The notes under the pieces are model-generated. The model saw only the letters and a list, made by a program, of their open reading frames with translations, did no database searches and was not told the origin of the DNA. Below are positions 1 to 64,000 of a DNA stretch of 64,000 nucleotides, in pieces. The DNA is from Candidatus Binatia bacterium (lineage in GTDB: Bacteria > Desulfobacterota > Binatia > Bin18). The DNA is taken from contig CAXXHG010000043.1 in NCBI GenBank assembly GCA_963666315.2, forward strand, positions 480,001-544,000, given 5' to 3'. Positions within the stretch are counted from its first letter, which is position 1, and every line of letters starts with the position of its first letter. A program made the translations under genes and the position numbers.

Positions 1-513
1 CCGGCCATCTTCTATCAAATCTGGCAGTTTATCGCGCCGGGGCTATATCCACGGGAACGCCGCTATCTGTGGCCGTTCGTGGTGTTCTGTTCGTTTTTCT
101 TTGTGCTGGGCGCCGGCTTTTGTTATGAGGTCGTGTTGCCGATTGCCTTTGCGTTTTTTTTAGAAGAGTTCCAGAGTATCGGCGTGAAGGCGACATTAAA
201 GATCAGTGAGTATCTGACGTTTACCGCCCGAACGCTGTTGGCCTTTGGGGTGACGTTCGAGATGCCGGTACTGGCCTTTTTCTTTGCCCGTGTCGGACTC
301 ATCACGCACCATACGCTCATAGGCACATTCCGCTACGCAGCAGTCGGCGTGTTTGTCCTGGCAGCCATCCTCACTCCCCCAGACGCCATCTCGCAAATGC
401 TCCTGGCCGGCCCGCTCTTGCTGCTGTACGTGCTGAGTATCGGGGTGGCGTATGTATTTGGGAAGAAGGAAGAGCCGAGTGAGGAGACGGACATAGAGCC
501 TACAGACGAGTAG
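1..513 (+). CDS. tatC: Twin-arginine translocase subunit TatC (5'-partial)
   Basis: Frame is open from base 1: YQIWQFIAPGLYPRERR, FGVTFEMPV, AAILTPPDAISQ are TatC motifs. Confidence 0.95.
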   Translation, partial: PAIFYQIWQFIAPGLYPRERRYLWPFVVFCSFFFVLGAGFCYEVVLPIAFAFFLEEFQSIGVKATLKISEYLTFTARTLLAFGVTFEMPVLAFFFARVGLITHHTLIGTFRYAAVGVFVLAAILTPPDAISQMLLAGPLLLLYVLSIGVAYVFGKKEEPSEETDIEPTDE

Positions 514-560
514 AAGTTCCTCCGATTCCTTTGTCGGCTCTAGTGAAGTCTATACGCGAT

Positions 561-1172
561 TTAGAGCGACGTAGCCCAGAGGCAACTCACCGCACCTAGG
601 ACAAAAAACGATAGTCGAGACTGATTCGCCCAGATCCAAAACAGAGTGCTCGCAGCCGCCGCGAAGATGCAAAGTCCGGTCGCGATAGATGGCAGAGACC
701 AGGAGATGATGATCGCTAAACCGGTACAACAGGCGACCATTACAAGCCCTGCGCCGCTGAGCGACTCACGCTCTTCATTCCACCATGCGAGTCCAGTGCG
801 CACGGCAGCACCGAGCGCAGTTGTCCCCAAGAGCAGCTGAAGGATTTCGGCTCCGTAGGGAAACCACTCGCGTCCGATATACGAAGCCAGGAGGAAACTC
901 GTGAGTGTGGCAAAGAGAATGTGAAGCTTATAATGGGTTGATAGACTTGCCAAACCCAGCCCAAACAGAACATTCAGAATTGTGAGAATCCCGCCAATCG
1001 AGAATCCGGTGAAGATGCAGAGCGCCGTAAGAGCCGTAAGATAAGAGACAAACCCAACAGCAGTGAGACCAAATGCCGGCTTCTCCCTGTCAGGGAAATG
1101 TCTAATAAGACCAAGAAGAGTAAACCCCCACGCCCACAGAATGATCAGAAAAGCAATAAAGACGCTAGGCAC
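561..1172 (-). CDS. Hypothetical multi-pass membrane protein
   Basis: 203-aa ORF made almost wholly of hydrophobic segments; no recognised motif. Confidence 0.6.
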   Translation of the reverse strand: MPSVFIAFLIILWAWGFTLLGLIRHFPDREKPAFGLTAVGFVSYLTALTALCIFTGFSIGGILTILNVLFGLGLASLSTHYKLHILFATLTSFLLASYIGREWFPYGAEILQLLLGTTALGAAVRTGLAWWNEERESLSGAGLVMVACCTGLAIIISWSLPSIATGLCIFAAAASTLFWIWANQSRLSFFVLGAVSCLWATSL

Positions 1173-1360
1173 GGATTAATCCATTTTATAGGAGAAGAAA
1201 AATAGCAAATAGTCTCAGTACGCACGGTAGATTCTAGAAGAGCCTCTTCGCCCCCTATCGAACTCGCCAGCTGTTGCGTGTGCGTGAGCTAATAGCTGAT
1301 TCGCTAATGGCCCATGTATTGTAACCCGCTGTTAGAGTTTTCCCAGCCGGGTATACTATA

Positions 1361-1684
1361 TTAGGTGTTCCGTAATCTCCGCTCACGCGTCCTCAGCGTA
1401 CTGCGACGTAACCGCCGCTCCCCGCGCATCACATGGAGGATATATACCCGCTTCCCGTCGGAGCGATAAAAGATGCGGCAGGGTGGCTCGACAATCTGCC
1501 GATAACGGGAACGAGGGAGTTCCCGAGGTCGAGACCCACTATCGGGAAAGTCCGCCAGATGTTCGACGTGTTGGATCACCCGTTGCACGAGTCGTCGGGC
1601 AGCCTTTGGATCGTCCAGCGCGATATAATCCGCAATCGTCTCTAAATCACTTAGCGCAGGTTCAGTCCAGATCAGTTCAGCCAT
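1361..1684 (-). CDS. Type II TA toxin, RelE/ParE family
   Basis: WTEPALSDLETIADYIA..FPDSG..CRIFYR..VYILHV; overlaps the antitoxin stop. Confidence 0.9.
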   Translation of the reverse strand: MAELIWTEPALSDLETIADYIALDDPKAARRLVQRVIQHVEHLADFPDSGSRPRELPRSRYRQIVEPPCRIFYRSDGKRVYILHVMRGERRLRRSTLRTRERRLRNT

Positions 1685-1929
1685 CGGGCCAGCCGTTTCT
1701 TGGCCTTGGCGTGGGAGAGGGTTCGTCCGTCCTCAACTGCCCGCTCCCCGCGTGCAATGCCTTCTAGTATGGAGAGCCGCTGCTGGAGGTGCTCAAACGT
1801 CTCCACATCGACCAGATAGGCGGCCGGCTTTCCATGCTGAGTAATCAACACGGCCTCGTGGTCCCGGTCCAGGGAGGAAATGATTTCGGTAGCTTTTCGT
1901 TTCAGTGTCGTGACGAGTTCTGTGCGCAT
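1672..1929 (-). CDS. Type II TA antitoxin, Phd/YefM family
   Basis: VTTLKRKATEII..VLITQHGKPAAYLV; directly upstream of toxin. Confidence 0.9.
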   Translation of the reverse strand: MRTELVTTLKRKATEIISSLDRDHEAVLITQHGKPAAYLVDVETFEHLQQRLSILEGIARGERAVEDGRTLSHAKAKKRLARWLN

Positions 1930-1985
1930 CTAGTGATACTAAAGTATCACTTATTAGGATGCAAGGAGAAGATGCCTGAGGGAGA

Positions 1986-2008
1986 CCCGTCCTGAGCCTA
2001 GTCGAAGG
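1986..2008. repeat. REP-like repeat family A (CCTGAGCnnGTCGAAG)
   Basis: cccgtcctgagcctagtcgaagg; related copies at 2886, 37714, 55237. Confidence 0.65.
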
Positions 2009-2121
2009 AGAGAAACAGGAGAGGACAGACTGTGGGTGAGGGGAAAGGACCTTGGTACAGCCACGGCAGTCGCTTTACGAACATCCATCACGCAGAAGAA
2101 GAGGGCTGGACGCCCTTGGCG

Positions 2122-2847
2122 TTACGTCTGTGCTGAGACAGCAACCAGGGCCAGAAGTTCGTCGAGACGGCTCACCGTAAAAGGGGCCGTTTTGCCTGGT
2201 TCTCCGGAAATTCGATCAATACGTACCGGCGTGAGTCCGGCGGCTTTAGCGCCAACAATATCCATGTCATAGCTGTCGCCGATATGCAGGGCTTGGTGCG
2301 GTGTAAGGTCGTGTACTGCAAGCGCCTGTTGGAAAATTTCGACCTCAGGTTTGGCTGTTCCTGCTTGGGTGGAAATCACGATGGGATCAAAGAAGTGCGC
2401 GATGCCGAGTCCGTCAAGCAGACCGAACAGACGCGAGTCAAAATTGGAAATTACCCCAAGACGAAATCTACGTCCTTGGAGTATTGTCAGCGTTTCAGTT
2501 GTCTCCGGATAGAGCTGCCAGGCGTCTGCCTGAGCAAAGAAGTCGTATAAAGTATCAAAATAGGCTGCGAAGCGTGGAAATGGACCGAGCGGGGCAAAGA
2601 CTTGGTGGACCAGGTCATACCACCATTGTTTTTCGAGCTGGGGAATGTGTTCCGCTGCTGCGTTGGGAAAGGCCATGGGGGGCGCGTGAGTAAAGCAGCG
2701 CCGAAAGCCGGCTTCGAGATCTTGAACCGTCACGTCCTTGCCGTGCTCACGTGCGAGGCGTGCATAGATTTCCCCAACTGAACCTTTGACATGGAAGAGC
2801 GTTCCCGCTGCGTCAAAGAAGATAGTGGTAATCTGGCTGAGAGACAT
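2122..2847 (-). CDS. HAD-IA family hydrolase (REG-2-like)
   Basis: FFDAAGTL, GVISNFD, KP, HIGDSYDMDIVGA motifs. Confidence 0.92.
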   Translation of the reverse strand: MSLSQITTIFFDAAGTLFHVKGSVGEIYARLAREHGKDVTVQDLEAGFRRCFTHAPPMAFPNAAAEHIPQLEKQWWYDLVHQVFAPLGPFPRFAAYFDTLYDFFAQADAWQLYPETTETLTILQGRRFRLGVISNFDSRLFGLLDGLGIAHFFDPIVISTQAGTAKPEVEIFQQALAVHDLTPHQALHIGDSYDMDIVGAKAAGLTPVRIDRISGEPGKTAPFTVSRLDELLALVAVSAQT

Positions 2848-2885
2848 AGGGGTCTGTGTCTACTAATCGCTGGCTTTACTCCATA

Positions 2886-2913
2886 CCCGTTGGTGCTGAG
2901 TGTGTCGAAGTAC
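2886..2913. repeat. REP-like repeat family A
   Basis: cccgttggtgctgagtgtgtcgaagta, intergenic. Confidence 0.55.
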
Positions 2914-2932
2914 GACCGCGTATACGCTGTGA

Positions 2933-4150
2933 CTATAGCTTGGGAATAACCGCATCCATTATTGCTAGCAGCGCTTCGAGATCCTCCCGGCTGGTGTAGT
3001 AATGAATCGAAACACGCAGTCCACCCACGCCTGAACAATAGCGCACGGTGGGATAAATTTTGTACTCCTGTAATGCGTGATCGAGCTGGTGAACGCGTTC
3101 GGCTTCGGGAAAAGGCTCGCACATGATAATGCCCGACCGCAGTTCGTGGGCGTCTTGAGTCCAAACCTTGATGTCTCGGCGCTTGAGTTCTTCGATCAGG
3201 AAATCGCCTAGCGACAAAATGTGTTCTGTGGCTGCTTTTGCATCCAGCCCGTTCACATAAGACACCGATTCCGCCAGCCCTGCCGTCCCCAGAAATTTGG
3301 GCATGCCGTGGATTTCAAAGCGTTGGGCATCCGACGCCAGCGGCAGCGACAGGAAAGGCGTCAGGCCCGGATCACCGAGATAGCGGACCCAGCCTTCCCT
3401 GGGCTCAGCTAAGGCGAATAAGCCGTGCGCCAAACCTGGCTCTACATGGTCTTGAATAGCTGCACGAATATACAACAGGCCGATGTTGAACGGCGCATTC
3501 AGCCATTTCTGTGCGCCTGCAGCCAGAAAGTCGACGCGCAGATTGGATACATCAAGGGGAATCGCCCCGAGCTGTTGAATGGCATCTACGACCAGGAAAC
3601 AGCCGCGCTCTTGGGCAAGCTGGGAAAACGTGGCCAAATCCATGCGCAGACCGTTGATCCACTGGACCGAACTGACCAGGATCGCGCGCGTATGCTGATC
3701 AATCAGCTCCACGTAGTCATCTATGTTGATGTTGCCTTGGCGGTGGTGGGCGACCCGGACCTCGACCTGCTGGTGTTTTTGCGGATGTGCCGCGCTAATG
3801 GCAACCTGGGGATATTCTAAATCGCACAGGACAATATTGTCGCCCGGCGCAAACGGAATTGCTGCCAGGGCAATATTCAGCCCCATTGTCGTATCATCCG
3901 TAAACGCGATTTCCGTGGGCTGGGCGTTGAGCAACCGGGCCGCTTCTTGTTTTGCCTGGACGCTGGATTTTCCCAAGGCTTGATAATACGTTTGATAGCC
4001 CATTCCCGACGGTCCTTGGCTGAGCAAAGTCGCGGCGTGCTGGACCGCCTCAGTCGCAGATCGGGGCGGCAAGCCGATTCCAGCCGAGTTGAGATAGACC
4101 TGATTCGTTGTGCCTGGGAAATCCGCCTGCACGGCGTTGATGTCAAACAT
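2933..4150 (-). CDS. PLP-dependent aminotransferase class V (cysteine desulfurase-like)
   Basis: VYLNSAG, LVVDAIQQLG, AAGAQKWLNAP (PLP lysine), LRVSIHYY. Confidence 0.9.
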   Translation of the reverse strand: MFDINAVQADFPGTTNQVYLNSAGIGLPPRSATEAVQHAATLLSQGPSGMGYQTYYQALGKSSVQAKQEAARLLNAQPTEIAFTDDTTMGLNIALAAIPFAPGDNIVLCDLEYPQVAISAAHPQKHQQVEVRVAHHRQGNINIDDYVELIDQHTRAILVSSVQWINGLRMDLATFSQLAQERGCFLVVDAIQQLGAIPLDVSNLRVDFLAAGAQKWLNAPFNIGLLYIRAAIQDHVEPGLAHGLFALAEPREGWVRYLGDPGLTPFLSLPLASDAQRFEIHGMPKFLGTAGLAESVSYVNGLDAKAATEHILSLGDFLIEELKRRDIKVWTQDAHELRSGIIMCEPFPEAERVHQLDHALQEYKIYPTVRYCSGVGGLRVSIHYYTSREDLEALLAIMDAVIPKL

Positions 4151-4307
4151 CTCCCCTCCCGATTTGTCCGATTCGTCGGATTTGGACGATTAGGATGAGG
4201 TCCCACCATGGGTTGGTGGAGAGGATTTGTCAAGGAATGGGGTAGGCAGCAGAAGGGGGAAAATAGAACGGGCAAACGGCTCCGCGAACAGCTTCGCGGA
4301 GGGCTTC

Positions 4308-4874
4308 TTAGTGATACACTGCTCGCTCTTCACTTGCTGATCCGATCTCATTGAGAAGGTGATCAACTGACGTACGGATTTGCCGCTCATTTTCCTGCAG
4401 ACGCTCGTCTAGGCGACCAGCCGAAGTACTCTCGCCATTCAGGGCACGAAAGTGTTCAAGCTGAATTTCGAGCCGCTCAGCAAGCAGCCGGTCCGTATCA
4501 GCCAGGGATGGGAGACGGGCCTGGCCCTTGTTCATCTCATCGGCAACGGTTAAGAGCCTATTGAGTAAGCCGGTGTGGTACTTCCCAATATCTGTCAGCA
4601 ATGCTGAATCTTGTCGAATCGGCTTCAGAAAGAATGCTTCGCCAAAAGTCTGAACGGCTCCTGCTAAATCGCCCTGTTCTAATAACTCGTCTCCGCGACG
4701 GCAGCGGAGACCGTGACGGCGAAAAGCAGAGCGTTCAAAAAGGCCCCCAAAGGAACCCTTGAACGCTGACAGGAATATTCTGACCAAGAAATAAATGAAG
4801 CCTATCCCAACGATCAGAAAGAACAGGCTGGACAGCAGCGTGATAAACGATACATCTGGCATAATACCCCTCAA
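4308..4874 (-). CDS. Hypothetical protein with N-terminal TM helix and helical/TPR-like body
   Basis: 188-aa ORF, one hydrophobic helix; followed by hairpin ctccgcgaa-cagc-ttcgcggag near 4280-4301. Confidence 0.7.
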   Translation of the reverse strand: MRGIMPDVSFITLLSSLFFLIVGIGFIYFLVRIFLSAFKGSFGGLFERSAFRRHGLRCRRGDELLEQGDLAGAVQTFGEAFFLKPIRQDSALLTDIGKYHTGLLNRLLTVADEMNKGQARLPSLADTDRLLAERLEIQLEHFRALNGESTSAGRLDERLQENERQIRTSVDHLLNEIGSASEERAVYH

Positions 4875-4913
4875 CGAGAGCAGACCGTCGACACAGACGA
4901 AAGCATAGCCCCT

Positions 4914-5974
4914 TTACTGAGACAAGGGCCTCTGCTCTTGGCTGCTCAGAGCGAGGTCTCGATTAAACGGAACTGTCGCCGCTTGTGTCGTTGCTTGGAC
5001 AATGGATGGTGGTGCGAGTGGACGGAAGAATCGAATTTCAACGCGCCGGTTTGCAGCGCGATGTTCATCGCTATCGTTTTCGTACAGCGGCCGGTAGTGG
5101 GCGTATCCTTTGTGCAGAAATGCGGGCTGGGTCAATGTCACTACGATCGAGCAGTGCACGAGCAACACGACTGGCCCCTGCCGTGGAGAGCTCCCAGTGT
5201 GGGGGAAAGGCTAGAGTGGCAATTGGACGATCATCTGTGTGTCCGGTGATTTCGACTAAGAGCTGCGGCTTCGTCTCTGCAAGCTGGACAATATATTCGA
5301 GAATGGGCATAACCCCGGAACCCAGGGTGGCTTCTCCTGAGGGAAACGTAATCATATCACTGAGCGAAATGACAAATTCGTGTTCGCTCGACACAACGCC
5401 CACCATGTGTTCGAATTCATGCTCATCCACATGCTGCTGGATCTGATCGGCCAGAACCTGCCAACTTTGATCTAGAGTAGGTGTGGCGACTTGCGGTGCT
5501 AGGGGGACAAGAATCGGGAGGGGTTGGAGTGGCTTTTGTGCTACGCTGGGTGTGTCTGCCGGATAGTCCGAAGACGGGGGTTGTTGGATAGATACGAACT
5601 CCGGCTGTGGAGCAAGGGAAGGCAGCTGAAGCCGTCCGCTCAGCTCGTTCAGCAAATTCAGCTTCTTTGGCAGGTATGTTGGATATGTTTTGTCCCGAAG
5701 AGTCTTGGGCCATACGCTTGGCTTGCGTGGCAGGCGTAGTCTGCTCAGCGAGCTCTAACTGTGCCAGAAGTTGCTGTTTCTCCGCCATATGCCGCAGGAC
5801 GAAGAAGCATAACAGCACTAAGACCAGATCCCCGAATGTCAGTGCCCACCCGTTTGTCTCGTCTTCGACAGGAACTGCTGTGCGTTGGGGGCGCAGGGCG
5901 GACAGGATATCCGAAAGAGACGGTGCCGACTCAGCAGGTCGTGCCTTAAAAGGCGGCGGCAAACGACGGGGCAT
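4914..5974 (-). pseudogene. motB: MotB/OmpA-family stator protein, split by two frameshifts
   Basis: WALTFGDLVLVLLCFF (MotB TM) in 5423-5974; ITGHTDDRPI..WELS in 5071-5655; GYAHYRP..RAANRRVEI in 4914-5168. Confidence 0.85.
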
Positions 5975-6765
5975 TATTTATTCTCGTGGGCGAGTGGGCC
6001 GGGGACCGGTTGCAGAGCAATCCCATCGTCTTCACGGGCTTCCGCAACCAGCAGGGTCGTGAGGTAGCGCTGAGTGATTTTCGGTGTTTCGTTACGGGCC
6101 AAGAGGGCCATACCTTCGAGAATGAGATGCATGGAGACTTCGCGATTTTTGATAAAGGATTGCACCTTGGTGGCGAGCGGCAGGACAAACGCCGTGGGCA
6201 GCACAACGCCGTACGGCGTTGTGCTGCCCACGGCAAAGGCTGGTGCGGCCGTTTGCGGATCGAAGGCATTTGCCTGATGGAGCAATAACACCAGGCCGAT
6301 GAGGGTCCCGGCCATGCCAAAAGCGGGTAAGAGCTTTCCCATTGTCAGGAGTACCTGGCGGGCGGTTTTATACTGGTTGCTAAACAGAAAGAATTCGTGT
6401 TCAACGTGAGCACGGACTTCCTCTTCGCGGCGCATGTCAACCAATAGGCTGACTCCGCGCCGGAGCAGGGGGTCACTGAGCTGGGCTTCATAGTTCTCCA
6501 AGGCGCGTAAGCCACCGTGTCGATTCAGGTCGGCCAGATGCGTGATCGCTGCAAGCTGTTGTTGGGGGGAGTGGAGTTCGGCTCCGAGGACTATGCGTAC
6601 TGCCGTCCACGAATCTTTTACTGTTTGCCAGGAGTACACAAAGCAGGTGCCGCCTATGGTGATAAGCAGAGACGGCAGGTTGAGAAAAGCGAGGATCGCT
6701 CGATAGCCCAGGAGCGTAGCTATGGCACCTGTGATTCCAAGGACAATCCAATATGGCTTTTTCAT
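5974..6765 (-). CDS. motA: MotA/TolQ/ExbB-family stator protein (TM4 altered by a palindrome)
   Basis: NLPSLLITIGGT, GGLRALE, PAFGMAGTLIGLV; abuts the motB start. Confidence 0.85.
   Translation of the reverse strand: MKKPYWIVLGITGAIATLLGYRAILAFLNLPSLLITIGGTCFVYSWQTVKDSWTAVRIVLGAELHSPQQQLAAITHLADLNRHGGLRALENYEAQLSDPLLRRGVSLLVDMRREEEVRAHVEHEFFLFSNQYKTARQVLLTMGKLLPAFGMAGTLIGLVLLLHQANAFDPQTAAPAFAVGSTTPYGVVLPTAFVLPLATKVQSFIKNREVSMHLILEGMALLARNETPKITQRYLTTLLVAEAREDDGIALQPVPGPLAHENK
6191..6234. repeat. Perfect 44-bp palindrome inside motA
   Basis: gccgtgggcagcacaacgccgt|acggcgttgtgctgcccacggc is its own reverse complement. Confidence 0.97.
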
Positions 6766-6998
6766 ACGGTCTCAAACCTAGACGTAAGAGTAGAGTCGAG
6801 AATATAGACTGCACAAACGGTGCCAGGAAAAGCTTGGAAAGAAAGCAAAAAATTGGGAAAAGGAAGTGGAGGAATATGCCTGAGGGAATATTTTGCCTAG
6901 CCCGAGGACTTTCTTTTGCCCTCACACCATTCCGTCGGCCTCGGTCCAGATATGCCAGATAGGATAGATCGAATAGACCTGAGGTGTTGGGATCGGAT

Positions 6999-7800
6999 TC
7001 AGTGCTGACGCTTTCCAGCTTGGACGACCTTCCAGATAGCCTCGCCCATATGCTGTTTGGCCTGTGGCGAGAGTTGCTGCGTTGTCATCTCGTACTCTGC
7101 CCAGCTCTGGAACTGCTGCTCGTTAAAAGTCTTAAGAGAAAGTCGGTGCAGACCATGGGATACTTGGTCTAGCTCAGACACAATGCGTCTGCTCAGCTCG
7201 GCTAATGCAGGTCGAGTCCTCGGGCCCAGTCCGGGATGTGCGCCGGCGGTGTCAGCGATTCCTGTTGGACCTGTTTTGCCAGATCGATCTGTATCCGAAA
7301 AAAGCTTTTGATTGCGGTGGCAGACAAACCCCTGAGCTGGGCTTGATCGGTCAGACGTTTGAGGAGGGCTTGTTCTCTCGTACGATCTTCAATAGGCAGG
7401 TCGTGCACCCGCTTATACGCTGCCACCGCAGGCATGAGCGACAAGCGCAGATCAAGGAGTGCAACAGGCTGGCGACGTGGCAATGTCAAATTTCCCGGCG
7501 CGCAAGTCTTGCAGCAGGTCCGGCCAGCGGAAGCGTACAAAGTGCAGTTCAACATCCAGATCCTGTGCCATGCGCCGGGCGAGATCGATATCAAATCCTT
7601 GGCACGACTCCGGGCCTTTAAGGCACGGGCTGAACGGCTAGTAGTCACCACTCGTGCCAACGCGCAGGACGCCGTTTGTCCGAATCTCCGCCATCTGCCG
7701 GGCCTCAGTATGCGCAGAAATTGTGAGCGTCAATACGATGCTGAAGACGAGGACAAAAAACACGGAGACGAGCGGGGAGTGCCACGCAGGGCAGCCGATC
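6999..7800 (-). pseudogene. Decayed secreted PheC-like (cyclohexadienyl dehydratase/SBP) plus AroQ-gamma chorismate mutase fusion
   Basis: Signal-like N-term then GVLRVGTSGDY*PFS..GFDIDLARRMA..RWPDLLQDL..KFDIA; another frame gives LLDLRLSLMPAVAAYK..PIEDRTRE..FFRIQIDLAKQVQ; in-frame TAG and deletions. Confidence 0.75.
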
Positions 7801-8314
7801 AGATGCCCTGCTCACTATACTCGCGTGCAAAACGGACACAATTGTTGGCCGAGCGGTGGAGCGATTCGATTTCTTGCGGTTTCAGTGAACGGATGACCTT
7901 GCCCGCATTGCCCAGCACGAGCGAACGTGCCGGAATCTTCGTTCGAGGGGTGACAACCGTGCCTGCGCCAATCAGGCATTCTGCACGGATTTCGACGCCG
8001 TCAAGCACAATGGCACCCATGCCTACCAGGGTGAAATCGCCAATCGTACACGCATGGACCACGACGTTGTGCGCGACAGACACGCCCTCGCCTAAGATGG
8101 TCGGGATCTCTCCGCTGAAAACGTGAATGGTAGAATTATCTTGGATATTCACTCGCGTGCAGATTCGGATATAACACCCGTCACCGCGCACTACAGCATT
8201 GAACCAAACGCTGGAGTCCGGGCCGATATGGACATCGCCAATGACATGGGCGCTGTTTTGAATATAGGCACTCGGGTCAATCTGAGGGGTCATACCGTGA
8301 TGGGGCAGAATCAT
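7799..8314 (-). CDS. Gamma carbonic anhydrase family protein (hexapeptide repeat)
   Basis: VIGDVHIG..SVWFNAVVRGD..NIQDNSTIH..HACTIGD..GMGAIVLDG; start moved to MILPHHG ATG at 8314. Confidence 0.9.
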   Translation of the reverse strand: MILPHHGMTPQIDPSAYIQNSAHVIGDVHIGPDSSVWFNAVVRGDGCYIRICTRVNIQDNSTIHVFSGEIPTILGEGVSVAHNVVVHACTIGDFTLVGMGAIVLDGVEIRAECLIGAGTVVTPRTKIPARSLVLGNAGKVIRSLKPQEIESLHRSANNCVRFAREYSEQGI

Positions 8315-8428
8315 AATACAATACAGTCCGTTCTGTTGCATCGTCATAAGGGCTGAGTGCAACTTTGGCAATTCCCTCTTGTTCCTCCAAATGGAAGGGT
8401 TTAAAGTCGAATGCAGAGGCCAAGAGCT

Positions 8429-9586
8429 ATGCGTACAATCATCCGGGCTGCCATCTTCGCTCGCATTTTTAGTATTGTTGGACTCGTTTTCCTTGGGCTC
8501 TCTCTTGCTTTTGCTCAAGAACGGGCACTTCAAACAGAGGGCTGGCAAGGGCCGAAGCCGACTATTCCAGAACAGGAGATGCGCATCCCAGCTCCGCAGC
8601 GGCCAGTCGTTCCGTCCGGTAAACAGGTGCTTGAGATCCCAGTTCAGCCCCAGCGGTCAGCCGTCCCGTCCCCTCGTCAGCAGGCGGGCATTCCCGCTCG
8701 CCCGCAGTCCTTATGGCCCCGCCCGAACCAGCTTGTGACGGTCACTGTGACCGATCAGAATGGTGGCTATATTCCAGGGCTGCAGTCTAGTGATTTTGTG
8801 TTGTATGAAGGTGATGTGCGCCAGGAGATTACCTATTTCAACACGGGGGAGAATGAGCCGGTCAGTCTGGGGTTGATTGTCGATTCAAGTGGCAGCATGC
8901 GCAACAAGATTGAGCATGCTCGGCATGCGCTGCGCCGCTTTGTTAGCTCTGTGAAGCACCAAGATGAGGTCTTTCTCGAAGAATTCAACGTCCAACCCCA
9001 TTTATTGCAGGACTTTACCGACAGTCGGGTGCTACTTTCTCAAGGCATCGGGATGCTTCGCCCGTGGGGTGGTACGTCGTTGTATGATGCGATTCTTGAC
9101 GGGCTGCGTCGGATCAAACGTGGTAAGCATCGAAAGAAAGCCTTAATTGTTATTACGGACGGCATGGATACGGCGAGTTTGTCTTCGTTGAAGCAAACCA
9201 TTAACGTGTCGCGCCGTTCCGGCGTGCTGATATATACCATTGGCATCGGCAACCCGCAGAGACGTCACGCCCGAGGTGGGGGCGGAATCCGTATCGGACC
9301 CTTAGGTATTGTCGTTGGTGGGAATGATGAGCGGGTTGATTCGAAAACACTCCATCGGATCAGCCAGGAAACGGGCGGGCGTCATTTTCTGCTGAATACC
9401 ATGGATGTGGTGGGCACTAGCGCCGTGCTTGATGCGGCGACACAGACGATTTTACGCGAGTTGCGCTTCCAGTACAGCATCGGCTATGCCTCTTCGAACG
9501 GTGGGAATCGGTACCGGAGTGTTCGGGTTGAAACCAATCGGGCCGATGTCGTCGTCCGAACGCAAAAGGGCTATGCCGTTGATTAG
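8429..9586 (+). CDS. Secreted VWA domain protein (VWFA-related, Acidobacteria-type)
   Basis: Signal peptide, Pro-rich linker, VTVTVTD, DSSGSM MIDAS, GTSLYDAI, ITDGMD, ETGG. Confidence 0.9.
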   Translation: MRTIIRAAIFARIFSIVGLVFLGLSLAFAQERALQTEGWQGPKPTIPEQEMRIPAPQRPVVPSGKQVLEIPVQPQRSAVPSPRQQAGIPARPQSLWPRPNQLVTVTVTDQNGGYIPGLQSSDFVLYEGDVRQEITYFNTGENEPVSLGLIVDSSGSMRNKIEHARHALRRFVSSVKHQDEVFLEEFNVQPHLLQDFTDSRVLLSQGIGMLRPWGGTSLYDAILDGLRRIKRGKHRKKALIVITDGMDTASLSSLKQTINVSRRSGVLIYTIGIGNPQRRHARGGGGIRIGPLGIVVGGNDERVDSKTLHRISQETGGRHFLLNTMDVVGTSAVLDAATQTILRELRFQYSIGYASSNGGNRYRSVRVETNRADVVVRTQKGYAVD

Positions 9587-9616
9587 GCTGGCTCCGCGTT
9601 AGATTCTCAGCGAGCC

Positions 9617-10000
9617 CTATTTCTTTTTTAAGAGGTCCTCGCGGACTTTTTCACGATCGAGCGGAGTCGTGGAAAGGGTATCAAACACACTGGCCAGGGC
9701 TTGGATGCAGCGCACAAAATCCGGCCAGACCGCTTGGGGGCTGCTGAACGTCAATTGCGTGGAATGGGCGCCTTCATGAGTGTGCGTAGACCCGCCTCGT
9801 TTCGTACTCTTTACATCAAACGGTCGTGCCGTGGTGGTGATGTTCAGATGGAAGATATCTGAGTCTTCCTCTCCAACCGGACGACGGAGTTCCATGGACA
9901 AGCCTCCATCGCCTCCGTCTACTTCGACAATATACCACTCGCCTGGGTACGCGCTGGAGACCTTAATCTGCGGAATTTTTTCAGTGGGATCAACTGCCAT
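9617..10000 (-). CDS. Hypothetical protein
   Basis: 127-aa ORF with upstream AGGTAGGA RBS. Confidence 0.6.
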   Translation of the reverse strand: MAVDPTEKIPQIKVSSAYPGEWYIVEVDGGDGGLSMELRRPVGEEDSDIFHLNITTTARPFDVKSTKRGGSTHTHEGAHSTQLTFSSPQAVWPDFVRCIQALASVFDTLSTTPLDREKVREDLLKKK

Positions 10001-10464
10001 ACGTCCTACCTAAAAATTGGAAAGGCCCTTTTCAGGGCCCTCCGGGGATGAATTTGCTCGCCTTAGGATCAACTACTGTGCCAGAACATACCAGTCCTGT
10101 ACCCTTGCAGTAGTGTTCGCGTCCGAATTTCAGGTCGTTGGACTTGTAACCGAACCGGGACATATGCCCTGCCGCTCTACGCATCCAATAACCTATTTCT
10201 ATAGGATGGGAACCCCTTTCCCGACTATGAACCCCAGGCAAAGCTCTTTCTCATACAGCTTTTTACCAAAACGGCAAAAAATCATCAATAGCCAAATGGT
10301 ATTTGGGAAAAGGTTTTTAGAAAAAAAATCCTTTTGGATCAGGGAGTTCTCGGGTTTAAAATAGTGTTGCCAAAAGTGTGGGCCCGGAAATAACAGATTG
10401 TTCTAAATTTTTGCAAACACTGTCTCAAGTTACAAAAATATCGCTTTTTGTGAGGCCTCAGGTA

Positions 10465-10493
10465 TTGACCCTGGAAAGGGAGTTCGCTACCCT
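10465..10493 (+). promoter_or_regulatory. Putative sigma70 promoter TTGACC-N17-TACCCT
   Basis: Near-consensus hexamers with 17-bp spacing, downstream of an AT-rich region. Confidence 0.45.
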
Positions 10494-10545
10494 GCTGGGT
10501 GCGTAGAGACTTCCGGAGTGTGGGAACCCCGTCGTCTTGAGCCCT

Positions 10546-10577
10546 AGGCCCGGATGGTTACATTCGGGCCTTTTTTT
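10546..10577 (+). terminator. Intrinsic terminator upstream of the beta-helix gene
   Basis: aggcccggatg-gtta-cattcgggcct followed by a T tract. Confidence 0.8.
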
Positions 10578-10644
10578 ACCTTTTCCCCATTTTTTTCTCT
10601 ATTTTGTCTCTTTTTTATTGTTTCTATACTATTGGAGGATTAAT

Positions 10645-11919
10645 ATGCAAACGTTTTTTGTGGCACCCGGCGACTCGCGTGCAGACGCCCCCTCGCTGAC
10701 AACTGCCCTGCGGCGGGCACAGCCTGACGATGTCGTCCTGGTCGGACCAGGACGCTATGCCCCGTCTCTCACCGGGGAAAGCGTGCCGATCCGAATTCCT
10801 CCAAACGTCCACCTTGAGGGAGCGGGAAAAGAGGGGTGCGTCATCGACGGGGAGGGACAGTGTATGCCATCCTTTCATCCTATTCGTCCCGATCAGTCTG
10901 TTGTCGTGATCGAGGACGGTGCGAGCCTCAGCGGCGTGACAGTGACCAACGGCGGCGGGCATGGTATCGGCGTTCCTCCTGCTGCCTGCGTGACTATTAC
11001 AGGCTGTGATATCTGCCGGCATGCTGACCATGGTATTTTCTTATGCGGAGTCACCGAAGCGCTGGTGACAGGGTGTGTCTTTTCAGACAACGGACGTGCC
11101 CGGTTTGAACCCGCATTGCCCAGAGGAATAGGTGCGCGCCAGGGGCACCACATTTTTGCTGAGGCCCAGTCTGGACAACAGAACAGCCTGCGCATTACTG
11201 ACAACGTCATGCAGCGGTGTTTTGCTGATGGCCTGGCCTTCATCTGTTTCTTTCCGCAGGACGACGGCGTGTCTTTTGAGGCGGTTGTCCTGCGCAATAC
11301 GATTGAAGACTGTGAACGCGGGGGACTGCTGTTCTCGTGTTCTTTTGGCCCAGCGTCGAATCGTTTGTCCCTCACCATTGCGGACAATCAGTTGCGGGGG
11401 AACAAACAGTTTGGAATCAATATTCTCACCGCCATTCCTCTGGCTGAGAAAATTCCTCAACATAGCCGGCTCACAGGTGTCATATCGAGAAATACGATTT
11501 CTCACAGCCCAATAGGCGTGGCCGTCCAAGGGGCACTCGGAGAAACGCATCATAATGAATGTCGTGTGGTGATTGATCGCAACCAGATGAGCGACTGGCA
11601 AACAAATGCAATTCGTTTGGTCGGTGCGTCTGGTCTGGACGATGTCGAGACCAGAAAGAACACGTTATCGGCAGTGGTGTCCCGGAATAGTTTGAGAGGA
11701 AAATCTCCCGCCGTTGTTGTCCAGGGAGCGGGGGGGACGGCGAAGAGCAAACCGAGCCAGAATAGCGTAAACGTGCGATTCCTGGCCAATGATATCGAAG
11801 GTGCGGGCGACCAGCCGATCCAACCCATCTTGGTAAGCAATGGTCCTGCGGATAACCGTGCTGAAGTCGAGGACAAAAGTGATCCGTATACGCGAACGGA
11901 TGACGACCTACTGAGCTGA
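10645..11919 (+). CDS. DUF1565-like / right-handed parallel beta-helix protein
   Basis: TFFVAP..SLTTAL..AQPDDVVLVGPGRY..GESVPIRIP..HLEG followed by PbH1-like repeats; GGAGG RBS before ATG 10645. Confidence 0.8.
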   Translation: MQTFFVAPGDSRADAPSLTTALRRAQPDDVVLVGPGRYAPSLTGESVPIRIPPNVHLEGAGKEGCVIDGEGQCMPSFHPIRPDQSVVVIEDGASLSGVTVTNGGGHGIGVPPAACVTITGCDICRHADHGIFLCGVTEALVTGCVFSDNGRARFEPALPRGIGARQGHHIFAEAQSGQQNSLRITDNVMQRCFADGLAFICFFPQDDGVSFEAVVLRNTIEDCERGGLLFSCSFGPASNRLSLTIADNQLRGNKQFGINILTAIPLAEKIPQHSRLTGVISRNTISHSPIGVAVQGALGETHHNECRVVIDRNQMSDWQTNAIRLVGASGLDDVETRKNTLSAVVSRNSLRGKSPAVVVQGAGGTAKSKPSQNSVNVRFLANDIEGAGDQPIQPILVSNGPADNRAEVEDKSDPYTRTDDDLLS

Positions 11920-12094
11920 CTTCCAAACTTCACCGCACGTTATTTTGCTCAGAGAATCTTTCTTTGAGATCAAGTGGGTATAGCTGTAATAGATTTATCC
12001 GATTTGCATATCAGGATATCTTTTGTTTGTGGGAACTTTCTTCTGCGTAAAACGTTCCTCCAAGCAGAACAGGGAAGACAACAGGAAAGGAGTT

Positions 12095-12331
12095 ATGCTG
12101 ATCCTGAACAAAGCCGCGAAACCTCACAAGATCAAGACAGTCTGCGGGAACCTGATCGCGGTCGGTGCCCTGTGTGTATCCCCGGCCTTTGCCCGGGATC
12201 GAGATAACAAGCCGCCGGGGCCGATTGGCGGACCGGGGATGAGTTTGGACGCACGCCCAGGCAAGAAAGCCTGGTATTACAACCCGCCGGGCCCTATCGG
12301 TGGCCCAGGTGCCGGACCATACTCGCGCTAG
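12095..12331 (+). CDS. Small secreted protein with two PPGPIGGPG repeats
   Basis: AAGGAG RBS, signal peptide ending AFA, NKPPGPIGGPG and NPPGPIGGPG; terminator follows. Confidence 0.7.
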   Translation: MLILNKAAKPHKIKTVCGNLIAVGALCVSPAFARDRDNKPPGPIGGPGMSLDARPGKKAWYYNPPGPIGGPGAGPYSR

Positions 12332-12374
12332 ACTCGCCTTCCTTTCTCACTCCTCCCGTGCTAGGGCACACAGA

Positions 12375-12411
12375 AGCGGGCTGTTCAGACGATCAGCCCG
12401 CTCTTCTTTTC
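12375..12411 (+). terminator. Intrinsic terminator
   Basis: agcgggctg..cagcccgct followed by a T-rich tail. Confidence 0.6.
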
Positions 12412-12452
12412 TCTTCCTGCGCAACCAGAGATACCGCTTACGGCTGGACAGT

Positions 12453-13313
12453 CTACGACTGGCCTAACGATTCAGGCAAGCGTCCCGTATCTGCGAGGAC
12501 GCGGAGAATCACAGACTCGTGATATTGAAAGGGAATGGCGGGTGGATCAAGCACACTGACTGGCGCTACGGGAAAGGGCAGGCGCTGGATAGCGGTATTA
12601 TACACCTCTGCCAGTAGGGCGGGCAGATGCACGACGTCTTCAAGGTTATAGCGCAGCAACGTTTCCAGTGCGCCGTCTTCGCCACGTTGATGGTATTGCC
12701 ACAGCACGACAGCACACCATCCATCTAGGTGGGTAACCAATCCCTCCCGCTCAAGACCCAAGAGTCTCTCAATCTTTTTCAGCCCGCCCTTATAACCTAG
12801 TGCAGCCAGGGGGTAGCGCAGATCAATGTGCGCGTGGTCGAGCGGAATACCCAGCTTGTTGCGAAGAAACGGCAGGTCAAACTGTTTACCATTATACGTC
12901 ACAAGCAGAGTAAACTCTTCGATGTCAGTGACAAACCGCTCGAGATCCTGGTCTTGAACATAGACCTGAGGCCGCTCGCCATCGTAAATGCCAATAACCG
13001 TAATGCTGGACTCTTCAAAACCCAGCCCGGTGGTTTCGATATCAAGATAGGCGACCCGCTCGGAAAACTCCGAATAGAGTCGCCAGTGGAGCTGGGGTGG
13101 CAGTTTAGTCGTGAAATACTGAGCGTCGCGTTGTTCCAGGGCTGCCAACGAACGCTCCAGCTCAAAGCGCGCTTCGTCTTGCAACCACCGAGGAAGAGCG
13201 CTGGGGCGGGGGTCATTCAAGAATTGCTCCCAACCCGTGACCCCGGCTTTCCACAAGCGTTTCTCGGTTTTTTCGCCAATGCCTTGAATGTGACGGAAGG
13301 TATGCTTCAGCAT
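12453..13313 (-). CDS. RNase H-like exonuclease (YprB/RNase_H_2 family)
   Basis: GIGEKTE HhH, YLDIETTG, VTYNGKQFDLPFL, GGLKKIE, YNLEDV. Confidence 0.9.
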   Translation of the reverse strand: MLKHTFRHIQGIGEKTEKRLWKAGVTGWEQFLNDPRPSALPRWLQDEARFELERSLAALEQRDAQYFTTKLPPQLHWRLYSEFSERVAYLDIETTGLGFEESSITVIGIYDGERPQVYVQDQDLERFVTDIEEFTLLVTYNGKQFDLPFLRNKLGIPLDHAHIDLRYPLAALGYKGGLKKIERLLGLEREGLVTHLDGWCAVVLWQYHQRGEDGALETLLRYNLEDVVHLPALLAEVYNTAIQRLPFPVAPVSVLDPPAIPFQYHESVILRVLADTGRLPESLGQS

Positions 13314-13465
13314 AACCCGGACTATGAGAGGACGCTCTGATCCCGAAGATTGCAGTAGTTGCAGGTGGGCTAGGTGCGCCAGGTGCGCTAGATACGCTTG
13401 TGCAGGTCTCCAGCCAAGAACCGGCACTCCTTCGACCAGCTCGCCTTAAGCTCGATTTGCCCTTT

Positions 13466-15151
13466 TTACTGCTCGTAACTCCGCAATACCCGCCCAGGAC
13501 GCGCTCCGGTCGGTTCTCCGTCGCGCAGTAGAATTTGACCGTTCACGACTGTATAGCGATAGCCCTCAGACCGAGCGATCAGGCGTGAGGCACCGCCGGG
13601 AAAGTCCTTAACAAATTCCTTGGGTTTGGCCTGGACCTTGTCAGGATCAAAGATAGTCAGATCCGCTGCCATTCCCTGTTTGAGTAGACCCCGATTCGGA
13701 ATGCCGAGCAATTGAGCGGGCGTAAAAGTCAGCCGGCTCACAGCTTGTTCCAAGCTGAGTACCTTTTTCTCCCGTACCCAGTGGCTGAGGAGAAAGCTCG
13801 GGTAGGTGACTTGACACAGAAACGAAATATGAGCGCCACCGTCGGAACCACCCGTCAACACATAGGGATTGGTCGCAAGGTTACGCACGGCTTCCTCGTC
13901 TCCATTCAGAAAGCCTTTGATGAGAAACTGGGTATCCAGGTTTTCTGAAACAGCCAGATCGAGCATGGCTTCAAGCGGCGTTTTGCCTTGTTCTCGCCCG
14001 ATGCTGACGAGATCTTTGCCCACAAGACCGGTATGTTCGTCTTGGCGAACGCTGTCCACAAACACATCCTGCATACGCTTGGAAAAGATCTTTGGAGCGG
14101 GATCGTCTAAGTCGCGCTGCATGGCAGCTCTGATGTCTGGATGAGAAAGATTGGCTATCTTCTGTGCGCGCGGGCCTTGAATCGCTTCTTTCCAGGCAGG
14201 AAAGTCTTCAAATACTGCCCCCCGCAGAGAGAAGGTGAGATCAAAACGTTCACACAGGGACAGCGGATGAACACGTGCGCCTTCGCGAAAGGCGTCTTCA
14301 GTCCAGTTTAATACATCACGCCAATTGTCCGGTGCAGCCCAGGTTTGTGACAGCAGATTCCACAACACCGGCCGTCCGCTCTCGCGTGACAGCCGCGCCA
14401 AATAATCCATGTCTTTTGGGCCTATGGTCGGAATCCCAGGCGGAATGACGCAGACCGTGCCGCGGTGGAAGTCCTTGAGGGTGCTGGCCAAGGCAACGGT
14501 CTCGTCTTCTTCGGCAAAGCGGCTGGGAACCGGCACTCCATCACCATCAAAATGGACAGGGCCATACGACGAGGAGAAGCCGAAGGCGCCCGCTTTCACA
14601 CAATCTCTCACAACGGCTTGCATGGCCGTAATCTCGTCTTGCGTGGCCGGTCGCTTGCGCGCATCGCCTCCCATCACGTTGTAGCGTATGGTCGAATGCG
14701 GGGCCAACGCCATGACATTCACCCCAAGCTGACGGTCGAGAGCGTCGAGATATTCGCTATACGACTCCCACGTCCACTCCATCCCGGCCTTGAGGCTTGC
14801 GAGCGGCATGCCTTCGACTTTGACCAGCATGCGAGTGATGTATTCTCGGTCTTCCGGTTTGCACGGGGCTAAACCAAAGCCGCAGTTGGTCATGAAGACA
14901 CTGGTGAATCCATGCCAGCAGCTCGGTGTTGCCAGAGGGTCCCAGAAGAGCTGGGCATCGTAGTGGGTATGAACGTCAATAAAGCCGGGAGAGACGACGA
15001 GTCCGTGTGCGTCGATAACTTCCGTAGCAGGGCCGTCAACCTTGCCCATGGCGGCAATGTTCCCATCCGCAACAGCCAGGTCTCCAAAATAGCCAGGCTG
15101 GCCTGAGCCATCGACCAGAAATCCGTTTTTAATCAATAGGTCGTAGTGCAT
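13466..15151 (-). CDS. N-acyl-D-amino-acid deacylase family amidohydrolase
   Basis: PGFIDVHTHYDAQ, NCGFGLAP, GSDGGAH. Confidence 0.92.
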   Translation of the reverse strand: MHYDLLIKNGFLVDGSGQPGYFGDLAVADGNIAAMGKVDGPATEVIDAHGLVVSPGFIDVHTHYDAQLFWDPLATPSCWHGFTSVFMTNCGFGLAPCKPEDREYITRMLVKVEGMPLASLKAGMEWTWESYSEYLDALDRQLGVNVMALAPHSTIRYNVMGGDARKRPATQDEITAMQAVVRDCVKAGAFGFSSSYGPVHFDGDGVPVPSRFAEEDETVALASTLKDFHRGTVCVIPPGIPTIGPKDMDYLARLSRESGRPVLWNLLSQTWAAPDNWRDVLNWTEDAFREGARVHPLSLCERFDLTFSLRGAVFEDFPAWKEAIQGPRAQKIANLSHPDIRAAMQRDLDDPAPKIFSKRMQDVFVDSVRQDEHTGLVGKDLVSIGREQGKTPLEAMLDLAVSENLDTQFLIKGFLNGDEEAVRNLATNPYVLTGGSDGGAHISFLCQVTYPSFLLSHWVREKKVLSLEQAVSRLTFTPAQLLGIPNRGLLKQGMAADLTIFDPDKVQAKPKEFVKDFPGGASRLIARSEGYRYTVVNGQILLRDGEPTGARPGRVLRSYEQ

Positions 15152-15368
15152 AGCATCTCCCTCCGTTCCGTCTGTAGCCGATACGCGAGTGTAATCCGAA
15201 CTGTATCGACTTTCTTGAATTTCGACAAGGATTCGCCGGCATTGCCCAGAAGGGCCAGGGAGCCAGAGAGAAGGCCAGCAGCAGTATGTATTTTTCCTTT
15301 ACCCGGAAAACTGCTATACAGGATGTGTTGCTGAAGAGGCTAAGATTGAGTCTTGGCCTTGGAAGGAG

Positions 15369-16391
15369 ATGCTGATGTGGGGAGTGGTGGGGTGGATAGG
15401 TGGTGTGGTGGTGTGTCTCCTGTTACCTGCCTGCTCATCGAGTAAACCGCTAATACCAACCAAAAATTTTGTGGCGTGGAGCCGAAAAGCCCCGCAGCAG
15501 AAGAAGCAGATCTGTGTCCTGCCCTTTGAAAATACAAGCCATATTGATGGTTTGGCAGAAAAGGTGCGGCGAGGGGTAGCCGGACATATAAGCGTCAAGC
15601 GCTTTGCCGATGCCGAGCTATATGAAATCGACGCGGCGCTCGCAGGACTCGAAGGATTAGAAGACTGGCGTCCGCTTTCTCCTCAGGCTCTTGGCCACGA
15701 GCTCCACTGTGATGCCCTGGTGTATGGTCGTGTCTCTCGACTCGAACGCCTCTACGTTGGTGTGTACTCCCAGCTCGCGTTGGAAGGTACGATCCAAATC
15801 GTGGATGCTGCTTCTGGCCGAACCCTGGTGCATGATACATATACGACGCGTTTTCACGATGCAGGCATCCCGTTATCTCCGCTCGGGTTTGCTACGAGCG
15901 CAGTCCAAAATTTACGTGCTTTTACCGACTCCCAGTTTATACGGGCCATAGATGATTTGAGTCGCCATCTTGCCTCTCGGGTACCGGACCTGCCCGAAAA
16001 TGTCTCGACCATTGCTGCAGCCCCCAAAAAACAGTATCCCGATCTGACTAAGCCAGTACGGATCGCTGCGAAACCGTGGGCACCATCGCAGTCAAGGTCG
16101 AAATCAAAACAGCCTGTTACACCATCGCCGACATCTCCCTCCCAAGATTCCTACCGCGTTCAAGTCGCCGCCTTTAGCTCGCATAACGAAGCCCAACGTG
16201 CCGTAAAACTCCTGCGCGACGAAGGATATACGTCTGCTATTGCCGAGGTAACGGGTACCCAGCAGGCGTGGCACCGAGTCATCATCGGCCCGTTCCTCTC
16301 GGTCCAACGAGCACGTGAGATAGGCGCACAGATCAAAGAGCAACTTCCCTTTGAGCCTATTGTGACTCAGGGGCCTCTCCCCGCACCATAG
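15369..16391 (+). CDS. Lipoprotein with GNA1162/CsgG-like domain and C-terminal SPOR domain
   Basis: LLPAC lipobox; ICVLPFENTS; YRVQVAAF..WHRVIIGPF SPOR motif. Confidence 0.8.
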   Translation: MLMWGVVGWIGGVVVCLLLPACSSSKPLIPTKNFVAWSRKAPQQKKQICVLPFENTSHIDGLAEKVRRGVAGHISVKRFADAELYEIDAALAGLEGLEDWRPLSPQALGHELHCDALVYGRVSRLERLYVGVYSQLALEGTIQIVDAASGRTLVHDTYTTRFHDAGIPLSPLGFATSAVQNLRAFTDSQFIRAIDDLSRHLASRVPDLPENVSTIAAAPKKQYPDLTKPVRIAAKPWAPSQSRSKSKQPVTPSPTSPSQDSYRVQVAAFSSHNEAQRAVKLLRDEGYTSAIAEVTGTQQAWHRVIIGPFLSVQRAREIGAQIKEQLPFEPIVTQGPLPAP

Positions 16392-16476
16392 TAAGCTGCG
16401 GCTCCTGCTTGTAATCTCGTCACAGGTGTTTTACCCCTGGGAGCACTCTATTGTGTGCTATCAAAGGAGAAGATCT

Positions 16477-17265
16477 ATGGCCGGAAAACTCAACGGACAG
16501 GTGGCAATCGTGACAGCTGGTGGCTCCGGAATCGGTGCGGCGACAGCAGTACGTTTCGCTCAAGAAGGCGTGGCCGTGATCGTCGCAGATCTGAGCGGAA
16601 AACGGGCCGAGGCGGTCACCGCCCAGATCAATGCCGCAGGTGGAAAAGCAACCTGCATTAAAATGGATGTATCTGATCCCGAGGGGATTCAGGCTACGAT
16701 ACAGCTCGCGCTCGATACGTATGGCCGGCTCGACATTATGTTCAATAATGCCGGGCTAGGCGAACTGGCTTTGCTTGAGGAGACCGCATTGGAAAGCTGG
16801 AATAGGACCATCGCAGTGACCCTGACTGGTACGTTTCTCGGTATGAAGTATTGTCTGCCGATCATGCGCGCGCAAGGCAAGGGTGCGATTGTGAACACGG
16901 CTTCCATCTCGGGTATGGGAGGAGATTACGGCATGTCAGCCTATAACGCGGCCAAGGCTGGAGTCATCAACCTGACCCGCTCAGCCGCGCTTGAGAACGC
17001 AAAATATAATATTCGTATCAACTGCGTCTGTCCTGGAGCGATAAACACTCGCGTGGCCCAGCTCTTGGGTGGTGATAACGCTGCTGCATTTCGGCAAGTC
17101 CAAGCCAACGCACATCCACTCGGGCGTATGGGCGAACCCGAAGAGATTGCCAATACTGTCCTCTTCCTGGCTTCTGACGAGGCGTCTTTTATTACGGGTG
17201 AAGAGATTGCCGTTGACGGCGGCGTCACCGCCCATACCGGCCTGCCAAATATGCTCCGGATCTGA
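16477..17265 (+). CDS. Short-chain dehydrogenase/reductase
   Basis: TAGGSGIG, NNAG, YNAAK; RBS before ATG 16477. Confidence 0.95.
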   Translation: MAGKLNGQVAIVTAGGSGIGAATAVRFAQEGVAVIVADLSGKRAEAVTAQINAAGGKATCIKMDVSDPEGIQATIQLALDTYGRLDIMFNNAGLGELALLEETALESWNRTIAVTLTGTFLGMKYCLPIMRAQGKGAIVNTASISGMGGDYGMSAYNAAKAGVINLTRSAALENAKYNIRINCVCPGAINTRVAQLLGGDNAAAFRQVQANAHPLGRMGEPEEIANTVLFLASDEASFITGEEIAVDGGVTAHTGLPNMLRI

Positions 17266-17282
17266 GGGCGTGAGGATTTGAT

Positions 17283-18029
17283 GTGGACTGGGTATCGCTG
17301 AGAGCCGCAAAAGAGGCAGAAATTCAACAGCTAGAATCGACCCGGCTGAGCGAGGTCACGCCGAGCATTCGTGATTTTACCCACTTTGTCACAACCCATA
17401 AACAAGAACTCGCGCTCATTGCTGCGCTCAAACGAACCGATCCGGATACGGGTAAATGCTGGCTGGATCGTGACTTGATTGCCCTCGCTCAAGAATGTGA
17501 CGATGCAGAGGTAGGCGCGGTTGGCGTCTATACCGAGCCGAGTGTGTTCGGAACATCTCTTGACGATTTACGAGCCATCTCCGATGTCGTCAGTGCGCCT
17601 ATTCTCCAGCTCGATTTTGTTTTTCATGAGAGCCAGATTCACCACGCTCGGCTGTGTGGCGCGGATGCCGTGCTGTTGTGGGCTGGTGGTGTGGATGAAA
17701 AGACCCTGGAGAGCTTGGTGATCACCGCACGTTCCATTCATGTTGTGCCCGTTGTCATAGCACAGACGGCTGAAGAGCTGAGTCGGGCTCTCGCGGCTGA
17801 GGTCTTCATTGTTGGCATTGCTTCTCCAACCGGGAAATTTGACTCGGAGCACGTCTTATCTCTTGCTGCCCAAGTCCCTCCAAGGAAGACCCTCATCTCT
17901 TTAGACGAAATCGCTACAGCGGAGGAAGCGGCTACTCTCTTTGGCAAGGTCGATGCAGCACTCGTCAGCAATTGTGTGCTTGATACGACTGACGTGGAGG
18001 GCACGCTAGCCGCAATGAACGGAGAATAG
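17283..18029 (+). CDS. Indole-3-glycerol-phosphate synthase (TrpC)-like TIM barrel lacking catalytic residues
   Basis: LIAALKR, VYTEPSVFG-SLDDL, PILQLDF..QIHHARLCGADAVLL align with TrpC, but key Glu/Lys/Asn/Arg are replaced. Confidence 0.8.
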   Translation: MDWVSLRAAKEAEIQQLESTRLSEVTPSIRDFTHFVTTHKQELALIAALKRTDPDTGKCWLDRDLIALAQECDDAEVGAVGVYTEPSVFGTSLDDLRAISDVVSAPILQLDFVFHESQIHHARLCGADAVLLWAGGVDEKTLESLVITARSIHVVPVVIAQTAEELSRALAAEVFIVGIASPTGKFDSEHVLSLAAQVPPRKTLISLDEIATAEEAATLFGKVDAALVSNCVLDTTDVEGTLAAMNGE

Positions 18030-18031
18030 CC

Positions 18032-18418
18032 TTATTCTTTTGCCCGTTTTTCCAGCGCTTCAAGCCAGATGGTCAAAAGTGGTTCATATTGATTCAGATT
18101 GCCGTAGATCTCGTCTGCAAGCATTTCGTTGTAGGTATGAACGGTCAGATTTCGATCATCGACCATCTCAATGCAAAGCCAGGCCTGCTCATCGGTGAGC
18201 AGCGCCACTTCTCGACAAGCACGAATGCAGCTCTTCGGAGACCCCAGGCGAAGTCCTTCGATTACGGAGAGGTAACGCTGTGCTGCTTTCCAGACAGCTT
18301 CACATGTATATTCGAAGCGTTGGATCGCAGCGTCTCGCTCAATCTGCGACAGGTGCTCTAAGTCTTAAAGCTCTCTCAGACTTTCCAAGGCACGCTGAGC
18401 GATACTCGGCCGTTCCAT
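18032..18418 (-). pseudogene. HEPN toxin (HI0074-like nucleotidyltransferase substrate-binding family) with premature TAA
   Basis: MERP..ESLREL*DLEHLSQIERDAAIQRFEYTCEAVWK..SPKSCIR..DDRNLTVHTYNE; TAA at 18365-18367; RX4H motif intact. Confidence 0.88.
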
Positions 18419-18738
18419 CGTACACCCTCTCGAATGACACGTTGGCGAAAAGCTGGATCAGTCCGGCGCAGATCAACAACCTCGACCCGATAGGGAATAG
18501 TGCTTTCCTCAAAGCGTTCCCTGAGTTGAGAGAGGAAGCCTCGCGGAAGAGGGTGGGACGAATCTACGGCAATATCAATGTCCGAGTACGATGCGGCCTC
18601 TCCTCGAGCCCATGAGCCAAACAGGTACACCGTAACATCGAGCGTTCCTGTCACTTCTTGCACGATAGACCGCGCTTGCGCAATCGACTTGACTGCGACT
18701 GGCGTAGATTGGATATTTCGAGAACGCGTTTCTTGCAC
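18376..18738 (-). CDS. MNT nucleotidyltransferase antitoxin
   Basis: YLFGSWARG..SDIDIAV; overlaps the HEPN gene. Confidence 0.88.
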   Translation of the reverse strand: MQETRSRNIQSTPVAVKSIAQARSIVQEVTGTLDVTVYLFGSWARGEAASYSDIDIAVDSSHPLPRGFLSQLRERFEESTIPYRVEVVDLRRTDPAFRQRVIREGVRWNGRVSLSVPWKV

Positions 18739-18870
18739 GGCCCCCTCACAAAAAGCGCGCTCTATTTGTGTAGTACAATCAGCTCTCCCACTGTATCCTT
18801 ATTTCCGTTGCGATAACGAATAGCAATATTCTGACAGAAATTGAGGTCTGACTTTTCTGAAGGAATCTAT

Positions 18871-20499
18871 TTATCGCATCTCAAACCCCTCATAGCCGCT
18901 GGCGGCTACCTCCGCGCACTTCTTCCGATATTCTCGGGCGCTGTTGGCATAGAGGAGGACGGCGCGTTTCTTGCCGGGAATATTCGACCCCATAAACCAG
19001 GAATCCGCAGCGCTCAATATCGTACCTGCGGCCAACTCGTTGGAGTGCTGCACCCAGGCCTCTTCCGCTTCCAGGGTGGGCGCGATGCAGGCCAAGTTCT
19101 TCTCGCGCAGGTGGCCGATGCAATCCGCAATCCATTCCACGACCATCTCGGCGCAGACGGTGTAGTTACATAACGCCGAGTTCATGCCAATAAAGAAATT
19201 CGGGAAGCCGGCAGTTTGAAGGCCCAGGTAGCTACGCGGCCCATCAGCCCATTTGTCCTTAAACGTCTGCCCACCTTCGCCCCGAATATCGATCCGAGTT
19301 AACGGCCCAGACACCGCGTCAAAACCCGTTGCATAGACGATGATGTCGAATCCGTACTCGGCATCCTGAGTCTTTATGCCCTTGGGAGTGATACGTTCGA
19401 TCGGCGTTTTACGGACGTCGACCAACTGGACATTGTCCCGGTTGTAGGCTTCGTAATACTCGGTCTCCAGGGGGATGCGCTTGGAACCGAAGGGATGATC
19501 CTTGGGGGCCAGCATTTCAGCCACCACCGGATCGTTGACACGCGCGCGGATCTTGTTGCGGACGAACTCGGCAAAGGTCTCGTTGGCCTCCATATTGGTC
19601 ATAATGTCGTGGAAATTGCCCAGCCATTTCTTAAAACCGGGGAGCGCCCACAACTCCTCGTACCGTGCCAGCCGTTCTTCCTCGGAGACCTCCAGAGCAG
19701 AGCGTGCGTCGAAGTCATAGTTAAAGCCGACCGGGCTTTCGCGGCATCTCTTGTGGATTTCCGGGATAGCTGGCCTTCCACTGGCGCTGGGCCTCCGGGG
19801 TGACTTCCGAATTCCTCAACGGCGCGCAGTAGTTCGGCGTGCGCTGGAAGACGGTCATATGGCCGACTTCCTTGGCCACGATCGGGATGAGTTGGACCGC
19901 CGTGGCGCCCGTGCCGATGACGCCCACTCGCTTACCGTTGAAGTCCACCTTTTCCTTCGGCCAGCGGGAGGTGTGAAACGATTCGCCTGCGAAGCTGTCG
20001 ATCCCTTCAAATGGAGGCGTGTATACTTCGCGGACAGGATGCCGACCGCGCCTATGAGAAATTGTGCCCGCACTCGCTGGCCATTTTCGATCTGGATCTC
20101 CCACTGATGCTCGTCCTCGTCGTAGACCGCCGAGCTGACGCGAGAATTGAGCTGGATATCCTTGCGCAGATCGAACTTATCGGCGACATAGTTGAGGTAG
20201 CGCTCGTTCTCCGGCTGGCCGGAGAAGTGCTCTTTCCAGTCCCATTCTTGCAGCAGTTCCTCCGAGAAGGAGTAGCCGTAGGTTTCACTCTCGGAATCGA
20301 AGCGGCACCCTGGGTAGCGGTTCCAATACCAGGTACCGCCTACGCCCCAAGCGTCCTCAAAGACCCGCACCGAAAGCTCCATCTTCCGCAGACGGTACAG
20401 TTGATATAAGCCCACCACCCCGGCGCCGATAATGAACGCGTCAAACTGCTCGACCAGTCCCGTACCGACCGTTTGCGTATTCTGTGTAGAATTGGCCAC
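18871..20499 (-). pseudogene. Baeyer-Villiger monooxygenase (cyclohexanone monooxygenase family), two frameshifts
   Basis: GAGVVG, GGTWYWNRYPGCRFD, FAGESFHTSRWP fingerprint, GTGATA, ATGFDA spread over three ORFs; shifts near 20025 and 19762. Confidence 0.9.
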
Positions 20500-20589
20500 A
20501 TCTTCCCCCTTTTCTGACTCTCAATTTTTATCAAATCTGTGTGATTTTGACGACCCAATAGTATGTGTTGTTCTGGAAGCTGATAGACC

Positions 20590-21579
20590 TCAGCCTTTTT
20601 GCAAAACCTCTGGATTGACCGGCGTTGGCGGACGCTGGCCGCTGAGAAAGGTGGCGATATTGTCCGCCGCCAGGGCGGCCATGCGCGTCCGGGTGGCAAT
20701 ACTGGCGCTGCCAACGTGGGGAACAACAAGGCAGTTGTATAGGCTGAGCAAAGGATCGTCCGCGGGAAGCGGGTCTGGGTCAGTCACATTGAGCGCGGCA
20801 CCCGCAATCTCATTGTCTCGCAAGGCTTCATACAGGGCTAGAGAATCGACAATTGTTCCACGTGCGACGTTAATGAGAAAGGCCGTTGGCTTCATCTTTT
20901 TGAGCTGAGGTGTGGAGATGAGCTGGCGTGTTTCTGGACTGAGCGGAACAAGAACGACCACAAAGTCAGACGCGCTGAGTAGCGTGTGCATATCTACGCG
21001 TTCACACCCGAACTGCTCTTCGGCACCTTTGTTCTGACTGCGATTATGATACAGCACGCGCATGTCAAAACCTTGAGCACGCTTGGCGACTTCTACGCCG
21101 ATCCGTCCAAGACCAATAATCCCCAACGTCGCGTGGTGAACATCCGCCCCAAGAAAGGCAAACGGACTCCAGGCTGGCCACTGGCCGGATCGAACCCGGC
21201 GCTCGCCTTCGCCTAATCGGCGTGCGATACCGAGCATAAGCGCAAAGGTGAGGTCAGCCGTGGTTTCGGTCAGAACGCCTGGTGTATTGGTCAGCACAAC
21301 GCCTCTTCTGGTGAGCGCGGGAACGTCTATATTGTCATAGCCTACGGCCATGTTTGCCACGATCCTGAGCTGCGGAGCGTGGTCGAGCAGCTCGTCATCA
21401 ATGCGCTCACTGACCATGCCCAGCAGTGCGTTTGTGTTTGTGATCTCTTGCAACAGCGTCTCGCGTGGGACGGGAGTATCAGATTCCCAGACGTGCAGAT
21501 CTCCGCAGGTCCGTAAGGGGGCCAGCGCTTCTTCAGGAAGCCGGCGGGTGACATAGATTTTTGGAGGTTTCTGGGCCAT
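20590..21579 (-). CDS. D-2-hydroxyacid dehydrogenase (glyoxylate/D-glycerate reductase)
   Basis: MAVGYDNID, NTPGVLTETTAD, GLGRIG, INVARG, PHVGSA. Confidence 0.93.
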   Translation of the reverse strand: MAQKPPKIYVTRRLPEEALAPLRTCGDLHVWESDTPVPRETLLQEITNTNALLGMVSERIDDELLDHAPQLRIVANMAVGYDNIDVPALTRRGVVLTNTPGVLTETTADLTFALMLGIARRLGEGERRVRSGQWPAWSPFAFLGADVHHATLGIIGLGRIGVEVAKRAQGFDMRVLYHNRSQNKGAEEQFGCERVDMHTLLSASDFVVVLVPLSPETRQLISTPQLKKMKPTAFLINVARGTIVDSLALYEALRDNEIAGAALNVTDPDPLPADDPLLSLYNCLVVPHVGSASIATRTRMAALAADNIATFLSGQRPPTPVNPEVLQKG

Positions 21580-21716
21580 GAGTAATACTCTCTGTACGTT
21601 GACTTACTAGTTGACCTTACCGATGAATAATTGTCTGAATGTGCAAGAGAGGGTGGCATAAGCGCGATTGAAATACTAGATTAGAGGCGAAACACAAAGT
21701 AACGAGGAGTCAAATA

Positions 21717-22106
21717 ATGGACCAACCCTCAGAAAAAAGTATTAAACGCATGCGCATCTATGTAGAGAAATACATGCAGAAAACCGGCACCTCAGGCCAC
21801 CCGGATAACGAAGTGACCGAAGCCGTCATTCTGGGCCTGGCCAATAATATCGACGAAGTGGGCCGCCCGCTGTGTCCGTGTAATTTTTATCCTGACAAAA
21901 AAGCCGAAGTCGAGCGTAGTCGCGAATGGATGTGCGCCTGCGATGAGATGAAAAAGTGGAAGTATTGCCACTGTCTGCTCTTTGTGACTCCAGAGGGCAT
22001 GCCTATCACCGAATACCTGCCCGAAGACCACGAAGGCCGACAAAGTTACGGCCTCGTCAAAGACCCCACACCGGACAAAGGGCGAGAGTTGAAAGATAAG
22101 GCATAA
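21717..22106 (+). CDS. ftrC: Ferredoxin-thioredoxin reductase catalytic (4Fe-4S) subunit
   Basis: PLCPC..CAC..YCHCLLF six-cysteine signature; GAGGAG RBS. Confidence 0.9.
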   Translation: MDQPSEKSIKRMRIYVEKYMQKTGTSGHPDNEVTEAVILGLANNIDEVGRPLCPCNFYPDKKAEVERSREWMCACDEMKKWKYCHCLLFVTPEGMPITEYLPEDHEGRQSYGLVKDPTPDKGRELKDKA

Positions 22107-22149
22107 GAGGAGCCTCAAGCGTTTAGTCCTAAGCTTTTCAAATACTGGT

Positions 22150-22180
22150 AAGGTCAGCCCGTGTGGCTGCCCTTTTTTTG
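22150..22180 (+). terminator. Intrinsic terminator
   Basis: aaggtcagcc-cgtgt-ggctgccc plus T7. Confidence 0.6.
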
Positions 22181-22257
22181 TTTCTTCTTCAACCTTGCAC
22201 CTCAGAGACTGCCTGGTGTAGCATGCCTCCGAATCTCAAAAGAGGGAGGAAACGAAA

Positions 22258-23142
22258 ATGCAAACTGGATACTTTGCCATTGGCATTGGCCCGGCTGCGG
22301 ACCCCGAGGTCGTGAGTGTCACCGCTCAGACAGCTGAGCAATCGGGCTTTCATTCGTTATGGGCGCCGGAACACGTGGTGTTACTCGACCAGTACAGCTC
22401 GAAATACCCGTATTCAGCTGACGGTCGGATGCCTATGCCAACGACCCAGGTCGATATCCTGGATCCATTTACGGCTCTCACGTTTGCCGCAGCGCAGACG
22501 AAAACTATACGCTTGGGAACCGGCATTTGCCTCGTACCCGAGCGCAACCCTGTTATCACGGCGAAAGAGGTCGCCAGTCTGGACAAACTCTCAGGCGGCC
22601 GGTTTGATTTCGGCATAGGCGTAGGCTGGCTGGCGGAAGAGTTCTCCGCGGTCGGCGTACCTTGGGAACGACGTGCGGCGCGTACGCGTGAATATATCAA
22701 GGTTATGAAAATGCTGTGGACGGAAGAAGAGTCCGAGTTCGAGGGTGAGTTCTGTAGCTTTCCCAAAGTACGCTCCTACCCGAAACCAGTTCAGAACCCG
22801 CACCCGCCGATTATCTTTGGTGGAGAGAGCAAACCGGCCCTCAAACGTGTAGGAGAAGTAGGCGATGGCTGGTTTGGGGTGAATGTCACGCCTGAATCAG
22901 TAACAGAACATATTGCCCGGATAAAAAATTATGCCCAAGCCGCAGGCCGTGATCCGGACAAGTTCCATTTTTCTGTATCTCCAGGTATTGGCACACCAGT
23001 CGAGCTTGATATGGTCAAGCGCTTCCGTGATGTCGGCGTCCACCAGATCATTATTGGTGGGGTTGCGTCCGATCCAAAGGCGATTAAAGGCGATATCGAG
23101 AAACTGGCCGAAAAGATTACCGTACCCGCCGCAAGTCTCTAA
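22258..23142 (+). CDS. LLM class (probably F420-dependent, Rv2161c-like) oxidoreductase
   Basis: SLWAPEHVV, YPY, DPFTAL, SLDKLSGGRF..GVGWLAEEF, PKPVQ. Confidence 0.9.
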   Translation: MQTGYFAIGIGPAADPEVVSVTAQTAEQSGFHSLWAPEHVVLLDQYSSKYPYSADGRMPMPTTQVDILDPFTALTFAAAQTKTIRLGTGICLVPERNPVITAKEVASLDKLSGGRFDFGIGVGWLAEEFSAVGVPWERRAARTREYIKVMKMLWTEEESEFEGEFCSFPKVRSYPKPVQNPHPPIIFGGESKPALKRVGEVGDGWFGVNVTPESVTEHIARIKNYAQAAGRDPDKFHFSVSPGIGTPVELDMVKRFRDVGVHQIIIGGVASDPKAIKGDIEKLAEKITVPAASL

Positions 23143-23214
23143 TTCTGCACAAGGTTGAGCGCAGAGACGTGCGCCCATGACCTTACTGGGATAGATTTTG
23201 AGAGGAGAAGTGCT

Positions 23215-23871
23215 GTGACTCGACTCTACGGTGAGCAACACCGAGCTCTGCAGGATCAGTTTGAAACACGTAAACTGGCGGACCGTGTGGAAGAGGCTGT
23301 GCTGCAGTCGGAAGTCTCTGGTGAGAACCAGACCTTCATTGAGTCACGGGACATGTTTTTTCTCTCAACCGTTGATCATCAAGGCCGGCCGACTGTGTCG
23401 TATAAGGGCGGAGATCCAGGGTTTGTAAAGGTTGTGGACGAAAAGACGGTCGTATTTCCGAGCTATGACGGCAATGGAATGTTTTTTTCAATGGGCAATA
23501 TTGCTGGAAATCCGCATATCGGCATGTTGTTCGTCGATTTCGAGACTCCCAACCGCCTCCGCCTCCAAGGCACAGCGTCTGTTTCAGCGGATGATCCCTT
23601 GATCGCAGCATATAAGGAAGCCGAGCTTATCGTCCGCGTGCATGTTTCTGAAATCTGGACCAACTGTCCGCGCTACGTCCACCACTACCAAAAGGTCGAT
23701 CCCTCACGTTATGTTCCTAGAGCGGCAGGTGAAACGCCACTCGCAGAATGGAAGCGCATTGATATGCTGCAAGACGCGTTGCCGCCAAAAGATCACGGCC
23801 GGATAGAAAAGGCCGGCGGCACCATCTCGATGCAGGAATGGGCAGACAAAGCCAAAGCGGGTAACGGCTAA
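23215..23871 (+). CDS. Pyridoxamine 5'-phosphate oxidase-family FMN-binding protein
   Basis: SYKGGDPGFV, PSYDGNGMFFSMGNI, NCPRYVH; GTG start after AGGAG. Confidence 0.88.
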   Translation: MTRLYGEQHRALQDQFETRKLADRVEEAVLQSEVSGENQTFIESRDMFFLSTVDHQGRPTVSYKGGDPGFVKVVDEKTVVFPSYDGNGMFFSMGNIAGNPHIGMLFVDFETPNRLRLQGTASVSADDPLIAAYKEAELIVRVHVSEIWTNCPRYVHHYQKVDPSRYVPRAAGETPLAEWKRIDMLQDALPPKDHGRIEKAGGTISMQEWADKAKAGNG

Positions 23872-23915
23872 CCCTCGTACGTGGGTGACCGCCGAAGAGC
23901 CGTCACGCTATATGC

Positions 23916-23942
23916 GTAGGGGCGAGGTTACCTCGCCCCTAC
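23916..23942. repeat. GTAG-type REP-like palindrome (family C)
   Basis: gtaggggcgagg-tta-cctcgcccctac; related copies at 51930, 55317, 63225. Confidence 0.75.
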
Positions 23943-23974
23943 GGGTGTCCCGCTTCGAGATCGAGGGGACGCTC

Positions 23975-25108
23975 CTAAGCCTGCGCCTGCGCGCTCGCCG
24001 CAGCAAACTCGGCTTGCTCTTTAGGAAGCTGGAAGGCCGGATCATTTTGGATTACCGGCAGGACTTTCTCGGCAAAGAGCTGGAAACTACGGTTCAGTTG
24101 CGGAGCCGGCAGGCCACCAAAGGCAAAGGTACCGACCATGTGATCGAGTGCGACCGTTTTGTGAATATAACGGATTTTTTCAAGCACCTGCTCTGCAGTG
24201 CCGGCAGCGTGCAGGCCACGAAAGAACTCGACCGCCTTGGCCTTGACCTGTTCATCCGCATTGAGTTTGGCGAAGGTTTTCGCCATCTTGCCGTAAAACT
24301 CGTAGCCCTTGACGTTCTTCAGCTTACCAGAGGAAAAGCCATAGTGGTTTTCAATGGAATCGAACAGCGTGCCCATATACTGCTGAGCCAGATCCTCTGC
24401 TTCTTGCGCATCGTCAGCCACCAATACGTTGAAGAGTCCAATTGGCGGACGGGGCGTAATGCCGTTAGCCTGCGCTGTATCGACATAGCGTTGGTAATCC
24501 ACGGCCGTGTCTTCCCAGCTACGCTGGGAGATGATCAGCACCCCAAAGCCCATCTTGGCCATAATGTCAGCCGACTCCGGGCTCACCGAGGATGCATAAA
24601 AACGCTGCTCGGGATGAGAAATCGGGCGCGGGCGGATCTGCATTTCCGGGATCTGGTAATATTTGCCCTCATACGAAAAGCTTTCCTGGGTTAAGCCCCT
24701 ACGGATGATGTCCGCGCATTCAACAAAGCGTGCGCGCGACTCGTCCATGGGAATCCGGAAACCCTCGTATTCAACTATGGCTGCGCCCCGCCCAAAACCG
24801 AAAATGGTGCGGCCGCCCGACACCAGGTCTAGCAGCGCAATTTTCTCTGCCACTTCGACTGGATCGTGCCACGGCAGCACGATCACAGCGGTACCGAGTT
24901 GAATCTTTTTCGTGCGGCCAGCCATATAGGTCAGCAACTGACATGGGTCGGGTGACATCACATAGCCGGTGAAATGGTGGTCGAGACTCCACAGCGAGTC
25001 AAAGCCATAGCCTTCTGCTTTGTCGGCAATCGACAGTTCTTCTTGATAAGTCTGAAGATCAGGCTTGCCTCCAAAACTGGTCAATTGCATTATCGTGCCT
25101 ACTTTCAT
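23975..25108 (-). CDS. LLM class flavin-dependent oxidoreductase
   Basis: DSLWSLDHHF, LGTAVIVLPWHDP, GFGRG; start at MKVGT after AGGAGG. Confidence 0.92.
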   Translation of the reverse strand: MKVGTIMQLTSFGGKPDLQTYQEELSIADKAEGYGFDSLWSLDHHFTGYVMSPDPCQLLTYMAGRTKKIQLGTAVIVLPWHDPVEVAEKIALLDLVSGGRTIFGFGRGAAIVEYEGFRIPMDESRARFVECADIIRRGLTQESFSYEGKYYQIPEMQIRPRPISHPEQRFYASSVSPESADIMAKMGFGVLIISQRSWEDTAVDYQRYVDTAQANGITPRPPIGLFNVLVADDAQEAEDLAQQYMGTLFDSIENHYGFSSGKLKNVKGYEFYGKMAKTFAKLNADEQVKAKAVEFFRGLHAAGTAEQVLEKIRYIHKTVALDHMVGTFAFGGLPAPQLNRSFQLFAEKVLPVIQNDPAFQLPKEQAEFAAASAQAQA

Positions 25109-25337
25109 AACAACCCTCCTTGGTTCTCCCTTGGTCAAATTCGGGACCTATTGTAGAAGAGTAAGGCCAATTACACAAACGGTAGGATAAAAAGATTCAA
25201 GGTTCAAAGTTTAAGGTTCAAGTCTCCTGCCCCCAGCCCCTAATCCCTAACCCCTGCGGCCTTCCCCTTGGCTTTGAACATTTCCCCTCTTTCTGTTACA
25301 GGATCGAATCAATTCCCTGAAAGCAGAAGGAAAACCT

Positions 25338-26540
25338 ATGGTAATAGATTCATTACTCATCGATTGTGACGGACATATTCTCGAACCGCCTGATCTGTGG
25401 GAGCAGTATATTGATCCGCAATATCGTGATCGTGCCCTGCGCATCCGCGTCGATAAGAATGACGGGTATGAGTATATTGAGATTGATGGCAAGCGATCCA
25501 AACTCACGCGTCCGGGTACCCTCGGCACCTTGGGCGGCATGGGCAAGCAGGTGAATGAGGCCACCCAGCTGCGCGAGCGAGCTATGCGGGGTGAAATAAA
25601 ACCCGAAGAGGTGCGGGCGCTGCTACCAGGACCGGAGCAGACATATCTGAAGGGGGCCGCTTTCGGCACTATGGATATGAAAGAGCGGATAGAGCTGCTT
25701 GATCGTGAGGAGATGGCAAAATCAATCCTGTATCCCACGATAGGCCTGCTATGGGAGGCCGAGTTGTTTGATCCCGAACTGTCTGCAGCCTATTGCCGGG
25801 CGTATAACCGTTGGATTGCCGACTTCTGTCGTGACTCAGGCGGACGGCTGATCCCTATCGCACATCTTTCGCTTGGTGATCCGGCTGAGGCAGCGCGTGA
25901 ACTCGAACGTGCGGTTAAGGACGGCTGCAAGGGGGCCTTTGTGAGTCCGTTTACGATCTCACGTATCCCGCACGGCGACCCGCGCCATGACGCAGTGTTT
26001 GCAGTAGCCCAAGACCTGGACGTGCCTCTCGGCATTCATCCCACGTTTGAGCCGCCCGAATGGGGCATACACCAGCGCTACGATAAATTTGGTTGGGCTA
26101 TGTGGTACGTCGACCTCTTCGCCGGCCAGGGTGTACAACACGCCTTCGGTACATTTTTTCAGCTCGGGGTCTTTGACCGTTTCCCGCGCTTGCGAGTCGT
26201 AGTGCTGGAATCACAAGCCGGCTGGATCGGCTACTTCCTGGATCGTGCTGATGCGATTTTCAGCGGTACGACGCTCGGTGCGACCGTTCGCCTGAAAGAA
26301 AAACCGTCGTACTATTTTCAACGCCAGTGTTATATTTCTGCCGACCCTGGAGAACGGACCATCGCTTCCCTGACGAGCCTGGTCGGTGAGGACAAATTCT
26401 TCTGGGCCAGCGATTATCCGCATCCCGACCATCCGGACAATTATCTCGAAGAGTTGCAGAAGATGATTGCTCCTATGAATGATACCGCCCGGCGCGGTAT
26501 TCTGGGCGAGAATGTTGCCAAAGCCTATAAGCTGAACTGA
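25338..26540 (+). CDS. Amidohydrolase family 2 (Amidohydro_2) protein
   Basis: DCDGHILEP, LYPT, RAYNRW, ESQAGW, WASDYPHPD. Confidence 0.92.
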   Translation: MVIDSLLIDCDGHILEPPDLWEQYIDPQYRDRALRIRVDKNDGYEYIEIDGKRSKLTRPGTLGTLGGMGKQVNEATQLRERAMRGEIKPEEVRALLPGPEQTYLKGAAFGTMDMKERIELLDREEMAKSILYPTIGLLWEAELFDPELSAAYCRAYNRWIADFCRDSGGRLIPIAHLSLGDPAEAARELERAVKDGCKGAFVSPFTISRIPHGDPRHDAVFAVAQDLDVPLGIHPTFEPPEWGIHQRYDKFGWAMWYVDLFAGQGVQHAFGTFFQLGVFDRFPRLRVVVLESQAGWIGYFLDRADAIFSGTTLGATVRLKEKPSYYFQRQCYISADPGERTIASLTSLVGEDKFFWASDYPHPDHPDNYLEELQKMIAPMNDTARRGILGENVAKAYKLN

Positions 26541-26565
26541 ATCAAAGGAGGTATAAGGAGACAGT

Positions 26566-27720
26566 ATGGCCGACCAAGACATTAAGAGGGCCGTGCAGGA
26601 TATTGAGTGTCCGGTGGTTGAGCAGCCTGCCTTCACTACCCCACCTCCTCTGGAAGAAGCGACGGTGGCCATCGTTACCTCGGCGTCGCTGCACCATCCC
26701 GACCAGGATGACTTCGCCCCGAAAGATACCAGCTACCGGGTGCTCGACGCGTCGCGGCGCGACTATCTTGTTGGCCACTGGAGCCCCAACTTTGACACGG
26801 CAGGTGTTGCCGCCGATCTGAACGTTGTGTTTCCCCTCGACCGGCTAGATGAGCTCGCTGCCCAAGGACGTATCGGCAAAGTTGCCGACCAACACTTAGC
26901 CTTTGCCGGTAACCAATTTGACCTGGCTCAGATTCGGATGGACGGTGGCCCTGCAGGTGCGGCGTTTCTCAAAGAACAGGGCGTTGACGTAGTGCTGCTC
27001 ACCCCAGTCTGACCGCTGTGCACGCGTACCGTGTGTACGCTGGCGCATATCTTTGAGGCAGCTGGAATGGCGACGGTAGCCCTTGGTTCGATCCGCCAAC
27101 AAATGATCGGTACTGCGCCACCGCGCGGGTTGGCGTGTGACTTTCCGTTGGGGCGTCCCATCGGTAAACCCAATGACGCGGAGTTCCAGCACAAGGTGCT
27201 CGCCCACGCGTTCTCCATGCTGAAGCGAACCGAGCCAGGTGTCGAAGATTTTCCCGAATCCATTCCAGACGAAGGAACTGAAATGCTCGTATGTCCACTT
27301 CCACCCAGGCACGATCCTGATGCCCATCCCGCTGTTGATGAGGCACGTGGCCTACGGGTGGCCTACGACCGGGCCATCGAGAAGTACGGTAATCGTGTCG
27401 GGGCCGGTCGAGCTATCAGTGCGGACGATGTCCCATCTGCCATTGAATCGTTTATTCGGATCAGCGAAGGAACGCCGTGGAAAGAAGCCCAGATTCCCGG
27501 CGTTCCAGCCCGCGTCGCCCAGGACATTCGCGGCTACTACGAGACGGCAGCATTGGCCATTGTCGATCATACGCCGGCGGCCTGGGCGGGTCTGCGCTGG
27601 TTTCGTGATGCAACCCAAACAGGCAAAGTTATCCGGGCGGCTCAGCAGGCCATGAAAGATGCCGACGTCCGGCGGGACTTGTGGCTCTTCTTGCTGCCTA
27701 TGGATAGTATGCAGGACTAA
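26566..27720 (+). CDS. Selenoprotein, glycine/betaine/sarcosine/D-proline reductase B (PrdB/GrdB-like) with C-terminal extension; Sec at TGA 27010-27012
   Basis: ORFs 26566-27012 and 27031-27720 share one frame; read-through gives LLTPV-U-PLC-TRTV (UxxC as in PrdB); N-half AIVTSA..DLNVVFPLDRL; C-half PPR..FPLGRPIGKP. Confidence 0.88.
27010..27052 (+). promoter_or_regulatory. Candidate bacterial SECIS hairpin
   Basis: Just 3' of the TGA: gcgtac-cgtgt-gtacgc (alternative fold tgcacgcg-tac-cgtgtgta), G/U-containing loop about 17-22 nt after the UGA. Confidence 0.55.
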
Positions 27721-27735
27721 AAGGAAGACACAGAT

Positions 27736-28218
27736 ATGGCTTCTTTCTTATCAATAAATGACCCTGAGTTCTGGAAACACTACCCCGAGGAGCTGAAAGA
27801 CTTGGCCGGGACTCCTCCAGAAGGCATAACCGGACTGGCCTATTTTTTGTTGGGTGACAGGAAAGACAACCCACCGACCGTGGTGACCCTGCGCATGGGG
27901 CCGAACTGGGTCTTGCCTCGACACGCACATGACTGCCATCGCTTTGAAGTCGTAGTACAAGGCAGCCTGGACGTGGGAGATCGGACGCTCAAGCCCGGAG
28001 ACGTGATGATTAGCGAACCAGGCCTCGCCTACGGCCCACATATCGCTGGCCCAGAAGGCTGCACGACTTTTGAGATCTTCAGCAACCACCGCGCCTCGTA
28101 TGTGACCTTCGTTGATACGCCAGAAGGGCGCGTCGAGTGCGACATGTCGACTCCGGAAGGGCTGAAGAAAATGGAGCAGGTCATGCAGCGGGATATGGAG
28201 GCGCAGGCGCAGGCGTAG
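27736..28218 (+). CDS. Cupin-domain protein (ChrR-like)
   Basis: PRHAH..RFEVVVQGSL..LKPGD..YGPH metal-binding cupin motifs. Confidence 0.8.
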   Translation: MASFLSINDPEFWKHYPEELKDLAGTPPEGITGLAYFLLGDRKDNPPTVVTLRMGPNWVLPRHAHDCHRFEVVVQGSLDVGDRTLKPGDVMISEPGLAYGPHIAGPEGCTTFEIFSNHRASYVTFVDTPEGRVECDMSTPEGLKKMEQVMQRDMEAQAQA

Positions 28219-28233
28219 CGGAGACCAGCATAA

Positions 28234-28271
28234 TCCCTTCTCCCTTGAGGGAGAAGGTTAGGATGAGGGGG
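28234..28271. repeat. REP-like repeat family B (CCCTCTCCC..GGGAGAGG..GGTGAGGG)
   Basis: tcccttctcccttgagggagaaggttaggatgagggg; related copy at 44890-44980. Confidence 0.65.
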
Positions 28272-28379
28272 AATCAGGAAAAACTCCCCCTTCAGCTAAG
28301 AATGGAATAACATAAATTTGGCCCCGACCCCACCCGCCGGCGCGCTGCTCCAATCCTCATCTTGCCTGCTTGAGCCGAG

Positions 28380-28671
28380 TTAGAGCCCCTCGACCAAGAC
28401 GAGATCGCCGCTGGAGCCAGTTTGGCGTAACTTAATAAGCGGGGCGTACTCCGGGTCGTTGTACCACGCTTGTGCCTTCTCCATGGACGGGAACTCAATA
28501 ACGACCCTCACCCTTGATGACGGCGCTGTTCCTTCCTTGACCTCCGTCTTCCCTCCGCGCACCAAATACCGTCCCCCATGCTTCTCCACCAGAGCCTCGA
28601 CCTTCGGGCCATACTCTTCCAACCATGAGGGATCGGCTCACATCTACTGCACCGATAAGATAAGCTGGCAT
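28380..28671 (-). pseudogene. DUF1330 family protein with +1 frameshift near the 5' end
   Basis: MPAYLIGAVDV from ATG 28671, then shifted DPSWLEEY..HGGRYLVRGG..IEFPS..AWYNDPEY. Confidence 0.85.
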
Positions 28672-28798
28672 AACTGTGACCTCCTTCGTATTTCCTAAAG
28701 TCTCATCTCGCCTATCGTAGTAGTCGAAGGCGGTAAGTCAATCACAACGAAAGCTTCTCAATGTAAAAAATTGTAAAAGGAGACTGCTTCTCCCGCAC

Positions 28799-28948
28799 CC
28801 AAACTTCGGCATGACCTGCGTGGCGAACAGCTCCATTGAGCGTTCGGACTGAGCTTGGGTCAGACTGCCCCAAGCAAATGACACCAAAATATAATTGTAG
28901 CCGCTCGTCTCAAAGAAGCTGGCAATGGCGCCCTGCATTCGACTGGGC
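28799..28948 (-). repeat. Diverged duplicate of the 3' end of the LLM gene (31281-31430)
   Basis: 150-bp direct repeat, about the first 50 bp identical; encodes SFFETSG..ELFATQVMPKFG. Confidence 0.92.
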
Positions 28949-29133
28949 AATCTTTCGCTCGGCCCGCTATCAGCTCGTATCGGGCGGAGGAGTAGGATGG
29001 CCATGAGCTTGAGTGTGCAGATCGTGGCCTATCTTCTCTATTTCTCCGCACATGGCGACACCACGCCGGTTGCCTGCCCTTATTGCCCAGGGTAAGACAG
29101 AACCATCAGAATAACCGAGGGAGCGTAACGACC

Positions 29134-29801
29134 ATGGCATCAGATATACAGTTCCACTACTTCCACGGAAGAGGCATCGGAGAGCCGATCCGCCTGCTGT
29201 TCACCGTGGGTGAGATCGAATTTACAGACCATCGTTATACCGTGGACCGAATTCGCCGATATGGCGGCGTTCAAAGCACAGCTGCCTTTCGGACAAATGC
29301 CTGCCCTTGAGGTAGACGGCGTATTCATAGGGCAGACGGACAGCATTGCGCGTCTAGCTGCGCGCTTAGCTGGTTTGTATCCGTCGGATCCTATTGAGGC
29401 AGCGCGCAGTGACATGATCGTCGTGCACCAAGCGGAAATTCAGTCTGCCATCGCAAAGATGAGCTTCGATGGCGTTCCCGGTACTCCAGAGATGAAAATG
29501 GTTCCGCAAGAAGAGAGGCAGAAACGCATCGCCGCATTTTGCGAGACGAAGCTTCCCGGCCTTCTGCTACGCCTAGAGCATCTGCCACAGGAATCCTGCA
29601 TGGGTGGGGTCGCAGCTGTCGTGGGCTGATATTTCTGTCTTCAATCGGTTGAACCAACTACTCGACATGAATGAAAACGTATTGCAGCCTGACTTCCCAA
29701 AACTGCAGGCGGTATACGAAAGAGTCGAGGCGTTACCGCAAATCCAGTCATGGATGCAGATGCACAAAGACGACTATCCCAGATGCGAAGCAGGGGGCTA
29801 A
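29134..29801 (+). pseudogene. Sigma-class-like glutathione S-transferase, two +1 frameshifts
   Basis: YFHGRGIGEPIRLLF, LPFGQMPALEVDG..GQTDSIAR, LSWADI; shifts near 29248 and 29606. Confidence 0.85.
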
Positions 29802-29820
29802 GGGGTATTTACGAAGCCGA

Positions 29821-31218
29821 TCAACTCGATGTGACAGGTCTCAAACCTTCCGACGTGAAGGGATACGGAAGAAGATGCTCTTCCGCATTCAAGTCGTGAA
29901 TCGAAGCACAGCCTAGGAGCCGCATGGTATCCTCAATTTCTTTTTTCAGGATGGCAAACGCCTTGCGAACCCCCGCCTCGCCACCCGCCCCAAGACCGTA
30001 TACATATGCCCGTCCAGCCAGCACGGCATCGGCGCCATGGGCTAAGGCAATGACCACATCTCCGCCGGAACGAATGCCTCCGTCTAACAAGATCTTCATC
30101 TTGGAGCCTTTGAGTTTGGACGCAATGTCTTTTAGTACGTACAAGGTCGGGTAGACGCGATCCATCTGGCGTCCGCCATGGTTAGATATGATAATGCCGT
30201 CCACTCCATGTTCGACCGCGAGCTGGGCATCTTCGACACACTGCACACCCTTCATGAGGATGGGCTTATCCTTGCCCCAGACTTCTCGAATCCAGGGTAG
30301 ATGCTCCCACGTGACGACCGAAGCGCGCAGCTGAGCTCCAACGTCCGCGTATGGCATTGGCTGTCCATTATTCAGAATAACATTCCGGAATTGCATCATC
30401 CCGCCGTCCGCGTAAAAGCTCTTCAGCCAGGAGAGATGGGGTAGCATTTGGGGGCCAAATTTCAGTTTCTGGAATGGCGTGCCATTAATTGCTTGTGAGG
30501 CGCCTAACCATTCGTGCTGGGCACGATTCCCCGCGACAGCCGTATCTATAGTGAGCACGAGCGCAGAATAGCCCGCGTTTTTTGCGCGCTCGATGCCTCG
30601 TGCTGCGACGTCTTTCCCACCAACGAGATACAGCTGATACCAACACGGTCCTTGTGAGGCAGCTCTGACTTCTTCTAGATCAGTCCCCGTCATCGTTGAG
30701 AGGGTGCATATTGTCCCTGCTTCGCCGACCGCCTTGGCAGCGACGGCCTCTCCACGGGGCCAGAGCATGCGGGTGCTGCCTATCGGAGCGGCTATAACGG
30801 GCAGACCAATGGTGTGGCCTAGAATTTCAGTCTGCATCTCGACTGAGTCTAGCTGTATCGCAGATCTCGGCTTAAAACGTTCTCTTTGAAAGGCTTCGAC
30901 ATTGTCTCTGAGCGTGATTTCATTGTCGGCTCCACCACGATAATACTCTCTCACAATCGGTGGCACGCGCTTCTCCATCACCTGCCGGAGATGATCTATG
31001 CTGATGCATTTTTCGACCTTTCTCGCCCAGCGCTCAGCACTCCTGGCATGCGCGCGTTGGAGGTAGGGTTGAAGCACCCGCAGTCCAGCGTTTTGTCCAC
31101 TGAGTCGAAGTCCGCCAGCCTCTTCAGCAGGGGCAGCTGTTGTATGAGAATGCTTCACCGAAGCTGAGGGATCAGGAGCTTGCTCTAGAGTTCGTTCGAG
31201 AGGTCGCGGGTGAGTCAT
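29821..31218 (-). CDS. FMN-dependent alpha-hydroxy-acid oxidase/dehydrogenase
   Basis: YYRGGA..TLRDN, WYQLY, LTIDT, SNHGGRQMD, DGGIRSG; start codon uncertain. Confidence 0.92.
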   Translation of the reverse strand: MTHPRPLERTLEQAPDPSASVKHSHTTAAPAEEAGGLRLSGQNAGLRVLQPYLQRAHARSAERWARKVEKCISIDHLRQVMEKRVPPIVREYYRGGADNEITLRDNVEAFQRERFKPRSAIQLDSVEMQTEILGHTIGLPVIAAPIGSTRMLWPRGEAVAAKAVGEAGTICTLSTMTGTDLEEVRAASQGPCWYQLYLVGGKDVAARGIERAKNAGYSALVLTIDTAVAGNRAQHEWLGASQAINGTPFQKLKFGPQMLPHLSWLKSFYADGGMMQFRNVILNNGQPMPYADVGAQLRASVVTWEHLPWIREVWGKDKPILMKGVQCVEDAQLAVEHGVDGIIISNHGGRQMDRVYPTLYVLKDIASKLKGSKMKILLDGGIRSGGDVVIALAHGADAVLAGRAYVYGLGAGGEAGVRKAFAILKKEIEDTMRLLGCASIHDLNAEEHLLPYPFTSEGLRPVTSS

Positions 31219-31276
31219 AGCTGCAATGCTCCATGCAATGCTCGGATAATGCTTGGATGAGGCTCGTATTGAGGCC

Positions 31277-32305
31277 TCATCCAAACTTCGGCATGACCTG
31301 CGTGGCGAACAGCTCCATTGAGCGTTCGGACTGGGTTTGGGTCAGACCACCCCAGGCGAATGATCCCAAAATATAATTGCAGCCACTGGTCTCAAAGAAG
31401 CTGGCAATGGCGTCCTGCACTCGACTGGGCGAGCCGACGATGGCGACGTCGAGGCTGCGGGCGACATCCAGGTCCGGGGTGAACAAGGTGTGAGCAACAC
31501 CAAAGTCCAGCCACAGTTTTTCGATGTTGTCGTAATGCTTTTTGTAGGCCGGCGTAGCAATGGTCTCGGCTTCCTGATCGGTCTCGGCCACAAAAATATG
31601 CCGCAAGGCGCCCATCTTGGGCGCTTCAATATGCGGGTTGAGATTCAGCGGATTATCGCGGTTTTGGGACCACATGTCTTGATACTGAGCCGTCAGTTTC
31701 TTGAGTCCATTATTCGGTCCGCCGCTGGCCATGTGCATGCCGCGCTCGGCGGCAAATTGGAGGCTGTTCGGATTGACGACACCATACCAAAAGGGTGGAT
31801 TCGGCGTTTGCTTGGGGTGAAGTTCAATGGGCACGTCTACGCATTCATAATGCCGACCCTGATACGACAGGCGCTCTTGGCGTAGGCCCGCCACGACCAT
31901 CTCAAGCGCTTCTTGAAACATCGCGCGCGAATGCAGAAAAGGCACCCCAAAGTACGCCTGTTCAAAGGGCGAGACGCCTCGGCCCACACCGATCTCTAAG
32001 CGTCCGTTACTCATATGATCGAGCATGCAGATTTCTTCAATAAGTCGTAGCGGATGATACAGCGGCAGCAAATAGACGAGCGGACCCAAGCGGATGCGCT
32101 TGGTGTGTTGTATTGCCGCTGCCAGGAATAGACTCGGCGATGGGGCCATACCCAGCGGCGTGGCATGGTGTTCGGCCAAGTGATAGCAGTAAAAACCCGC
32201 CTCGTCGGCCATTTTCAGCAGCCGCAGCCGCCCGTCATACAGTGCACCGAGCGTGTCTTCTCTGCGCTCCTGATGGTCAAATATCCCAAAAGCAACACTA
32301 CTCAT
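31277..32305 (-). CDS. LLM class flavin-dependent oxidoreductase
   Basis: YHLAEHH, LGPLVYLLPLYHPLRL, GVGRG. Confidence 0.92.
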   Translation of the reverse strand: MSSVAFGIFDHQERREDTLGALYDGRLRLLKMADEAGFYCYHLAEHHATPLGMAPSPSLFLAAAIQHTKRIRLGPLVYLLPLYHPLRLIEEICMLDHMSNGRLEIGVGRGVSPFEQAYFGVPFLHSRAMFQEALEMVVAGLRQERLSYQGRHYECVDVPIELHPKQTPNPPFWYGVVNPNSLQFAAERGMHMASGGPNNGLKKLTAQYQDMWSQNRDNPLNLNPHIEAPKMGALRHIFVAETDQEAETIATPAYKKHYDNIEKLWLDFGVAHTLFTPDLDVARSLDVAIVGSPSRVQDAIASFFETSGCNYILGSFAWGGLTQTQSERSMELFATQVMPKFG

Positions 32306-32338
32306 TATTGATGACCCCTTGTATTCCGCGTCTGCCTT

Positions 32339-33304
32339 TTACCCCATGCGAGGCAACACGTATTCGGTGAACTGCATGAAGCTTTCATGGCTCAACGGTG
32401 CGCCAATGATATAGTCCAAATGGATCTCCTCTTTGAGGCGGGCGAGTTCGTCCACAACCTTCTCCGGCGTGCCGTGAATGACAACATTGTCAACATAGCG
32501 TTGGATCGGGTCCTCGTCCCCATACATTTCTGGCGGTACATAGGTCTTGATAAGCCACTTTGCCCCCTCGCGTGCGACTTCGATCGCTTTTTCTTCCGTT
32601 GGCGCAATAGCGAGCAGGCGGGCCATGGGTGTCTGACGGCCTTCAATAGAATGGCCGTGAGCTTCGAGTGTATCTCTATACAACTCCCACTTCTTGCCAA
32701 GCTCGACATGCGTGGCGTGTGGGTCCATGAGAATCGAATGACCCTCAGAGGCGGCCCACTCGATTGCTCCCGGAGAAGAAGCCGCCGTCCAGACCGGTGG
32801 ATGCGGCTTTTGCAGCGGCTTGGGGAGTACTTCCACATTATCGAAGGAGAAATACTTACCGTTGTAAGTGAGACGGTCATTGGTCCAGGCTTTGACTACA
32901 ATGTCTACGGTTTCTCGAAAGCGGGCGTGGCTTTCTTCAACCGGTACCCCGAAGGCTTTGAACTCATTCATGTCAAAGCCGCGTCCGGCTCCCCAGTTCA
33001 CCCGACCGCCGGAAAGTGTGTCGAGCAAGGCGATTTCCTCGGCCAGGCGGAGCGGGTGGTAGAAAGCGGCCAAGCAGACGCCGGTGCCGATGCGCAGGTT
33101 CTTGGTACGAGCTGCCGCATAGCTGCCAAGGACTGGAATAGACGGACAAACGCTGTAGTCGGTAAAATGATGCTCGGTGAGCCATACCGCGTCATAGCCG
33201 TTTTGATCCATAATCTCGATACGTTCCAGCGCCCGCTGGTAGACGGTTGAGAGTGCGGTGCGACGTCCAGGCCAGCTAAAGAATTGCAGGATGCCAAATT
33301 CCAC
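32339..33304 (-). CDS. LLM class flavin-dependent oxidoreductase
   Basis: WLTEHHF, YHPLRLAEE, GAGRG, PKPLQKPHPP. Confidence 0.92.
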   Translation of the reverse strand: MEFGILQFFSWPGRRTALSTVYQRALERIEIMDQNGYDAVWLTEHHFTDYSVCPSIPVLGSYAAARTKNLRIGTGVCLAAFYHPLRLAEEIALLDTLSGGRVNWGAGRGFDMNEFKAFGVPVEESHARFRETVDIVVKAWTNDRLTYNGKYFSFDNVEVLPKPLQKPHPPVWTAASSPGAIEWAASEGHSILMDPHATHVELGKKWELYRDTLEAHGHSIEGRQTPMARLLAIAPTEEKAIEVAREGAKWLIKTYVPPEMYGDEDPIQRYVDNVVIHGTPEKVVDELARLKEEIHLDYIIGAPLSHESFMQFTEYVLPRMG

Positions 33305-33444
33305 AGTGTTCTCCTCGGGGCGGATTATTGTTCCAGATTAGTGTAGCGAGAAGCGGGGATAAGTCTGCCCCCTGTCGTAGCTACTCACCCAACCTGTGAG
33401 AGATACGCAAGCAAGACGCGAGAAGTACGGAGTAAAGGAGAAAG

Positions 33445-33680
33445 GAATCTTTACCACGCAGCTAAGTAAGCTGTCTTCAAAGCGGCAAGTCACTGTTCCC
33501 AAAGAAGTGCGTGAGGTCTTAGATCTCACGCCGGGAGATATGGTGGCGTACGATATAGAGCAAGGAACCGTGACCTTACGCCGTGCTGAGCCATTTGACG
33601 CGGCCTTTCACAAATCGTTGTCTGCCACGTTAGATGAGTGGGAGACGCCAGAAGACGATGAAGCCTTTCGTGATTTATAA
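33445..33680 (+). CDS. AbrB/MazE/SpoVT-family antitoxin (start codon unclear)
   Basis: SKLSSKRQVTVPKEVREVLDLTPGD..LDEWETPEDDEAFRDL; overlapping GTG-IYKR toxin-like stub stops at 33693. Confidence 0.75.
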
Positions 33681-33876
33681 GCGTTGCGTTTAAAGATTTT
33701 TACACTCGCCTGTAGGCTGATTCTGAGACAAAGCGACGCTTGTACCCAGAAAGATCGGACGAATGTCTTGAAAGCCCTGCGCGACCACGTGTTCTCCACT
33801 GTATAGCTCCTCTCTTTTTTCCTGTTTTTGCTTGTTCGAGGATTGCTATCGCAACCCCGCCTTTCTATCCTCGCTC

Positions 33877-33932
33877 TTGACTTAATTGATCGCTCGCTTC
33901 ATTATGGAGATGATCGATCATACGATCAATTC
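33877..33932 (+). promoter_or_regulatory. Promoter TTGACT-N17-CATTAT with inverted repeat (candidate TetR operator)
   Basis: aattgatcg (33884) and cgatcaatt (about 33924) flank the -10 element. Confidence 0.55.
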
Positions 33933-33963
33933 AATAGCTCTACCGATCAGAGAAGAAATCGCA

Positions 33964-34647
33964 GTGGCACGCCCTGTTAAAACAGCGCACTCGCCTGACT
34001 ATCAGGCCACAATCTGCACCGTCGCCCAAGCCTTGTTCGCCGAACGGGGCTTTGCCGGTACGACCATCCGAGAGATTGCCGAACAGACCGGTGTCAGATC
34101 GAGCCTGCTGTACCACTACTTCTCCAGCAAAGAAGCGTTATATCTGTCGCTGCTGGAGGCAGCCGTCAGTGAGCTCGTTGCGCAGGCGGAACACATTGCG
34201 GCCAGCGTGGACACCCCAGAGGAAAAAATTCGTCGCTTTGTCCAGGCTTTTCGCGAGCACTTCCAGGCCCATCCGCAGCGCTTTCGGCTGGTCCAGCGGG
34301 CGGTTGATGAATACAGCCCCACCGCGCAAGTCCTAGTGCGACGCTGGTTTTCGCGCGTGTTCAGTGCCTTTCACGCCATCACCACCGAAGGCGTCAAGCA
34401 AGGGCTCTTCAAACCGCTACCGCCGCCCCTGCTGTCCTTTGCTATCGCCGCGCTCCTCGAACAAACCATGCGCCTCCATAAGCTCGTGGGGGATATGAGC
34501 CCGGACCTGTCTGGTGCGTACCTGTTTGAGGAGCTGGCAGATCTTATAGTGGCCCTGCTCCAGACCGATGTGCCCAAGAGAAGCGTCCCTGTTCGCTGCG
34601 GCAAGAAACGTCCGCCAAGTAAAAATCCAAGGAGTAGTACCCCCTAA
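33964..34647 (+). CDS. TetR/AcrR family regulator (copy 1)
   Basis: ALFAERGFAGTTIREIA..LLYHYFSSKEALY; paralog of 40758-41450. Confidence 0.92.
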   Translation: MARPVKTAHSPDYQATICTVAQALFAERGFAGTTIREIAEQTGVRSSLLYHYFSSKEALYLSLLEAAVSELVAQAEHIAASVDTPEEKIRRFVQAFREHFQAHPQRFRLVQRAVDEYSPTAQVLVRRWFSRVFSAFHAITTEGVKQGLFKPLPPPLLSFAIAALLEQTMRLHKLVGDMSPDLSGAYLFEELADLIVALLQTDVPKRSVPVRCGKKRPPSKNPRSSTP

Positions 34648-35125
34648 TGGAAGCATTCTTTCGAACCGTCATCCGCTTTCGATGGCTCGTCATTACGCAG
34701 TACCATCCTGGCGGCACTCCCGATTCAAACATTACGCTTTGAGGGCGATGTTGACGCCGTCTTCCCATTCGATGATCCGATCCTCGCCTATAGTAAAGTG
34801 GTTGAAGAACGATTCGGCATCCGTGATCTCATTATGATCGGGGTACTGAACGATAACCCCGACGAGAATGGCGTCTTTAACCCACGGACTTTGGGCATTG
34901 TCAAAGAGTTTTCGCAACACATTGCCCTGCTACCTGGAATCAAAGCAATCTGGGACGAAGATGTGGCCAGTATCGCCACTATGGATAATATCACTGGCAC
35001 CGTTGACGGTATGAACGTTGAATCGTTTTAAACCGCGTTTTGTGTACGGCGAAGAAAAGGCTGCTGTCATGACCCCTTCGCTGCGGCAAGAAACGTCTGC
35101 TGAGCAAGAAGTGTCTGTCGGATAA
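34647..35125 (+). pseudogene. MMPL/RND transporter remnant (5' ~125 codons joined to the FKPRFVYGE tail)
   Basis: MEAFFR..GVLNDNPDENGVFNPRTLG..MDNITGT, then directly the shared 3' motif tttaaaccgcgttttgtgtacggcgaa. Confidence 0.9.
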
Positions 35126-35143
35126 GAAGCTCAGGAGAACACC

Positions 35144-37648
35144 ATGGCTGAATCTTTTTTTCGTGGCATCATTCGTTTCCGTTGGTTGATTATCGCCCTC
35201 GTCCTGAGCTGCACGGTGGTGGCCTGGCTGCAGCTGAGCAAGCTGCGCTTTGATGCTGATCTGGAGGCCATGATCCCGCCCGACGATCCTGTGCAATCCT
35301 ATAATAATATGGTCGAAGACCGCTTTGGCATCCGCGACCTGATTATTATTGGTGTGTTGAACAACAACCCGGACGAAAATGGCGTTTTCAACCCCCGGAC
35401 GTTAGGCATCGTCAAGGAGTTCTCCGAGCAGATTGCGCTGTTGCCGGGGATTAAGGCCATCCGGGATGAAGACGTAGCCAGTGTCGCCACCATGGACAAT
35501 ATTACGGGCACGGCTGACGGTATGGCCGTTGATCCGTTTATGGAAGACGTGCCGCACACATCTGAAGCCCTCACGAAGCTGCAGACCAATCTGTTTAGCA
35601 ACTCCATGTTTGTGAATTGGCTAGTCTCAGCGGACAGCACCGGCCTACTCATTACGGCCAAGATGGAAGAGGCTGGGGGCACGCTTGAGGGCGTGGCCCG
35701 CCGAGCGGCCATCTACACGACGATCAGACAGATGGTCCAGGCCAAACAAGCGACCGGTGTACCTGAGCAATTTTATATCGCCGGTCGGGGTGCCGTTGAG
35801 GTGACGATTACTGAATATAGCGAGCAAGAAATGGCTAAATTTATGCCGTTTATCTTGCTGGTTGTCGTGGGGACGCTGTACTTCACCTATCGTAGCCTGC
35901 GCGGTGTCCTCCTGCCCTTGGCGGTTGTCGTCGTGTCGGTGATCTGGACCTTAGGCGTCATGGCGGCGGCGAACGTTGCGATGTACGTTTTTTCGACCAT
36001 GATACCGGTCGTACTGATGGCGATCGGGGTGGCGGATGGAATTCATATACTGAGTCGCTACTATGACGAGATCTTGGAGCACCCAGAGACTTCCTCGGCT
36101 GAGGCCGTCGTGGCCGCGATGCTGGAGATGTGGCAGCCGGTGGTGTTCACCTCACTGACGACGGCCGCCGGCTTCTTGTCGTTTCTGACCGCCCCGATAC
36201 CCCCGATCCAAGAATTTGGGCTGTTTACCGCCATCGGGGTGTTAGCGGCGATGGTGTTTTCGTTGACCTTTTTCCCAGCCGTGCTGTCCATGCTACCGGC
36301 CAAGGTGACTGGTAGCTTAGTCCGCCAGATGGGCAGTAGTGGGGACCTGGCGGCGACCGGCTGGACCGCTCGGACGCTGGCCGTCCTAGGCCGCGGGGTG
36401 GCCCGGCATCCCCGGCTGGTCTGGCTGCCTACGCTGGTGATCGTTGGGGTCTGTTTGGCCGGCACATGGCATATCCCGGTCGAGTCATCGCCTCTTGGTG
36501 TGTTTCCGCTCGACAGTCCCTTGCGCAGGGCTGATCGGGTCTTGCGTGACACCTTCCAAGGCACGACGCCGGTGTATGTTGCGATTGAAGGGCATGAGCC
36601 TGATCTGCTGAAAGATCCCGGTCTGCTGGCCAAAATTGACCAGATGCAGACGGCAGTCGAACAAGACCCGATGGTCGGTGGTTCGGTGTCACTGGCTGAG
36701 TATGTGAAGCGCATGCACCGAATCATGAATGAGGACCGGCCAGAGATGGAGTTCATCCCCAGGGACCGCGACCTGGTGGCTCAATATCTCCTGCTGTATT
36801 CGTTCTCCGGTGATCCGGATGATTTCGAGGAGGTCGTGGATTACGATTACCAGCATGCCAATGTAGCGTTTTACCTGCGCTCTGATAGCACCGAAGATGT
36901 GCAGCGCGTCGTCCAGCGGATACAAGACTTTGCGGTGAAGGAGTTTGGGCGTACTGAGTCGGTTGATGCGAGCGGGGACCCGCTGTCCTTACGCTTCGGG
37001 CGTTGGCTGATCGGCATCAAGCCGACGATCGCCAATTGGGAAACCGAGAGTGGCTTTCGGATTGGCTTTGCTGGCAACGGGTATTTCATTAACCGGATGT
37101 GCGAACTGGTCATCAGTGGCCTGACCAGCAGCCTGGTGACGTCACTCGGGGCGGTGTTTGTCCTGACTGCACTCATGTTCCGATCCGTCACGGCAGGCTT
37201 GATTAATATTATTCCGATTAGTGTGGTCAGCATCTTTAGCTTAGGCCTGCTGGGGCTGCTCCAGAGTCCTTTGCAGGTGGGGAAATCCATCACCTTTGCG
37301 ATGGTGATTGGGGTCGGAATCGATTATACGATTCACTTTCTGAACAAGTATCGCAGCAAAGTCCGGGAGGGCTTGATCGACCCGGAAGCGATTACCCTGG
37401 CGACCATGGCCACTTCGGGCAAAGCCATCTTTTTTAATGCCATCGTGGTCATGGGCGGGTTCGCCGTCTTGCTGGCTTCGAACTTTCTGCCTAATTGGCA
37501 CCTGGGAGCGATGATGGTGCTGAACATGGGGGCATGTCTGGTTGCCTCGATGACGATCCTGCCGATGGTCCTGAATATCTTTAAACCGCGTTTTGTGTAC
37601 GGAGAAAAGGAAGCGCCACTCGTAGCATCCAAAGAATCTGAGCTTTAA
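35144..37648 (+). CDS. MMPL/RND-superfamily transporter (paralog 1)
   Basis: 834 aa, two MMPL halves, AIGVADGIH, TSLTTAAGF, GVGIDYTIHF. Confidence 0.93.
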   Translation: MAESFFRGIIRFRWLIIALVLSCTVVAWLQLSKLRFDADLEAMIPPDDPVQSYNNMVEDRFGIRDLIIIGVLNNNPDENGVFNPRTLGIVKEFSEQIALLPGIKAIRDEDVASVATMDNITGTADGMAVDPFMEDVPHTSEALTKLQTNLFSNSMFVNWLVSADSTGLLITAKMEEAGGTLEGVARRAAIYTTIRQMVQAKQATGVPEQFYIAGRGAVEVTITEYSEQEMAKFMPFILLVVVGTLYFTYRSLRGVLLPLAVVVVSVIWTLGVMAAANVAMYVFSTMIPVVLMAIGVADGIHILSRYYDEILEHPETSSAEAVVAAMLEMWQPVVFTSLTTAAGFLSFLTAPIPPIQEFGLFTAIGVLAAMVFSLTFFPAVLSMLPAKVTGSLVRQMGSSGDLAATGWTARTLAVLGRGVARHPRLVWLPTLVIVGVCLAGTWHIPVESSPLGVFPLDSPLRRADRVLRDTFQGTTPVYVAIEGHEPDLLKDPGLLAKIDQMQTAVEQDPMVGGSVSLAEYVKRMHRIMNEDRPEMEFIPRDRDLVAQYLLLYSFSGDPDDFEEVVDYDYQHANVAFYLRSDSTEDVQRVVQRIQDFAVKEFGRTESVDASGDPLSLRFGRWLIGIKPTIANWETESGFRIGFAGNGYFINRMCELVISGLTSSLVTSLGAVFVLTALMFRSVTAGLINIIPISVVSIFSLGLLGLLQSPLQVGKSITFAMVIGVGIDYTIHFLNKYRSKVREGLIDPEAITLATMATSGKAIFFNAIVVMGGFAVLLASNFLPNWHLGAMMVLNMGACLVASMTILPMVLNIFKPRFVYGEKEAPLVASKESEL

Positions 37649-37713
37649 TATCTGTGAACTCACGCTCTAGTGGCATTTCCAAGTCGAAAATGTACGTTGT
37701 CTTATTGCCGTTC

Positions 37714-37817
37714 CCCTTCGACAGGCTTAGGGCGAATGGGGAGAGCGCTACTAGACCAGACACGTCCGTACTGAGCTTGTCGAAGCCCGTCCTGAGCCCA
37801 GCCGAAGGGTATGAACG
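37714..37817. repeat. REP-like repeat family A, compound inverted copy
   Basis: cccttcgacaggcttagggcgaatgg..ctgagcttgtcgaagcccgtcctgagcccagccgaaggg. Confidence 0.75.
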
Positions 37818-37898
37818 CCCACGAATGGACGACTTCCAGGTAGGCGCAGTACTAACGTCTATTTGGAAGTGTAAGAACTGTAAGGAGCTATCGTAAAC

Positions 37899-40445
37899 AT
37901 GGAGTCGTATTTCCGCTGGATTATCCGCTTTCGTTTCTTGGTCATTGGCCTTGTTCTGGCCTCTACTGGCCTGGCTTGGGTCCAGCTGCAATCGTTGCGT
38001 TTTGAGGGCGATGCTGACGCCTTCATCCCCCGAGACGACCCGGTCATGAGCTATAACGATCTAGTCGAGGAGCGCTTTGGTATAAGCGATCTGATTGTTA
38101 TAGGGGTTCTTAATAAAAATCCGGACGAAAACGGGGTCTTTAACCCACGTACCCTGGCCATCATCAAAGAATTCTCGGAAGAGATCGCCCTGCTGCCAGG
38201 CATCAAAGCCATCCGGGATGAAGACGTAGCAAGTGTGGCCACGCTCGATAATATCACCGGGACGGCTGACGGCATGGCCGTCGAGCAGTTCATGGAAACG
38301 GTTCCTCAATCACCCGAGTCACTCGAAGCATTAAAGCAGGCACTCTTTCACAATTCGATGTTCGTCAACTGGATCGTCTCCCAGGACGGTACCGGCATGC
38401 TCATCATGGCCAAAATGGAGCCGGGTGGTGGGACAGTCGAAGGGACTGCGAGACGGATGGCCATTTATACCACCATCCGCGATATGGTTGAGGCGAAAAA
38501 AGCGGCCGGCGCTCCAGAGGAATTCCATATTGCAGGACAAGGCGCTCTGGAGGTCACCTTTGAGGAGGGGATGCGGCAGGACATGGAGACCTTCATCCCG
38601 CTCATTCTCGTGATTGTCCTCGGCACGTTGTATTTTACCTATCGGAGTGTGCGCGGTGTCTTGCTCCCTTTGGCGGTTGTCCTGGTCTCGGTGATTTGGA
38701 CGTTGGGTATTATGGCCGCTGTCGGGATTCCCATGTATTCCATTTCCACCATGATGCCGGTTATCCTGATGGCGGTTGGAGTTGCGAATGGCATTCATAT
38801 ACTCAGCCGTTATTACGAGGAGGTCTTGCAACATCCGGACGTTTCCTCACCCGACGCGGTACTCGCCGCTATGCGAGAGATGTGGCAACCGGTGGTCTTC
38901 ACCTCCTTGACTACGGCGGCCGGGTTTTTATCCTTTTTAACCGCTAGCATTCTGCCCATCCGCTATTTTGGTGTCTTTACCTCTATAGGTGTCGTGGCCG
39001 CGATGGTTTTCTCCATCACCTTTTTTCCGGCTCTGTTGAGCCTCCTGCCGGTCAAAGTCAGCCGTGGCTTGCGAGCCCAAATGGGCCGCAGTGGTGACCT
39101 GGCGGCGACCGGCTGGGCGGCACGGACGCTCTCCCGCTTAGGCGTCGGCGTTGCGCGAAAACCAATAGTGGTGTGGGGAGTGACAACCCTTGTCATGCTG
39201 GTGTGTCTGCTTGGTGCGCAGCTCATTTTTGTAGATACCTCATTTATCAAGATGACCGATCCAAACAGCCCCGTGCGGATTGCGGATACCGTCTTGGGCG
39301 AGACGTTCCAAGGCAATCTGCCGCTGTATATTGCGATTGAAGGGCATCAGCCGGATCTACTCAAAGATCCGGTGCTGCTTGCCAAACTCGATCGCCTCCA
39401 AGCCTTCGTCGAACAAGATCCGATCGTTGGCGGGTCTTTGTCGTTGGCCGAGTATATCAAACGCATGAACAGGGTGATGAACGAGGATCGTCCAGAAATG
39501 GAAGTGATTCCAGACTCGCAAGACCTCGTCGCCCAGTACTTGTTGCTGTATTCTTTCTCTGGTGATCCTGACGATTTTGATGAAATCGTGGATTACGACT
39601 ATCAATACGCCAACCTGACGATATTTTTGCGCTCGGATAGCACCCAGGACATCAAACGCGTGGTTGAGCTTGTGCGAGACTTTGCCGTGCGTGAATTTGG
39701 ATATGCCGGAGACAACGACAACGCAGATACCGGCGCACGGGACCCGTGGCCCATCCGCTTTGGCCGCTGGCTGGCTGGCATCGAGCCCACGGTTGTTGGT
39801 TGGGAAACAAACAGCGGTTTTCGACTTGGGATTGCTGGGAATGGCTATCTGACTACCCGTTTTAGCGAACTGGTGGTATCCGGGCAGCTGGCGAGTCTGG
39901 TCGTCTCCCTCGTGGCCGTCTTCTTATTGACGTCGTTTATGTTTCACTCCTGGGTCGCTGGGCTGATCAATATTATCCCGATTAGTTTAGTCATGGTTTT
40001 TAGTTTTGGACTGCTCGGACTTCTCGGCATCCCACTTGAAGTTGGCAAATCGTTAACCGCCTCTATGGTGATTGGTATTGGCATCGATTATACAATCCAC
40101 TTCCTGAATAAATACCGGATTAAAGTCCGCTCTGGCTTGACGGACCCTGAAGAGATTACCGCAGCTACCATGGCGACGTCGGGCAAGGCCATCTTTTTTA
40201 ATGCACTAGTTGTGACGGCTAGCTTCTTAGTATTTCTCACCTCAAACTTTCGACCTAATTTTTATCTCGGGGCGATGTTGTCGCTGAATATGGGCGCATG
40301 CCTCTTGGTGTCGATGACCGTCCTGCCCGCGATCCTGAATACGTTTAAACCGCGTTTTGTGTACGGCGAAAAGCCGGGGTCTGTGACGCCGCCGCAAACG
40401 GCTGACCGAGCAGTTTCAGCGAGAGAAGAAGAGGAAGCAATATAG
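37899..40445 (+). CDS. MMPL/RND-superfamily transporter (paralog 2)
   Basis: 848 aa, colinear with paralogs 1 and 3; AVGVANGIH, GIGIDYTIHF. Confidence 0.93.
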   Translation: MESYFRWIIRFRFLVIGLVLASTGLAWVQLQSLRFEGDADAFIPRDDPVMSYNDLVEERFGISDLIVIGVLNKNPDENGVFNPRTLAIIKEFSEEIALLPGIKAIRDEDVASVATLDNITGTADGMAVEQFMETVPQSPESLEALKQALFHNSMFVNWIVSQDGTGMLIMAKMEPGGGTVEGTARRMAIYTTIRDMVEAKKAAGAPEEFHIAGQGALEVTFEEGMRQDMETFIPLILVIVLGTLYFTYRSVRGVLLPLAVVLVSVIWTLGIMAAVGIPMYSISTMMPVILMAVGVANGIHILSRYYEEVLQHPDVSSPDAVLAAMREMWQPVVFTSLTTAAGFLSFLTASILPIRYFGVFTSIGVVAAMVFSITFFPALLSLLPVKVSRGLRAQMGRSGDLAATGWAARTLSRLGVGVARKPIVVWGVTTLVMLVCLLGAQLIFVDTSFIKMTDPNSPVRIADTVLGETFQGNLPLYIAIEGHQPDLLKDPVLLAKLDRLQAFVEQDPIVGGSLSLAEYIKRMNRVMNEDRPEMEVIPDSQDLVAQYLLLYSFSGDPDDFDEIVDYDYQYANLTIFLRSDSTQDIKRVVELVRDFAVREFGYAGDNDNADTGARDPWPIRFGRWLAGIEPTVVGWETNSGFRLGIAGNGYLTTRFSELVVSGQLASLVVSLVAVFLLTSFMFHSWVAGLINIIPISLVMVFSFGLLGLLGIPLEVGKSLTASMVIGIGIDYTIHFLNKYRIKVRSGLTDPEEITAATMATSGKAIFFNALVVTASFLVFLTSNFRPNFYLGAMLSLNMGACLLVSMTVLPAILNTFKPRFVYGEKPGSVTPPQTADRAVSAREEEEAI

Positions 40446-40535
40446 AAAACCATGTGGACAATGACAATCGGACTCGGGTTGCTCGTCTTGAGCACGGCCC
40501 TAGCTGTCTCTGCGGAAGAAATTCCCGGCGAGCCG
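40440..40535 (+). pseudogene. Truncated LolA-like gene (signal-peptide stub)
   Basis: KTMWTMTIGLGLLVLST..EEIPGEP matches the 44019 gene start MKTICIMTIGLGLLLLST..QEIPGEP, then the homology stops. Confidence 0.8.
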
Positions 40536-40717
40536 AGGCTATATTTATTTTGCGCCGCAGCCGCCGATCTGGCCGGCCGGCGCGATCTTCTGGTCCGTAC
40601 CAATCGACGAAGGCAAGGTACGGGTGTTCACGTGCGCGACCTTCCACGGCGAATCCAAGGATCGTGCCCGCGCGTGGATCATGCAGTTCGTGCATTGGCG
40701 CAGTCTTCTCTCCGTAC

Positions 40718-40749
40718 TTGATCTAACTGAACGTTCGGTTAATTATAGT
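40718..40749 (+). promoter_or_regulatory. Promoter with near-perfect 18-bp palindrome TAACTGAACGTTCGGTTA (candidate TetR operator)
   Basis: Palindrome lies between TTGATC and AATTAT/TATAGT just upstream of TetR copy 2. Confidence 0.65.
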
Positions 40750-40757
40750 AGGTAGAT

Positions 40758-41450
40758 ATGTCTCGACCAGTCAAAACACCTTCATCGCCTGATTATCGGA
40801 CCAAGATCGGTACGGTGGCTGAAGCGCTGTTTGCCGAACGTGGCTTCGACGGGACCTCCCTGCGCGAGATTGCCGAGCGGACTGGGGCAACCAAGGCGCT
40901 CATCTATCACTACTACGAGAATAAAGAGGCGCTGTATCAGACGATTCTCGAGGACGGGGTGAGTGGCGTTGTCACCCAGGTTGAAGAGATTGCGGAAGAC
41001 GGGACAGATCCCGAGGTCCAGATCCGGGCTATTGTCCAGGTGTTTCTGAATGCCTACCACGATGCGCCGCACCGTTTCCAGATGATCCAACGCGCGATCG
41101 ACGACCATCATTCGATTGCGGCTGTTCTCGCTGAACGCTGGTTTTCGCGTGCGCACCTTGCCTTACAGGCTATTGTTGCCGAAGGTGTGCGACAAGGCGG
41201 TTTTAAGCCACTGCCGGCCCAGATGGTTCCGTTCGCTATCATTGGGCTTATCGTCCACACGCTGCGCGGGCAGAAACTTGTCAGTCACATTGATCCGAAC
41301 CTGTCTGGCGAGCAGGTTTTAACTGCCCTGCCGGATTTAGTGCTAGCATTGCTCACAGCCGATTCTGGTCAAAAAAAAATCAGCCTAAGCTCTTCACTTC
41401 CGTCTCGGAGGCGTTCGCCGAGTCAGGCCAAACGAAGAGCTAAAGGTTAA
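40758..41450 (+). CDS. TetR/AcrR family regulator (copy 2)
   Basis: ALFAERGFDGTSLREIA..LIYHYYENKEALY. Confidence 0.92.
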   Translation: MSRPVKTPSSPDYRTKIGTVAEALFAERGFDGTSLREIAERTGATKALIYHYYENKEALYQTILEDGVSGVVTQVEEIAEDGTDPEVQIRAIVQVFLNAYHDAPHRFQMIQRAIDDHHSIAAVLAERWFSRAHLALQAIVAEGVRQGGFKPLPAQMVPFAIIGLIVHTLRGQKLVSHIDPNLSGEQVLTALPDLVLALLTADSGQKKISLSSSLPSRRRSPSQAKRRAKG

Positions 41451-41478
41451 GTGCAAAGGACTATACAGGAAGAACTGA

Positions 41479-44022
41479 ATGGAAGCATTTTTTCGTTTGA
41501 TCATCCGATTTCGTTTTCTCGTTATCGCCGCTGTCGTGGGCTGTACGATTGTCGCCGGGATGCAGATGCAAAATCTGCGCTTTGAGAGTGACGCCGAGTC
41601 CATGATCCCACCCAATGATCCGGTCCTCCACTACAACGATGTTGTGAAGGAGCGCTTTGGGATGCTGGATCTCATTATTGTCGGCGTCCTGAATGACAAC
41701 CCGGAAGAAAACGGGGTCTTCAATCCACGGACCCTGGGCATCGTCAAAGAATTCTCTGAGAAAATTGCGCTGCTGCCCGGGATCAAAGCCGTCCGGGATG
41801 AAGATGTGGCAAGCGTTGCTACCATGGATAATATTACCGGTACCAGTGACGGCATGTCGGTCGATCCTTTCATGGAAGAGACGCCACAGTCGCCCGAAGA
41901 ATTGACAGCGCTGAAAGACGCCTTGTTTAGCAATGCGATGTTTGTTGACTGGATTGTATCCCACGATGGGACCGGTCTGCTCATCATGGCTAAGATGGAA
42001 TCGTCTGAAGGGACGCTCGAAGGCGTTGCTCGGCGGGCAGCAATCTATACCACTATCCGTGACATGATTCGGGAGAAGGAAGCGACCGGGGTGCCCGAGC
42101 AATTTCATATTGCCGGGCGCGGCGCCATGGAGGTGACGTTCTCCGAAGATGCTCGCAGCGATATGGAAATGTTCATGCCGCTGGTGCTGTGCATCGTCCT
42201 GGGAACGCTCTACTTAACCTACCGCAGCCTGCGCGGTGTACTCCTGCCGTTTGCGGTTGTGATCATCTCCGTCATCTGGAGCCTGGGCAGTATGGCCTGG
42301 GTTGGTATTCCGATGTACTTCGTCTCGACCATGATGCCGGTCACGCTGATGGCGATCGGCGTGGCCTATGGCATTCATATTCTCAGTCGTTACTACGAGG
42401 AAATTTCCAGTCATCCGGATACGTCTGCGACCGAAGCCGTGGTCGCCGCTATGCACGAGATGTGGAAGCCGGTCGTGTTCACGGCACTGACAACGGTGGC
42501 GGGTTTTCTATCTTTTCTGACTGCGGCCATGGTGCCCATTCGTCACTTCGGCGTGTTTACCTCAGTTGGTGTCCTGGCTGCGATGGTTGTCTCGCTGACT
42601 TTCTTTCCTGCCGTATTGAGCCTGCTGCCGCCCAAGGCGAGTCGCGGCCTGCGTAATCAAAAGAGCCAAAGTGGAGACCTGGCCGCTACAGGCTGGGCGG
42701 TCCGCATCCTTTCCAACCTGGGCCGCGGCGTAGCCCAGCGCCCGGTGTTGGTGTGGGGAGCAGTGGCAAGCGTTATGTTCGTCTGTCTGATAGGCACCCG
42801 GCAGCTTCAGGTCGACAGCTCGTGGATAGACGTTTTCCACGAGCAGAGCCCGGTCCGTCTTGGCGACGAGGCCTTGCGGGATAAATTTCAAGGCACGCTG
42901 CCCTTGTACGTGGCAATCGAAGGGCATGCCCCGGACTTGCTCAAAGACCCGGCCCTGTTGCGCAAGATTGACCGTCTTCAAGCCGAGGTCGAGCAGGATC
43001 CTGTTGTGGGCGGATCGTTGTCCATTGCCGAGTTTATTAAACGCATGAATCGGGTCATGCATGAGGATCGAGAGGAGATGGAAGTCATCCCCGACTCGCG
43101 CGATCTGATCGCGCAATATCTCTTGCTGTACTCGTTCTCTGGAGACCCGGATGATTTCGATGAAGTCGTCGACTATGATTACCAACATGCCAATATCGCC
43201 TTTTACCTGCGCTCAGATCACAGCGCGGATATCGAGCGCGTAATTCATCGGATTCAGGATTTCGTGGTCCGAGAATTTGGCCGGGTTGACAATGAAACTA
43301 CTGACGCCGGGGCTCAGGATCCGGTGACACTGAAGTTTGGACGCTGGTTAGCCGGAATCAATCCAACCGTCACCGGTTGGGAGACGAACAGTGGCTTTCG
43401 CATCGGTTTCGCCGGGCAGGGCCATATGAGTAACCGGTTTAGTGAACTTGTTGTCTCCGGTCAGTTGAGCAGTCTTGTCACCTCATTGGTCGCCGTTTTT
43501 CTGCTCACAACCTTTATGTTCCGCTCTTTTGTTGCCGGTCTGATCAATATCATTCCTATCAGTGCGGTGATGGTTTTCAGCTTTGGACTCATGGGGCTGC
43601 TTGGTATTCCTCTTGAAGTTGGAAAATCCATGACCGCCTCCATGGTGATTGGCATTGGCATCGACTATACGATCCACTTTCTCAATAAATATCAGTTGAA
43701 AACCAAGGATGGTGTCCTTAATCCCGAGCAAGTCACTGTGGTAACGATGGCGACCTCGGGAAAAGCCATCTTCTTTAACGCGGCGGTGGTGATCGGCGGC
43801 TTCTTAGTTTTTCTGACCTCTAACTTCAAAGTCAATTATTATCTCGGGGCCATGATGGCCCTCAATATGGGCGCCTGCCTGCTGGCGTCAATGACCATCC
43901 TGCCAGCAATTCTGATTACATTTAAACCGCGTTTTGTGTATGGCGAACAGCCGGCAGCGGGTGCGCCGACGAAAACGATCCACAGCGTAGTTTCAGCCAA
44001 AGAAGAGGAGGAAGCAGTATGA
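41479..44022 (+). CDS. MMPL/RND-superfamily transporter (paralog 3)
   Basis: 847 aa; AIGVAYGIH, GIGIDYTIHF; stop overlaps the LolA-like start (ATGA). Confidence 0.93.
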   Translation: MEAFFRLIIRFRFLVIAAVVGCTIVAGMQMQNLRFESDAESMIPPNDPVLHYNDVVKERFGMLDLIIVGVLNDNPEENGVFNPRTLGIVKEFSEKIALLPGIKAVRDEDVASVATMDNITGTSDGMSVDPFMEETPQSPEELTALKDALFSNAMFVDWIVSHDGTGLLIMAKMESSEGTLEGVARRAAIYTTIRDMIREKEATGVPEQFHIAGRGAMEVTFSEDARSDMEMFMPLVLCIVLGTLYLTYRSLRGVLLPFAVVIISVIWSLGSMAWVGIPMYFVSTMMPVTLMAIGVAYGIHILSRYYEEISSHPDTSATEAVVAAMHEMWKPVVFTALTTVAGFLSFLTAAMVPIRHFGVFTSVGVLAAMVVSLTFFPAVLSLLPPKASRGLRNQKSQSGDLAATGWAVRILSNLGRGVAQRPVLVWGAVASVMFVCLIGTRQLQVDSSWIDVFHEQSPVRLGDEALRDKFQGTLPLYVAIEGHAPDLLKDPALLRKIDRLQAEVEQDPVVGGSLSIAEFIKRMNRVMHEDREEMEVIPDSRDLIAQYLLLYSFSGDPDDFDEVVDYDYQHANIAFYLRSDHSADIERVIHRIQDFVVREFGRVDNETTDAGAQDPVTLKFGRWLAGINPTVTGWETNSGFRIGFAGQGHMSNRFSELVVSGQLSSLVTSLVAVFLLTTFMFRSFVAGLINIIPISAVMVFSFGLMGLLGIPLEVGKSMTASMVIGIGIDYTIHFLNKYQLKTKDGVLNPEQVTVVTMATSGKAIFFNAAVVIGGFLVFLTSNFKVNYYLGAMMALNMGACLLASMTILPAILITFKPRFVYGEQPAAGAPTKTIHSVVSAKEEEEAV

Positions 44023-44828
44023 AAACCATCTGCATAATGACAATTGGACTCGGGTTACTCTTACTCAGCACAATCGCGCCTGTCTATGCACAGGAAATCC
44101 CTGGTGAACCAACCGGACGTGAGATCGCGGTCTTTGTTGATGAACGTGAGGACGGTGACGATCAGATCTCTGAAGCAAACTGGACGTTGACCAATAGTAA
44201 GGGCAAGACGCGCAAACGGCACACCCTACGGTATTGGAAAGACTATGACGGCAATGACGGATTGTCCAGCAAGTCCTTTATTTATTTCAAATTTCCACCT
44301 GATGTGAAAGACACGACATTCCTGAGTTGGTCCCAAGAGGACGCCGAGGCCGACGACGACCAGTGGATCTATTTGCCTGCGTTGCGCAAAGTCCGGCGCA
44401 TTGCCTCCGGCGATAAAGAAAATTCCTTTATGGGCAGCGACATTATCTACGATGATATGGCGGACCGGGAGGTCGAGGAGGATACGCACAAGCTGCTGCG
44501 CGTCGAGCAGGAGAATGGCACTAAGTTCTATGTTCTGGAGTCCATCCCCAAGAAGGCAAAATACATCTACAGCAAAAAGCTGCGCTGGGTGAATGCGGAA
44601 AACTGGACCGAACCGAGGATAGAATTTTATGACCGCAAAGGCCGGTTGCTCAAAATCTGGACGACAGACTGGGCGCAGATCGACGGGATTTGGAACTGGC
44701 AACGGACAGTGGTGGAGAATCAACTGACCGGACATAAGACAGAGCTTATGATTAGCAACGTCCGATTTAATCAAAATATCAAGGAATCGGTTTTTACAGA
44801 GCGGTCGCTGCGCAAAGGTAAGCCGTAG
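44019..44828 (+). CDS. Outer-membrane lipoprotein-sorting protein (LolA-like)
   Basis: Signal peptide; PPDVKDTTFL, DDDQWIYLPALRKVRRI, SFMGSD, FYDRKGRLLK, FTERSL. Confidence 0.92.
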   Translation: MKTICIMTIGLGLLLLSTIAPVYAQEIPGEPTGREIAVFVDEREDGDDQISEANWTLTNSKGKTRKRHTLRYWKDYDGNDGLSSKSFIYFKFPPDVKDTTFLSWSQEDAEADDDQWIYLPALRKVRRIASGDKENSFMGSDIIYDDMADREVEEDTHKLLRVEQENGTKFYVLESIPKKAKYIYSKKLRWVNAENWTEPRIEFYDRKGRLLKIWTTDWAQIDGIWNWQRTVVENQLTGHKTELMISNVRFNQNIKESVFTERSLRKGKP

Positions 44829-44889
44829 AGCTTTCCTATGATCGAGGCGTTAGTGCAAAAACAGTCAACCTCTTTGGGAATCCGATTTA

Positions 44890-44980
44890 CCTCCTCTCCC
44901 GCTGGCGGGAGAGGAGGGAGGTGAGGGTGGTAGAATTCTCGTTTCATACCCCTCACCCTCGCCCCAAAGGGGCGAGGGAA
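44890..44980. repeat. REP-like repeat family B, inverted pair
   Basis: cctctcccgctggcgggagagg..ggtgaggg followed by cccctcaccctcgccccaaaggggcgaggg. Confidence 0.7.
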
Positions 44981-45033
44981 TTGCTATTCCCAAGGAGCTG
45001 TCTTGAAGCTGCGTTAGGGTCCCCTTACCTGTT

Positions 45034-47016
45034 ATGAGCAGCCTACCCCCGAGCGTGAAGACATGGTTCTTCATCCTCACCATAATCCTTTGGATTGGAG
45101 CGGGAGAATCTTTCGCTCAATCTGATCCTCCCGATCCTCCTTCCGTCATCCGCCTCCAAAAGGCCCATATGACTTCCGAGGGAAGCCAGAGACGCATTGT
45201 CTTTCAATTTTCTCAAGCTCCAGTGTCTGTGTACGCGTTTTCCCTCTCGACTCCAAACCGTCTCGTTATTGATATCATCGGTCCGGTCCCACAACGGTTC
45301 TCGGCCTCTTACAAAGCAAAAGATAGCCTCCTGCGGCGGGTCCGTGTTGGGGTGCATCCGCAACATCTGCGTTTGGTGCTTGATCTAAAAGGCGAAAAGC
45401 TCCCAGCGTTTACTGTGGAGCAGCACGGTAGCCGGGTCACTGCAATTCTCCACAGCTCAGAGCGGATCGCACCGGAAGCGCGTGCTCAGATCCTGTTTGA
45501 AAGTCCGCAAGAGCGAATGTTCGCTCAGTCGATTTCGCAGGCGTCCTCCTCGGCGTCTGCTCCGGCTCGCTCTGAGCAAGAGGTCAAGACAGCGGCAGCT
45601 GAACCGCAGACCGCCCCGAAAACGCGTTCTTCCCTGTCGGAGAAAAGAGTCGCGACAGCCAGTAGCCAGAGTACGCAGAGCGATACTCAGCCCGGCTTGT
45701 TTCATAAGCTGCGCGAGCGCTTAGACGTGACCGGCTTTGTAAAGAATGAAACCGCCTTTCGGCTATACTCCCCGCATCAATTCTCAAAATCTCAGAATTG
45801 GTTTCAGGTCGAAATTGAGTTTGAACTCACCGACTGGGCTGAATTAACGGTGATTGGACGAACGCTTTTTGATCCGGTGAATCATTTAGAGACGGACATT
45901 ACCGATTTCGATTCCTCACCAGTCGATCGCCTAGAGAGTGGCGATTCATTTCAGGCCGAGTTGCGTGAGCTGTATCTCGACCTGGTCTACGACGACTTCG
46001 ATATACGCCTGGGGCGCCAACAGATTGTATGGGGAGAGTCCATCGGCCTGCGTATCCTGGATGTCATTAATCCCCAAGATTTTCGAGAATTCATTCTGAA
46101 TAATTTTATTGATGCCCGGATTCCGCTGTGGGGTATGCGCGCGGGTTACATCCTGAACGACTGGACGTTTGAGGCCGTTTGGTTGCCGGACTTTGAGGCC
46201 GGCCGAGCGGCTGATGAGGGCAGTGAATTTCAATTTCGAAACGTTCCAATTCCCGCCCTGCCTATCCAGCCTCCACCGCCTTTTCCGTCTATCCAGGCCA
46301 GATCGGTGAATGAACCCGAGGATTGGCGACTGAGCGACTCTGAAGTCGGATTCCGGGTCACACGCTTTTTGCGGAATACGGACCTGTCTTTTAACTATCT
46401 GTACTCCTGGAGCGATTTCCCCGTACCGTTCCGGCGCGTACTCGGTCCAAACACGTTTCGCTTCGAGCCTAGCCATGAGCGCTTTCACCTTATTGGCGGG
46501 AGTTTTAACTATGCCTTTGACGTGTTTGTCATTCGGGGCGAAGGTGGGGTGAAGCTGGGGCAGTACTTTGTGTCCGACGATCCAAACGAACGCGACGGAG
46601 TTCAACAGCGCGAACTTTTGTCATATGTCCTAGGGCTCGACTGGACGGTCAGCGATAACCTCCTGGCGAATTTTCAGTTCTTTCAGGATGTCATTTTTAA
46701 TAAATCTGGAGATCTGGTTGACGAGGCCGTTAATAATGCGGTGTCGATCTCCTTGCTCTCAGACTTTTGGAACGAGACGCTCTTTGCTGAGTTGTTCGTT
46801 CTGTACGGCATAAATTTCGGCGACCTTCTCATCCGTCCTCAAGTTCGGTACGCATTCTCGGATTATCTGTCCGCAACGATCGGCGCGGATCTTTTCATTG
46901 GCTCACGATCCGGATTCTTTGGACAATACGCGGCTTCGGTTAATCCGCACGATCGCCACTGGACTGGACGTAACAGTCGATTTTTTCTGGAAGTCAAGCG
47001 GTCGTTTTCGTTGTAG
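45034..47016 (+). CDS. AMIN-domain plus DUF1302-like outer-membrane beta-barrel protein
   Basis: Signal peptide; FSLSTPNRLVIDI..RVRVG..LRLVLDL (AMIN); LRELYLD..DIRLGRQQIVWG..LDVINPQD barrel motifs. Confidence 0.8.
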   Translation: MSSLPPSVKTWFFILTIILWIGAGESFAQSDPPDPPSVIRLQKAHMTSEGSQRRIVFQFSQAPVSVYAFSLSTPNRLVIDIIGPVPQRFSASYKAKDSLLRRVRVGVHPQHLRLVLDLKGEKLPAFTVEQHGSRVTAILHSSERIAPEARAQILFESPQERMFAQSISQASSSASAPARSEQEVKTAAAEPQTAPKTRSSLSEKRVATASSQSTQSDTQPGLFHKLRERLDVTGFVKNETAFRLYSPHQFSKSQNWFQVEIEFELTDWAELTVIGRTLFDPVNHLETDITDFDSSPVDRLESGDSFQAELRELYLDLVYDDFDIRLGRQQIVWGESIGLRILDVINPQDFREFILNNFIDARIPLWGMRAGYILNDWTFEAVWLPDFEAGRAADEGSEFQFRNVPIPALPIQPPPPFPSIQARSVNEPEDWRLSDSEVGFRVTRFLRNTDLSFNYLYSWSDFPVPFRRVLGPNTFRFEPSHERFHLIGGSFNYAFDVFVIRGEGGVKLGQYFVSDDPNERDGVQQRELLSYVLGLDWTVSDNLLANFQFFQDVIFNKSGDLVDEAVNNAVSISLLSDFWNETLFAELFVLYGINFGDLLIRPQVRYAFSDYLSATIGADLFIGSRSGFFGQYAASVNPHDRHWTGRNSRFFLEVKRSFSL

Positions 47017-47034
47017 AGGAGCGCTCAATACAGG

Positions 47035-47114
47035 GATTACCGATTGTCTTCAACCAACACTCCAGCCTCATGCAGTTGTTGCACCTCTTCAATTGAACGT
47101 CTCAAATACGAAGT
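47035..47114 (-). repeat. Diverged duplicate of the 3' end of the CoA-transferase gene (47564-47643)
   Basis: 80-bp direct repeat encoding TSYL-RS-EEV-QL-EAGVLVE-NR-stop. Confidence 0.88.
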
Positions 47115-47292
47115 GAGCGCCATTTCTGCCTCATTTCGGAGAAAAAATTTTTCTTTGTTTTATCCCGGGATACGGAGAAACTTCAACAATTCTTTTGAGG
47201 CCAAGAAAGAACTCTTACACTATTGCTCTGGAAGTTAAACGAGTGGACGAAGAGGTTGTATTAGATTACGTCTTGTTCGATAAAGAGGACCT

Positions 47293-47545
47293 ATAGAAAC
47301 CGTCAATATTCACCAGGCTAAGATCCATCAGTCGCGTCTGCTCGATCGCGTTGTTGCCGGGGAACAGATCATCATTGCGAAGAGCGGGAAGCCGATTGCT
47401 AAGCTGGTGCCCATCATTCCAAGCCGGCTCAAGTCGGGACGGTTGAAGGGCAAGATTAAAATTGCTCGGGATTTTGATGCTCCACTACCGGACTCCATTG
47501 CCGCTGCATTCAGAGGGGAAGGTGAATGGGGCAGCTTCTCCTTAC
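47293..47545 (+). pseudogene. Phd/YefM (VapB-like) antitoxin with ATA start, plus VapC-like toxin stub
   Basis: AGAGGA RBS then ATA-ETVNIHQAK-H-SRLL..GEQIIIAKSGKPIAKLVP..KGKIKIARDFDAPLP; followed by a QLLL stub. Confidence 0.8.
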
Positions 47546-47565
47546 ATATCTCTAAGCTGACCCGA

Positions 47566-48789
47566 TTACCGATTCTCCTCGACTAACACTCCCGCCTCGC
47601 GCAGTTGTTCGACCTCTTCAACTGAACGACCCAAATACGAAGTCAGGACTTCTTCGTTGTGCTGACCCAGGGTTGGGGCGTGGAGCGGGAGTTCTTCTGG
47701 AAACTCGGAGAACTTGAGCGGAAAACCGGGCACGTCGAGATCGCCATGGATGGGGTCATTGATCGTCCGAACAGTTCCGCGTTGGCGCAAGTGTGGGTGG
47801 TCGAGGGTTTCAGCCACAGAGAGGACCGGAGCGACCGGAACACTAAACTTCTCCAAATGTGAGACAGCGCTGGACACATCGGGGAACGTCTGCAGCCAGT
47901 CTTCGATCAGGCTGACCACTTCGTCCCGCCGTTTGAGTCGGGCTTGGTCGGTACTATAGCGAGAGTCGTCAGTCAGCTCAGGACGTTCCATGGCTTTACA
48001 TAAATCCGGCCAATGATGGAAAACGGCCATGATGACCAGATGGCCGCCGTTCCCACGAAACACACCAGCCGGACAGGCATAGGTCATATGCCGGCCAACG
48101 CGGGTAGGCTTGATGGCTCCTTCGGTCGCCCGCGGGGTATGCACGTTGACCTCATGATAGTGGTGGTACACATCGAGTAGGGCGACATCCAGGTGTTGCC
48201 CTCGGCCCGTTTTGTCACGATGGCGCAGAGCGGCTAGGACGGCCAAAGCGCCATGCACGCCGGTGCTGACATCGCCCATACCGACGAGCGGAATATACGG
48301 CGCGTCGTCCTCTTCGCCGATCATTGAAGTTACGCCCGCATACGCCTGAGCGATATAGTCATAACCCGGCTTGTGGGCCAAAGGGCCCGTCTGGCCTAAC
48401 GCCGAAATGGAACACAGGATGATGTCGGGTTTTAGTTCTTTGAGCAGGGCGTAGCTGAGACCCATGTTCGCCATGACGCCGGGCTTAAAATTTTCAACAA
48501 CCACATCGACATGCTGAATAAGCTCGGTGACCAGGGCCATGCCGCGTGGATCGCGCAGATTGACACACAGGCTTTTCTTGCCTCGATTGTGCTGGACGTA
48601 AAACAGGCTGCGCTCGTTGCGAAAGACGGAGGCGTTGCGGCTCAAGTCGCCCTTGGGAGCAGACTCGACTTTGATGACATCGGCACCCATCTCGGCCAGC
48701 ATACGACTACAGGTTGGCCCGGCCAGCGCGCGCGTAAAGTCGAGCACGCGCAGCCCGCTGAGAACGTGTTGGCTGCCTTGGGTCACCAT
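47566..48789 (-). CDS. CaiB/BaiF family III CoA-transferase
   Basis: LRVLDFTRALAGP, GADVIKVE, NRGKKS, VENFKPG, GYDYIAQA, APTLGQHN. Confidence 0.93.
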   Translation of the reverse strand: MVTQGSQHVLSGLRVLDFTRALAGPTCSRMLAEMGADVIKVESAPKGDLSRNASVFRNERSLFYVQHNRGKKSLCVNLRDPRGMALVTELIQHVDVVVENFKPGVMANMGLSYALLKELKPDIILCSISALGQTGPLAHKPGYDYIAQAYAGVTSMIGEEDDAPYIPLVGMGDVSTGVHGALAVLAALRHRDKTGRGQHLDVALLDVYHHYHEVNVHTPRATEGAIKPTRVGRHMTYACPAGVFRGNGGHLVIMAVFHHWPDLCKAMERPELTDDSRYSTDQARLKRRDEVVSLIEDWLQTFPDVSSAVSHLEKFSVPVAPVLSVAETLDHPHLRQRGTVRTINDPIHGDLDVPGFPLKFSEFPEELPLHAPTLGQHNEEVLTSYLGRSVEEVEQLREAGVLVEENR

Positions 48790-48802
48790 AGTTGCCTCCT
48801 GT

Positions 48803-50026
48803 CTACGAATTTTTTTCCACCAACACCCCCGCTTCACGCAGTTTCTGTAGCTCTTCTGGTGAGCGCTTCAGATACGAGGTTACGATTTCCTCATTGTGCT
48901 GACCCAGGGTCGGGGCTTGGAGGGGCAAATCTTCCGGAAAGCGTGAGAACCGAAGCGGCATACCGGGAATGTCGAATTCACCGGCAAGCGGATCTTTGAT
49001 TGTTCGGACGGTGCCACGTGCGCGCAGATGCGGATGCGCGACGGTCTCGGCGACAGATAAGACCGGCGCAACCGGCACCCCGAACTTTTCCATCTGGGCA
49101 ACCGCACTCTCGGTATCGGGAAAGGTTTCCAGGAGCCAGTCTTCAATGATTTTGACCACCTCGTCACGATTTTCCAGCCGTAGCGTGTCGTTGCTATAGC
49201 GTTCGTGTTCTATCAGTTCCGGCTTATCCATGGCGGCGCACAGATCCTTCCAGTGCTGCATGAAGGCCATGATGACGACCGAGCCGTCTTTCGTACGAAA
49301 AACGCCGGCCGGACACACATAGCCCAAATGCCGGCCTGCCCGGACCGGATTGATTTTGCCGTTGGAGCCGCTGTATTGGTGCACGTTGACCTCGTGGTAG
49401 TGGTAGTACACATCCAGCAAGCCGATATCGAGATGCTGTCCCTCGCCCGTTCGGTCGCGATAGCGCAGGGCAGACACCACGGCCAGTGCCGCATGCACGC
49501 CCGTACTGACATCGCCCATGCCGACACCGGGTATATAAGGAGTTGTATCCGGATCACCAATCATGGATGTGACCCCAGAGTAGGCTTGGGCGATGTAGTC
49601 ATAACCGGGTTTACTGGAGAGTGGCCCTTTCTGGCCCAAAGCTGAGATTGAGCACAGAATAATATCCGGCTTGATTTTTTTGAGATCTTCGTACCCCAGG
49701 CCCATTTGGGCTATCACGCCGGGCTTAAAGTTTTCGACTACCACGTCCATTTGCGCAATCAGCTCCTTGAGAATTTCCATCGCCCGGGGGTCACGGATAT
49801 TAACGCACAAACTCTTCTTGCCGAGATTTTGTTGGATCAAATACAAGCTGCGCCCGTTCTGATAGATGGAGATGCCCCGCACCATATCTCCGTTTGGAGC
49901 AGATTCGACCTTGATGACATCAGCCCCCATTTCCGCCATCATGCGCGTACAACTCGGTCCGGCTAAGGCACGCGTAAAATCCAAAACTCGTAAATCGCTC
50001 AGTACATGATCCATTCCGTGTGGCAT
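48803..50026 (-). CDS. CaiB/BaiF family III CoA-transferase (tandem paralog)
   Basis: Same motif set as the neighbouring gene. Confidence 0.93.
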   Translation of the reverse strand: MPHGMDHVLSDLRVLDFTRALAGPSCTRMMAEMGADVIKVESAPNGDMVRGISIYQNGRSLYLIQQNLGKKSLCVNIRDPRAMEILKELIAQMDVVVENFKPGVIAQMGLGYEDLKKIKPDIILCSISALGQKGPLSSKPGYDYIAQAYSGVTSMIGDPDTTPYIPGVGMGDVSTGVHAALAVVSALRYRDRTGEGQHLDIGLLDVYYHYHEVNVHQYSGSNGKINPVRAGRHLGYVCPAGVFRTKDGSVVIMAFMQHWKDLCAAMDKPELIEHERYSNDTLRLENRDEVVKIIEDWLLETFPDTESAVAQMEKFGVPVAPVLSVAETVAHPHLRARGTVRTIKDPLAGEFDIPGMPLRFSRFPEDLPLQAPTLGQHNEEIVTSYLKRSPEELQKLREAGVLVEKNS

Positions 50027-50069
50027 ATCTTCCCTCCGCTTAGATATTGATTTTTTCCAGACGAATACC

Positions 50070-50849
50070 TCAGTCCCACATCAGGCCACCATCCACATTA
50101 AACGACTGGCCGGTGATATTGCGCGCCTCATCCGAAGCAAGGAAGACGGCCATGTTCGCGATGTCATCCGGGCTATTGGAGCGTTTGAGGGGAATCGAGG
50201 CATCCAGACGGGCACCCGCCTGCTCTTCGGTAATGCCCTCCCGCTCAGTCAGCTGCTGCATGACGTTGTGGTACAGATCCGTACGGGTCGCACCAGGGCA
50301 GATGGCATTCACATTAATATTATGTTTGGCAAGCTGTGAGGCGCCGATGCGCGTCATGGCGATGACGGCGCCCTTTGAGCCGGCATAGGAGATGTTTGAG
50401 GTGCCGCGAAATCCTTTTCCCGCGATCGACGCAATATTGATGATCTTGCCCTCTTTGCGTTTTACCATTTCCCGTGCAACGGCTTGCATGCAGAAAAAGA
50501 CACCTTTGGCGTTGATGGCATGAATCCAGTCCCAATCGTCTTCTGTCACATCAAAAAACCCTATGCTTTTTGTGACGCCGGCATTATTGACCAGAATGTC
50601 AATCTGGCCGAAGATTTCCACCGCTTTGGCGACCATGGCATTGATGTCTTCCACCCGCCCCATATCTGTTTTTATAAAAAGGCCCCGGCGGTCATAGGCG
50701 CTTACCTCAGCTGCGGTTTGCTGGCCGGTAGCCTCATTAATCTCAGCCCCCACAACGTGCGCGCCTTCTTTGGCACACCGCAGGGCAATGGCTTTGCCCA
50801 TGCCCGTCCCGATGCCGGTGACAACGGCAATCTTATCTTTGAGCAGCAT
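50070..50849 (-). CDS. Short-chain dehydrogenase/reductase
   Basis: TGIGTGMG, NNAG, YAGSK, ITGQSFNVDGG. Confidence 0.93.
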   Translation of the reverse strand: MLLKDKIAVVTGIGTGMGKAIALRCAKEGAHVVGAEINEATGQQTAAEVSAYDRRGLFIKTDMGRVEDINAMVAKAVEIFGQIDILVNNAGVTKSIGFFDVTEDDWDWIHAINAKGVFFCMQAVAREMVKRKEGKIINIASIAGKGFRGTSNISYAGSKGAVIAMTRIGASQLAKHNINVNAICPGATRTDLYHNVMQQLTEREGITEEQAGARLDASIPLKRSNSPDDIANMAVFLASDEARNITGQSFNVDGGLMWD

Positions 50850-50869
50850 GATGTTCCTCCTTATTGAAT

Positions 50870-51908
50870 TTATTGAAATTCCGGCATGACTTCCTTGGCA
50901 AAAAGTTCTAACCCCTGACGTGCGCGTTGGGGATCTCGGCCACCGGCATGAAAGTAGAAGGCAACTTGATCCAGGTCGAACTCGTCATTCAATTCATACA
51001 AGCGCCGACGACATTCGGCCGGGGTGCCTGCTACTGCTCGCTCTTCTACATCGTCGGGCATGGAGAGAATAAATTCGAGATAGGAGCGCATAGGGTCGTG
51101 TGCCGGGATTTGGCTGAGTGCCTCACGCGGTACAAAGGAGGTGATCAATTCCGTATAGGCGCGTGTGCTTGCGACTGCATCACGCATGGCTTCCTGATGG
51201 TCGTTGTTCACAAACATAAAAAAGATACACGTTGTCCGTGTTGATGCATGTCCATGCTCTTTAAGCGTAGCGCGATAATGATCAAGACGGGAGCGGACTT
51301 CGGGATGTGGTCCGCTTAGCCACGGGACAATAAACGCATTGTCTCCGACCTTGCCGGCTCCCTCAAACGATTCACGACTGAGTGTGCCACGATAAATGGG
51401 GGGGGTGCGGTTTCTGGACTGGCTTGGGGCCGACTGACAAGGGCGGCACCTGCCAGTAGGCGCCTTTATATTCGAATGGATCTTCAGTCCAGGCCCGCCG
51501 GATAATTTCGAGCGACTCTTCGTAGCGGGCGCGGTTCTCACTCTGATCAACACAAAATCCTTCAAAATGCTTTGGGATAATGCCGCGTCCTGCCCCAAAG
51601 TTGAGCCGGCCGTTGCTCAGAATATCGAGCATGGCAAAGTCTTCAGCCTTGCGAAGCGGATTTTCAAATGGCAGTAGGCTGATCGCTGTGCCAAGCCGGA
51701 TGCGAGAGGTCTCGCGGGCCACGGCGGTCAGGAATATTTGCGGGCTGGGGCAAATGCCAAACGAGTAGAAGTGCTCTTCGCCCAGCCAGATCGAATCAAA
51801 GCCGAGCTCCTCGGCTTTGACGCATATGTCCAGCGTATCTTGAAAATATTGCACTTCGTCTTGCTTATCGCGGAAGAAATCAAAAAGAGAAAACAGGCCA
51901 AACTCCAT
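50870..51908 (-). pseudogene. LLM oxidoreductase with +1 frameshift in a C8 tract
   Basis: Paralog of 51967-53004; KPHPP-IYRG is broken at G8 (51398-51405), and seven G would restore the frame. Confidence 0.88.
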
Positions 51909-51929
51909 GAGAAACTCCTTATGCAGGAT

Positions 51930-51952
51930 GGGCGAGGGAGCCTCGCCCCTAC
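51930..51952. repeat. REP-like palindrome (family C)
   Basis: gggcgagg-gag-cctcgcccctac. Confidence 0.65.
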
Positions 51953-51966
51953 AGTCTAAAAAAAAA

Positions 51967-53004
51967 TTAGCGAAATTCTGGCATGACTTCCTTGGCAAAC
52001 AGCTCTAACCCAGACCGGGCTCGTTTAGGATCGCGCCCTCCGGCGTGAAAATAAAAAGCGACTTGATCCAGGTCAAACTCGTCATTCAGTTCTGTCAGGC
52101 GCCGGCGGCACTCTGCCGGGGTGCCAACCACTGCACGTTCCTCTACCTGACCGGGCATGGCTGCGGCAAAATCTAAAAATATTTTGAGTGGGTCGTCTGA
52201 GCCCATCCTGCTCAGTAATTCAGGCGCAATAAACGAGGTAAATAACTGAGTGTAGGCACGCGTTATGTCCTGGCCTTCACGCAGCGCGACCTGGTGGTCC
52301 GGGTCAATAAAGAGAAAGAAGATGCACGTTGTCCGCTTCGGGCCATGCCCGTTTTCTTCGAGCAGCGCGCGGTAGCGCTGGACTCGCTTCCTGACCGTTG
52401 GATGTGGTCCGGTGAGCCAGGGCACGATGAACGCATTATCACCCACGACCCCCGCGCCCTCAAACGATTCTTTGCTAATGGTTCCGCGATAAATAGGCGG
52501 ATGCGGCTTTTGCACTGGCTTGGGTCCAAGCGATAGCGACGGCACCTGCCAAAACTCTCCCTGATACTCAAAGGGATCCTCAGTCCAGGCGCGGCGGATG
52601 ATTTCTAACGACTCTTCATACCGACCCCGACTCTCGGCTGGATCGACACAAAACCCCTCGAAGTGTTGAGGGATAATCCCTCGGCCTACTCCGAAGTTTA
52701 GTCTGCCATTGCTGAGGATGTCGAGCATGGCAAAATCCTCAGCCTTACGCAGCGGATTCTCAAAGGGGAGCAGGCTGATCGCTGTACCGAGCCGGATACG
52801 CGAGGTCTCACGGGCGACGGCAGTCAGAAATATCTGCGGGCTGGGGCAGATGCCAAACGAATAAAAATGCTCTTCGCCAAACCAGACCGAGTCAAAACCT
52901 AATTCTTCGGCCAGAATACTTAGATCAAGAGTGTCTTGAAAATACTGTACTTCATCCTGTTTGCCGCGGAAGAAGTCAAATAATGAAAATAAGCCGAATT
53001 CCAT
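51967..53004 (-). CDS. LLM class flavin-dependent oxidoreductase
   Basis: WFGEEHF, LGTAISLLPFENPLR, GVGRG, PKPVQKPHPP. Confidence 0.92.
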   Translation of the reverse strand: MEFGLFSLFDFFRGKQDEVQYFQDTLDLSILAEELGFDSVWFGEEHFYSFGICPSPQIFLTAVARETSRIRLGTAISLLPFENPLRKAEDFAMLDILSNGRLNFGVGRGIIPQHFEGFCVDPAESRGRYEESLEIIRRAWTEDPFEYQGEFWQVPSLSLGPKPVQKPHPPIYRGTISKESFEGAGVVGDNAFIVPWLTGPHPTVRKRVQRYRALLEENGHGPKRTTCIFFLFIDPDHQVALREGQDITRAYTQLFTSFIAPELLSRMGSDDPLKIFLDFAAAMPGQVEERAVVGTPAECRRRLTELNDEFDLDQVAFYFHAGGRDPKRARSGLELFAKEVMPEFR

Positions 53005-53038
53005 GACGAAGCCTCCTTCTTGCGGGTCATTACTTTAC

Positions 53039-55129
53039 CTACTCCTCTGCGAGAGAGGGTACGATGCGTTGCGCTTTGCGGGTAGCATCAGCAATATATG
53101 CGGCGGCATCGTCTGCCAAGAGCAAGCGCTGGACCTGGAGTGACTGTACGGCTGCGGTGACTTTCTCAAGATAGGCTTCAGCGCTTGGATAGCGTTCAGC
53201 CAGGGAGGGACGAGGATCGGCCACGACTTCCCGCTCTCGTCGTGTCTGAGCAAACGGGATGAACTGACCCAGATTGCCGCACATGGCTCCTGGGACATCG
53301 GCGCGGACTGCCCAGCCCGTGTGTGTGCCGAGTGGTGCAGCGATGTCTGGGAGGCTGATACCACCAAGATCGTTTCCGTCTGTGTCAGTCTTAGGAACTA
53401 GATTGTGATAGTGCCGCGTCGAGTCACCAACTTGGAGGGAAGGGGGAGTTGCTGACCCGATATGAGTGACTCCATGAATCTTCGGAAATCCGAGCATACT
53501 CTCTTCAACCGGAACAAGCGTGCCGCCTTGACGGGTTGGAATAGCACTGGCTGGTGGCAGCGTTCCGTGCCGAACCCAACCCTGTAAGGCAACTAACAGG
53601 GCGCGCATAACCGAGCCTCGAAAGGCGGGATTCTGTTCATGCTGGCAAGGAGAAGATGGAAGGTGCACACGGAGCGAGGTGAGAAAGGGCTCTGAGAAAA
53701 TAGGAAAATGCTGCGCACTGGCAAAAAAGTAGAGGCGGACGTTGGCAGGAATCCACACGTCATTCCCCCGTGTATCCGTATGCAGTAACGAGGCACTCTT
53801 GCGCCAGTACTCACTGGCCGTGTTGGTGACCATGATGAGTGGATCAAAACCATCGCCTGGTTTTCCACTCCCATTGCGAAGGATACCGTCTTGCTTGCCT
53901 GTTAACAGATCGTACTGAGGCGCGTACAAAAAAGGAAACCAGTTCTCCGGAAATCCGGAATCCTGATGGCTACCGCGTGTTCGGCCCGGCTGGCCAAAAG
54001 CAAAATTGGTAAAGGTTTTTCCAGCTCCACCAATGTCTGCAATCAGGCCGTCGAAAATAATGCGTTTAGCTTCGTCCTGGTTAAAGCCGCCCCAGACGTG
54101 TTCTTGCAAATAGCGGCTGGACTGAGAAATGCCGAACGCCAGGACCTTGTCGATGCCTGTCTCTTTTTCGCTCAACCGGAGGGGATTTGGATTGCCGGTG
54201 TCGTCCTGTGTCTGGTAGCGCAGAAAAGAAATAACGTCGCGGGTAATCGCAAAACCTAGTCCGAGGACAATGGGATTCTTACCCTGATATTTGATTTCGT
54301 ACAGTCGTCCGGACTGAAATCCACCTCTAAGACGAATAGTTTGATCGTCTTCAAAATTCCAGCAGGATTTCTTGGTCTCAGTTTGTTCGCAAAACGGAAT
54401 CGCAACACCTGTTTCTTCAGTCCGATTGCGGACGGTCATGCGCACGTTAGCTGGATCGCGTGATGAAACCGCGTAACTGAGTGTTGCGGTTTTATGCTCA
54501 GGCGCATTGGTCTGTTCCCGCCCAACGAACAGGTCACGAACTGTTCCTACAAGCGCCTGGCCATTATCCAAAGGAGTAGGGAGATCCGCACTCATGAACC
54601 CGGGCTCATTCCGCACGCAACACTGCGCGCCGGTTTTGCCTTTGGCCTGCCAACCGGTCCAGACAATGGTGTAGCCCTGACGCATGAGAAAGCCGTTGCC
54701 TGCATCTGCGGCCGTTGTCGGGTCGTTGGTACGTTTGCCAAAAGGAACGTCGTGCGGCAGGATAAAGTCGATTTTACTGCCTCGATTGAGGATAGCGGAG
54801 AATAAGGTTCGGTTGCCTTTGGTGGAATCAATGGGCTTGAGAATGTAGAAATCCGTGCTGTATTCGACCAGGCCAATCGCGTTCTGAGGGGCCTTGTCCA
54901 AGTTCACGATATTCGCATGTTCAGCCGTCTTCGGATCAACCGCCCCAAACATCCGGCCCACGATTTTTCCGTAACGGCCTACATCGCCAAATGCCTGTCC
55001 CTCAAACGTTGGCGACTCAATACGATCAACAACAACTGCTGTGATACGGGCCCAGGCTGGACTCGCCACGATGAGGAACAGTAGACACAAAAGGACTTCA
55101 ACTCTGATAAAGCGGAGAGCAAAATGCAT
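53039..55129 (-). CDS. Secreted alpha/beta-hydrolase domain protein (Abhydrolase_10-like)
   Basis: Signal peptide (AWA), FGDVGRY, GISQSSRYL nucleophile elbow, SEYW, DGNDLGGI-LPD. Confidence 0.8.
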   Translation of the reverse strand: MHFALRFIRVEVLLCLLFLIVASPAWARITAVVVDRIESPTFEGQAFGDVGRYGKIVGRMFGAVDPKTAEHANIVNLDKAPQNAIGLVEYSTDFYILKPIDSTKGNRTLFSAILNRGSKIDFILPHDVPFGKRTNDPTTAADAGNGFLMRQGYTIVWTGWQAKGKTGAQCCVRNEPGFMSADLPTPLDNGQALVGTVRDLFVGREQTNAPEHKTATLSYAVSSRDPANVRMTVRNRTEETGVAIPFCEQTETKKSCWNFEDDQTIRLRGGFQSGRLYEIKYQGKNPIVLGLGFAITRDVISFLRYQTQDDTGNPNPLRLSEKETGIDKVLAFGISQSSRYLQEHVWGGFNQDEAKRIIFDGLIADIGGAGKTFTNFAFGQPGRTRGSHQDSGFPENWFPFLYAPQYDLLTGKQDGILRNGSGKPGDGFDPLIMVTNTASEYWRKSASLLHTDTRGNDVWIPANVRLYFFASAQHFPIFSEPFLTSLRVHLPSSPCQHEQNPAFRGSVMRALLVALQGWVRHGTLPPASAIPTRQGGTLVPVEESMLGFPKIHGVTHIGSATPPSLQVGDSTRHYHNLVPKTDTDGNDLGGISLPDIAAPLGTHTGWAVRADVPGAMCGNLGQFIPFAQTRREREVVADPRPSLAERYPSAEAYLEKVTAAVQSLQVQRLLLADDAAAYIADATRKAQRIVPSLAEE

Positions 55130-55236
55130 GATCCGCCTCTCCTATCATTGTTACGTGAATGTAGGAAACGCCGCGTTCTTCTATGCCGCCTGCGCCTTGT
55201 GCGCAGCGCCGTTCTTTATCGGCAACGTAGAACAGA

Positions 55237-55344
55237 CCCATTCGTGCTGAGCTCCGTCGAAGCCTGTCCTGAGCAGAGTCGAAGAGGGGGAACCCGCGGC
55301 CATGCACAATTTCAACGTAGACGCGGCCTACCGGACACGTCTAC
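55237..55344. repeat. REP-like repeats (family A, then a family C-like hairpin)
   Basis: cccattcgtgctgagctccgtcgaagcctgtcctgagcagagtcgaag; gtagacgcg..cacgtctac. Confidence 0.6.
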
Positions 55345-55484
55345 CTTAAAGTTGTGCGTTGATTATGCTATCGCTCTCCGCCCGGACATGAATAACACTG
55401 TTGCACAACGTATTCCCCCATGTCCGCCCGAGGCTCAAGTAACCCGCCCTCCGGGATGTGCCCTGGCCCAACCGCCGTGCTCTT

Positions 55485-56755
55485 CTATGCCGGCTGCGCT
55501 TTGTGTTCACCCCGGTAGAAGATGGCATACAAGACCGGTAGGATAACCAGGGTCAACAAGGTGGCAAAGCTCAGACCGAAGATGATGGTCACCGCCATAC
55601 TCTCCAAAAATGCGTTGGAGAGGAGTGGAGTCATGCCCAGGAGCGTCGTCAGCGCTGCCAGTGTGACTGGGCGAACCCGGCTTACAGACGCATCAAAGAT
55701 GGCGTCATACTGCGCTTTCCCTCCGGCCTCGGTTTCCAATTTGGTTTGCTCAACGAGGATAATGCCGTTTTTGACCACCATGCCGATCAGACTCAAGATG
55801 CCCAGCAGGGCGAAGAAGCCGAATGGCACCCCCATGATGAGCAGCCCGCAACCTACCCAAATCAAGGCAAACGGGACCGTCAGCCATATCACAATTGGTT
55901 GCCGCACTGAGTTAAACAGCACTACGGTCACCAGAAACATGGCTAACAGCGCAAGGAACTGCGGCCGGATCACTTTTACTCGGTTACGCCAACTGATTCT
56001 GACGGCATCGCTGATCTCGACTCCATTGATAATGCGGTAGGACTTGACTGGGCAAGCGCCTGAGGACCAGTGGGTCTTCCCCGTAGAAGCGCGCCTCAAC
56101 GTCCGCTTCGGGATGTTTTGTCCGCACCAGCTACGTTACCTCGAGCAACAGCCGTTCGACATCTTCGAGTGACTGCGCACTCACAATGAACTGGACATAG
56201 CTGGCATACGCGTCTTCCGGATTATACGACAGGAAAAAACGTGGGGCGCCGCCGCCAATCACTGTTGTGAGCTGCACAACGCCGTCTAACGCCAACAGCT
56301 CTTCGTCAATCACCTTGGTCATCTCTTCTGTCGCACGGATATCCGTCCCTTCCGGTAGCCAGCAATCGATCAGAAACATGGGTGTCGTCGAAGCAGGAAT
56401 GAAGTTCTGTTTGGTGTGACTGAAGGCCAAGCCCCCGCCCGCGAGACACACCAAGGCCAGCCCTATGGTGGTTACCCGATGGTGCAGGCACCACCCCAGG
56501 AGCGTCTTGTAGACGCGAAAGAGCATGCCCTGATACAGGCCGTCGGCTTCGGCCGATGTCTCTTGTTTTTCGACACCTGCAAAAAACATGTCAAAAAAGA
56601 ACGGCGTCAATGTGACCGCAGTAATCCAACTCACGGATAAGGAAATCAACAGGACATAAAACAAGGTCTGGGCAAATTCTCCGATCATGGTCGGCGATAA
56701 GCCGATCGGGGCAAACGCGATAATGGTAATGACCGTCGCTCCCAGCAGCGGCCGG
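55485..56755 (-). pseudogene. AcrB/AcrD/AcrF RND permease remnant (N-terminus missing, internal deletion)
   Basis: PLLGATVITIIAFAPI..GEF, GGAPRF, LIGMVVKNGIIL, SRVRPV..TTLLGMTPL in about 1.3 kb rather than about 3 kb. Confidence 0.85.
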
Positions 56756-56984
56756 GGTCGTCTCTCGGATGAAATGGTGGAGGAAACACGCCGCGCTCTC
56801 CAGACGGAACGAGGGTCGGGTTCATGACGGAAGCCATTTTTGTTGCTGATACGAGTTGCATGATCGCGGCTTGCTGCTCCTCCTAATTAAATTTTCTCAG
56901 TACCAGCGTTCTGGAGTTGACTTAAGGCTCACCCCGCAGGATAGTCGAAAGTAAAAATAAAATTTTCCAGAGGGGGTCTGACGT

Positions 56985-57629
56985 ATGAAGATGTATAATT
57001 TAGGTCTGAGCAACTTTGCCGGTAAGTGCCGGATTGTCATGTATGAGAAGGGACTCAACGTGGAATTCGTTGACGCGCCCGGCGGTCCGAACTCCGAGGA
57101 CTACAAAAAAATCAATCCGACCGGGAAAATACCCGCCTTGGAGACTGACGATGGGCAACTCATTGCTGAGTCGGAAGTGATCAACGAATATCTGGAGGAT
57201 AAATATCCAGGGACATCGCTCCTGCCGAAAGATGCCGAGGGCAGAGCCACAGTGCGCGCGATTACCCGCTACCACGATCTCTACATCGACCCGCCGGCGC
57301 GTGCGTGTTTTGCCAAGCTGTTTGGTCAAGAGCTGAGCGACGAGTTCATCGCGGATAAGATGGCTGAGTTAAATAATAATCTGGACCAGCTTGAAGCCTC
57401 TATTTCTGATGGGCCGTGGCTGACTGGCGATAAGTTTACCCTCGCCGATGCGGCCATTGCGCCGACGCTGTTCTTACATGACAATCTACTGCCGAACTTT
57501 GGCTCTAAGAAGCCTTTTGAAGGCAGGCCCAAACTCGCTGCATGGTGGCAACGTATTCAAGAACGAGATTCAACCAAGAAAGTGCTTGGCGAACAGGGTG
57601 CTGCGCTGGCAGCCATGATGAAGAAGTAA
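56985..57629 (+). CDS. Glutathione S-transferase family protein
   Basis: SNF, EKG, INPTGKIPAL, ESEVINEYLE, FTLADAA. Confidence 0.93.
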   Translation: MKMYNLGLSNFAGKCRIVMYEKGLNVEFVDAPGGPNSEDYKKINPTGKIPALETDDGQLIAESEVINEYLEDKYPGTSLLPKDAEGRATVRAITRYHDLYIDPPARACFAKLFGQELSDEFIADKMAELNNNLDQLEASISDGPWLTGDKFTLADAAIAPTLFLHDNLLPNFGSKKPFEGRPKLAAWWQRIQERDSTKKVLGEQGAALAAMMKK

Positions 57630-57661
57630 GAAGAAGTAAGTCTAAGAGAGGACTGAAAAGT

Positions 57662-57691
57662 AAAAGGGCGGCTTGTGGGCCGCCCTTTTTT
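57662..57691. terminator. Bidirectional intrinsic terminator
   Basis: aaaagggcggc-ttgtg-ggccgccctttttt between convergent genes. Confidence 0.85.
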
Positions 57692-57697
57692 GTTGGG

Positions 57698-58342
57698 CTA
57701 TAGAACAATTATCTTTGGCTTGGCAGTTGCGGCTGGAAACAGCCGCTCGTAGAGTTTTTTCCACCGGTCGACTTCTTCGCTCAGCGCTTGTGTCACCTCA
57801 TCCCGCGTCTGCTGGAGGGTATCGAATAAATTCCCCACACTCTCTTCCAGCTGTCGCTTTTCTTCGGATCTCTGGGTCTGATCTAGAGCCCGATTAAACG
57901 TCTCAACCTGCTGGGTGAAGGTCTGCACCGCGCTTTCCACGGCCGCAAGCTGACGCCGGAGTTCGACCTCTATTTCAGACTCTGCCCCGGCAATCATACT
58001 ACCTGAGGGAAGCGGCGGGCTGTGTTTATCAAAAACAACTAAGCGCAGGACGGGACGGCCCGCTCCTGTTGGTGTGATGACAAAAAGCGTTGCCCGTTCC
58101 CGCAGCCGGTCAGGAGCGTCCGGGTCCAGAGTAATGACAATATGGACTGATGTGGAATGCGCATCAACGCGCAAGACATGACCGATAGGCCGGCCGGCCT
58201 CTTCTACCAGATCTCCCGCCTGGAGACCTTTGCTATTGCTGAGCTGCACCGTCCACGTTGGCGCTGCCGACGGAGTTGCCGAGACGCTGAGAAGAAAATA
58301 AAGTGGAAGCCCTAAACTCAGGGCCACAGTGAGTTTGCGCAT
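57698..58342 (-). CDS. MlaD/MCE-like protein with coiled-coil tail
   Basis: Signal/TM, GLQAGDLV..GRPIGHV..V MCE pattern, helical C-terminus. Confidence 0.65.
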   Translation of the reverse strand: MRKLTVALSLGLPLYFLLSVSATPSAAPTWTVQLSNSKGLQAGDLVEEAGRPIGHVLRVDAHSTSVHIVITLDPDAPDRLRERATLFVITPTGAGRPVLRLVVFDKHSPPLPSGSMIAGAESEIEVELRRQLAAVESAVQTFTQQVETFNRALDQTQRSEEKRQLEESVGNLFDTLQQTRDEVTQALSEEVDRWKKLYERLFPAATAKPKIIVL

Positions 58343-58497
58343 ATCTGTCCTCCGTCATGAGCGTGCATGTGAGTGGACAATGGCAGACGTGATCGTCTCT
58401 TGACTTGTCTTGAAAAGAAACACATCTCTTCTCAGAGAGTTGCACAACTCCGTGGTCAGAAAAAGCCTAGTTTCGACAAGTCGCTTCAAAAACACGC

Positions 58498-58860
58498 TTA
58501 CTCCGCCGTACACCTGGGGTCGCACCCGGCTGCCTGCTGGGCGGCCTCTTGTTCACACAGCTCGCTAGCAGCATAGGTGTTCTTTTGGTCGAGACACTCA
58601 AGAACCTTATTGATCTGAACAGTCATGCAGTTGTTGTAACACTGGGGAGCGTTTGCCCCACCGGCCGCTTCGAGCTTGTCATTCACATAGGCCGTGATTG
58701 CACCAAAACGAGCAAGAATATTGGTGGTGCCCTGTTCGGCTGGTTTTGATGGCGTATAACCATCTGGGTAGCCTTGGGCAGCAATGCCGGAAGATACAGC
58801 CAGGATTGTCCCTAAGCAGATCCCGCCAAGCAGCGTCAGTACGAATTTTTTCGTTTGCAT
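58498..58860 (-). CDS. Small secreted six-cysteine protein (copy A)
   Basis: GGGAGA RBS, signal peptide, GYPDGYTPS, CX3C-X10-C-X12-C-X10-CX3C. Confidence 0.85.
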   Translation of the reverse strand: MQTKKFVLTLLGGICLGTILAVSSGIAAQGYPDGYTPSKPAEQGTTNILARFGAITAYVNDKLEAAGGANAPQCYNNCMTVQINKVLECLDQKNTYAASELCEQEAAQQAAGCDPRCTAE

Positions 58861-58930
58861 AGTATTCTCCCTATTTCCGTATGCCTCTGTGAACCCAACG
58901 CTGGCTGAAAAGTTGTGTCGGGGTATGCGT

Positions 58931-58975
58931 CTCATCTATTTCATTTTACTCATCTATCTCATCTTGCTCGTCTTG
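58931..58975. repeat. 9-bp tandem repeat x5 (ctcatctat-like)
   Basis: ctcatctat/ttcatttta/ctcatctat/ctcatcttg/ctcgtcttg. Confidence 0.7.
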
Positions 58976-58992
58976 TGTCTTAACTCGTCTGA

Positions 58993-59364
58993 TTATGAAT
59001 CCGACTCGCTGCATTTGGGAGCACATGCCGCCATTTTTTGAGCGGCCTCTTTTTCACATGATGCGCTGGTCGCGTACCTATCGTTGGCTTCGGCACAGGC
59101 CAGGACTTCATTCCACGGGGTCGTCAGGCAGCTCCGATAGCATTCCGCTGATTTTTCTCCACCTGCGGCCGCAAGCTTGTCCGTCATATACGTTGTTACA
59201 GCGAAGACCCGGTCTAAGCTTTTCCTCCGTCCACCTTCGGCCTGAGTCGATGGCGTATAGTCTTCGGGATAGCCTTCCTCAGCAGACCCTGGTGGGGCGC
59301 TCCCGAGAGTCAGACTGAAAACAATGCCACCAACAAAACTCAACCAGTAGCGTTTCTTATGCAT
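58993..59364 (-). CDS. Small secreted six-cysteine protein (copy B)
   Basis: GGAGGAGG RBS, signal peptide, GYPEDYTPS, same cysteine spacing as copy A. Confidence 0.85.
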   Translation of the reverse strand: MHKKRYWLSFVGGIVFSLTLGSAPPGSAEEGYPEDYTPSTQAEGGRRKSLDRVFAVTTYMTDKLAAAGGEKSAECYRSCLTTPWNEVLACAEANDRYATSASCEKEAAQKMAACAPKCSESDS

Positions 59365-59464
59365 AGCCCCTCCTCCTCCACACTGAGAGATGGAGTTCTC
59401 ATACCCTCCTCTGCACGGTTGCGCAACTCCAAACAGCAGACTAAGGACAAAGTAGCCCCTGCCG

Positions 59465-59866
59465 ATGGCATTCGGTAAAGATCGTATGCGCCCTGCTATT
59501 TCTCTCAGCATTATTTGGATGTGTCGCGTCGCATCGGTCATCATCGCCTTGTGGTGGCCAGCACTCGTATACGATCCGATCTATACACCCCGGCATGTTC
59601 GTCTTACCCAGCAGGAACTCTATCTTCCAGACGGAGCCGTTCCTCAAACGGCCGATGACCGGGCGATGGCCATCTTTTGGATGTGGAAGCAGCGGACCTT
59701 GGTTGAGGACCCGTGGATCTTTGGTCCGTATCGTGGACTTCGTGATCCGATCGGTCGCAATCAGACCCTGCTGGTAATTGGCATCATCTGGCTGATACGC
59801 GGCGGCTTCTTCATATGGGAACGTTCAACTCCTCACCCTGCTCAAGACAAGCGCGCGTTTTCCTAG
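59465..59866 (+). CDS. Hypothetical small membrane protein
   Basis: Two hydrophobic segments; no recognised motif. Confidence 0.4.
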   Translation: MAFGKDRMRPAISLSIIWMCRVASVIIALWWPALVYDPIYTPRHVRLTQQELYLPDGAVPQTADDRAMAIFWMWKQRTLVEDPWIFGPYRGLRDPIGRNQTLLVIGIIWLIRGGFFIWERSTPHPAQDKRAFS

Positions 59867-59932
59867 ATTCCTCTTTCTAGCAGTGGTCGAGCCTGGCCAG
59901 CTGTGGTACAGCCTGGGGAAAGAGGGAGGCTT

Positions 59933-60370
59933 ATGGCTAAAGAGGAATCGAACATGCCACGTATGGAGCCGGTCGACGATCTCCCCACTGCCGTCATCCG
60001 GGTACGCATGAGCGCGCATGATGCCCATTATGGGGGGAATCTAGTTGATGGGGCGAAAATGTTACAGCTCTTCGGTGATGTTGGGACAGAGCTGCATATC
60101 CGCCTGGATGGCGATGAAGGGCTCTTTCGAGCCTATGACAATGTTGAATTCTTAGCTCCAGTCTATGCCGGAGATTTCATTGAGGCGCATGGGCGTATTA
60201 TCAGAGTTGGACGGACCTCTCGCAAACTCGAATTTGAAGCCTGGAAAGTGATTGGTCCATGCCCGGATCTCTCGGACTCAGCCGCAGATGTGCTAGAAGA
60301 GCCTTTTTTGGTCTGCAAAGCAAGTGGAACAGGGGTAACGCTGCTCGAAAGACAGCGGAAAGAAAAATAG
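59933..60370 (+). CDS. kal: 3-aminobutyryl-CoA ammonia-lyase family hotdog-fold protein
   Basis: [50 protein letters not shown]. Confidence 0.88.
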
Positions 60371-60466
60371 CCAACTGAGAGCTATGTAATGCATCTATAC
60401 TGAAAGGAGTCGAGACTGATTTGAAAAGTTGCATTTTTTCCCCTCATAATAAACGTCTATACTGGA

Positions 60467-62231
60467 GTGGCACCAGAGGACGAATACAGTGAGGAGGCTC
60501 TCAACACGCAATACGACACTCGCGCAGCGTCCCGCGATGCAGGGAAAGCAGAAGACCAAGGCACAACTGTCAAGGAAATTGAGGCGCTGCACCGGATCAA
60601 CCGGGTGATTAGCGGCGCCCTTGATCCACACGAGACCCTCCAGCGGATTGTTAATGAGACGGTAGACCTACTGGCTGCGCAAAGCGGCTCCGTAATTTTT
60701 TCCATCTGGCGGAAGACGAAGGTGAGGTTTCCACCTCCTATGGCCACGACTCCGTGCTCCAAACCTTACACTATCCGCTTGCCGGCTCTCGTGTCGGCTG
60801 GGTTGTAGAGCGGGAGCAGTCTTTACGGGCCTTTCAACTCACGCCGGACGAATGGCCAACATCCTGGAAATTAGGCGAACAGCTAGGGCTGCTCCGGATG
60901 ATGTCTCTATCCTACTCGCGCCGTTGTGGGTCGAGAATACGTTTGTCGGCGGCCTGGAAGTCGTATGGAAGCCCCACCACAGGACTACTGACCAAGAAGT
61001 TCGACTCTTGGAAGCCATTGCGGTTCAGGCGGCAATGGCGATTACCCATGCCCGACTCTATCAGGAAAAAGAACAGGCGCTGCAGGAAGTACAAACGAGC
61101 GAACAGCGGTTTCGGGCTGCCGCAGAAGGTAGTTTGGACGCACTCTTTTTACTGCAAAGTGTAAGAGACGAGACCGGGAAGATTGTTGACTTTTGCTTTG
61201 TGGACCTCAACTCGCTGGCGGAGCGAATGCTGGCCCTGTCCCGAGAGGAGAGCATTGGACAACACCTGTGTGAGCGCTGGCCGGTCAACAGGACTACAGG
61301 TCTTTTTGACAAATACGTCCAGGGTGTGGAAACCGGAGCGGTTTTAGAGGAGGAAATTTCTTTCTTCGAACCAGAGATTGTCGCACGGTGGTTGTAGTTC
61401 CAAGTTGTCCCTCTGGCCGCCGGAGTTGCCGTTACGTCTCAAGATATCACCGAGCGCAAGCAAGCCGAAGAGGAACGCCAACTCCTGCAGGCCCGATGGA
61501 AGCCGTTGGAACACTGGCTGGGGGCGTTGCGCATGATTTTAATAATATTTTGTCCATGATCTTGGGCTTCACCGAACTCGTCACCGATGAGGTGTCAAAA
61601 GAGAGCCGGGCGCGCAAGAATTTGGACGATGTCATTAAGGCCGGCCGCCGCGCAAAGGACCTGGTTCAGCAGCTTCTTACCTTTAGTCGGTCCGGAGAGC
61701 AAGAGCGACACGTTGTCGATGTGGCCCACGTTATTGAAGAAACGCTGTACTTTCTGCGGGCGTCTCTCTTGCCCACTACTACCCTTACAATCGATGTTGA
61801 CTCGACCGCATCCTTGGCGTTTGCTTGATCCGACCCAGATCCAGCAGGTTGTTATGAACCTGTGTATTAACGCGGCTCGGGCTATGGAGCAGCAGAGAGG
61901 CAGACTGGAGATCAGCCTGCAGCGTGTTCAGGTTCCCCGACGACTCGTGGGTGCAATGTTTACACTTGGGCCAGGAGCATACCTGAAGCTGATGGTCTGT
62001 GATTCGGGCTGTGGCATGCGGCCTGAGGTCGTGTCCCGCATCTTTGAACCGTTCTTTACTACCAAGCCGGCGGGCGAAGGGAGCGGTCTCGGACTGGCCG
62101 TCGTGCATGGTATTGTGACAGACCATAATGGGGCGATAGCGGTTGAGAGCCAACCTGGACAGGGAAGTACGTTTAGCGTGTATCTGCCTGCTTATGAAGG
62201 AGAGCAAGAACAGTATGCTGTGAGGCACTAA
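60467..62231 (+). pseudogene. GAF-PAS sensor histidine kinase, multiply disrupted
   Basis: GAF and PAS segments, in-frame TAG at 61395, GTLAGGVAHDFNN H-box, QQVVMNLCINA, FEPFFTTK..GSGLGL spread across five ORFs. Confidence 0.88.
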
Positions 62232-62286
62232 CGTTCTCACCGGTAGTAAAATCTGAGCGGTGGTAGGACCAAGGAAAGGGTGAGGA

Positions 62287-62652
62287 ATGGCACGTATTCT
62301 GGTCATAGATGACGAAGCGTCGATTCGTACAATGCTTCAGCAGATACTTGAACGCAGTGGGCACGAAGTGGCCGTTGCGACACAAAGGGCAGAAGGTCTG
62401 ACGCTCTTTCAGGAGCATCCTGTCGACCTCGTCATCACCGATATTTTCATGCCCGAAAAGGAAGGCATAGAGACAATTTTGGAGCTTCGCTACCAGTCGT
62501 CACAAACAAAAATCATTGCCATCTCCGGCGGTGGTCGAGCCGGCAACCTCGATTTCTTAGCAACTGCAAAAAATTTTGGCGCACATCATACGCTGGCTAA
62601 ACCGTCTGAGCGCCAAGAGGTCCTTGACCCGGTGAATGCTGTTCTGGCGTAG
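62287..62652 (+). CDS. Single-domain response regulator (CheY-like receiver)
   Basis: ILVIDDE, LVITDIFMPEKEG, IIAISGG, LAKP. Confidence 0.92.
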   Translation: MARILVIDDEASIRTMLQQILERSGHEVAVATQRAEGLTLFQEHPVDLVITDIFMPEKEGIETILELRYQSSQTKIIAISGGGRAGNLDFLATAKNFGAHHTLAKPSERQEVLDPVNAVLA

Positions 62653-62675
62653 TGCTGAAGACTAGCGTAGCCGTG

Positions 62676-63215
62676 TTACGGGGTTTCGTACGCTTCGATT
62701 TTTTTGAGCAGTAATTCGCTATACGACAGTGCGATAAGATCCTGTGGCGTGATCAGCAATGCCTCGCGGTAAAATTGGCATTGGCTGAGTAGCTGCTCTG
62801 TGCCGAGCATCCTATCCTGATCAATCGCTTCGATCTCAATAAAATGGCCGAGCCCATTGACCGCATCGATGTGGAATTTGACGTTGTCAATGAAATAGAT
62901 CTCGCGTTGTTTTTCTACGACAACAAGAATCCCTAAAGCGTGGCTGAGGAGTGCTTTGAGAGTTGAATCCGGCCTCGTCTGAGTGAGTATGACATCCGAA
63001 TGCTTTGGCCCTCGCTGGTTTTTACGTTCGTAATAGATGAGCGCGTTTTCGATCGTGCCCTCTCTGAGCTTGAGTCGTCCGCGAGGGACCTGAAAATAGG
63101 TATCGGTTTGGTGATCAATTCCTCTGAAGTCGGCGTTTTTCGACTGCAGATAAACCCGGACACGCTCCGGATTTGAACAGTGCGCCTTTATTTCGATGAT
63201 GCTGATGTCGGTCAT
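62676..63215 (-). CDS. cyaB: Class IV adenylate cyclase / CYTH domain protein
   Basis: IEIKA, QTDTYF..GRLKLRE, VEKQRE..HIDAV-GLGHFIEIE. Confidence 0.88.
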   Translation of the reverse strand: MTDISIIEIKAHCSNPERVRVYLQSKNADFRGIDHQTDTYFQVPRGRLKLREGTIENALIYYERKNQRGPKHSDVILTQTRPDSTLKALLSHALGILVVVEKQREIYFIDNVKFHIDAVNGLGHFIEIEAIDQDRMLGTEQLLSQCQFYREALLITPQDLIALSYSELLLKKIEAYETP

Positions 63216-63224
63216 AGAAATGCT

Positions 63225-63252
63225 GTCGGGGCGGCCGATTGGGCGCCCCGAC
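63225..63252. repeat. REP-like palindrome (family C-like)
   Basis: gtcggggcg..cgccccgac, intergenic. Confidence 0.55.
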
Positions 63253-63295
63253 GTTGCATGCTGAGAGTCTGGCTGAAGAGAGGAAACGACAGGCC

Positions 63296-64000
63296 TTACG
63301 CGCTGCGCAGCACCCGGCCGGCAAAAGCATCGGTGTGATCGAGTCCTTGCATAAAGACTTGTCCGTTGACCAGGGTGTAATCGTAACCGGAAGATTTCTG
63401 GATGTAACGCCCGCTGCCAGCCGGGAAGTCATGCACAAAGGTTGGCGGCGGGAGGCGCAGATTGTCATAATCAATGACATTCAGGTCGGCATACGCGCCT
63501 TCACGCAGCACACCGCGATCGTGAATATCAAAGAGTTGGGCCGGTTCGGACGTGAGCATATAAATCGCTTGTTCCAGTGCGAAGTGCTGGCGTTCCCTGA
63601 CCCAGTATTTGAGGAAATAGGTCGGCAGGCTGGAATCCATGATCTGGCCACAATGCGCGCCGGAGTCGCCCAGACCAATGACGACCTGGGGGTGATCGAG
63701 CATATGTTGCACAGCGTCAAACTGCGGGTTTAAGAACGGATAGTTGAAGAGCGTTTCACCCTCGTTCTCTAGCGCGAGACGTATGAAAGCTTCGCCCGGG
63801 CTCACACCAAGACGATCGGCGTGTGTTTGGAGACTGTCTTCTGTCCCCAGATCATACCGAACCTCACCCTTAGGCAGAACAAAGATTTGGCTGAAATCAA
63901 TCGACGGCGGATCATCCTTGGCTTCGCGGACCATCTGGGCGCAGTATTCTGGATTACGCAGCTTGACGACTTTTTCTTTGAGACGCAGATCGCGCAGCGC
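63296..64000 (-). CDS. N-acyl-D-amino-acid deacylase family amidohydrolase (C-terminal part; runs off the window)
   Basis: GLGDSGAH, WVRER, DRGVLREG-YADLNVID, DFPAG, TLVNG; homologous to 13466-15151. Confidence 0.9.
   Translation of the reverse strand, partial: ALRDLRLKEKVVKLRNPEYCAQMVREAKDDPPSIDFSQIFVLPKGEVRYDLGTEDSLQTHADRLGVSPGEAFIRLALENEGETLFNYPFLNPQFDAVQHMLDHPQVVIGLGDSGAHCGQIMDSSLPTYFLKYWVRERQHFALEQAIYMLTSEPAQLFDIHDRGVLREGAYADLNVIDYDNLRLPPPTFVHDFPAGSGRYIQKSSGYDYTLVNGQVFMQGLDHTDAFAGRVLRSA

Follow-up and report, generated by a model that had tools for sequence, protein, structure and literature searches.

In a 64,000-nt stretch of DNA from a Candidatus Binatia bacterium (hereafter, the window), the forward-strand interval 26566-27720 (384 codons, TAA stop) is, on comparative evidence, a single 384-residue selenoprotein in which UGA149 is decoded as selenocysteine (Sec). 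The best explanation of the data, to which we assign a probability of roughly 0.6, is that this Sec-decoded protein, which resembles subunit B of D-proline reductase (PrdB), is a likely stand-alone selenol/thiol reductase acting on a small imported molecule. The family is already known; what is new is the long form described here and its lack of a partner.

Under translation table 11, the gene appears as two open reading frames in the same frame, 26566-27012 (148 aa) and 27031-27720, separated by a single TGA at 27010-27012, and read-through of this codon gives one product of 384 aa containing ...LLTPV-U-PLCTRT.... TGA stands at the Sec column in every one of the 80 related loci taken from GTDB species genomes, and Cys stands there in all 6 database homologues of full length and in 8 further diverse full-length forms; the Cys forms are contiguous and unsplit. 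Among 80 metagenome loci, all subjected to a DNA-pattern count and six of them read by hand, 73 contained the word P-V-TGA-P-x-C and three its Cys version. Within the Binatia, 10 matches were found in 9 of 61 genomes, each with one TGA. Both halves of the gene are 66-89% identical among loci across several phyla, with the TGA retained. The conservation of TGA together with Cys homologues is far more than chance would produce.

The residues P150 to C152, including the invariant Cys152 (codon 27019-27021; invariant in alignments A1, A2 and A5), which is the partner of Sec in the U-x-x-C motif, are encoded after the TGA but before the next possible start, and would therefore remain untranslated if each half were a gene of its own. 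Apart from a GTG inside the hairpin described below, the second half has neither a start codon nor a ribosome-binding site (RBS) from which it could be translated. TGA is an ordinary stop codon in this genome, as the TGA at the end of the upstream amidohydrolase gene (26538-26540) shows; many orthologues also end in TGA. A 2997-nt contig from an independent run covers the whole stretch, with no indels listed.

A SECIS-like hairpin was predicted at 27020-27044, starting about 10 nt after the Sec codon, by RNAalifold on 57 distinct sequences. The upper stem consists of 27024-27029 paired with 27035-27040, enclosing an apical loop at 27030-27034 (CGUGU), and two lower pairs join 27020-27021 to 27043-27044. 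The apical loop begins 18 nt past the UGA and its second base is G; the bacterial SECIS distance and loop rules applied here are general knowledge, not the output of a tool. Two of the pairs show compensatory changes (U-A to C-G in three sequences, G-C to A-U in one), 89.6% of the cells are paired, and the hairpin scores above slid controls. A single-sequence fold of 27000-27080 gave a z-score of 0.14, which is not significant and is uninformative alone. The genome, which is 92.4% complete, contains all components of the Sec machinery, each scoring over its curated cut-off: selA (592.8 bits), selB (378.3 bits), selD (308.3 bits), and a tRNA-Sec gene (selC, 66.8 bits) that adjoins selA and was confirmed by ARAGORN as tRNA-SeC with anticodon tca. 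We propose that the hairpin after UGA149 would act as the decoding signal, read by the genome's own SelA, SelB, SelD and tRNA-Sec. An earlier reading made from the letters alone (the sequence-only reading) had recognized two ORFs split by a single TGA, with TPV-U-PLC upon read-through, and had proposed a Sec-decoded gene with a UxxC motif; the ORF table and translation confirm the former, and the TGA/Cys conservation in homologues, the hairpin and the Sec machinery support the latter.

The long form was found in 366 of 485 candidate stretches of GTDB species genomes and at least 332 times in metagenomes; it is 66-70% identical between Binatia, Acidimicrobiia and Pseudomonadales, and Sec is kept in it almost without exception. 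Most database entries are C-terminal fragments of 217-242 aa named 'hypothetical protein', and the Cys homologues are named 'D-proline reductase (dithiol) PrdB' by JGI. We flag the Sec forms as a systematic annotation error, because they are mostly deposited as such truncated 'hypothetical proteins'. Two short PrdB-like forms are present in the same Binatia genome in addition.

A marine 'Proline reductase PrdB' family, with the UxxC motif and pfam07355, has been catalogued since 2005 and 2008 among the most abundant marine selenoprotein families, with 42 Sec and 1 Cys forms in the Sargasso Sea and 235 Sec and 110 Cys forms in GOS, according to the parts of the catalogues consulted (PMC1088965, PMC2398784). 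The sequence-only reading's 'undescribed system' was, therefore, too strong a description. The long form agrees with this family in the UxxC motif, pfam07355, habitat and the skew of Sec over Cys; however, the consulted parts of the two papers mention no C-terminal extension, absence of PrdA or gene context, although their supplementary tables might list the long form, and the two short forms of the Binatia genome fit the catalogue entry at least as well. In the sections of catalogues and reviews searched, we found no description of the long form, its additional domain or its lack of PrdA.

The first ~230 residues form an alpha/beta domain of the Rossmann-like type, which is homologous to subunit B of the reductases acting on D-proline, glycine, sarcosine and betaine. 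The best-scoring family is PrdB of the Clostridium sticklandii / C. difficile type (NCBIfam TIGR04483; 124.4 bits, E 4.8e-36), with residues 12-221 aligned to positions 9-220 of the 238-position profile, so that U149-P-L-C152 falls inside the aligned region, with Sec or Cys at the homologous U-x-x-C position. The score nevertheless does not reach the equivalog cut-off of 300 bits; on the same profile, an orthologue (L045) scored 108.3 bits and two Cys forms 103.5 and 120.3 bits. Unlike PrdB, which has about 240 aa, the marine long form has 384 aa, with an added helical domain of ~150 aa; PrdA, the pyruvoyl proprotein normally encoded next to PrdB, was not found in the Binatia genome, and the holders of the long form are marine Binatia, Acidimicrobiia, Pseudomonadales and Entotheonella rather than Stickland fermenters. 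The likeness to GrdB, GrdF and GrdH (PF07355, TIGR01918) consists in the same redox motif and a match to Pfam GRDB (30.2 bits, gathering score 22) that is confined to the final third of the profile (positions 222-345 of 347), where it runs as far as the Sec position; by contrast, GrdB has ~430 aa and differs in its N-terminal half, the score for the TIGR01918 subfamily (39 bits) lies below the cut-off of 65.45, and neither GrdA nor GrdE was found in the genome of the long form. The Cys homologue P0022 matched, at 0.94, a 415-aa ESM Atlas cluster in which 81% of the members carry PF07355; the cluster name, 'glycine/sarcosine/betaine reductase selenoprotein B family protein', is automatic, with no function behind the label. 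The relation to PrdB and GrdB that the sequence-only reading had drawn is supported, and substrate-cleaving reductase B subunits are the only detectable relatives of the 384-aa protein.

The AlphaFold2 model of the full-length protein (pLDDT 90.4, pTM 0.90) predicts one folded unit. Comparison of this model by VIA-align gave a best Z of 8.9 (LacI-, SDR- and PBP-like structures), over residues 27-234 only; a functional inference from these matches was rejected, the best Z reflecting a common Rossmann-like arrangement. Foldseek of the model against PDB returned no match at E<=0.001, and no solved structure of PrdB or GrdB was found, a profile search of PDB sequences giving a best E of 0.62.

The extra C-terminal region of ~150 aa noticed in the sequence-only reading (CPLPPR, DIRGYYE and WF..T) is real and conserved in the alignments. 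It corresponds to residues ~236-384 (236-384, nucleotides 27271-27717), for which a confident, helical AlphaFold model was obtained (pLDDT 89.4). The domain has no Pfam family: when 38 members were compared with Pfam at E<=1, GRDB alone was detected, in the 13 full-length members. Against 48,161 PDB representatives, the best Z was 4.1, with no fold match. Among 1.84 billion sequences, 176 cluster representatives were retrieved at E<=0.001, and the domain occurs almost only in the long PrdB-like family. Invariant charged or aromatic residues are R248, E259, R264, Y267, R269, D320, R322, Y324, Y325, E326 and W345. Cys243 (codon 27292-27294), in the C-x-L-P-P-R linker that the model places in coil between the two domains, does not vary across the 23 sequences of alignment A2 or the 12 of A5, and its conservation among the 38 sequences of A4 is at least 90%.

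Upstream of the selenoprotein gene on the same strand, at 25338-26540, is an Amidohydro_2 gene of the ACMSD/LigW-type metal-dependent decarboxylase/hydrolase superfamily (PF04909, 92.4 bits; TGA stop), the nearest solved relatives of which are PtmU3 (89 bits), 2,3-dihydroxybenzoate decarboxylase and 5-carboxyvanillate decarboxylase. The 25-nt gap between its end at 26540 and the ATG at 26566 contains the RBS-like sequences AAGGAGG and AAGGAG (26545-26560). Downstream, after a 15-nt gap (27720 to 27736) that contains AAGGAAG, a small cupin gene occupies 27736-28218 (+); its Pfam scores are all below the gathering score (Cupin_7, 22.1 bits; Cupin_2, 18.2 bits), and its product matches the cupin PDB 4e2g at E 9e-4. 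A luciferase-like monooxygenase (LLM) gene at 23975-25138 on the minus strand (Bac_luciferase, 214.5 bits) is divergent, with 199 nt between it and the amidohydrolase gene. Accordingly, the gaps of 25 and 15 bp with RBS-like sites and the divergent LLM gene are borne out as the sequence-only reading had them. Several neighbouring genes in the window appear frameshifted. A promoter and terminator scan of 24900-28700 yielded two promoter-like sites versus 2.1 expected, none of them in the intergenic region 25139-25337. In the one run that is clearly RNA (X20), the sole contig, of 188 nt, falls within the cupin gene (28026-28213), and the selenoprotein gene has none; the matches in another (X19, guessed to be RNA) are 90-95% identical, i.e., from relatives. 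These two runs neither show nor exclude transcription of the locus.

The amidohydrolase-PrdB-like-cupin operon, which had been proposed as the system, is not conserved. According to a naive ORF caller with single-linkage clustering, 9 of the 15 closest loci (L027-L041) have an adjacent amidohydrolase, against none of the other 65, and the cupin cluster occurs in 10 of 80. The commonest neighbour is a transporter: MFS genes occur at 25 of the 80 loci, at 23 of these on the same strand, with a median distance of 52 nt downstream; the neighbours in other lineages are MFS or EamA transporters, SDRs and other genes. The amidohydrolase/cupin arrangement is specific to some Binatia and does not define the enzyme, and the flanking genes differ too much between loci for a pathway to be named. 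The same Binatia genome does, however, contain the amidohydrolase and PrdB-like pair twice; the repeated pairing in Binatia could be a real two-enzyme module, which the wording 'stand-alone' would underplay.

The absence of a pyruvoyl partner from the window, pointed out in the sequence-only reading, extends to the whole genome. For PF09338 (PrdA/GrdE), no match was obtained in this genome or in any of five other genomes carrying the gene, whereas the same search, serving as positive control, found 8 of 251 Actinomycetota genomes over the cut-off, with up to 345 bits (one of the eight, G213, is an unpublished genome). PF04723 (GrdA) likewise gave no matches in the Binatia genome, in a search that has no positive control. 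Among the genes that flank the 80 GTDB loci and six of the 80 metagenome loci, those that recur or were scanned with Pfam include neither a PrdA/GrdE nor a GrdA gene. Because the pyruvoyl subunit and GrdA are missing, the protein probably does not work as a D-proline or glycine reductase; a partner from some unrecognised family is conceivable.

Under the explanation that we prefer, the target of Sec149 would be an electrophilic atom in a small molecule that the cell imports. Cys152, perhaps aided by Cys243, would then convert the adduct to a selenenylsulfide, which cellular thiol systems would re-reduce. The added domain would provide the substrate pocket, a role that belongs to the partner subunit in the clostridial enzymes. 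The 'self-contained reductive cleavage enzyme' of the sequence-only reading is, in this respect, a reasonable proposal. Alternatively, the protein might be a general thiol/selenol-disulfide oxidoreductase, with a thioredoxin-type U-x-x-C at a helix N-terminus, that reduces protein disulfides, peroxides or similar and cleaves no small-molecule bond. In the model, the U-x-x-C motif comes after strand 142-146, at the start of helix 152-165; the lineages share no conserved pathway partner; the consulted parts of earlier catalogues place the marine 'PrdB' among the thiol-dependent redox selenoproteins; and a ferredoxin-thioredoxin-reductase-like gene and GST genes lie near the Binatia loci. Nevertheless, we consider a general oxidoreductase unlikely, given that the sole detectable relatives cleave substrates, that the large conserved domain, in which many charged or aromatic residues are invariant, points to a pocket for a specific ligand, and that transporter genes often adjoin.

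In PrdA and GrdE, the pyruvoyl group is made from a Cys, as the title of a 1999 paper by Kabisch et al. reportedly states, and one can imagine a single-chain, self-sufficient reductive deaminase in which Cys243 is autoprocessed to leave an N-terminal pyruvoyl group on the helical domain, such that one gene supplies both an amine-binding carbonyl and a Sec that cleaves the C-N bond. The near-invariance of Cys243, its position in coil between the domains and the missing pyruvoyl subunit family in the gene-holding genomes are consistent with such a scheme. Conversely, none of the 38 members of the C-terminal domain hits PF09338 at E<=1, the residue preceding Cys243 is variable (V, A, S, T or E), and the model folds as one intact chain, making this scheme improbable. 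When homology to L187, a protein of the GrdE/PrdA family, was tested for the C-terminal domain, hhalign gave a probability of 1.5% with the alignment in the N-domain, and the homology was rejected.

Even less probable is that the protein serves as selenium subunit in a true D-proline- or glycine-type reductase, the pyruvoyl partner of which is encoded elsewhere or was missed: PrdB is the best family match, JGI names the Cys homologues PrdB and the genome is only 92.4% complete, but the score of 124 bits against a cut-off of 300, the length of 384 aa rather than about 240, the lack of PF09338 in this and 5 of 5 other holders with a positive control, the lack of PF04723 (no positive control) in this genome, and the absence of such a partner gene from the flanks of the 80 GTDB loci and 6 of 80 metagenome loci all argue against it. 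Finally, a true stop, in a split gene, pseudogene or assembly error with the halves made separately or not at all, hardly merits consideration, as the splitting by gene callers, the 217-242-aa C-terminal fragments and the apparent frameshifts nearby are outweighed by TGA in 80 of 80 and 73 of 80 loci across several phyla with halves 66-89% identical, by a second half that has no start codon or RBS other than the GTG inside the hairpin, by contiguous Cys forms and by the independent contig.

PrdB-like proteins have been top-abundance selenoproteins of surface-ocean metagenomes for twenty years, and the functions known for them are those in clostridia. The long form is a widespread subfamily that carries a domain matching no known fold and that occurs in genomes lacking the pyruvoyl partner. 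A bolder proposal, which we regard as a long shot, is that it is a self-sufficient, single-gene selenoenzyme of oxic-ocean heterotrophs and sponge symbionts that cleaves C-N (or C-S) bonds, the helical domain replacing PrdA/GrdE and Cys243 serving as the pyruvoyl source or as a third redox Cys; if true, an imported osmolyte-like amine would undergo Stickland-type chemistry with no Stickland complex involved. The long form, for which natural Cys forms exist, is a defined, expressible target for learning what selenium demand buys marine heterotrophs.

Translation with table 11 gave two plus-strand ORFs in the same frame (26566..27012 and 27031..27720), separated solely by the TGA at 27010-27012; read-through yields a product of 384 residues that contains VVLLTPV-U-PLCTRTVC, as the sequence-only reading had claimed. 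The flanking genes also agree with its description. An Amidohydro_2 gene (25338..26540, Pfam 92.4 bits) lies upstream, and the 25-nt gap between its end and the ATG of the selenoprotein gene holds AAGGAGG and AAGGAG. A small cupin-like gene (27736..28218) begins 15 nt past the selenoprotein TAA, with AAGGAAG in the gap, and a luciferase-like monooxygenase gene (23975..25138) is divergent. The genes downstream of the cupin (28380-29801) look damaged: a DUF1330 gene is in two frames (MPAYLIGAVDV... in one and the remainder in the other), an 88-aa remnant (28738..29004) copies the C-terminus of the luciferase-like monooxygenase gene at 31277..32305, and the pieces of a GST lie in three frames, although in a near-identical contig (L027:3930-4592) that GST is an intact 221-aa ORF.

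Four independent lines of sequence evidence, namely codon conservation, Cys homologues, a SECIS-like hairpin and the decoding machinery, indicate that the TGA at 27010-27012 is a selenocysteine codon. In a GTDB scan with one genome per species, 366 relatives were found among 485 candidate stretches, and TGA occupies the Sec codon in all of the best 80 that were kept; in 31 of these 80 orthologues a second, terminal TGA is the true stop. A metagenome scan, for which the query was deliberately a Cys-containing homologue, gave 80 loci, with the P-V-TGA-P-x-C word in 73, the Cys word in three and neither pattern in four. Six full-length database proteins of about 50% identity carry PVCPxC; of eight full-length forms that are more divergent, seven share it and one has TVCPFC. 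In a further form (P0259) the first Cys is lost. The genome, which is 92.4% complete, encodes selA (592.8 bits), selB (378.3 bits) and selD (308.3 bits), and a tRNA-Sec (anticodon tca) adjoins selA on the contig of the window, about 100 kb away. Two of the checks named in the sequence-only reading, for selA/selB/selC/selD in the genome and for TGA or Cys at this codon in homologues, came out positive. A 757-aa protein (contig C28, L009:1390-3663) joins SelD, as its C-terminal half, to a pyridine-nucleotide-disulfide oxidoreductase domain (Pyr_redox_2, 87.6 bits) as its N-terminal half.

The 48 nt that follow the TGA show 91% identity per column over 57 distinct sequences, in proteins only 66-89% identical. 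For these 57 sequences, RNAalifold predicts a hairpin at 27020-27044 in which an upper stem of 6 bp (GCGUAC/GUACGC) carries the apical loop (CGUGA or CGUGU) and two further pairs lie below. In two pairs both bases have changed (U-A to C-G in three sequences, G-C to A-U in one), and 89.6% of cells are paired, compared to 9-65% when the partner is slid; two of the compensatory C-G cases cost an amino-acid change in translation, Thr to Ala. The single-sequence fold of this region is not significant alone. Apical-loop bases at 27030 and 27033 (alignment columns 21 and 24) co-vary, being mostly C..G, with G..C in seven sequences and A..A or A..C in two; since both are third codon positions, common descent, and not structure, may be the cause. 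Contigs of other organisms in public runs match only 26980-27041 (62 nt, the Sec codon and the hairpin) and then diverge, which points to nucleotide-level conservation just there; the depth spikes in this interval, at 46 and 37.5 versus flanks of about 10 and 5. TGA is also an ordinary stop in this genome, since the upstream amidohydrolase gene ends in TGA; that it is a true stop here, in a split gene, is scarcely credible, because the sole start past it is a GTG inside the hairpin that lacks a ribosome-binding site, and translation would miss the invariant Cys152.

The protein is homologous to the B subunits of the D-proline, glycine, sarcosine and betaine reductases. The top NCBIfam match is D-proline reductase PrdB (TIGR04483, E 4.8e-36; residues 12-221 on profile positions 9-220 of 238), with 124 bits versus an equivalog cut-off of 300; the GrdF, GrdH and GrdB models score below it, and Pfam GRDB is just above its gathering score (30.2 bits versus 22). 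The full-length AlphaFold2 model from 23 sequences (pLDDT 90.4, pTM 0.90) is confident; its Rossmann-like alpha/beta domain reaches to about residue 230 and is followed by a coil with C243-P-L-P-P-R and by a helical domain to about 373. Structural matches of the N-terminal domain (best Z 8.9) reflect a common fold only, and the PDB copy searched held no PrdB or GrdB structure. Residues invariant in the 23 sequences include U/C149, C152, C243, E259, R264, Y267, R269, R282, D320, R322, Y324, Y325, E326 and W345; two Cys forms have Val in place of C191.

The extra C-terminal region noticed in the sequence-only reading is real, and it is confidently modelled as a helical domain (pLDDT 89.4 when folded alone, 38 sequences). 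We found no Pfam family for this domain, and a comparison with 48,161 PDB representatives turned up nothing of similar structure (best Z 4.1). When 1.84 billion cluster representatives were searched exhaustively with phmmer, only 176 matched at E<=0.001. With one exception, each of them is a C-terminal fragment (about 226 aa, starting past the TGA), a full-length Cys form (380-420 aa) or a shorter fragment, so the domain belongs to the long-form family. The exception, P0153 (1019 aa), matches at residues 692-826, inside a far longer protein that has no Pfam family whatsoever; a fusion or an erroneous gene call may explain it.

PrdB-like selenoproteins as a kind are already known, as marine catalogues and database names agree. 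In the portions of the literature available, 'Proline reductase PrdB' (UxxC, pfam07355) ranks third in abundance among Sargasso Sea selenoprotein families (42 Sec sequences, one Cys), belongs to the leading families of GOS (235 Sec, 110 Cys) and reappears in later reviews; the sources for all three statements are PMC1088965, PMC2398784, PMC9312934, PMC13188914 and PMC1794560. In JGI the Cys forms are called PrdB, and an automatically assigned cluster name reads 'glycine/sarcosine/betaine reductase selenoprotein B family protein'. The same literature, whose supplementary tables might bear on these points, describes neither the long form and its added domain, nor genomes that lack the pyruvoyl partner throughout, nor a function. 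The claim of an undescribed system therefore does not extend to the long-catalogued family; what we rate as new is the long form, extended by a domain, together with the genome-wide lack of a pyruvoyl partner.

The proposed amidohydrolase/PrdB-like/cupin operon stands as a layout in the window and is not family-wide. By approximate counts (naive ORF caller, single-linkage clustering) over the best 80 of 366 loci, the amidohydrolase adjoins the gene in nine of the 15 closest and in none of the other 65, and the cupin cluster occurs in 10. An MFS transporter cluster occurs just downstream in 25, on the same strand in 23 of them; an indolepyruvate-type 2-oxoacid:ferredoxin oxidoreductase (20), PhyH dioxygenase (17), SDR (15) and EamA transporter (7) are also nearby. 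Six metagenome loci inspected by hand have SDRs, enoyl-CoA hydratases, P450, 2OG oxygenase, glycoside hydrolase and aminotransferases as neighbours, and an Amidohydro_2 gene once, on the opposite strand. A second long-form copy in the genome (contig C41, L023:19-2785), 51% identical to the first, has an Amidohydro_2 paralogue immediately upstream and a GST after it; thus, the two-gene module may be real in Binatia, and it is not defining for the family. Both members of that pair run over two frames, with an additional in-frame TGA in the amidohydrolase paralogue; they are either decaying duplicates or assembly indel errors. Two short-form Sec genes of about 230-270 aa, on C29 (L025:1504-2196, minus strand, VPV-U-PVC, TIGR04483 153 bits) and C46 (L026:1384-2193, VAL-U-PVC, 91 bits), bring the PrdB-like Sec genes of this genome to four. 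At 21717-22106 (plus strand), some 4.5 kb before the selenoprotein gene, lies a gene similar to the catalytic beta chain of ferredoxin-thioredoxin reductase (PF02943, 78 bits), whose product may be a disulfide-reducing partner.

Holders of the gene are marine and, by their record titles, include Candidatus Binatia, Entotheonella, Acidimicrobiia (Poriferisodalis, Ilumatobacteraceae and Microthrix among them) and Azotimanducaceae/Pseudomonadales. Fourteen studies have seawater or marine metagenome runs that contain the stretch, one with a 2997-nt contig across all three genes at about 98% identity without indels. Within Binatia the gene is patchy (9/61 genomes; 5/6 in the family to which this genome belongs, this genome excluded), each of the 10 matches carrying one TGA, yet the long form is 66-70% identical to Acidimicrobiia and Pseudomonadales copies, a pattern compatible with lateral spread.

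In PrdB and GrdB, Sec attacks the alpha-carbon of a substrate bound to the pyruvoyl group of the partner, the neighbouring Cys resolves the selenoether to a selenenylsulfide, and a dithiol re-reduces the latter. The absence of a pyruvoyl partner from the window, observed in the sequence-only reading, extends to the rest of the assembled genome (92.4% complete): PF09338 (GrdE/PrdA) has no match there or in any of five other genomes carrying the gene. PF04723 (GrdA) also has no match in this genome, in a search without a positive control, and both searches found nothing in 14 control genomes. The absence of PF09338 is meaningful because the same search finds the family in eight of 251 Actinomycetota genomes (up to 345 bits; one is the unpublished genome G213). 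Since there is no pyruvoyl partner, a stand-alone U149/C152 reductase, with the extra domain as the substrate site and a small imported substrate, is the most economical reading, with a probability of about 0.6. A plain thiol-disulfide oxidoreductase is a distinctly weaker candidate, a self-processed pyruvoyl enzyme using Cys243 is improbable, and a conventional reductase with a hidden partner is very improbable. As a stand-alone reductase, the long form would use U149 and C152 as its redox pair without a partner subunit, the conserved extra domain would form the substrate site, general thiol systems would restore turnover, and the substrate would be a small molecule imported by the cell.
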